Shown here piece by piece: positions 1 through 7,330 of a stretch of 7,330 bases of DNA. The notes under the pieces are model-generated. The model had not been told where the DNA came from. It saw only the letters and a program-made list of their open reading frames with translations, and ran no database searches. The position numbers were made by a program, and so were the translations under genes. Origin of the DNA: Amoebophrya sp. A120 (lineage: Eukaryota > Protista > Dinoflagellata). The stretch covers positions 6,011 through 13,340 of the forward strand of contig CAJINV010000068.1 in assembly GCA_905178155.1 (NCBI GenBank), written 5' to 3'. Each line of letters opens with the position of its first letter. The first letter of the stretch is position 1.

Positions 1-787
1 TGTCTGGCTGTCCGCACCCGGGCCCGCGCCTTGTTTGTCCGAACCTGCATGGTCCGCGACTTCCCCTCCTTTGCCCTCATCTTGCGAGGGAGCGCTCGGC
101 ACTTCAGCGCCTCCTTCTTGCTGTTTTGCTTCCTGCCCTTGCGACAACCCTAGGCACTCATCCAGGTACAAAGTGCGTTTCGTGCGGTTCATCTTCGGCC
201 AATCGCGGACAGGAGGGAATTTATACGTGTCCGCGCCGAACTCATAGACAGGCCACGTGGTGTAGCAGTTGTCACGTTGCGCGACGTTGACTATTTGCAG
301 TGGAACTGTATGCACCGGGAGTGATGCACCAACTGGCATGAAGTCCTTTTGGTGGCTCGGAAGTACTTCTTTGCGAACTTCGTATCCCAGGGCCTGCGCT
401 CCTTCTAGTGCTTCTGCCAGGCTTAGCACTATGCCGCGACCCTGCCTGAGTGGACCGCGGGCATTCGCCTGCAGCCTCTTGAAGTCAGAGAGCTCCACAC
501 CTACTTTCCGAACCCCATGGCTGTGCTGCGTGACAAGTTGCAGCAACGTGAGCGCGTTGTTGACATAAGCCAGAAATCTCCGCTCTTGTCGGCGAACTTC
601 TACCCTCAGACGTTCCATCTTCGTTTTGCACTGCGCGAACACATTCCCTGTGTTTCTCTCAACGCAGACTGTCGCTGACAAATCCGAGGACGCCCGGACC
701 TCATATACGGGCAGCCCCGGTGGCATCCTGCCTCGCCCCAAAGTGCGATCCTTGACAAAGCCCGCAACTCTAAGTGCACCCCTTTGC
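1..787 (-). CDS. Exon running off the window edge (QRGALRVAGFVKDR...KMERLRVEVRRQERRFLAYVNNALTLLQ...GPGADSQT)
   Basis: Minus frame is stop-free from 855 to base 1. It is absent from the ORF track because it has no stop in the window. The exon's 5' boundary (~782-790) is uncertain. Confidence 0.75.
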
Positions 788-3700
788 CTACCTAGCATGA
801 CAGACATGCTTTGAGTGCCCGGAAAATTTCTCATGCGCCGACTAGAAATGGCACTTCAACTGGAGTTGTTTTTTGCATTACAAATCATTTCCACTTTGAG
901 GATTTCCAACCTGAGGCTGTCATACTCGGTCTTCGCGTTTTTCATCCCGGACATATCGAAAGGAAAAACTCCCCCTCCCCATATCGAACAAAAGGCATGT
1001 TTCCGAAAATTTGCGTTGCTGATTTGACGTCACAAATCATATCTGTCTTGCAAGAAGACAAGGGCAAAAGCTTCGCCCCCATCATGGAAGCGATTTGCCA
1101 TGCTGTTGGGCCTAAAGGGCAGCCGTTTGCCATGCTGAACAATTAAACCGATACGCCCCTACATAGCCTGGGGATCTGGCCGCAGCGCATTCCTGCAATA
1201 CGAAGCTGATTTGTGTACACAAATCCAGCATGAGAAATTTCGTTTCGATATGGGGAGGGGGGATTTTTCCTCTCGATAGGACACGTCGCCGACGCTGAAC
1301 ATGATGCTGCCTTCTTCTGCACTGTTTTATGCATTGCAAAAGCATCGCACTAGTATAAATTGCAATACAAACTTCCTTAGCATGAGAAATGGAATTTGTC
1401 ATGCGGATTTGCCTTGATGAAAACATTTGTAATGCAAGACTTGCATTTATACGAGTACGATACTTTTGCACAGGATATGTTTAGGAGTGACGCGATTTCG
1501 CCTTTGATTGCTTCTGCATCCTCCGCGCGGGGTTTGCCCTTGGGACGCGACACCCCTCGTGTCCTGAGTAAAAACGTACCCACACCAGAGTCAAGATGGG
1601 GACTTTGCAACACAAGCCTAGACCTTTTGGAGGTCACGCATCACAAGTTGCAGCCCGTAGCGTAGTGCAGGTTCGCAAGGCCAGCTGCATCAGAAATCCA
1701 TCTGCTCATCCTGTTTACAGCAGTACAAATTACAAAACACGACTAAAAATGCCTCTCCTGGCGATGCGCATTACAAATGTTCCTGTCATTGCAAATCTGC
1801 ATGACAACTCTGGTGTGGGTACGTTTTTACTCAGGATACCTCGCAAGTCATACACCCTCCTTTCCGCTTCAGCGACGATCTTCGCGTAGACTTTCCCCTC
1901 TACTTTTCCCCGCTCGATCGCTTCTTTAACTAGCTTTTGCACCACCGCGACCTTTGTCTCCTTCAAACGCTGCGCGAATGCTTCTGGGGATACCAAAGTG
2001 AAAAATCCCCCCACCCCATACTCAAACTAGAGCTTCGCGATGCAGATTTGTGGTCACAAATCAGCTTTGTCATGCTAGAAGGGAAAAGATGCGGACTGTA
2101 GTGCTGGTTGGCGTGGGAAAGCCTTGCATCTTCAGCATGACAGGGGGCAGCTGGAAGTGGGAAGCAGCATGACAAATTGCCTGCAACCAAGGCCACAGGT
2201 GCGTCTCGTCTTGGCCTTCTAGCATTACAAGTCGATTTGTGTACTCAACAAATACAGCATCACAAATTTCGTTTTCGATATGGGGAGGGGGGATTTCTCC
2301 TTTTGATAGGGGAGAGGGGCTCCTCTTGCTGTAGTTTCGCGCCGGTTTCATCATGCTCCCCTTCAGCAGGTTCTTTTTCGCTCCTCTTCGTGTACGGTTC
2401 CATTTGCAGGCTGTCCGCGAAGAAAGGGATGCCGTCGATCTCAAATTGATCCATAATGGCTTTGTCTTCCGCTTCCGCGTCCGTGAGGGCAGGATTTCTT
2501 TTTTGCAGAGCATCCGCCGCAGACATAATTTTGTCAATCTTCTTCTCAAGATCTTCTTCATCTTCATCATCGCCTCCACCCTCTGCTAACGAGGACAGAG
2601 CTTCATACCGGTTGCGTATCTCCGTGGTCGGATCGAGGGACAAGCTCCGGCGTTTGTTCGCGGGCCTGCTGGTGCTTCGTCCCCGCCGTTTCGCGTGCCC
2701 CTGTCCACCCCGGGAGGTAGTTCTACTCCTTCTTGGCGCGCCGCCGCGGCCCTCATCCACCCGAGGGGACGAGGTAGCTCTACTCCTTCTTGTTCTTGGC
2801 GCATCTCCGCTGTGTGATCGTGCCCGATCGGGAGCTGCAGCAGGTTCCACAGCACCAGGACGGAGTCGCGACAGCCGCTCCGCAGCCTCCTGGCTCGGAC
2901 TTCTCTGCATCACAGAAAAGCCTGCGTGTTGTTCTCTCTTGACTTGCCTCACTTCTCCAGTAGCTTGCGCTTTCAACTTTTCCAGCGCTTTCCTTCTTTC
3001 ATCTATGGAGGCGCCGGGATCGAAATCGACAAAGTTGAAGTTGCAAGAATAAACAAATAATGGCTTAGGCTTTCCATGCATAAAATTGATGCTGATGAAG
3101 ACTTGGAAGCTGCCCAGTTTCGTTTGCATTTGCTCGTGCAAGCGGCGCATGACAAATTGAAATTTCGGCATCATCGAAATCCAGTTTGTGTGCTGTAAGG
3201 ATGACAAGACATGATCATGATCTTGTTTTGCCTTGCTACAACTTTTTTAGCAGCTCCATCTCTAACCCAAACAGGCTTACAGTCGGCCTCGCTTGTTGTT
3301 GCTGACACCCCTGCAAGACAGGCACCTTGCGCAGGAGCACCATTGCGTTTGATGATCTTATGCAGTCCATTCTTTTCCAACTTGACCTTTGTCGATTTCG
3401 GTTCTGACGCTTCCATACCCTCTTGCAACCGTGTACTGGTGGTCGGATTTGCCCTTCGCAGCAAGCTGTCCTCCGGGCCACCGGCCCCGTCCGTTTGTAA
3501 GTCAATAACTATGCGGCCAGTAGTTTTAGACATCAATGGATGGTCCTTTTCAGTGGCAGAGCTGCTCTCGAACCACGCAGGCACAGCAGTTTCCAGGGTC
3601 AGCGTTTGGGGCGAAATCCAATACTTCACGTCGCGGGCCATGCAGATCTGCTGCTTGATACGGTTGCGACGGCTTATTTGCAGCGCTGCAGCAGCTGCGC

Positions 3701-6700
3701 GTTGTGGTGCAACAACTTCCGATGTTCTACTTGTTGGTCGAGGTTGTGGCGGGGGAGCCGGCACGCTTGGACAACATTCGCCACAACCAGCCGCTCCACA
3801 AGAATGATCTTCCTTTTTCTGTCCGTACGCAGCGGCAAGCGATCCCAAACGACCAGCTCCGCCTCCAGCCGTGGCAGCTGCGCCGGGATGAAGTAGAGCC
3901 TTTTGCTTTGTCATCTCGAAGAAATCGCCATCCTTCGTAGCGCAAGAGTCCACGCTAGTACTACCTTGTGCGAAGTCATGCACTCCATAGAGCGGGCTCG
4001 CGATCTTGATCTTGTACCCTCCTAGTACGACGTCGGAGGAGGTACTACCGCCTGTAGTAACACGACGACCGGTATGGATTGTAAAAGTGTCTGGGTCTGG
4101 AAGTAGAATGCAACTTGTCATGCTAAATCTGAATCATGTAAAAAATCTGTGTTGCATGATTACCAAGAGCTGTCCACTTTTGACCTAGTCGAGAGGCAGT
4201 TTCTCATGCAGGATAGGCATGATAGAACTCTCCGAGAATCTGTCATGCTCTGTCCTACATACCAGACCTCAGGGGTCATGTACGATCTGCATGACAAGTC
4301 TGGCATTCTTCCAGAGGAGGACCCAGACATTTTTACACTTGATAACCCGTAGCTCCCCACCCAGCATGTTTTGCCGCCCAATTCGACGCCACGAAACGCA
4401 TCTGTATCAAACAAAAAAGCGCTAACCACGTTAACGGCCTTCTTACATTGCAAATATGCATGACAAATTTTTCCGAGCATGCATGCTCTGCATGACAAAT
4501 TCGGCCACGTTTTGTGACGCATTTCTGCATCACAAATTCCGTTAACGTTAGCACTTTTTTCTGTGATAATCTGGCACAGCACGCAAGGGTTCTTGCTGAC
4601 ATAGATTTTATTCTCGAAAAAAGAAGAAGTTGTTGCACTACTGACCACTGGTGGAAGTTGTTGTTGTGCTTCTTTATGAGCTGGTACAGCTTGTTTTTGG
4701 TGTAGTAGCTTCCACTCCATGAGATGAAGCAAATTCGTTTCCGCGTGTCGGCCTCTGAGAGTTTTGTCCGTCATACCCCCATATCAAATGTAAAAATGTC
4801 TGAGTCTGGAAGATTGCCAGGTTTGTCATGCACATTTTGCATGACTCCTGATGTCTGTGATGCATGCCCTAGCGTCACAGATTTTGTGAGGGCTTCCTGA
4901 TGCCTATACCGCATGACAAATGCTCTTTCCGAGTAGCAAAACTTGGACTCTCTTTGCTGCTCATGCAATACAGAATTTTTTGGAATCCAAAATCAGCATG
5001 ACAAGTTGGATTCTTCCAGACCCAGACATTTTTACATTTGATACCCCACGCTCCTGCTTGTCCACGTCCACGCGGACGAATTGAAGAGAAGCGACCTGTA
5101 TCAAATGCAAATGTGTCTGGGTCTGGAAATTTGTGATGCTGGGTGGCGTATCATGAGGAGGCCACAAGTGCTGGCGCAGCTAGCAGGACAAGTTTCTGAG
5201 CTTCTGGGTGTTCTTGCCTATTCTGCATGGCAAGCTGCGTTTCTGCGTGACAGAAGAGGAGGCTCTTGGGTAACGTGCATGACAGATGTAAGAGCCATAC
5301 CAGACAAGCATGACAAGCATCAACATGCATTCTTCCAGACCCAGAACTAAAAATATGCATTTCATAACCTTCTCCTGGATGAATCTCGCCACGAGGCTCT
5401 TTTTTGCCTTCCTGTCCTCGTCGTCCTCGGTTTCGGCTAAGAAAGCCTTCAACCCGTCCGACAAGGGTTCGACATCGAAGATTTCAGATATGACGGCGCA
5501 CTAGAAGTACCACCCTGCTCCCCCTCATTTTTTCTTTTCCACGCATGAAGAACAACAGCGAATTAATATACAAGAACAAAAGCACAAGCTGCACACGCGC
5601 AGCCTGTAACTGACAAGTTCTTCACGCGCCTCGCACAGAGGGACTGTAGTCCTAGTAGCCTTTTTGGGCTTCCGGAATAAAATCTGTCACGCAAACAATG
5701 AATAAGTACTACAAGGCAGCGCGACCGCGACCAGTGGATTTGGGAACTTGCACCATGACGAAGTCGAAGGTATGAGGGGGAGCAGGGGGACGAGTTGTGC
5801 ACTGTCATATGATAAGAGCTTAAAACCGGAAGAAGAAACGGATCAGCATCTCCACCATGATCTACTTATGCATTGCAAATATTATGTCTGCCTCCCTCTG
5901 GAAAATCTAAATTGTGGCTGTGCTGCTAAATTGATACTTAGGTACTTATGGATGACGATGAGTCTGGTGCTTTCCTTTCAACAGGTGCAGCTAAGCATGA
6001 CAAGTTCATTTGACGCCGTCTGATGCGTTGGGTATGCAACACAAGTTTTCAGAAAAGTAAACTAGACACGACATGCAAGACAAAGAACTACTCCACTTTT
6101 ATTGCAGACGACCCAGTAGTAGACGCATAAATGTATTTGCATTCGATACAGGAGCTTGACCAACAGTAGAAATAACACCTCCAACTCCGCGGCCTTGATT
6201 TGATGTATTTATTCCACGAGGACCTCTACCAGGAACAGTATCAAGAACAAAGCTTGCCTCCAAAACCGCTTTTAAACAAGCGCTGACCGCTTTTTTCGCT
6301 GTGTTCACGAACCGCTCATGTTCGTAACGATCGATCGGAACGCTTTCGAATGCTCCTGTCCGCTTTGTCGTCGCGTCGAAATCCCGCGCGTAGAAGGCGG
6401 TCTCCCGTAGCTGTTTAGTACGCCCCAGTTCTTCAAAGAAAACATCGCTCTCCTTGAAGGGTACCCGCGCTACACTCCCGGGAAGAAATACAGTCCGCAC
6501 CGGGGATGACGTGGCCATCGAGGACTTCTCTTTCTTGTAAGTACGGAACTTGGCTCTCAACAAGTCCCGACGGTCCTGCCAGGAGGGAGGGCGGGGGGGC
6601 GCGCCTGCTGAGCCTATGGACTGCAAATATTTATGTTGTCCGGGTCTGGGGTATTGTGATGTGGATTTTTGGACATTGTTTATGCGAACGCGTGGTCCTG

Positions 6701-7107
6701 AATTGGCGGCCAAGCATGTTGACCAAAAGTTTCATTTCAGTTGCTACGTGTTGCCTCTTCTGCATGGTATAATGCAAGCATCCATTCTGCATCTTCCATG
6801 ACAAAAAAAACAAAAAGGGCTTGATCGATGGGATGGAAATGGAATAATAATAAAAAGGTAAAAATACAAATAATAAACGAATGCATGTTGACAGACTTGA
6901 GAGTCATGCTCCAGCTGCTGGCACCAGAGAATTACGACTGACTACAAGCGTCCTTCTTGCACTCTTCCAAATGACCAATACATCATATTTGCAATGCGTA
7001 GAGCCGCCGGCGGTGCCTCCTCCTCGGTCCACACGCTTCTGTATCAGTAAGTTCGAGTTGAACGCGATAAGCAGTCGGCTGTTGTTGACATGATGTGGAG
7101 GGTTCAG
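1..7107 (-). CDS. Large multi-exon gene, partial at both ends (~1161 aa reconstructed from 14 exons), with a putative Zn-dependent cytidine/adenosine-deaminase-superfamily domain
   Basis: Model exons: 7107-7001, 6609-6149, 5861-5810, 5483-5367, 5093-5044, 4776-4569, 4399-4345, 4067-3418, 2998-2309, 1985-1839, 1554-1478, 1322-1279, 948-911, 787-1. They total 3483 nt with no stop. Removed lengths 391, 287, 326, 273, 267, 169, 277, 419, 323, 284, 155 and 330 nt each convert the upstream open frame into the downstream one. Junctions can slide within the 5-bp DRs, and the last intron is uncertain. Confidence 0.85.
789..931. mobile_element. Degenerate introner-like TIR element / intron
   Basis: Left arm TACCTAGCATGACAG (789) vs reverse complement of right arm GACCGAGTATGACAG (931). 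Motif variants at 795, 828 and 875. The DR is decayed (TTGCC/TTCGC). It contains the in-frame TGA at 858-856 that must be removed. Confidence 0.5.
911..948 (-). CDS. Micro-exon GMKNA(KTEYDSL)
   Basis: In frame after removal of element 954-1278. The 3' end is 911 if GT-AG intron 788-910 is used, or ~932 if the whole degenerate element is removed. Confidence 0.5.
954..1278. mobile_element. Introner/MITE family A, copy 1 (325 bp)
   Basis: ~35-bp TIR TATCGAAAGGAAAAACTCCCCCTCCCCATATCGAA vs TATCGAGAGGAAAAATCCCCCCTCCCCATATCGAA. Perfect DR GGACA at 949-953 and 1279-1283. Removing 330 nt gives FSVGDVS|GMKNA. Confidence 0.92.
1279..1322 (-). CDS. Exon SAEEGSIMFSVGDVS
   Basis: Open in the frame dictated by both flanking element excisions. 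Confidence 0.75.
1328..1477. mobile_element. Introner/MITE (150 bp)
   Basis: TIR TATGCATTGCAAAAGCATCGCACTAGTATAAA vs TATCCTGTGCAAAAGTATCGTACTCGTATAAA. Perfect DR TGTTT at 1323-1327 and 1478-1482. Removing 155 nt gives IASLLN|SAEEGS. Confidence 0.88.
1478..1554 (-). CDS. Exon VSRPKGKPRAEDAEAIKGEIASLLN
   Basis: Core of ORF 1377..1637. In frame with both neighbours after excision. Confidence 0.8.
1560..1838. mobile_element. Introner/MITE family B, copy 1 (279 bp)
   Basis: Perfect 30-bp inverted repeat 1562-1591 / 1807-1836 (TCCTGAGTAAAAACGTACCCACACCAGAGT). Perfect DR CCTCG at 1555-1559 and 1839-1843. The 284-nt removal can be read as GT-AG intron 1839->1556 and gives YDLRG|VSRPK. Confidence 0.95.
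1839..1985 (-). CDS. Exon EAFAQRLKETKVAVVQKLVKEAIERGKVEGKVYAKIVAEAERRVYDLRG
   Basis: Protein-like, helical-looking core of ORF 1730..2014. In frame with both neighbours. Confidence 0.85.
1991..2308. mobile_element. Introner/MITE family A, copy 2 (318 bp)
   Basis: TIR TACCAAAGTGAAAAATCCCCCCACCCCATA vs TATCAAAAGGAGAAATCCCCCCTCCCCATA. Perfect DR GGGGA at 1986-1990 and 2309-2313. The interior resembles 954-1278. Removing 323 nt gives EEPLSP|EAFAQ. Confidence 0.92.
2309..2998 (-). CDS. Exon: charged, low-complexity region (R/S-rich basic tract, then acidic GGGDDEDEED tract)
   Basis: Part of the 315-aa ORF 2260..3207 lying between two elements. Confidence 0.85.
2704..2810. repeat. Imperfect intra-exon tandem duplication (2 units, ~50 bp)
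   Basis: GAGGTAGTTCTACTCCTTCTTGGCGC (2714-2739) vs GAGGTAGCTCTACTCCTTCTTGTTCTTGGCGC (2771-2802), each preceded by TCCACCC. They encode APRRSRTTS / APRTRRSRATS. Confidence 0.75.
3004..3417. mobile_element. Introner/MITE (414 bp)
   Basis: ~40-47-bp TIR TATGGAGGCGCCGGGATCGAAATCGACAAAGTTGAAGTTG vs TATGGAAGCGTCAGAACCGAAATCGACAAAGGTCAAGTTG. Decayed DR TCATC/CCCTC. Removing 419 nt, or GT-AG intron 3418->3003 (416 nt), joins TRLQE to RRKALEK in frame. Confidence 0.85.
3418..4067 (-). CDS. Exon RRVTTGG...KIKIASPLYGVHDF...HSCGAAGCGECC...TTSTRLQE
   Basis: Core of the 316-aa ORF 3171..4121 between two elements. Confidence 0.85.
4073..4344. mobile_element. Introner/MITE family C, copy 1 (272 bp)
   Basis: TIR TATGGATTGTAAAAGTGTCTGGGTC vs TATCAAGTGTAAAAATGTCTGGGTC. 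DR ACCGG/ACCCG (4 of 5). Removing 277 nt gives GWGATG|RRVTT. Confidence 0.9.
4345..4399 (-). CDS. Exon RFVASNWAAKHAGWGATG
   Basis: In frame with both neighbours after excision. Confidence 0.78.
4405..4568. mobile_element. Introner/MITE (164 bp)
   Basis: TIR TATCAAACAAAAAAGCGCTAAC(CAC)GTTAACGG vs TATCACAGAAAAAAGTGCTAACGTTAACGG. Perfect DR ATCTG at 4400-4404 and 4569-4573. Removing 169 nt gives PCVLCQM|RFVAS. Confidence 0.92.
4569..4776 (-). CDS. Exon with deaminase zinc-binding motifs: GRHAETNLL...KIYVSKNPCVLC
   Basis: HAE at 4747-4739 and PCVLC at 4588-4574 with a 50-aa spacer. This is the HxE...PCxxC signature of the cytidine-deaminase-like superfamily. Confidence 0.8.
4782..5043. mobile_element. 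Introner/MITE family C, copy 2 (262 bp)
   Basis: 32-bp TIR TATCAAATGTAAAAATGTCTG(A/G)GTCTGGAAGA with one mismatch. Perfect DR CCCCA at 4777-4781 and 5044-5048. Removing 267 nt gives DKQERG|GMTDK. Confidence 0.95.
5044..5093 (-). CDS. Exon ASLQFVRVDVDKQERG
   Basis: In frame with both neighbours after excision. Confidence 0.8.
5099..5366. mobile_element. Introner/MITE family C, copy 3 (268 bp)
   Basis: TIR TATCAAATGCAAATGTG-TCTGGGTCTGGAA vs TATGAAATGCATATTTTTAGTTCTGGGTCTGGAA. DR ACCTG/ACCTT. The 273-nt removal reads as GT-AG intron 5368->5096 and gives IQEKV|ASLQF. Confidence 0.9.
5367..5483 (-). CDS. Exon IFDVEPLSDGLKAFLAETEDDEDRKAKKSLVARFIQEKV
   Basis: Frame of ORF 5180..5464 extended upstream to the element boundary. 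Confidence 0.82.
5489..5809. mobile_element. Introner/MITE (321 bp)
   Basis: TIR TATGACGGCGCAC...CCCTGCTCCCCCTCAT vs TATGACAGTGCAC...CCCTGCTCCCCCTCAT, with a perfect 16-bp inner stem 5513-5528 / 5772-5787. Decayed DR TCAGA/TGATA. Removing 326 nt is in frame, and so is GT-AG intron 5802->5501 (302 nt). Confidence 0.8.
5810..5861 (-). CDS. Exon DHGGDADPFLLPVLSSY
   Basis: Open in the frame required by both flanking excisions. Confidence 0.65.
5867..6148. mobile_element. Diverged introner/MITE, family-C-like (282 bp)
   Basis: TIR TATGCATTGCAAATA-TTATG vs TATCGAATGCAAATACATTTATG. GCATGACAA at 5995. The DR is essentially lost (CTACT/CAGGA). Removing 287 or 284 nt joins ORF 6099..6713 to the next exon in frame. 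Confidence 0.62.
6149..6609 (-). CDS. Exon AGAPPRPPSWQDRRDLLRAKF...ERFVNTAKKAVSACLKAVLE...VGQAP
   Basis: Core of the 204-aa ORF 6099..6713 between two elements. Confidence 0.85.
6615..7000. mobile_element. Introner/MITE, family-C-like (386 bp)
   Basis: TIR TATGGACTGCAAATAT vs TACGCATTGCAAATAT. Perfect DR GAGCC at 6610-6614 and 7001-7005. The 391-nt removal can be read as GC-AG intron 7004->6614 and gives GTAGGS|AGAPP. Confidence 0.88.
7001..7107 (-). CDS. Exon LNPPHHVNNSRLLIAFNSNLLIQKRVDRGGGTAGGS
   Basis: Core of ORF 6904..7131. In frame with the downstream exon after excision. Confidence 0.8.
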
Positions 7108-7330
7108 TATCCTGAGTAAAAACGTACCCACACCAGAGTCAAGATGGGAAATCTGCTAGACAAATCGGCAAGCTTTGGGAGTTGTGCATGACAAGTTTCC
7201 GTCTGTAGTATAGTGGTGCATAGCAAGGCAAGCCGCATGAGAAAGCCAATTTCTCATCCTGTTTACAGCATTACAAATGCCAAATCACGATTGGAAATAC
7301 CTCTCATGAGGATGCGCATTACAAATGTTC
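7108..7330. mobile_element. Introner/MITE family B, copy 2 (truncated by window edge)
   Basis: Collinear with 1560-1782 at offset 5548, and the first 41 nt match at 40 positions. The preceding 5-mer TTCAG (7103-7107) is the candidate DR. Confidence 0.92.

Follow-up and report, generated by a model that had tools for sequence, protein, structure and literature searches.

Gene organization of the window

The window, i.e., the whole 7,330-nucleotide stretch of Amoebophrya sp. A120 DNA that was analysed, contains 12 complete inverted-repeat elements of 150–414 bp and two more that are truncated by the window ends. A minus-strand gene is split by these 14 elements. The ends are TA..TA in all complete elements except that at 1560, whose plus-left end reads TG, and TAT is present at 21 of the 24 ends of the 12 complete elements. 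The features are given below; exon coordinates follow the inferred cut register discussed later, and no strand was assigned to the elements.

Gene
926–7103, minus strand: protein-coding gene, 13 exons in the window, 891 stop-free codons, 3' end beyond the window

Exons in the window (minus strand, inferred cut register; numbered within the window)
7103–7002: exon 1 of 13
6610–6150: exon 2 of 13
5862–5811: exon 3 of 13
5484–5368: exon 4 of 13
5094–5045: exon 5 of 13
4777–4570: exon 6 of 13, with the zinc-deaminase-like signature
4400–4346: exon 7 of 13
4068–3419: exon 8 of 13
2999–2310: exon 9 of 13
1986–1840: exon 10 of 13
1555–1479: exon 11 of 13
1323–1280: exon 12 of 13
949–926: exon 13 of 13

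Elements
1–924: element 13, cut by the window start; long intron of at least 924 bp, high-copy end at ~772–924, lower-copy interior
1–855, minus strand: 285-codon open frame within element 13, unclosed at the window start; the searches given below gave no homolog; not an exon by P0001
954–1278: introner of 325 bp, repeat 5/5, same family as 1991–2308; junction in P0001
1328–1477: introner of 150 bp, repeat 5/5; junction in P0001
1560–1838: introner of 279 bp, repeat 5/5, sole GT..AG of the 12 at the inferred register; junction in P0001
1991–2308: introner of 318 bp, repeat 5/5, frame forced; junction in P0001
3004–3417: introner of 414 bp, repeat 3/5; junction directly seen in X3 record 12, cut after repeat base 3 or 4
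4073–4344: introner of 272 bp, repeat 4/5, inverted relative to its relatives 4782 and 5099; frame evidence only
4405–4568: introner of 164 bp, repeat 5/5; frame evidence and an X3 record 14 piece ending at 4569
4782–5043: introner of 262 bp, repeat 5/5, high-copy family; X3
5099–5366: introner of 268 bp, repeat 4/5; X3
5489–5809: introner of 321 bp, repeat 3/5; X3
5867–6148: introner of 282 bp, repeat 1/5, removed in frame; X3 record 14, cut after repeat base 4 or 5
6615–7000: introner of 386 bp, repeat 5/5; its inner bin has an X3 depth of 0, the flanking bins are non-zero
7108–7330: element 14, truncated by the window end; belongs to the family of 1560–1838

The 5-bp repeats that flank the 12 complete elements are identical at 5/5 positions in seven elements, 4/5 in two, 3/5 in two and 1/5 in one (5867).

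Reading frame and reconstructed protein

The earlier note on this DNA had claimed that deleting each element together with 5 bp restores the reading frame. This proved true of all 12 complete elements: the element+5 lengths fall into all three mod-3 classes (3, 3 and 6 elements), and excision at all 12 sites yielded 891 stop-free codons on the minus strand. When +0, 1, 3, 4, 6, 7 or 9 was excised instead, 10–21 stops remained in the best frame; removals of +2 and +8 are frame-equivalent to +5. Stop-free frames were obtained in 216 of the 531,441 per-junction frame combinations, and in 23 of 24 trials a change of frame at a single junction brought stops. The +5 class is the only one possible at three junctions; another three admit two classes, and the remaining six are constrained only through sums, as could be expected from the warning in the same note that the shortest exons are weaker tests. 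The first Met of the reconstruction is codon 65, and the start of the gene is not established.

The query exon 1841–1990 retrieved one protein, CAD7975469.1 (P0001, Amoebophrya sp. A120), with 100% identity, in keeping with the syndinian-type lineage that had been guessed. Residues 1–221 of this protein map onto exons 2679–925 with the joins as predicted at four junctions, and residues 1–220 are an exact substring of the reconstructed protein. CAD7975469.1 is an annotation that may itself derive from RNA data of this type and is not fully independent of the transcript evidence. The gene appears to be annotated as separate partial proteins, P0001 and P0002, both from a 13,340-base contig.

The protein is largely low-complexity. 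In the exon 4570–4777 (minus strand), a distance of 53 aa separates HxE, found at 4747, from PCxxC, found at 4588; the definitions of both motifs, and the occurrence of the OTT_1508 clade in apicomplexans, are as described in PMC3239186. A loose HxE…PCxxC motif appeared in 0.66% of 5000 shuffles. Of the GxxK before CxxC, the K is present and the G is replaced by Y. A Pfam search with one exon gave the sub-threshold matches OTT_1508_deam (E 0.0085; 16.5 bits vs a cutoff of 27) and APOBEC_N (E 0.024). On these sequence grounds, a zinc deaminase domain spanning several exons is likely.

No orthologue was found: exon 3420–4070 had none among longer proteins, which is weak evidence, and exon 6150–6614, compared with the representatives, matched only itself and P0003, which was rejected as a repeat-inflated chance match. 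The Atlas gave no usable match to window sequences, and PDB sequence search, PHROGs, NCBIfam, viral contigs and Rfam gave nothing usable.

Transcript and DNA runs

We compared four of 14 sequencing runs: X1 (DNA-like by content), X3 (contigs at depth 5–8, probably RNA by our guess), X6 and X12 (raw RNA). X3 record 12 joins 3419 to 2999, a skip of 419 bases, i.e., 414+5. X3 record 14 extends from 6418 to 4569, and the 219 bases between two of its listed pieces equal the predicted exon total over four introns. In the low-copy introns, X3 depth was 0 in the bin inside 6615–7000 and 0.03 inside 5867–6148, and the flanking exon bins were covered. X1 contigs were unspliced over 2280–4099 and 5774–7132 at a single-copy depth of 41–45, equal to that of exon-only bins; X1 depth on most elements reached thousands or more, up to ~10^5–10^6, and that on exons was 41–58. 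That is, element-free joins occur in contigs of the probable RNA run and the elements are kept in the DNA-like run. The gene is likely expressed.

No joined junctions were seen at 4073, 4405 and 6615. X6 contained short pieces only, and X12 matched element parts only, at 90–95%, and was uninformative on the gene.

Contigs of this kind may also arise without splicing. Template-switch artefacts classically arise at hairpins that lie between direct repeats, and the elements here are predicted hairpins in such a setting; the joins would then have been made by reverse transcriptase switching template from one short repeat to the other across the hairpin, and the locus would be a MITE-riddled pseudogene. 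This would agree with the abundance of element-derived contigs in X3 and X6 and with the absence of an orthologue in our searches. However, 891 codons have stayed open although TIRs and repeats are decaying, both the HxE and the PCxxC motif are intact, removal of the 5867 element is in frame at a repeat identity of 1/5, and X3 depth is nil or nearly so inside the two low-copy introns with covered flanks. Template switching is disfavoured, and we consider it very improbable.

Ciliate IESs are TA-bounded inverted-repeat elements that are removed precisely, and the elements here resemble them. Accordingly, the elements could be excised from DNA at some life stage and the joined contigs could come from edited DNA, a reading for which there is room because X3 is RNA by guess. 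Against this, X1 contigs keep the elements at exon-only depth; as rare variants are lost from contigs, a form limited to one stage could escape. DNA-level excision is likewise disfavoured, and we give it very little credence.

Element 13 and ORF 1–855

Element 13 starts at 924. Beyond 925, CAD7975469.1 exits the window and goes on with 44 residues that are absent from it, and no significant partner TIR for element 13 was found within positions 1–850 (score 20 vs a shuffle mean of 19.6); therefore, ORF 1–855 is not the next exon. Over 1–735, there was no depth in X3 and X6, and X1 depth was 115–233, i.e., several copies, with a 91% paralogue. The absent X3 and X6 depth, the multicopy X1 depth, the missing TIR and the P0001 tail together indicate that 1–924 is part of a long intron. 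X3 record 10 continues for 359 bases past 1839; 145 of these would be accounted for by the three exons that follow. The size of >1100 aa given in the earlier note must be lowered, as ORF 1–855 is intronic; the coding sequence comprises 891 codons in the window and at least 935 with the 44-residue tail.

The GC content of ORF 1–855 by codon position is coding-like (0.67/0.44/0.60). No homologs of ORF 1–855 were found by profile, longer-protein, Atlas and structure-database sequence searches, and none of ORF 1–702 among longer proteins, which is weak evidence; a single-sequence structure model of 130–702 had a pLDDT of 33. No transposase was found in the window, and ORF 1–855, the only ORF examinable for one, gave no match. 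There is a slim chance that long ORF-bearing members such as element 13 include the missing mobiliser.

Two other element assignments in this region were rejected. A short element 13 at 704–924 has no significant TIR partner and its +5 removal fails to join ORF 1–702 in frame, and a decayed element at 245–567 was not significant (score 22; shuffle 95th percentile 24).

Cut position and splice ends

The cut position is hidden at perfect repeats and readable at junctions with diverged repeats. Two junctions were informative: at 3004–3417 (record 12), the cut may follow base 3 or base 4 of the repeat, and at 5867–6148 (record 14), base 4 or base 5. Therefore, 4 is the only common value, if one rule holds. 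We infer that the intron starts 1 nt before the TIR/stem and ends 4 nt after it, N+TAT…ATA+NNNN, a register that comes from two junctions and assumes a single uniform rule.

At this register, the donors are N+T in 12/12 introns (GT 4, CT 3, TT 3, AT 2) and the acceptors are free. Non GT-AG introns amount to 11/12; one is GT-AG at register 4, and one other would be at register 3. The T at intron +2 is invariant because it is supplied by the TIR. Table S4 of Farhat et al. 2021 (PMC7789003) has T at +2 in all 9 predominant A120 non-canonical splice types (GT, CT, AT, TT), and in the same paper the position of the splice sites with respect to the hairpin is said to vary and the borders are called variable or unknown. 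The repeat itself is not needed for removal, since the 5867 element is removed in frame despite its diverged repeat.

In predicted folds, 15–25 of the first 25 nt pair with the intron end in 12/12 introns; the stem starts at position 2 in six of the 12 and at position 9 in 4073. The folding z was ≤ −4 in 10/12 introns (30 shuffles each), and the two others, the old introns 5867 and 6615, did not surpass their shuffles (z −0.7 and −1.2).

The same introns and the same +5 outcome would be obtained if the cut had no fixed place within the direct repeat, or if a non-spliceosomal endonuclease plus ligase read the hairpin, as proposed for euglenid/diplonemid introns. Donor and acceptor letters are nearly free, as such a process would allow; Farhat et al. 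call splice sites variable and report U1 as undetected (PMC7789003), and diplonemid non-canonical introns pair their ends by a mechanism described as open there (PMC11282704, PMC12621601). Both informative junctions agree on one register and the types of Table S4 all have T at +2 (PMC7789003), which argues against sliding and leaves the choice of enzyme as it was. We regard this alternative as unlikely and keep the fixed 1+4 register as the preferred reading.

Elements in a second assembly and the shared motif

A search with the TIR pattern gave at least 135 loci, and all matches listed were in one assembly (JACKZZ01), which may not be the A120 strain. A TIR-only search of this second assembly yielded 192 distinct elements; TAT ends were required, so that those three positions are present by construction. 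An exact 5-bp repeat flanks 146 of the 192 elements and a 4/5 match flanks 26; exact repeats of 3, 4 and 6 bp were found in 2, 2 and 0 of 192, respectively. Among the 135 of 192 elements with enough flank, the longest spanning open frame was given by +5 alone in 60, by +4 in 29 and by +6 in 19, with 27 ties (p 2e-6).

This frame test gives modest support, with +4 or +6 favoured in 48 of 135 elements.

With one mismatch allowed, GCATGACAA was present in 191 of the 192 elements, compared with ~10 in shuffles, often 30–50 bases from the element end. In the window, it was found in 13/14 elements and 0 times in 2742 exon bases. It is a subterminal motif common to different element families. Its use as a branch site is unlikely: it is antisense only in the spliced introns 4405, 3004, 1560, 5867 and 6615 and absent from 5489. 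Positions 11–15 of the elements are mostly A.

One second-assembly family occurs in both orientations (16 and 3). When 67 of the 192 elements were oriented by a crude composition score, donor +1 tracked exon base composition (GT 20, AT 19, CT 16, TT 12); acceptor AG was slightly enriched (10/67, p 0.036). GT-AG pairs, as in U2 introns, were present in 2/67 of these elements and in 1/12 window introns. A tblastn match to L011 (E 0.009) was treated as chance.

Proposed origin and removal of the introns

We conclude that the locus is probably one A120-type gene with 14 small inverted-repeat introns in the window, which were likely spread by a 5-bp-duplicating DNA transposase and are likely removed from the RNA at a fixed distance from a predicted hairpin. 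One DNA transposase family would spread the elements by binding the shared ends and the subterminal motif, with a 5-bp target duplication; a single family is postulated because the TAT…AAAA ends, the GCATGACAA motif and the single repeat length are shared. In RNA, the TIRs would pair into a long stem, and the splicing machinery would cut 1 nt before this stem and 4 nt after it. Since 1+4 equals the 5-bp duplication, removal would be scarless in either orientation and in almost any flanking sequence. The putative catalyst is a modified spliceosome that takes the stem as its landmark, which is the most likely choice because the +2 T is fixed and U1 is reported as undetected in A120 (PMC7789003). 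The chances are roughly even that this amounts to a structural ruler, in which a U1-less machine would read the transposon hairpin, the 1+4 cut would match the duplication, and hundreds of families could insert almost anywhere at no cost.

The introner class is already published for A120, and the finding as stated is a rediscovery; what is new is a corrected gene model and a testable refinement of the cut rule. If true, a fixed 1+4 register together with one 5-bp duplication would take the place of the borders that the original paper gives as 'variable, unknown', and the rule would open intron removal without U1 to direct test and would enable gene finders to mend A120 models. In addition, the reconstruction reveals a likely deaminase domain.

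Comparison with known systems

A hAT5-like assignment of the transposase family is proposed as a lead only. The termini of hAT elements are YA..TR. hAT5 DNA transposons are like the present elements in their 5-bp target duplication (PMC12730594); no transposase was seen here.

The introners of Micromonas, Aureococcus and Polarella/Symbiodinium, as described in PMC11282704 and bioRxiv 10.1101/2020.10.14.339549, are alike in having TIRs with a target duplication, a splice site derived from the duplication and, in some cases, both orientations; the duplication of Polarella class 12 is 5 nt long, as here. In contrast, the introners of all these genera keep GT, GC or GA at the donor and AG at the acceptor and depend on a matching target sequence, whereas here there is almost no constraint on the acceptor and on donor +1 (PMC11282704; bioRxiv 10.1101/2020.10.14.339549). 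The non-canonical introns of euglenids, diplonemids and Fritillaria share paired ends, flanking repeats and a probable MITE origin; however, euglenid introns pair at +4..6 and −8..−6, and Fritillaria introns have the preferred ends AG-AC/AT (PMC11282704, PMC12621601).

The closest match is with the A120 IEs of Farhat et al. 2021 (PMC7789003), and the class guessed in the earlier note, the non-canonical introners of Amoebophrya, was the right one. That paper reports 29,850 repeated introns in A120, with U1 not detected and no transposase found; their IRs start with TAT, followed by ~7 variable bases and an A run, their direct repeats measure 3–5 nt (5 bp in Fig. S19), and they form hairpins, end in non GT-AG dinucleotides and have a mean length of ~240 nt. 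The window elements lie in an A120-type genome, carry TAT and an A run near position 11 and are repeated genome-wide; repeat identity is at least 3/5 in 11/12 of them, and removal from RNA with non GT-AG ends was seen in X3 records 12 and 14, X3 being RNA by guess. In the A120 genes described by Gozashti et al. 2025 (PMC12130899), there are tens of introner introns each, as in this gene, and some long TIR-flanked elements carry ORFs (family 38), as does element 13; for the element 13 ORF, no similarity to a known family was detected, and the likeness to family 38 is one of description. For A120, neither a fixed register nor a shared subterminal motif was found in the published text consulted; the figures and the supplementary datasets of Gozashti et al. 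may already show the register. Compared with the A120 IEs as described in PMC7789003, the window elements show no difference in kind, and the strain is the same by protein identity; what is added is one 5-bp repeat length, an inferred fixed 1+4 register and a subterminal motif that crosses families.

Gene start and the deaminase-like exon

The reconstructed gene was compared with public protein records, and one internal exon was assessed by motif and Pfam.

7002-7103: first exon in the window, without Met; two frames open
4570-4777, minus strand: zinc-deaminase signature HxE…PCxxC (motif and Pfam)

The first Met of the reconstructed gene is codon 65; the exon at 7002-7103 may be 5' UTR, or the gene start may lie past element 14, the introner cut by the window end. 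In the public collection, the gene seems to be split into at least two separate proteins from a 13,340-base contig, P0001 (CAD7975469.1) and P0002, one of which is marked partial. The Pfam matches of the deaminase-like exon, to OTT_1508 and APOBEC, were both sub-threshold.

Introners within and beyond the window

The repeats flanking introner 5867-6148 (5862-5866 and 6149-6153) were identical at just 1/5 positions, and the TIR remains clear; the mismatch possibly arose from an in-frame deletion adjoining the element.

1-855, minus strand: open frame of 285 codons within the long introner (element 13)

This open frame has several copies, is apparently untranscribed and had no homolog in database searches; it is a candidate captured gene piece or mobiliser. 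At 111, 277 and 706, every contig of the DNA-like run X1 placed there mismatched the window letter, probably reflecting paralogous copies of the intron interior.

Raw RNA reads (run X12, same species label; n = 67) carried a related element end joined to its own flank at 4781 and 5043; that is, they represent a transcript with an unspliced copy of a related element. In the 150-bp family, an inner TAT..ATA inverted repeat without the 5-bp repeat was found at two loci of assembly JACKZZ01 (L067:248-372 and L115:628-746), which raises the number of failures among the 192 distinct elements from the TIR-only search. Relatives of introner 4782-5043 at loci L001-L135 appeared biased in orientation relative to the host gene (16 versus 3).

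What the first reader, a model, noticed from the sequence alone, without database searches (positions are those of the whole stretch)
949..7005. Most introns cannot be GT-AG, implying structure-guided, motif-independent removal
Seen: sliding the junction through the DR on the coding strand gives these best end pairs. 954-1278 GT..AT; 1328-1477 AT..AC; 1560-1838 GT..AG; 1991-2308 neither GT nor AG (DR TCCCC); 4073-4344 GT..CG; 4405-4568 AT..AG; 4782-5043 GT..GG; 5099-5366 GT..AG; 5867-6148 GT..TA or TA..AG; 6615-7000 GC..AG. Elements 3004-3417 and 5489-5809 reach GT..AG only with shifted boundaries. The constant features are the terminal stem and the duplicated 5-mer. Inference: the TIR stem brings the exons together for a modified spliceosome or a non-spliceosomal endonuclease/ligase. 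Precise DNA-level excision cannot be excluded from sequence alone.
Basis: partly seen in the sequence, partly recalled or inferred. Interest (0 to 1): 0.88.

Follow-up and report, generated by a model that had tools for sequence, protein, structure and literature searches.

The report
Hairpin-guided transposon introns without GT-AG
One gene, likely from a parasitic dinoflagellate, carries twelve transposon-like hairpin inserts; contigs from runs that are likely RNA lack five of them to the base although four of these have no normal GT-AG ends, an oddity already described in Amoebophrya, and the cuts likely sit at fixed distances from the hairpin.

Summary
Observation confirmed, kind already published. 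Twelve TAT..ATA inverted-repeat elements with 5-nt duplications interrupt one minus-strand gene; removing element+5 nt gives a 914-codon frame. RNA-like contigs bridge 5 of 12 junctions, each element+5; four cannot be GT-AG in any placement, and one skips an in-frame GT..AG 3 nt away. A DNA-like run keeps the elements, so DNA excision is disfavoured. The anatomy matches Amoebophrya A120-type introner elements (PMC7789003: TAT + 7 nt + AAA arms, 3-5 nt repeats, 65% non-canonical introns). Added here: mismatched duplications share one cut register, exon|N-TAT...ATA-NNNN|exon (chance 0.11, so suggestive only). In 234 related elements GT-AG is reachable in 15 and both orientations occur; ordinary introns there start GTA(T), so the arm mimics the host donor except at +1. 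'Motif-independent' is therefore overstated. Best mechanism: a modified spliceosome using the stem as a ruler (0.5), over a Euglena-like separate machine (0.35). This scan noted similar introns on other DNA.

The parts
859..7104 (-). Host gene: 13 exon pieces that join to one open frame of 914 codons when each element plus 5 nt is removed; protein of no known family; runs in from beyond the right end of the window
   Evidence: no Pfam family above cut-off for 5 frames; no homologue for the 6150-6608 exon
950..1279 (-). Element 954-1278 plus 5 nt; predicted intron, CT..TC in the shared register; perfect duplication
   Evidence: frame only, not bridged
1324..1478 (-). Element 1328-1477 plus 5 nt; predicted intron, AT..AC
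   Evidence: frame only
1556..1839 (-). Element 1560-1838 plus 5 nt; predicted intron, GT..AG in the shared register
   Evidence: an X3 contig piece stops at 1839 and goes on for 359 letters not shown
1987..2309 (-). Element 1991-2308 plus 5 nt; predicted intron, CT..CC; no in-frame GT/GC..AG pair within 30 nt of either end
   Evidence: frame only
3000..3418 (-). Element 3004-3417 plus 5 nt; intron missing from an RNA-like contig; GT..TG or GG..AT; an in-frame AG 3 nt upstream is not used
   Evidence: X3 record 11 pieces 3419-3657 and 2314-2999 adjoin in the record (table 8); placements; X1 contig 2280-4099 holds it unbroken
4069..4345 (-). Element 4073-4344 plus 5 nt; predicted intron, TT..GG; inverted relative of the 4782 element
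   Evidence: (I1); frame only
4401..4569 (-). Element 4405-4568 plus 5 nt; predicted intron, TT..GA
   Evidence: X3 piece stops at 4569 with only 9 further letters
4778..5044 (-). Element 4782-5043 plus 5 nt; intron missing from an RNA-like contig (267 nt); none of 6 placements is GT-AG; very high-copy family
   Evidence: loose end before 5044 equals window 4747-4776; piece ends at 4776
5095..5367 (-). Element 5099-5366 plus 5 nt; intron missing from an RNA-like contig (273 nt); TT..GG in the shared register, GT..AG if slid by 1
   Evidence: joint 5093-5367 in X3
5485..5810 (-). Element 5489-5809 plus 5 nt; intron missing from RNA-like contigs (326 nt); AT..TG or TA..GA
   Evidence: joint 5483-5810 in X3 and X6
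5863..6149 (-). Element 5867-6148 plus 5 nt; intron missing from RNA-like contigs (287 nt); GT..TA or TA..AG; duplication decayed to 1 of 5 matches yet 5 nt are still removed
   Evidence: joint 5861-6149 in X3, X6, X8; X1 contig 5774-7132 holds it unbroken
6611..7001 (-). Element 6615-7000 plus 5 nt; predicted intron, CT..CT in the shared register, GC..AG if slid by 3
   Evidence: frame only
7108..7330 (.). Start of a further element of the 1560 family, cut by the window end
   Evidence: 78% over 224 nt (D1); an X3 contig leaves the window sequence at 7107
770..925 (-). Half of another element family (772-924); GT at 925 and an in-frame AG at 770-771 would make a 156-nt GT-AG intron that removes the stop at 856-858; untested
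   Evidence: 88% to L078 2246-2412; stop position

Best explanation
These are transposon-like inserts with inverted-repeat ends and a 5-base target duplication that are missing, with exactly one copy of the duplication, from contigs of likely RNA runs, and they are likely removed from the pre-mRNA by a modified spliceosome that would use the predicted terminal stem as a ruler, cutting one base before TAT and four bases after ATA. Shown: the anatomy; removal of element+5 nt at 5 of 12 junctions; ends that cannot be GT-AG at 4 of those 5; retention in DNA-like contigs. Inferred: origin as non-autonomous MITE-like transposons (5-nt staggered insertion); one fixed register exon|N-TAT...ATA-NNNN|exon; the stem forming in RNA; the machinery. 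In this model the arm supplies +2 U, +3 A, +4 U of the host's own donor (GUAU), the +1 base and the last two bases come from the target site and are free, the stem replaces AG scanning, and 1 + 4 = 5 makes any insertion in either orientation scarless.
For: Removal length element+5 at all 5 bridged junctions. Allowed cuts {3,4}, {4,5}, {4,5}, {1-5}, {0-5} share only position 4. At 3004 an in-frame GT..AG is passed over; at 5867 5 nt are removed though the duplication has decayed, so repeat homology is not what sets the cut. In 234 strand-called relatives: arms TAT + 7 variable + AAA on both sides, GT-AG reachable in 15, 7 at register 4 against about 6 expected from the donor and acceptor counts; all 10 families of 3 or more members lie in both orientations. 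In an RPB1 gene (L026) four elements give gap-free protein alignments only at +5 beside four ordinary GT-AG introns. Predicted ordinary introns without inverted ends start GTA in 45 of 62 and GTAT in 23 of 62, with G at +5 in only 12 (background GTAT 36 of 760). All 9 predominant A120 non-canonical motifs in Table S4 of PMC7789003 begin N-T. A120 keeps U2, U4, U5, U6, PRP8, U2AF; U1 RNA was not detected. A spliceosome adapted to MITE-derived non-GT-AG introns has precedent in Fritillaria.
Against: The shared register could be chance: 146 of 1296 independent combinations would also share one (0.11), and PMC7789003 describes the sites as variable relative to the hairpin. No preference at +1, -2 or -1 is seen, whereas the spliceosome's core normally reads these bases (established knowledge, recalled). 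No branch-point signal was found in the 3' arm by inspection. TAT may be fixed by the transposase and match the host donor by coincidence. Having a spliceosome does not discriminate, since 35% of introns are canonical. The stem is not predicted to close at the ends for 1328 and 5867 (pair probability 0) and only weakly for 3004, 4073, 4405. 'RNA' is the tool's guess for X3, X6, X8, which come from one study; 7 of 12 junctions are unbridged. The 234-element and donor statistics come from a related assembly with predicted strands and predicted introns, not from the window's own genome.
Confidence: 0.5

Rival explanations
1. Same elements and same RNA-level removal, but by a separate, non-spliceosomal nuclease/ligase or self-contained machine that recognises the UAU/AUA-closed stem and cuts at fixed spacers, as proposed for euglenid nonconventional introns.
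For: Free +1, -2 and -1 bases and both orientations; a nearby AG ignored; fixed spacers beside a paired motif are the Euglena rule, 3 and 5-6 nt there (PMC12501133); euglenid introns leave as circles, not lariats (review PMC11282704); U1 RNA not detected in A25/A120.
Against: The arm reads as the host donor at +2 to +4; A25 with different arms (TTA) also has T at +2 in its top motifs; no candidate enzyme is named in the papers read; the Euglena CDG/CHG motif is absent and a purine bias at the downstream exon start did not hold up.
Confidence: 0.35
2. RNA-level removal by a relaxed spliceosome with variable register: each intron uses whichever placement looks most canonical (for instance GT..AG at 5099, GC..AG at 6615), the stem only bringing the ends close.
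For: PMC7789003 calls the sites variable; GT-AG is reachable in 15 of 234 on the sense strand against 6 on the antisense strand; register overlap has chance 0.11.
Against: 3004 skips a usable GT..AG; 5489 and 5867 exclude cuts 0-3; removal is always exactly +5.
Confidence: 0.1
3. The elements are excised precisely from DNA (as in programmed rearrangement) in some stage or nucleus, and the contigs that lack them are DNA or transcripts of excised DNA.
For: The kind of runs X3, X6, X8 is only guessed; the anatomy is that of cut-and-paste transposons; contigs drop rare variants (tool text).
Against: X1 contigs of depth 41-47 run without a difference through 3004, 5867 and 6615, which a common empty allele would have broken; X3 covers exons only and patchily, as RNA does; PMC7789003 treated these as RNA-seq-supported introns.
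Confidence: 0.05

Closest known systems
Introner elements (IEs) among the non-canonical introns of Amoebophrya sp. A120 (Farhat et al. 2021, PMC7789003; read: abstract, passages, sections 10, 11, 12, 16, part 3 of 5 of the supplement; figures not seen)
   Same: Arms start TAT, then seven variable bases, then three or more A; 3-5 nt direct repeats at the borders (5 bp in their Fig. S19 legend); many families; about 240 nt; most ends non-GT-AG; top end motifs begin N-T; hairpin and modified-spliceosome idea.
   Different: The paper's text describes variable sites with no clear signature; here the informative junctions share one register and the arm matches the ordinary donor at +2 to +4. That the window is from A120 itself was not tested.
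Euglenid nonconventional introns (Nomura et al. 2025, PMC12501133: abstract, passages, Discussion; review PMC11282704, section 6)
   Same: MITE-like inverted ends, repeats at the borders, non-GT-AG ends, cut at fixed spacers from a paired motif.
   Different: Euglena: N3-CDG...CHG-N5-6|R; here N1-TAT...ATA-N4 with no firm purine rule; unrelated lineage; circles shown there, untested here.
Fritillaria borealis MITE-derived non-canonical introns (bioRxiv 10.1101/2025.08.15.670264, abstract only; review PMC11282704, section 6)
   Same: Transposon-derived introns with inverted ends and duplications, most not GT-AG, handled by an adapted U2 spliceosome.
   Different: Preferred ends (AG-AC, AG-AT) exist there; here +1, -2, -1 look free.
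Introners from TIR DNA transposons in general (PMC9860276 and PMC12130899, passages)
   Same: Intron gain by TIR/TSD elements; A120 is named as rich in them.
   Different: Most introners carry or co-opt GT/GC and AG; the transposase for these TAT elements is not identified.

Membership tests
Amoebophrya A120-type introner element | Inverted repeat at the two intron ends starting TAT, seven less conserved bases, then at least three A | tested here: met
   Window arms (most, not all, keep the A run: 3004 and 5489 deviate); position counts for 234 relatives: TAT 227 and 226 of 234 at the two ends, A at positions 11-13 in 203-226; definition
Amoebophrya A120-type introner element | Direct repeat of 3-5 nt at the exon/intron borders | tested here: met
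   50 of 60 positions match in the window; 201 of 284 perfect at length 5, at most 3 at lengths 3, 4, 6-9
Amoebophrya A120-type introner element | Repeated: copies of the same families elsewhere in the genome | tested here: met
   X1 depth over elements up to thousands of times the exon depth; 9 of 12 interiors have relatives at 68-95% in loci L001-L130, none for 5489, 5867, 6615
Amoebophrya A120-type introner element | Absent from transcripts, with non-GT-AG ends | tested here: met
   5 of 12 bridged in RNA-like contigs, 4 of 5 non-canonical in every placement; RNA status is the tool's guess
Amoebophrya A120-type introner element | Host is Amoebophrya | tested here: inconclusive
   No homologue for two window frames. 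RPB1 from the related assembly is nearest to one unnamed protein (73%) and then to dinoflagellates and Perkinsus (43-49%): dinoflagellate lineage, genus not shown
Canonical U2-type GT/GC-AG intron | GT or GC donor with AG acceptor at the junction used | tested here: not met
   Impossible for 3004, 4782, 5489, 5867; reachable for 3 of 12 only
U12-type AT-AC intron | Extended U12 donor and branch motifs, minor snRNAs | tested here: not met
   Only 1328 can read AT..AC, 7 of 234 at register 4, set by the target site; the extended motifs (recalled) are not in the ends shown; minor snRNAs reported absent in A25/A120
Euglenid nonconventional intron | CDG at +4 to +6 paired with CHG 5-6 nt before the exon, purine at exon start | tested here: not met
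   Ends show TAT/ATA with 1 and 4 nt spacers; purine bias weak and not reproduced in the long-ORF subset
Euglenid nonconventional intron | Excised as full-length circle without lariat | not testable with these tools
   Needs intron-product sequencing
MITE (non-autonomous TIR transposon) | Terminal inverted repeats, target duplication, no coding capacity, many copies | tested here: met
MITE (non-autonomous TIR transposon) | A cognate autonomous element or transposase | not tested
   No genome held; no transposase family among 86 long frames of the loci, which was not a directed search

The most novel reading that the evidence does not exclude
Amoebophrya-type cells run a second, spliceosome-independent mRNA splicing system that reads only a UAU/AUA-closed stem and cuts 1 nt before and 4 nt after it, matched to the 5-nt footprint of the transposase, so that any insertion in either orientation becomes a scarless intron: a convergent twin of the Euglena system in an unrelated lineage.
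Probability: 0.3. Interest if true: 0.85.

Novelty: already known. Interest (0 to 1): 0.42.

Why it matters
The kind of intron is published, but how it is removed is still open. A fixed register turns 'no clear splicing signature' into a testable code (N-UAU...AUA-NNNN), predicts exactly where lariat or circle junctions should map, explains why insertions in either orientation are harmless even in RPB1, and would let gene finders annotate these genomes. If the spliceosome does it, it has given up +1 G and the terminal AG together; if another machine does it, there is a second mRNA splicing system outside euglenids.

Tried and rejected
No genome is held for the window, so no snRNA, PRP8 or transposase inventory. 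No listed holder is on record as RNA. Raw RNA run X12 laid only 75 reads, all on repeats, none on exons: no verdict. X7 bridged nothing. Joints were swamped by repeats (15 of 791 shown), so the 3004 junction is read from contig pieces, and absence of exon-exon joints in X1 could not be read from that table. No RNA cover of 1-735 or of the 6615 junction: no evidence either way. Pfam on 5 window frames: two weak hits under cut-off; homologue searches for two frames empty; no Atlas result for 1-855; no Rfam match. Purine bias at duplication position 5: 108 of 164, p 0.033 among 11 positions, 42 of 70 (p 0.47) in the long-ORF subset: rejected. Direction of mismatches between duplication copies and asymmetry of the two arms gave no signal for the register. 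A +1/-1 pairing rule was not pursued: these bases are neighbours in the coding sequence, so the table is confounded. Protein conservation could not add register data: the one mismatched element in RPB1 lies inside an ordinary intron. Rows dropped: 301 detected elements, 281 kept after an end filter, 234 strand-called (98 by long frames, 136 by a codon model that agreed in 80 of 83 cross-validated calls); the detector found 10 of 12 window elements exactly, misplaced 5489, missed 5867, and gave 5 hits in shuffled loci against 98 real. Of 138 predicted ordinary introns 65 passed the low-GC/no-motif filter and 62 had no inverted ends.

Full report
What is there. The window holds twelve elements of 150-414 nt at the coordinates given, each closed by inverted arms that read TAT at both ends (three single-base deviations) and flanked by a 5-nt direct repeat. 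The flanks match at 50 of 60 positions; no shuffled pairing out of 100,000 reaches that. On the minus strand, removing each element plus 5 nt leaves one open frame of 914 codons, against 309-324 for six of the eight other lengths tried; +2 (926) and +8 (699) also stay long because the frame only sees length modulo 3. The protein has no family or homologue that I could find.

Removal is seen. Runs that the tool guesses to be RNA cover exons and skip elements. Joints 5093-5367 (273 nt; X3), 5483-5810 (326 nt; X3, X6) and 5861-6149 (287 nt; X3, X6, X8) are listed, and the loose end before 5044 is window 4747-4776 (267 nt). In one search one X3 contig joins 3419 to 2999 (419 nt), read from adjoining record coordinates. 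All five equal element + 5. Four of the five cannot be GT-AG in any equivalent placement: 3004 GT..TG or GG..AT, 4782 six non-canonical options, 5489 AT..TG or TA..GA, 5867 GT..TA or TA..AG; 5099 can be GT..AG. At 3004 an in-frame GT..AG lies 3 nt away and is not used. These runs come from one study and at most two samples, depth 3-8, and seven junctions are unbridged. Run X1, of unrecorded kind but continuous across elements and flanks, holds 2280-4099, 5265-5801 and 5774-7132 without a difference at depth 41-47, so the elements stay in what behaves as DNA; contigs drop rare variants, so rare or stage-specific excision is not excluded.

The register. Where the two copies of the repeat differ, the contig shows which copy each base came from. 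Counting along the transcript, the cut may lie after position 3 or 4 (3004), 4 or 5 (5489), 4 or 5 (5867), 1 to 5 (5099); only 4 is shared. Independent random cuts would share a position in 146 of 1296 cases (0.11), so this is suggestive, not proven. In that register every intron reads exon|N-TA(T)...ATA-NNNN|exon: T at +2 and A at +3 in 12 of 12, +1 being G 4, C 3, T 3, A 2 times, and ten different acceptor pairs. At 5867 the repeat has decayed to 1 match in 5 and 5 nt are still removed, so repeat pairing does not set the cut. Folding predicts the terminal pair (+2 with -5) with probability 0.6-0.98 for 7 of 12, 0.15-0.33 for 3 and 0 for 2.

Relatives. The duplication is 5 nt: 201 of 284 perfect at length 5, at most 3 at lengths 3, 4 and 6-9. 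Of 281 kept elements 234 got a strand. Both arms read TAT, seven variable bases, AAA. GT-AG is reachable at some cut in 15 of 234 (antisense control 6, a slight excess that counts against complete indifference); at register 4 it is 7, about the 6 expected from 78 GT and 19 AG. All ten families of three or more members occur in both orientations to the transcript, one with a 9:26 skew. L026 is an RPB1 gene nearest to dinoflagellate-lineage proteins; four elements in it give gap-free alignments only at +5, none can be slid to GT-AG (worked out from the repeats printed there), and four ordinary GT-AG introns sit beside them. A simple gene model that used no donor motif beyond GT predicted ordinary introns starting GTA in 45 of 62 and GTAT in 23 of 62 (background 36 of 760), with no preference for G at +5 and no ATA at -7 to -5 among the GTAT ones. 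These are predictions in a relative, but they mean that the arm, read in register 4, equals the host's commonest donor except for +1.

Mechanism. I commit to a modified spliceosome that uses the stem as a ruler (0.5): the arm gives +2 to +4 of the donor, the stem replaces AG scanning, and spacers of 1 and 4 sum to the 5-nt duplication, so any insertion is scarless. The steps from stem to machinery are inferred. A separate Euglena-like machine is close behind (0.35), because +1, -2 and -1 look free and no branch signal is evident. Variable-register splicing (0.1) and DNA excision (0.05) fit worse.

What is known. Farhat et al. 2021 (PMC7789003; abstract, passages, sections 10-12 and 16, part 3 of the supplement) describe these elements in Amoebophrya: 65% non-canonical introns in A120, arms starting TAT with seven variable bases and three A, 3-5 nt repeats, hairpins that join exon borders, U1 RNA not detected, an altered spliceosome proposed. 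Their text calls the sites variable, yet all nine predominant A120 motifs in Table S4 begin N-T and eight end A-N, as register 4 would give if strands were partly unresolved (my inference; aligner placement could also explain it). Reviews and surveys repeat this without a mechanism (PMC11282704 section 6; passages of PMC11453091, PMC12130899, PMC9860276, PMC12005148). Euglena has a fixed-spacer code with a different motif (PMC12501133); Fritillaria has an adapted spliceosome (bioRxiv abstract). Six literature searches showed no paper stating a fixed register or the splicing products for Amoebophrya; subscription papers are not searched, and Fig. 3 and Figs. S19-S25 of the 2021 paper are pictures I could not see and may already show the register. 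That the window is Amoebophrya rests on anatomy and on the relative's RPB1, not on a direct match. This scan has no notes on this genome but has noted similar hairpin-bounded non-canonical introns on other DNA, unchecked here.

Verdict. Real, correctly described, already known as a kind. The register and donor mimicry are a modest, testable addition to an open question. Interest 0.42.

Noticed in passing
window 770-925: Half of an element family (88% to L078 2246-2412) that has lost one arm. A GT at 925 and an in-frame AG at 770-771 would make a 156-nt ordinary intron that removes the stop at 856-858 and joins the 285-codon frame 1-855; alternatively the gene ends here or the arm opens a much longer element. 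A broken hairpin intron rescued by canonical sites would tie the two systems together.
   Followed up: partly
window 1-855 (minus): 285-codon open frame, no Pfam family, no homologue. In X1 the stretch 1-735 has two to five times single-copy depth with variant contigs, so it is likely multi-copy.
   Followed up: partly
   Followed up: partly
element interiors, e.g. window 4449-4469, 4987-5007: Different families share an internal motif around GCATGACA, in inverted arrangement near both ends (D2-D6): candidate transposase or other protein binding sites.
   Followed up: no
L026 3001-3972 and 4517-4756: In RPB1, one element of 972 nt, about four times the usual length, with perfect arms and duplication; another element nested inside an ordinary GT-AG intron.
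   Followed up: partly
loci L001-L130: One family with unequal arms (35 members, type of window 4073) lies 9:26 with respect to the transcript, the only clear skew among ten families; may be chance or a preferred donor arm.
   Followed up: no
loci L001-L080: Predicted ordinary introns have a minimal donor GTA(T/C) without G at +5 and mostly CAG acceptors, which fits a missing or divergent U1.
   Followed up: partly
run X12 on window 4099-4163 and 4782-4815: An RNA run with the same species label holds an element of this family at about 90-95% likeness but no window exon: the family also exists in a diverged strain.
   Followed up: no

Follow-up and report, generated by a model that had tools for sequence, protein, structure and literature searches.

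How have terminal inverted repeats (TIRs) of several sequences come to share the same outermost bases and a target site duplication (TSD) of one length, and what is the DNA between them? The question is raised by a 7,330-nt stretch of the Amoebophrya sp. A120 genome (contig CAJINV010000068.1), hereafter the window, in which 12 complete TIR elements of 150–414 nt, and two more cut by the window edges, interrupt a single minus-strand reading frame (table 1). We are confident that these elements belong to the A120 type of Amoebophrya introner: non-autonomous and MITE-like, they interrupt the exons of a minus-strand gene, and contigs of likely spliced mRNA lack each of them together with exactly 5 further bases. 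The system is already known, and the present analysis is a re-discovery of the published A120 introners. Its contribution is small: a shared internal 9-mer and, possibly, a fixed cut register of −1/+4 (p about 0.11).

Table 1. Features of the window, all on the minus strand. Joints give the two positions brought together in the contigs, the bases skipped, and the sequencing runs.
Feature	Position	Strand	Length	Direct repeat (DR)	Joint	Remarks
Low-copy sequence	1..771	-				Within or next to the long first intron; open frame, ORF 834..1, 278 aa, open at window edge
E1'	772..924	-				First half of a ~305-nt element, E6-type TIR; its real end is the TAT at 924; breaks off at 771/772
E2	954..1278	-	325 nt	GGACA, exact	948>1279, 330 (X3)	
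E3	1328..1477	-	150 nt	TGTTT, exact	1322>1478, 155 (X3)	
E4	1560..1838	-	279 nt	CCTCG, exact	1554>1839, 284 (X3, X8)	One end TGT
E5	1991..2308	-	318 nt	GGGGA, exact	1985>2309, 323 (X7, X8)	
E6	3004..3417	-	414 nt	3/5	2999>3419, 419 (X3, X7)	
E7	4073..4344	-	272 nt	4/5		E9 family; intron by frame only, not bridged
E8	4405..4568	-	164 nt	ATCTG, exact		Intron by frame only, not bridged
E9	4782..5043	-	262 nt	CCCCA, exact	4776>5044, 267	Fold z −10.4
E10	5099..5366	-	268 nt	4/5	5093>5367, 273 (X3)	
E11	5489..5809	-	321 nt	3/5	5483>5810, 326 (X3, X6)	
E12	5867..6148	-	282 nt	1/5	5861>6149, 287 (X3, X6, X8)	Fold z −0.33
E13	6615..7000	-	386 nt	GAGCC, exact		Intron by reading frame only, no bridging contig; fold z −0.4
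E14	7108..7330	-				Cut by right window edge; E4 family; RNA-like contig (X3) exits at 7107 with other letters
Host gene	926..7103	-	2677 nt, 891 codons			13 exons, no stop, open at both ends
Host exons	7002-7103, 6150-6610, 5811-5862, 5368-5484, 5045-5094, 4570-4777, 4346-4400, 3419-4068, 2310-2999, 1840-1986, 1479-1555, 1280-1323, 926-949	-				
Exon with HAE...PCxxC	4571..4780	-				Possible zinc-dependent deaminase domain of host protein

The first-pass annotation had counted TAT or TAC at 25 of 27 ends, followed in all 25 by C or G, and had given seven intact DRs of 5 bp; both observations were reproduced. Once the leftmost element is redrawn as E1', the 26 ends comprise 23 TAT, two TAC, and one TGT, and 25 of them have TA..TA termini. 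Exact 5-nt repeats flank seven of the 12 complete elements; four others agree at 3–4 of five positions and E12 at one. Altogether, 50 of 60 flank letters match, compared with maxima of two exact repeats and 32 matching letters in 100,000 random draws. Between 13 and 20 of the first 20 bases pair between the two ends of every complete element. An AAA triplet occupies positions 11–13 at 19 of 26 ends compared with 14 of the 283 remaining TAY sites in the window, and the strict pattern TAT-N7-AAA is found at 16 of 26 ends (corrected for E1'); AAA is absent from the ends of E6, E11, and E1'. The 9-mer GCAT[GTC]A[CG]AA, chosen by eye from the window and afterwards checked on related loci, occurs 31 times in 3,817 nt of elements and never in the 3,513 nt outside. 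E7 and E9 are 75% alike over 270 nt, as are E4 and E14 at 79% over 224 nt. These similarities, together with the common AAA and 9-mer, contradict the initial view that the TIR families are unrelated. The longest stop-free stretch within any element is 43–90 aa. Ten of the 12 complete elements fold better than shuffled sequences (z from −2.7 to −10.1; −10.4 for E9 in a separate calculation); E12 and E13 fold no better.

What the first-pass annotation overlooked is the coding nature of the spacer DNA: the spacers are exons and the elements introns. Removal of each element with 5 nt at all 12 joints leaves 891 stop-free codons. When the removal length was scanned, 2, 5, or 8 nt gave a run of 937–963 aa and other lengths at most 455 aa. 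An enumeration of phases (432 open paths on the minus strand and none on the plus, of 4,782,969) used wrong ends for the leftmost element and is not relied on. One exon of the host protein possibly encodes a zinc-dependent deaminase domain, as suggested by Pfam similarities to OTT_1508_deam (E 0.0085) and APOBEC_N (E 0.024), both short of the curated cut-offs, and by an Atlas match that is a lead only (0.75).

Nine of the 12 complete elements are bridged by contigs from four sequencing runs (X3, X6, X7, and X8), and all nine joints skip exactly the element plus 5 nt. These contigs come from two samples of one study; their RNA nature is guessed, the library type not being recorded. The comparison with the window covered six of 14 runs (X1, X3, X6–X8, and X12). 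A DNA-like run, X1, keeps the elements in place over 2280–4099 and 5774–7132 with no differences. The raw RNA run X12, which bears the same species label, gave only 118 partial reads, located on repeat ends, and is uninformative on the host gene. Small shares in plankton metagenomes are no evidence of habitat.

The reading first proposed for this locus was an ordinary MITE cluster in non-coding DNA, mobilized by an undescribed cut-and-paste superfamily and not spliced. It accommodates the TIRs, the uniform 5-bp TSD, the high copy number, and the lack of coding capacity. However, the spacers form one 891-codon frame, the nine joints excise the elements precisely, and the pattern is already in print; the reading is largely refuted and we accord it next to no weight. 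A second alternative is that the joined contigs represent not mRNA but DNA, either from an empty allele or from a sister strain without the insertions. The unrecorded library types leave room for it, and an empty site would likewise lack the element plus 5 nt. On the other hand, at least nine elements, differing in family and age, would have to be absent together, the listed exon pieces match the host exons without any difference, and the same runs contain many copies of these families. Moreover, the letters at the E6 joint combine the two DR copies and match neither copy whole, which fits splicing inside the repeats and not an empty allele. An empty allele is in our view very improbable.

Taking the joints as products of splicing, seven of the nine cannot be GT..AG in any register and two can, and a single register fits all nine. 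The cut most likely precedes the 5' TAT by one base and follows the 3' ATA by four (−1/+4); three decayed repeats are the basis of this register, and 146 of 1,296 random combinations (0.11) would produce it. Published A120 splice pairs start with N-T in nine of nine rows, as −1/+4 predicts. We do not count this agreement as independent because an aligner's choice inside the repeat could produce it. As E12 is spliced yet folds like shuffled sequences, a hairpin is not required in every case. No subsequent publication that settles either the register or the mobilizer came to light in the accessible literature; figures, supplements, and subscription papers outside it may do so.

Beyond the window, 132 related loci contain 236 TA..TA pairs, of which 152 carry an exact 5-bp repeat, with 123 different sequences, and none a 6-bp repeat. 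The first-pass annotation had named mixed TSD lengths as a sign against its proposal; length and termini proved uniform across about 11 TIR groups. The pattern TAT-N7-AAA is present at 299 of 350 ends, most of them from the family searched for, and the 9-mer in 171 of 175 elements. Among these loci, near-full-length relatives exist for eight of the 14 elements and none for E11, E12, and E13, while E9 belongs to a high-copy family whose copies are up to 97% identical. At locus L045, removing the element plus 5 nt brings the Walker A, signature, and Walker B motifs of an ABC transporter into a single frame of 654 aa; removal with 3, 4, 6, or 7 nt does not unite them. In a six-frame test, which is weak because too permissive, 37 of 46 were open after removal with 5 nt versus 29–32 of 46 out of frame. 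GT..AG borders are possible in three of 18 oriented elements. At L027, an insertion is nested within an introner. Two TIR patterns had no match in viral contigs.

The leftmost element had been misdrawn as 789–931. Position 789 is internal, and the true end is the TAT at 924/925, where homology to relatives of about 305 nt stops (72–76% over 782–925; L009, L024, and L069). An RNA-like contig likewise continues past 931 to 925 and stops matching there, its further 214 nt occurring nowhere in the window. The boundaries 789–931, which break the frame, are contradicted by both observations. A canonical GT..AG intron at this site was considered and dropped because the RNA-like contigs do not continue into 1–788. 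The TAT at 924 opens an intron of more than 900 nt containing an orphan ORF, and E1' has a loose end at 772. A 91% copy exists over 459–697; RNA-like cover is lacking over 1–735, which we do not take as a sign of silence. ORF 834..1 has no homologue in Pfam, PHROGs, PDB, Atlas, or 1.84 billion representatives, and its single-sequence model (pLDDT 33.7) is unusable. This frame could be part of an autonomous partner, the missing mobilizer, from which the short E6-type elements would derive by internal deletion: it stands behind an intact TAT end within a long intron, has few copies in DNA, and joins the short E6-type family near the family's midpoint. The missing database match and the poor model argue otherwise, nested insertions do occur in these introners, and an assembly join at 772 is possible because no DNA contig among those listed spans it. 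We consider this reading improbable.

The assignment of the window elements to A120 introners is made by features readable from sequence, namely ends, repeats, splicing, and borders. According to Farhat 2021 (PMC7789003), A120 introners have TAT + 7 nt + AAA ends, inverted repeats of 8–20 nt at both intron ends, DRs of 3–5 nt, and no transposase, and fall into 1954 families; U1 was not detected in A25 or A120. Common to that description and the window are TAT-N7-AAA, a short DR spanning the exon/intron border, a multiplicity of families, a size of about 240 nt, non-GT-AG borders, the absence of an internal transposase, and host genes without known function. Whereas the published DRs are 3–5 nt with a border position variable or unknown, every intact DR of the window is 5 nt long and a single register suits the nine joints. 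The internal 9-mer, searched as GCAT, was not found in the main text of that paper. Introner family 38 of A120, called 'Ginger'-like, has a 5-bp TSD and TA/TA termini (Gozashti 2025, PMC12130899) and further resembles the window in placing tens of introners in one gene. Compared by description only, it differs in its size of about 810 nt and in ORFs resembling Copia/Gypsy proteins, the window elements being 150–414 nt and non-coding. Neither these elements nor ORF 834..1 show homology to LTR elements (integrase-like). The pattern is thus not undescribed, as had been thought: Farhat 2021 and the Gozashti 2025 dataset contradict this.

Two superfamilies had been named for comparison, and published accounts agree with the features given for them. 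IS3EU has TA..TA termini and a TSD usually of 6 bp (PMC10045372), and Transib a 5-bp TSD and CAC ends, with a CACAATG heptamer (PMC1131882). IS3EU/GingerRoot shares TA..TA with the window, but a 6-bp TSD occurs at none of 12 window elements and none of 236 pairs in related loci, and no DDE ORF was seen. Transib shares the 5-bp TSD, but none of 26 window ends starts with CAC, as its heptamer with spaced nonamer would. We rejected IS3EU membership on TSD length, exact repeats in the related loci being of 5 bp and never of 6 bp, and Transib membership on the CAC heptamer. Non-canonical introns of euglenids and Fritillaria borealis are also TIR-bearing, TSD-flanked, MITE-like, and non-GT-AG, according to a review (PMC11282704). 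In euglenids an RNA hairpin joins the intron ends; in the window, all complete elements except E12 and E13 fold better than shuffles. The end motifs, CAG/CTG in euglenids and AG-AC/AG-AT in Fritillaria, are unlike the TAT of the window (PMC11282704), whose introns lack the euglenid CAG at +4 to +6 and CTG at −8 to −6. Two further papers (PMC12005148 and PMC4455052) provide context only.

We propose that a DDE/integrase-type transposase encoded elsewhere would recognize the shared TAT-N7-AAA end, probably aided by the GCAT[GTC]A[CG]AA boxes, and would insert the elements via a 5-nt staggered cut, thereby duplicating 5 bp. In the pre-mRNA, the TIRs would pair and bring the ends together, a modified spliceosome would cut without need for GT-AG, and the 1 + 4 bases would take out one TSD equivalent, restoring the original codons. 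Insertion would then be nearly neutral, so that one gene could collect 14 elements in 7 kb. Among the points against this explanation are the folds of E12 and E13, at shuffle level, and the unbridged elements E7, E8, and E13.

A Pfam scan of 42 of the 49 frames of at least 300 aa in the related loci gave matches for three, none of them a transposase. Long TA..TA pairs in these loci are mostly the ends of two neighboring elements, and the four inspected contain no transposase-sized frame. The lack of transposases among the 42 long ORFs is in line with a spread via RNA or reverse-splicing, as is the text of Farhat 2021 (PMC7789003), which reports no transposase in A120, argues against general transposase-mediated spread, and favors copy and paste. 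A hairpin would then serve both splicing and re-insertion, and only the spread step of our proposal would be replaced. Integrase-type enzymes that cut DNA with a stagger produce a duplication of fixed length and free sequence, together with symmetrical ends. The strict 5-bp duplication of free sequence and the symmetrical TAT ends are the outcome of such a cut and speak against the RNA route, as does the A120 TIR family with the same ends and integrase-like ORFs (Gozashti 2025, PMC12130899). We judge the RNA route unlikely and retain a transposase.

The original proposal of one unidentified transposase type acting in trans stands insofar as the elements are non-autonomous and TSD length and termini are uniform in the ~11 TIR groups; the step to one enzyme is ours to infer. 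Tentatively, and with a little less than even confidence, we suggest one system for all TAT-ended families. In it, TAT-N7-AAA and the 9-mer boxes would be read by a single integrase, related to Ginger/IS3EU and cutting with a 5-nt stagger, and splicing machinery without U1 would cut at −1/+4, a register fixed relative to the transposon ends and not dependent on GT-AG. This fixed register would make every insertion frame-neutral in either orientation.

The system bears on the origin of introns, of which the introners of Amoebophrya are an extreme published case. The apparently strict 5 bp, compared with 3–5 bp, points to one enzyme class. The shared internal 9-mer is a candidate binding site that might be used to pull down the mobilizing enzyme, and decayed repeats might allow RNA data already available to pin down the splice register. 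If a single system does serve all TAT-ended families, −1/+4 would be the first exact border rule for the non-canonical introns of Amoebophrya.

Removal of the elements from one host gene is recorded in contigs from public sequencing runs. Fourteen runs were listed and six compared with the window; the joints come from four, representing two samples of one study, which we guess to be RNA although none is on record as such. All nine joints skip an element plus 5 nt (table), whereas the elements are present in place in the DNA-like run X1. A single contig bridges E12, E11, E10, and E9, and another E4, E3, and E2. No contig of these four runs was seen to bridge E7, E8, or E13. E14, which is cut by the right edge of the window, is probably removed too, because an RNA-like contig departs from the window sequence at 7107. 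The joined contigs might instead derive from an empty allele lacking the insertions. This is unlikely, as the element families are present in the same runs, the listed exon pieces show zero differences, and the letters joined at E6 correspond to neither repeat copy as a whole.

Coordinates of the elements and other features, with the lengths skipped at joints in RNA-like contigs
Feature	Position	Skipped (nt)
E1' (half-element)	772..924	
E2	954..1278	330
E3	1328..1477	155
E4	1560..1838	284
E5	1991..2308	323
E6	3004..3417	419
E7	4073..4344	
E8	4405..4568	
E9	4782..5043	267
E10	5099..5366	273
E11	5489..5809	326
E12	5867..6148	287
E13	6615..7000	
Orphan frame (minus)	834..1	
Coding duplication	2690-2790	
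Exon with deaminase-like motif (minus)	4571-4780	
E9-family element, transporter gene	L045:2758-3025	
E9-type element with nested element	L027:3001-4031	
E9-type element, unique interior	L030:3001-3972	

The DNA between the elements consists of exons. Its G+C content is 0.42-0.62 versus 0.35-0.50 for the elements, and every segment contains a stop-free minus-strand frame. Cutting out each element plus 2, 5, or 8 nt yields a single run of 937-963 aa, against at most 455 aa for other lengths. The final borders define 13 exons from 7103 to 926 (minus strand; 2677 nt, 891 codons, zero stops). No Pfam match above cut-off was obtained for the six pieces of the protein scanned. One exon encodes an HAE...PCxxC motif with weak APOBEC/OTT_1508 deaminase scores, and the protein may thus include a zinc-dependent deaminase domain. 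A short imperfect duplication lies in an Arg/Ser/Gly-rich coding stretch.

The inverted-repeat scan of the window recovered the 13 TIR pairs of the first-pass annotation, along with a single open end. As that annotation stated, 25 of 27 ends at its coordinates begin with TAT or TAC, followed in every case by C or G. Its 5-bp repeats were likewise recovered: an exact 5-nt repeat flanks seven of the twelve complete elements (E2-E13), and a 6-nt repeat none. Fifty of 60 flank letters match, while 100,000 random draws reached at most 2 exact repeats and 32 letters. The families, described as unrelated, are contradicted in this by two common features: AAA occupies positions 11-13 at 19 of 26 ends versus 14 of 283 other TAY sites, and the 9-mer GCAT[GTC]A[CG]AA occurs 31 times inside elements and never outside in the window, being absent from E11 and E13.

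A search with the E9 TIR gave 132 related loci (385,841 nt), from a single assembly among the matches listed. With no terminal motif required, TA/TA ends with a 5-bp repeat form the commonest class (142) among 482 inverted-repeat pairs, counting repeats of at least 4 nt; 236 pairs without such a repeat are mostly internal or cross-element. Non-nested TA..TA pairs carry an exact 5-bp repeat in 152 of 236 cases (123 distinct sequences) and a 6- or 7-bp repeat in none. The mixed duplication lengths that would have spoken against a single transposase type are thus not seen in this sample. Among the 175 elements with at least four of five repeat matches, TAT stands at 342 of 350 ends and 171 carry the 9-mer. 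They form 13 greedy TIR groups, two probably artefacts; the searched-for family supplies 108, the remaining ~65 being the unbiased part. In 18 oriented elements the 9-mer is inward-symmetrical, with reverse copies near the 5' fifth and middle and forward copies toward the 3' end, a layout expected of subterminal binding sites, for which it may be a candidate.

At L045, an E9-family element interrupts an ABCG-type transporter gene. Only taking out the element plus 5 nt unites what we take to be ABC transporter motifs, restoring a 654-aa frame. Two longer E9-type elements have exact 5-bp repeats: one of 1031 nt (L027) contains a nested E4-family element at about 3329-3608, and one of 972 nt (L030) has about 650 nt of unique interior, in which no frame exceeds 90 aa.

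At the first element, an RNA-like contig passes the supposed end at 931 and matches down to 925, followed by 214 nt found nowhere in the window, and homology to ~305-nt elements with an E6-type TIR spans TAT 924 to about 782. The true element therefore starts at 924, and the first intron is likely longer than 924 nt. The pair 789-931 was accordingly dropped as an element. There is a break at 772, beyond which, probably within this long intron, lies a 278-aa open frame, low-copy in DNA with a few diverged copies; no homologue was found in the databases searched, and structure prediction obtained no fold. By analogy with L027, a nested insertion would be the simplest reading of 1-771. Alternatively, the frame may result from a join made during assembly, or may belong to an autonomous partner, intact or as a remnant.

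Cut registers are given as bases before the 5' TAT/bases after the 3' end, and the cut can slide where the repeat is perfect. E6 permits only -1/+4 or -2/+3, E11 and E12 only 0/+5 or -1/+4, and -1/+4 is the sole register common to all nine joints. As independent random registers would share one with a chance of 146/1296 (0.11), -1/+4 as a fixed register is a lead. A GT..AG reading is possible at E4 and E10 only among the nine joints. In the 18 oriented related-locus elements, G precedes TAT in six and AG occupies the acceptor position in one; selection for canonical sites is therefore not apparent. Folding is much stronger than in shuffled sequences for 10 of the 12 introns. In E12 and E13, whose TIRs have decayed, it is not significant, and E12 is nonetheless precisely removed. 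The hairpin therefore does not account for all of the signal in old copies, which retain a splice signal besides it.

Farhat et al. (2021; PMC7789003) describe 29,850 A120 introners in 1954 families, with inverted repeats of TAT, seven variable bases, and at least three A, and direct repeats of 3-5 nt (5 bp in the example figure); neither U1 snRNA nor a transposase was found in A120. According to Gozashti et al. (2025; PMC12130899), A120 family 38 is Ginger-like, with "5-bp TSD, TA/TA Termini" and ORFs resembling LTR-element proteins, and single genes hold tens of introners. The pattern ascribed at first pass to a variant or undescribed family was thus already published. The features given there for IS3EU and Transib agree with the literature consulted: IS3EU/GingerRoot (PMC10045372) shares TA..TA ends but usually has a 6-bp TSD, and Transib (PMC1131882) shares the 5-bp TSD but has CAC ends. 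Judged by these features, membership in either fails.

By their features, the window elements are very probably A120-type introners within one gene. They would spread through one integrase-type transposase acting in trans and be removed by hairpin-guided, U1-independent splicing. As further A120 introners belong to other classes, such as a Mutator family with 8-9 bp TSDs (Gozashti et al. 2025), one enzyme would cover at most the TAT class. The introner system itself is already known. Our small additions are the strict 5-bp duplication, the common 9-mer, and the candidate -1/+4 register, none found in the portions consulted of the published text on A120 introners, figures aside; all three could be checked against genome and RNA data already available.

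What the first reader, a model, noticed from the sequence alone, without database searches (positions are those of the whole stretch)
795..7325. Shared motif GCATGACAA marks the elements and avoids exons
Seen: 15 exact copies counted by eye. Forward copies are at 1799, 2167, 3147, 4289, 4458, 4490, 4911, 4996, 5308, 5995 and 7186; reverse copies are at 1396, 2067, 4115 and 4823. All lie inside elements. Many GCAT[GCT]A[CG]AA variants also occur (e.g. 828, 875, 1228, 1380, 1638, 2222, 2257, 4527, 5131, 7236). Copies often sit 30-50 nt inside each end in mirror orientation (4115/4289, 4823/4996, 5131/5308). It crosses families whose TIRs are unrelated. Inference: a protein-binding site (transposase subterminal site, chromatin factor or intron-definition factor) kept by selection.
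Basis: partly seen in the sequence, partly recalled or inferred. Interest (0 to 1): 0.72.

Follow-up and report, generated by a model that had tools for sequence, protein, structure and literature searches.

The report
Helically phased motif shared by introners
Short jumping elements that have become this protist gene's introns carry one shared 9-letter motif, spaced in whole turns of the DNA helix and blind to the direction of transcription, which likely marks the docking sites of the still unknown protein that copies them around the genome.

Summary
The motif is real: 15 exact copies against 0.12 expected, all inside TAT...ATA elements with 5-bp target-site duplications (TSDs). These match the published Amoebophrya A120 introner signature. 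Removing 13 of them restores an 894-codon minus-strand frame. In 562 kb of other loci, fetched with a motif-free bait, GCATGACAA is the commonest 9-mer: 4.7/kb in 344 elements, 0.02/kb in long ORFs, and present in 49 of 52 families. Same-strand pairs sit 31-33 bp apart (53 vs 7.6 expected), divergent pairs 46-50 bp. First sites lie 31-33, 39-43 or 52-54 bp from the end. Best periods are 10.4-10.5 bp. There is no bias to the transcribed strand (625 vs 675) and no mirror covariation. Sites are about 2.5-fold more conserved than their flanks, most strongly on propagating lineages. Best reading: double-stranded DNA sites for the transposition machinery. The protein was not found, and a DNA-level intron mark is not excluded. 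The TIRs are related, not unrelated. The elements are known; I found the motif in none of my paper searches.

The parts
925..7107 (-). Host gene segment: 13 element-introns interrupt one reading frame of 894 codons with no stop; exon pieces have no Pfam hit
   Evidence: 0 stops in one minus frame after removing each element plus 5 nt; 18-34 stops in the other five frames
773..924 (.). Truncated element (right part of a TATGGAAG/TATGAAAG-type family); variant sites at 795(+), 828(-), 875(+); left end not found
   Evidence: other copies read the perfect motif at 828-836 (830 C>G)
954..1278 (.). Introner, TSD GGACA/GGACA; variant sites 1043(-), 1095(-), 1127(-), 1228(+); 32-bp tandem pair 1095/1127
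1328..1477 (.). Introner, TSD TGTTT; sites 1362(+), 1380(+), exact 1396(-), 1427(-); 31-bp pair 1396/1427
1560..1838 (.). Introner, TSD CCTCG; six sites, all on + and so all antisense to the mRNA: 1607, 1638, 1687, 1720, 1768, exact 1799; three 31-33-bp pairs; skipped in a probable RNA contig
   Evidence: X8 record 22 skips 1555-1838
1991..2308 (.). Introner, TSD GGGGA; exact 2067(-), 2135(+), exact 2167(+), 2222(+), 2257(+)
   Evidence: X8 record 23 skips 1986-2308
3004..3417 (.). Older introner (TSD 2 mismatches); 2 sites left (exact 3147(+), 3313(+)) against 6 in its closest family; still spliced
   Evidence: (skip 3000-3418 in X3 and X7)
4073..4344 (.). Introner, TSD ACCGG/ACCCG; exact 4115(-), 4147(-), 4201(-), 4240(-), exact 4289(+); 32-bp pair and 49-bp divergent pair
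4405..4568 (.). Introner, TSD ATCTG; exact 4458(+), exact 4490(+) (32 bp apart), 4527(+) 33 nt from the right end
4782..5043 (.). Introner of the most abundant family sampled, TSD CCCCA; exact 4823(-), 4855(-), exact 4911(+), exact 4996(+); end offsets 41 and 39
   Evidence: skip 4777-5043 inferred from piece coordinates of X3 record 12
5099..5366 (.). Introner, TSD ACCTG/ACCTT; 5131(-), 5183(+), 5225(+), 5277(+), exact 5308(+); 31-bp pair 5277/5308
   Evidence: X3 record 12
5489..5809 (.). Older introner (TATGAC-type TIR, TSD 2 mismatches); one variant site (5684, -) against 5 in its closest family; still spliced
   Evidence: (skip 5484-5809 in X3 and X6)
5867..6148 (.). Older introner (TSD 4 mismatches); exact 5995(+), 6036(+), 6075(+); still spliced
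   Evidence: (skip 5862-6148)
6615..7000 (.). Introner, TSD GAGCC; one variant site (6796, +)
7108..7330 (.). Introner of the same family as 1560-1838, cut by the window end; exact 7186(+), variants 7235, 7268, 7316
   Evidence: X3 record 13 joins at 7107

Best explanation
GCA[T/A][G/C/T]A[C/G]A[A/G] is a conserved, helically phased internal motif shared by nearly all TAT...ATA introner families, and it likely serves as the double-stranded DNA binding site of the one transposition machinery (a transposase or its accessory DNA-binding protein) that mobilises them all. Shown: the elements are short TIR elements with 5-bp TSDs and no coding capacity, and they are removed from the reading frame as introns. 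Sites come 2-6 per element, typically as tandem pairs 31-33 bp apart (3 turns) and divergent pairs 46-50 bp apart. The first outward site lies 31-33, 39-43 or 52-54 bp from the end (about 3, 4 or 5 turns). Orientation is independent of transcription. Inferred: protein molecules bound on one helical face wrap or bridge the short element and pair its two ends, as TnsB sites do in Tn7 and TnpA sites do in En/Spm. Copies with correctly phased sites propagate, so the sites survive while the spacers turn over; after insertion they decay. Splicing would rely mainly on the TIR hairpin, not on the motif.
For: Enrichment in elements called without using the motif: 397 exact copies in 84.7 kb of elements, 23 in 257 kb of unique stop-free DNA, 2 in 98.8 kb of ORFs of 300 codons or more. 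335 of 344 elements carry a site with at most 1 mismatch; 49 of 52 family representatives carry a matrix site. Spacing against a null with randomised positions (64 representatives): same-strand 31-33 bp 53 vs 7.6+/-2.6 (max 18); divergent 46-50 bp 22 vs 4.6+/-2.1 (max 11). The best period over 7-20 bp for same-strand spacings is 10.4, at phase about 0. For end offsets the best of 11 periods tried is 10.5 (33 unique class/offset values; p=2.5e-4 on the 31 values up to 56). Spacers between tandem sites are mostly unrelated (mean identity 0.34-0.42; 10 and 13 clusters). In the largest family 9 of 109 copies have the left offset 11 nt shorter. Transcript strand: 625 sense vs 675 antisense sites in 298 oriented elements, p=0.17; one-directional families insert both ways (5/9, 4/2, 26/15). 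Element 1560-1838 has all six sites antisense and is skipped in a contig. Elements left with 1-3 sites are skipped too. Constraint is strongest on internal branches: core ratio 0.09, rising to 0.21, 0.38 and 0.57 on ever shorter tips; all nine positions give 0.32, 0.45, 0.55 and 0.57 (summed by me). Core mismatch per copy (0.044) is about equal to TSD mismatch (0.05). Unique DNA holds few isolated copies: 11 isolated, 33 clustered, often at element-like spacings.
Against: No binding protein or autonomous element was found. There was no transposase or integrase domain in 96 of the 138 ORFs of 250 aa or more from the loci; 42 were not scanned. Farhat et al. report no transposase in A120. On the shortest tips the motif is still under-mutated (ratio 0.57, p=0.04-0.06), so some selection after insertion is possible; the sample is too sparse to separate the two. 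Families are not phylogenetically independent, and 157 of 344 elements come from the two bait-related families. The matrix was trained on the same representatives. Core positions were chosen from conservation, so the core ratio is partly circular. A motif-like site inside the TIR is only weakly supported (p=0.013 outward at offset 1, but an inward register at offset 3 scores higher). Within families, grammar spacings are only slightly more stable than other spacings (0.88 vs 0.81 within 1 nt, p=0.03; indel rate p=0.31). Opposite-strand 15-18 bp spacing is only modestly raised (14 vs 7.5, max 17). 64 of 344 elements lack an end-proximal outward site.
Confidence: 0.6

Rival explanations
1. A DNA-level intron mark or chromatin site. 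A host DNA-binding protein sits on the phased sites, positions chromatin or slows polymerase, and flags the element for co-transcriptional splicing in either orientation, in an organism where U1 snRNA was not detected.
For: Helical phasing and strand independence fit this equally well. Short tips still show some constraint (0.57). More than 60% of introns are non-canonical and U1 was not found.
Against: Spliced elements with only 1-3 sites and no intact tandem pair exist. Core decay per copy matches TSD decay. Constraint is much stronger on propagating branches. The motif is rare outside elements.
Confidence: 0.2
2. Shared ancestry or module shuffling without current function: all families descend from one ancestor and carry along a duplicated 32-bp module.
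For: All TIRs share one signature. Some internal modules are visibly shared between families, for example 1396-1435 with 1768-1807.
Against: Spacers have diverged to 0.34-0.42 identity while the sites and their spacing persist. Motif columns are about 2.5-fold more conserved than flanks in 13 of 13 families. Offsets jump by about 10 nt with none at 36-38 among 66 outward first sites within 70 nt of an end.
Confidence: 0.08
3. A single-stranded RNA site for a splicing factor (GCAUG resembles the recalled RBFOX core), which defines these introns on the pre-mRNA.
For: The motif is confined to introns.
Against: There is no sense-strand bias (exact copies 159 vs 182). An element with no sense copy is skipped. 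A 10.4-bp period is not expected on single-stranded RNA.
Confidence: 0.05
4. An RNA-structure element: mirror copies extend the TIR hairpin that brings the splice sites together.
For: In 3 of 12 window elements the mirror copies are predicted to pair strongly with each other across the element, and an inner pair does so in a fourth.
Against: Mirror offsets are equal within 1 nt in only 56 of 188 elements. Left and right variants do not covary (38 vs 33.3, p=0.064; position 5: 70 vs 67.3, p=0.22), whereas nt 15-28 do (3898 vs 3836+/-14). Most sites pair with non-motif sequence. Some families have all sites on one strand.
Confidence: 0.07

Closest known systems
Amoebophrya A120 introner elements (Farhat et al. 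2021, PMC7789003; Gozashti et al. 2025, PMC12130899)
   Same: TIR starting TAT, 7 variable nt, then AAA; short direct repeats; non-canonical splice ends. Family lengths here (109, 149, 209, 216, 235, 252, 262, 280, 307, 321) resemble lengths listed there (106, 149, 208-209, 214, 234, 252, 260, 278, 305, 319-321).
   Different: No internal cross-family motif or spacing rule appears in the passages, sections and supplement text that I saw. Farhat et al. argued against general transposase-mediated mobilisation. Here the repeat is a clean 5-bp TSD in 309 of the 401 homology-defined copies scored.
Tn7 ends (TnsB sites; PMC9308760)
   Same: An array of internal transposase sites behind a short terminal sequence; spacing matters; left-end sites are separated by 42 and 31 bp. 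The 5-bp TSD and TGT...ACA ends of Tn7 are recalled, not from a call.
   Different: Tn7 sites are 22 bp and weakly conserved, and the 31/42 figures are gaps between sites, not start-to-start distances. Here the 9-bp sites occur on both strands throughout 100-400-bp non-coding eukaryotic elements. No homology is claimed.
En/Spm (CACTA) subterminal TnpA motifs (PMC2613891)
   Same: A short motif reiterated in direct and inverted orientation inside the TIRs, bound by an element-encoded DNA-binding protein and needed in cis by non-autonomous copies.
   Different: CACTA ends and a 3-bp TSD. The motifs differ between CACTA subfamilies, whereas here one motif spans all end classes. No helical phasing is mentioned in the passages that I read.
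IS3EU/GingerRoot and Ginger2/TDD integrase-like DNA transposons (PMC10045372, PMC6839031, PMC2836005)
   Same: TA...TA termini, occasionally TG...CA (IS3EU/GingerRoot); a 5-bp TSD in TDD-4/5. A120 family 38 is labelled 'Ginger, 5-bp TSD, TA/TA termini'.
   Different: IS3EU/GingerRoot TSDs are usually 6 bp and GingerRoot TIRs 100-150 bp. Ginger2 ends are TGTNR. No transposase could be tied to these elements, and the word 'subterminal' does not occur in the two papers searched for it.

Membership tests
Amoebophrya A120-type introner elements | TIR TAT-N7-AAA | tested here: met
   Logo of 688 ends: TAT 0.99 each; positions 11-13 A at 0.85-0.93. Some families (TATGAC..., TATGGAAG...) lack the AAA.
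Amoebophrya A120-type introner elements | Short direct repeat at the exon/intron boundary | tested here: met
   5-bp TSD: perfect in 309, 1 mismatch in 60, 2 in 18, 3 or more in 14 of 401 copies scored
Amoebophrya A120-type introner elements | Repeated in the genome | tested here: met
   Most window elements hit loci, up to about 190 hits deep; four older elements have no hit
Amoebophrya A120-type introner elements | Spliced out of mRNA, often at non-canonical ends | tested here: met
   Five elements skipped directly and two by inference from piece coordinates, in contigs of runs that the tool only guesses to be RNA; run X1 holds unspliced contigs over 2280-4099 and 5774-7132; 894-codon frame restored
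Amoebophrya A120-type introner elements | Source organism is that strain | tested here: inconclusive
   Inferred from TIR signature and family lengths only; no genome is held and run names are coded
Transposase or accessory-protein subterminal sites (Tn7/En-Spm type) | Reiterated, conserved, position-constrained motif inside the ends | tested here: met
Transposase or accessory-protein subterminal sites (Tn7/En-Spm type) | Same motif in an autonomous element that encodes the protein | tested here: inconclusive
   Two TIR pairs over 800 nt in 562 kb; the 1104-nt one holds a GC-rich insert and no ORF of 250 aa; no transposase domain in 96 ORFs scanned
Transposase or accessory-protein subterminal sites (Tn7/En-Spm type) | Binding, and requirement for transposition | not testable with these tools
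   Needs EMSA or pull-down and a transposition assay
IS3EU/GingerRoot | TA...TA termini | tested here: met
   TAT...ATA
IS3EU/GingerRoot | 6-bp TSD | tested here: not met
   The duplication is 5 bp in the window elements
IS3EU/GingerRoot | Integrase-like DDE transposase | tested here: inconclusive
RNA splicing-factor site | Bias to the transcribed strand | tested here: not met
   625 vs 675, p=0.17

The most novel reading that the evidence does not exclude
One domesticated or captured DNA-binding protein reads a helically phased code on all of these introners and does two jobs. It assembles the complex that copies them, and it marks them on the DNA so that they are cut out of nascent RNA in either orientation without U1 or GT-AG ends. 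That would be intron definition by a transposon-derived double-stranded DNA mark.
Probability: 0.12. Interest if true: 0.92.

Novelty: new variant of a known kind. Interest (0 to 1): 0.64.

Why it matters
How the roughly 30,000 A120 introners move, when no transposase was found, and how they are spliced without a detectable U1, are both left open in the genome paper. A single phased motif across nearly all families says that they likely form one mobilising system, not many. It gives a defined DNA probe to fish out the protein, a signature to search for the autonomous parent, and a clean way to separate transposition needs from splicing needs (mutate or de-phase the sites and keep the TIRs). 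It also gives a motif-and-spacing rule for finding decayed introners that TIR searches miss.

Tried and rejected
No whole genome is held, so no genome-wide scan was possible. No listed holder is on record as RNA. The 2026 raw RNA runs X12 and X13 covered no exon, so no read-level splicing rate or strand could be had. No contig of X3, X7 or X8 covered 1-735, which is no evidence either way. Two viral-contig scans found nothing. Purine skew was too weak to orient genes; I replaced it with a hexamer model that scored the window minus and agreed between neighbours in 195 of 206 cases. Counting private alleles per column is confounded by saturation and was replaced by trees. No clear left end was found for the 773-924 remnant. 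A 16-bp period, suspected, is not supported for end offsets (R=0.11). The TIR as a degenerate site is inconclusive. The Pfam scan found no transposase. Three of 55 clusters (30, 46, 47) were dropped from the family set for lacking the TIR signature. A literal search for the 9-mer returned 1,712 papers; the 30 listed are unrelated, judged from the listing only. Our findings index returned nothing.
Full report
OBSERVATION. GCATGACAA is the commonest 9-mer of the window, and 42 sites match with at most 1 mismatch. All 15 exact copies lie inside elements that cover 3816 of 7330 nt; 6 are within 50 nt of an end.

WHAT THE ELEMENTS ARE. The window holds 12 complete elements that begin TAT (once TGT) and end ATA (once GTA), one cut by the window end and one truncated remnant at 773-924. 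Seven of the 12 have a perfect 5-bp TSD. Removing 13 elements plus 5 nt each leaves a stop-free 894-codon frame on the minus strand from 7107 to 925; the other five frames have 18-34 stops. Contigs of runs that the tool guesses to be RNA skip 1555-1838, 1986-2308, 3000-3418, 5484-5809 and 5862-6148. By piece coordinates they also skip 4777-5043 and 5094-5366. Run X1 holds unspliced contigs across several of these. The TIR logo is TAT-S-N6-AAA. This is the signature described for Amoebophrya A120 introners, and family lengths agree with the A120 table of PMC12130899. The organism is inferred, not shown.

INDEPENDENT SET. They reduce to 139 segments and 562 kb, and the window's exons do not occur in them. 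GCATGACAA is the top 9-mer there (620 copies), above the bait's own words. I called 344 elements from TIR plus TSD alone; none appeared in resampled versions of 25 segments. Exact copies per kb: 4.69 in called elements, 4.28 in homologous DNA, 0.03 in other repeats, 0.145 in other unique DNA and 0.089 in unique stop-free DNA. Five shuffled control 9-mers gave 0-8 copies in elements. In unique ORFs of 300 codons or more there are 2 copies in 98.8 kb, about chance. Of 44 copies in unique DNA, 33 have neighbours, often at element-like spacings, which suggests relics. The elements form 55 clusters; 52 were kept, and 49 of them carry a matrix site. The set is biased: two bait-related families supply 157 of 344 elements.

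Each family was counted once (52 families plus 12 window elements). Same-strand sites are 31-33 bp apart in 53 pairs (null 7.6+/-2.6, max 18 in 2000 runs). Divergent sites are 46-50 bp apart in 22 pairs (null 4.6+/-2.1, max 11). Opposite-strand 15-18 bp pairs are only modestly raised (14 vs 7.5, max 17). Scanning periods of 7-20 bp, same-strand spacings peak at 10.4 with phase near zero. With the main peaks removed the 10.4 term remains (R=0.245), but 14.7 is then higher. Opposite-strand spacings peak at other periods (18.2, 15.7). The first outward site lies at 30-35, 39-43 or 50-54 nt, with single values at 45, 47, 63 and 65 and none at 36-38. Collapsed to 33 unique end-class/offset values, the best of 11 periods tried is 10.5 (p=2.5e-4 against uniform offsets, on the 31 values up to 56). 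Spacers between tandem sites are mostly unrelated (identity 0.34-0.42), and so are the sequences between TIR and first site. Within the largest family 9 of 109 copies have the left offset 11 nt shorter, and 11-nt deletions outnumber 9-, 10- and 13-nt ones (12 vs 2, 4, 3; possibly one subfamily). Against this, grammar spacings are only slightly more stable than other spacings within families, and the families share ancestry.

DNA OR RNA. In 298 elements oriented with a hexamer model, 625 sites read sense and 675 antisense (p=0.17), and no family shows a significant insertion bias. Element 1560-1838 has six sites, all antisense, and is skipped. Mirror sites do not covary and are at equal offsets in only 56 of 188 elements, while nt 15-28 of the two ends do covary. 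These results point to double-stranded DNA.

SELECTION. Non-consensus letters per cell: motif 0.086, 9-nt flanks 0.223, other internal 0.241; the motif is lower than its flanks in 13 of 13 families. On trees, the motif/other ratio for the four core positions is 0.09 on internal branches and 0.21, 0.38 and 0.57 on long, medium and short tips. For all nine positions it is 0.32, 0.45, 0.55 and 0.57 (summed). The terminal 30 nt go from 0.39 to 0.87. In copies defined by homology, core mismatch is 0.044 per site and TSD mismatch 0.05. Older window elements that keep 1-3 sites are still skipped, and other copies carry the perfect motif where the window has a variant (830 C>G, 1098 C>T). This fits selection during propagation followed by decay. 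The tip ratio does not reach 1, however, and with about 0.56 Mb sampled the tips include unsampled active lineages, so selection after insertion is not excluded.

MECHANISM. Most likely (0.6) the sites are bound by the transposition machinery on one helical face, helping to pair the ends of elements only 100-400 bp long. The enrichment, spacing, strand symmetry and conservation are shown. Binding, the identity of the protein and its role in end pairing are inferred. Rivals: a DNA-level intron or chromatin mark (0.2), mere shared ancestry (0.08), RNA structure (0.07), an RNA-binding splicing factor (0.05). No transposase was found: no such domain in 96 of 138 long ORFs from the loci or in 4 window frames, and two long TIR pairs were uninformative.

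COMPARISON. It works like the internal TnsB sites of Tn7 and the TnpA motifs of En/Spm; neither is a membership claim. By termini the nearest superfamily is IS3EU/GingerRoot (TA...TA), but the TSD is 5 bp, not 6, and Ginger2/TDD ends are TGTNR. The elements themselves are known introners.

IN PRINT? What I saw. PMC7789003: abstract, sections 11 and 16 whole, passages, and a term search of its one supplement (text only; figures S19-S25 not visible). PMC12130899: passages, a term search of 12 of 14 supplement files, and all 58 A120 rows of file 8. PMC9860276, PMC11282704, PMC9308760, PMC2613891, PMC10045372, PMC2836005 and PMC6839031: passages only. Searches, seen as listings, showed no description of the motif. 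Roy et al. 2023 was not read, and bioRxiv 10.1101/2024.09.05.611473 was seen as a listing only. Unseen figures, the two unsearched files and papers outside the library could mention it.

VERDICT. A real, general and apparently undescribed feature of a known class of elements: a new variant of a known kind (subterminal binding arrays), notable for spanning nearly all families and for its helical phasing. Interest 0.64.

Noticed in passing
elements in L001-L149 (13 families of 6 or more copies): Insertions relative to the family consensus are strongly biased to 3 nt (135, vs 58 of 2 nt and 26 of 4 nt; 37 of 6 nt), many of them tandem duplications, although these are introns. Deletions show no such bias, and intron length modulo 3 is flat (117/106/121). 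Either a triplet-duplication mutation bias or selection on retained introns.
   Followed up: partly
window 2999-3422, 5484-5814, 5862-6153: Where the two TSD copies differ, the copy downstream in the transcript is the one removed with the element, and the ends are not GT-AG.
   Followed up: partly
window 1-924: A truncated element (773-924) overlaps a stop-free minus frame 855-1 (285 codons, no Pfam hit). It may be partly exonised, or the 3' part of the gene; no clear left end was found.
   Followed up: partly
window 2904-2921: An exonic stretch carries a motif variant (2907) and matches a high-depth element contig over a short length (joint 2921 to 5262): chance, or an exonised scrap.
   Followed up: no
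L018:505-1608: A 1104-nt element with TAT...ATA ends and a GCAAC TSD, whose interior is about 800 nt of GC-rich, repeat-like captured sequence.
   Followed up: partly
run X12 laid on window 4112-4163 and 4782-4815: This RNA run covers no exon but holds about 118 reads of what looks like one related, unspliced element, with the motif again 39 nt from its end.
   Followed up: no
element ends, nt 15-30: Each end class has its own strongly conserved block (TGTCTGGGTCTGGAA, CCCCCTCCCC, GTTAAC and others; variation 0.03-0.04 in families 0, 1 and 6), as conserved as the motif. It may be a second, class-specific site.
   Followed up: no
L015:2628-6083: A C5 cytosine DNA methylase gene split over two long frames.
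   Followed up: no

Follow-up and report, generated by a model that had tools for sequence, protein, structure and literature searches.

The window, that is, the whole 7,330-nt stretch of Amoebophrya sp. A120 DNA analysed here, holds part of one large gene on its minus strand, whose architecture is non-prokaryotic: coding stretches alternate with elements of 150-420 nt bearing inverted ends (Table 1). Excising 12 hairpin introner elements together with 5 nt each yields a single open frame of 892 amino acids down to position 925, and if 924-700 is also an intron, the inferred 13th, the spliced frame reaches 1,125 amino acids and is open at both window ends. The frame closes if the offset at any single intron is given another value within 3-7 nt instead of 5. 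As the 12 introns were picked from 41 candidate pairs by end quality, repeats and frame jointly, this frame result is partly non-independent. The underlying scan took segments that begin with TA and whose terminal 20 bases are complementary at 13 positions or more. Of its 41 pairs, 12 reached 15/20 or better at the ends and 11 were flanked by a 5-nt repeat that matched in 4/5 or 5/5 positions; five shuffles gave 16-26 pairs, none of them with ends of 15/20 or better and 0-2 with such a repeat. GC content is 45% in the introns and 55% in the exons.

Two fragments of the gene are present in NCBI as partial A120 proteins, CAD7975475.1 and CAD7975473.1 (hereafter P0001 and P0002), which match residues 165-303 and 298-403 of the spliced frame letter for letter and together cross six of the 12 intron junctions in agreement with it. 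The annotation of A120 drew its gene models from transcript alignments (PMC7789003, section 25), so these six junctions are probably transcript-derived; the splicing presented here combines the frame rule with the NCBI gene models. The junction between exons 1 and 2 is covered by no database protein in a protein search with the exon that contains the LLIAFN stretch, and it has a perfect 5-nt repeat and possible GC-AG ends. P0001 holds the HAE triplet and stops before PCxxC while P0002 starts after HAE, and because the annotation splits the gene between these two motifs, the combined HAE...PCxxC signature is unannotated.

A reading made earlier from the sequence alone had described a very large protein with R/S-rich and acidic tails. 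The size and the R/S-rich, acidic character of one exon bear this out (2998-2309; R+S 0.22, D+E 0.18), although that stretch lies within the frame, not at a tail, and the frame runs on past both window ends, with the N-terminus and further upstream exons outside the window. It had also placed an exon at 7001-7107, which is indeed an exon but runs from about 7102 to 7001 by the element-plus-5 rule. Two further regions of the gene may be recorded here. Within exon 8, one His and four Cys fall within about 12 residues (window 3830-3750) and could form a second metal site, with no family match; the last exon has a globular-looking part (window 699-130) for which Pfam, NCBIfam and PHROG gave no match and no relative of similar length was found.

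Table 1. Exons, introner introns and signature motifs of the gene, listed in the direction of transcription.
Feature	Position	Strand	Basis or remark
Introner element, 3' part	7103..7330	-	family of 1838-1560; 78% over 224 nt; 33-nt arm 100% complementary to 1807-1839
Exon 1 in window	7001..7102	-	element+5 frame rule, perfect 5-nt repeat; LLIAFN at 7074-7057
Introner intron	6610..7000	-	perfect 5-nt repeat, GC-AG possible
Exon 2, 153 aa, no family	6149..6609	-	frame rule; last 23 codons in P0001
Introner intron, non-canonical	5862..6148	-	repeat decayed (1/5); junction in P0001
Exon 3	5810..5861	-	frame rule; both junctions in P0001
Introner intron, non-canonical	5484..5809	-	junction in P0001
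Exon 4, charged helical-looking stretch	5367..5483	-	frame rule; both junctions in P0001
Introner intron, GT-AG possible	5094..5366	-	junction in P0001
Exon 5, hydrophobic strand-like stretch about 25 residues before His	5044..5093	-	frame rule; both junctions in P0001
Introner intron, non-canonical (GT-GG at best)	4777..5043	-	inverted ends 20/20; junction in P0001
Exon 6, entire HAE...PCxxC signature and Q/A/S-rich insert	4569..4776	-	frame rule, Pfam; covered by P0001 and P0002
HAE, predicted zinc ligand His271 and predicted catalytic Glu273 (892-aa frame numbering)	4739..4747	-	sequence; helix in low-confidence model
Strand-3-like stretch and PCxxC, Cys325 and Cys328 predicted zinc ligands	4574..4609	-	sequence; profile score
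Introner intron directly after CxxC, non-canonical (AT-AG at best)	4400..4568	-	long hairpin fold, z -6.75; junction in P0002
Exon 7, helix that follows CxxC; candidate strand 4	4345..4399	-	frame rule; both junctions in P0002
Introner intron, non-canonical (GT-CG at best)	4068..4344	-	family of 5043-4782, reverse orientation; junction in P0002
Exon 8, 3950-3912 resembling TadA C-terminal helix (suggestive only), then low-complexity linker	3418..4067	-	
Introner intron, non-canonical	2999..3417	-	inverted ends, frame rule
Exon 9, R/S-rich then acidic region, short basic runs	2309..2998	-	frame rule, composition
Introner intron, non-canonical	1986..2308	-	perfect repeat
Exon 10	1839..1985	-	frame rule, perfect repeats both sides
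Introner intron, GT-AG possible	1555..1838	-	perfect repeat
Exon 11	1478..1554	-	frame rule
Introner intron, AT-AC possible	1323..1477	-	perfect repeat
Exon 12	1279..1322	-	frame rule
Introner intron, non-canonical	949..1278	-	perfect repeat
Exon 13, right end inferred	925..948	-	
Inferred 13th intron	700..924	-	imperfect ends, boundaries uncertain
Exon 14 (inferred), open to window end, no family	1..699	-	

The introns are known biology, already described for A120 introner elements, which have terminal inverted repeats starting with TAT and direct repeats of 3-5 nt at their boundaries (Farhat et al. 2021, PMC7789003). Those found here agree with the described elements in length (155-419 nt), in folding as hairpins, in their TAT inverted ends (11 of 12 begin with TAT) and direct repeats of 5 nt, and in having splice sites that are for the most part non-canonical; they show no difference of kind. 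The direct repeats are perfect at seven of the 12 introns, 4/5 at two, 3/5 at two and 1/5 at one. Nine of the 12 introns have neither GT-AG nor GC-AG at any shift within the repeat, and the same is true of five of the six junctions found in the NCBI models, so that both features of the A120 elements are present, the boundary repeats with TAT ends and the removal despite non-canonical ends. The rule of the element plus exactly 5 nt holds at 12 of 12 introns, even at 6148-5862 with its repeat decayed to 1/5, and suggests that splicing takes its position from the hairpin and not from the repeat or the end dinucleotides.

Some further properties of the elements are worth noting. The copies at 5043-4782 and 4344-4073 belong to one element family in reverse orientations (alignment score 135 opposite, 39 same), and since both are removed in the NCBI models, excision is independent of element orientation; two more families have two same-orientation copies each (7330-7108 with 1838-1560, and 2308-1991 with 1278-954). 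The 7-mer TGTCATG, counted on either strand, occurs 20 times in introns and never in exons (binomial p 9e-6, for a motif chosen after being seen) and is shared by 12 of 14 elements, which belong to different end-repeat families. It could be a common transposase-binding or splicing signal, and the supplement text of PMC7789003 does not contain it.

HAE (4747-4739), PCVLC (4588-4574) and LLIAFN (7074-7057), all on the minus strand, are where the sequence-only reading had put them, and the helix after CxxC comes into frame only once 4568-4400 is removed, as that reading had held and as the junction in P0002 bears out. Its picture of a domain spread over several exons applies to the flanks, which do lie in other exons, and not to the four catalytic residues, His271, Glu273, Cys325 and Cys328, all of which are inside exon 6 (4776-4569). 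Two features of the deaminase superfamily are present, [HC]xE at the start of helix 2, here HAE, with a helix at residues 7-30 of the exon model (H7-30, local pLDDT ~70), and a strand 3 followed by PCxxC at 4609-4574. The spacing from His to the first Cys is 54 residues, compared with about 30 in TadA-like prokaryote proteins. LLIAFN lies 261 residues before the His and is a candidate for strand 2 of the domain, exon 5093-5044 being the other candidate for a pre-His strand; an alignment of the N-terminal half (strands 1-2) with TadA was equalled in 837 of 3000 shuffles and is not significant.

Shuffling the 892-aa frame 20,000 times produced HxE-x15-70-PCxxC in 10 cases, which makes a chance origin unlikely; at this rate of 5e-4 per protein of such size, a genome-wide scan would meet several by chance; a stricter pattern, defined after the motif was seen, arose in none of 20,000. 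A profile was also made from 56 prokaryote deaminases that had been collected by family search and not by this motif, leaving out L197 (genome G006). Residues 315-330 score 7.5 bits on it, against at most 3.7 bits in 1000 shuffles, in a match that stops short of HAE.

For exon 6, the top two of 24,736 Pfam families are both deaminases and both below cut-off, OTT_1508_deam (PF14441) at 18.1 bits (E 0.0026, cut-off 27 bits) and APOBEC_N (PF08210) at E 0.026. Across separate scans PF14441 gave 18.1, 16.5 and 14.3 bits, all below 27. Ten other segments of the gene had a best Pfam E of 0.019, the TadA and dCMP models PF14437 and PF00383 gave no match in Pfam scans of the gene segments, and nothing scored over the cut-off of a curated family for the exon and segments scanned in Pfam and other family libraries. 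Taken with the NCBI fragments and the shuffles, the Pfam ranking supports the claim that a zinc-deaminase signature sits in a gene missed by standard annotation.

There is also a weak likeness to TadA. P0002 matches it in two libraries (PDB 3ocq, E 0.96; PRK10860, E 0.094) and aligns collinearly with E. coli TadA at 23% over 91 columns; in this pairwise alignment an Arg and a Phe-Phe fall at the TadA positions after strand 4 and in the C-terminal helix, with Ser for Glu, a correspondence that is not significant on unbiased sets. After CxxC, the likeness is significant only with E. coli TadA, itself picked once the PDB match had been seen: 5 of 5000 shuffles reached it. With 35 unbiased TadA-like proteins it is not significant (65 of 400 shuffles, and 166 of 3000 in a profile version); a motif-selected set gave 14 of 400, and two other profile versions gave 99 and 88 of 3000.

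No relative emerged. The motif exon had four matches among 1.84 billion representative proteins, namely P0001 and P0002 themselves and a pair of repetitive proteins that lack the motif (P0003 and P0004); this pair was rejected as relatives. Word-based protein searches with the motif exon, the LLIAFN exon and part of the last exon found none, nor did scans of metagenome and genome contigs, and tblastn gave nothing in plasmids; a phage tblastn match at E 4 was rejected as antisense to annotated genes. Against PDB sequences, neither a profile from HAE to PCxxC, at E up to 10, nor the exon alone found a deaminase, and Chromo-shadow matches (E 0.07-0.9) were set aside as weak and as falling on the helix that follows HAE. 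Single-sequence AlphaFold2 models of fragments, made without alignments, were poor (pLDDT 58 and pTM 0.23 for the exon; pLDDT 34 and pTM 0.22), and Foldseek returned 0 matches on the unusable exon model. The literature covered on OTT_1508 deaminases and on Amoebophrya deaminases, which took in few subscription journals, has no account of this gene, and the word 'deaminase' has 0 occurrences in the A120 supplement text (PMC7789003).

The sequence-only reading had likened the protein to OTT_1508-like deaminases by the 'VSK' before CxxC and a long insert before HAE; it overcalled the subfamily, and the argument from VSK fails as a diagnostic. The 18.1 bits found on PF14441 fall inside the 16.9-23.0 bits of three TadA-type controls (E. 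coli TadA gives no match there). In a survey of the motif, back-translated IYV[ST]KxPCxxC had at least 120 matches in genome contigs and YVSKNPCxxC had 24 loci in metagenome contigs. Among the matches listed, 140 held on translation, 108 lay in ORFs of at least 100 aa, and 106 of these 108 had an upstream HxE and were by eye of TadA or dCMP-deaminase type, 105 with YVTK and one (L090) with YVSK. L090, with IYVSKxPC, is TadA by Pfam at 139 bits; none of the 24 metagenome loci with exact YVSKNPCxxC is in an ORF of at least 100 aa. As YV[ST]KxPC is a TadA/dCMP-type motif in prokaryote genomes, VSK is not diagnostic of OTT_1508. The protein is not an ordinary TadA either, since TadA-type controls score 48-139 bits on their own families (PF14437, PF00383) and this protein has no match there. 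An OTT_1508-like subfamily is nevertheless possible, PF14441 being the best Pfam match and the TadA and dCMP models giving none. Three samples of 401 genomes held 0 members of PF14441 over cut-off; the best matches, L210 and L211, were rejected as OTT_1508 members because they are ordinary TadA/dCMP-type proteins. These two (1237-1845 on the plus strand and 1354-2028 on the minus strand) are divergent proteobacterial deaminases with modest scores on many deaminase families at once.

In the deaminase superfamily, a His and two Cys bind zinc and a Glu activates water for hydrolytic deamination. We consider it probable that exon 6 and its flanks encode a real, zinc-dependent domain of this kind, a highly divergent orphan. 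Unlikely, but to be taken seriously, is the alternative of a large, fast-evolving and mostly disordered protein that has no deaminase activity, in which the signature arose by chance or marks a zinc site that is dead or serves structure only. In favour of this are scores that all lie below cut-off, the want of a relative and of fold support, the several cases per genome that the loose motif yields by chance, and the 20-21 bits that random genome stretches reach on PF14441 (L147 and L214, for example). The alternative accords poorly, however, with four intact residues in canonical order, with a hydrophobic strand leading up to the canonical Pro, with a score on the 56-deaminase profile above all 1000 shuffles, and with weak matches that come from different libraries (Pfam, PDB, PRK) and include different deaminase families.

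What such an enzyme would act on can be proposed only tentatively, and an RNA adenosine deaminase working inside the parasite is the possibility that we favour. From what is known of the family, His271, Cys325 and Cys328 would hold the zinc ion that activates water, and Glu273 would shuttle a proton as the amino group of the base is replaced. The substrate, judged by the nearest groups, may be adenosine in RNA hairpin loops, converted to inosine, since TadA/Tad2 and the fungal OTT_1508-like OLD enzymes are both A-to-I editors, TadA/Tad2 at adenosine-34 of tRNA and the OLD enzymes in mRNA hairpin loops (PMC12754623); the prediction by Iyer et al. of a cytosine substrate for the OTT_1508/APOBEC group (PMC3239186) counts against an adenosine. 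Speaking for an RNA editor in the parasite are the 21,242 candidate edited positions of A120, which are tabulated without edit types (PMC7789003, Table S5). It is tempting to guess that the long R/S-rich, basic and acidic regions might bring the enzyme to nuclear RNA-protein complexes. A cytidine deaminase on single-stranded DNA or RNA, which might attack viruses or the introners of the parasite itself or be sent into the algal host, seems improbable to us. In its favour, APOBEC_N is the second Pfam match, Iyer et al. place OTT_1508 with AID/APOBEC, predict cytosine targets and describe versions deployed by endoparasitic bacteria (PMC3239186), and Amoebophrya is an intracellular parasite of dinoflagellates, but the strand-3 W and the SxS before PCxxC of AID/APOBEC are absent, TadA controls also match APOBEC_N at 16-23 bits, the characterised OTT_1508-like enzymes edit adenosine (PMC12754623), and, with R/S-rich regions in a length of over 1100 aa, the protein would look more like a resident nuclear one.

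We give still less credence to the idea of an ordinary ADAT2/Tad2, the deaminase of the tRNA wobble position, that inserts and rapid evolution have enlarged in this parasite. The TadA-type strand-3 motif and the weak collinear alignment through to the C-terminal helix would suit it, whereas PF14437 and PF00383, on which TadA-type controls score so well, do not match, EPCxMC reads NPCVLC, the N-terminal half does not align, and a conserved housekeeping enzyme should have relatives among the proteins searched. A bolder idea, to which we assign only a very slim chance, would make the protein an mRNA editor of OTT_1508/OLD type, the first known from dinoflagellates and their relatives and the founder of its own branch, editing adenosines in the hairpins of introner introns, helping the genome to tolerate tens of thousands of non-canonical introns, and being the source of part of those 21,242 candidate sites. 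Such editing would turn an AT donor into IT, read as GT, and would rescue the intron at 4568-4400; it is counted against by the candidate edits at the ends of just 3-4% of A120 introns (PMC7789003).

The RNA-editing machinery of dinoflagellates was called unknown by Liew et al. (PMC5357065), and a 2026 review leaves the DYW candidates for it open (PMC12787238). An orphan putative deaminase in a basal lineage would be a concrete candidate for this role and a possible new scaffold for base editing. The split in the annotation means that the public A120 proteome loses domains, and that the full motif escapes any profile search of the annotated A120 proteins. Should the motif have arisen by chance, this lesson in annotation alone remains.

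It is instructive to set the protein beside the known deaminase groups. It differs from Tad1/ADAR, in which an Asp, here Gly, stands two residues before HxE, and lacks the large CxxC insert of that group. Where AID/APOBEC has its W in strand 3 and SxS before PCxxC (PMC3239186, Table 1), the sequence here reads KIYV and then SKN. The HxEK of DYW proteins is HAET here, and no PPR repeats are present in the segments scanned. Of the Bd3614-like features, HAExN is present and the Met within CxxC is absent, with no match to PF14439. With TadA/Tad2 (ADAT2; PF14437, PRK10860) the protein shares HAE, the IYVSKxPC seen in the true TadA L090 and a weak collinear match to the C-terminal helix, but there is no E before PC and no M within CxxC, about 24 extra residues lie between His and Cys, and the protein is at least five times longer, besides the missing family match and the N-terminal half that is not alignable. 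The OTT_1508 clade, in an account whose main text does not mention dinoflagellates, is defined by GxxK before CxxC and by a polar residue, usually His, with an aromatic-x-x-Pro loop after strand 4 (PMC3239186, Table 1). Here GxxK is YVSK, with Tyr in place of Gly, exon 4399-4345 has a His and a Trp but no Pro after the Trp, the PF14441 score is below cut-off and within the range of the TadA controls, and no transglycosylase domain is found in the Pfam-scanned segments of the window; what it has in common with the clade is the HxE...CxxC centre, the Lys kept three residues before the first Cys, the His after helix 3, the best Pfam match and, possibly, a long insert before HAE.
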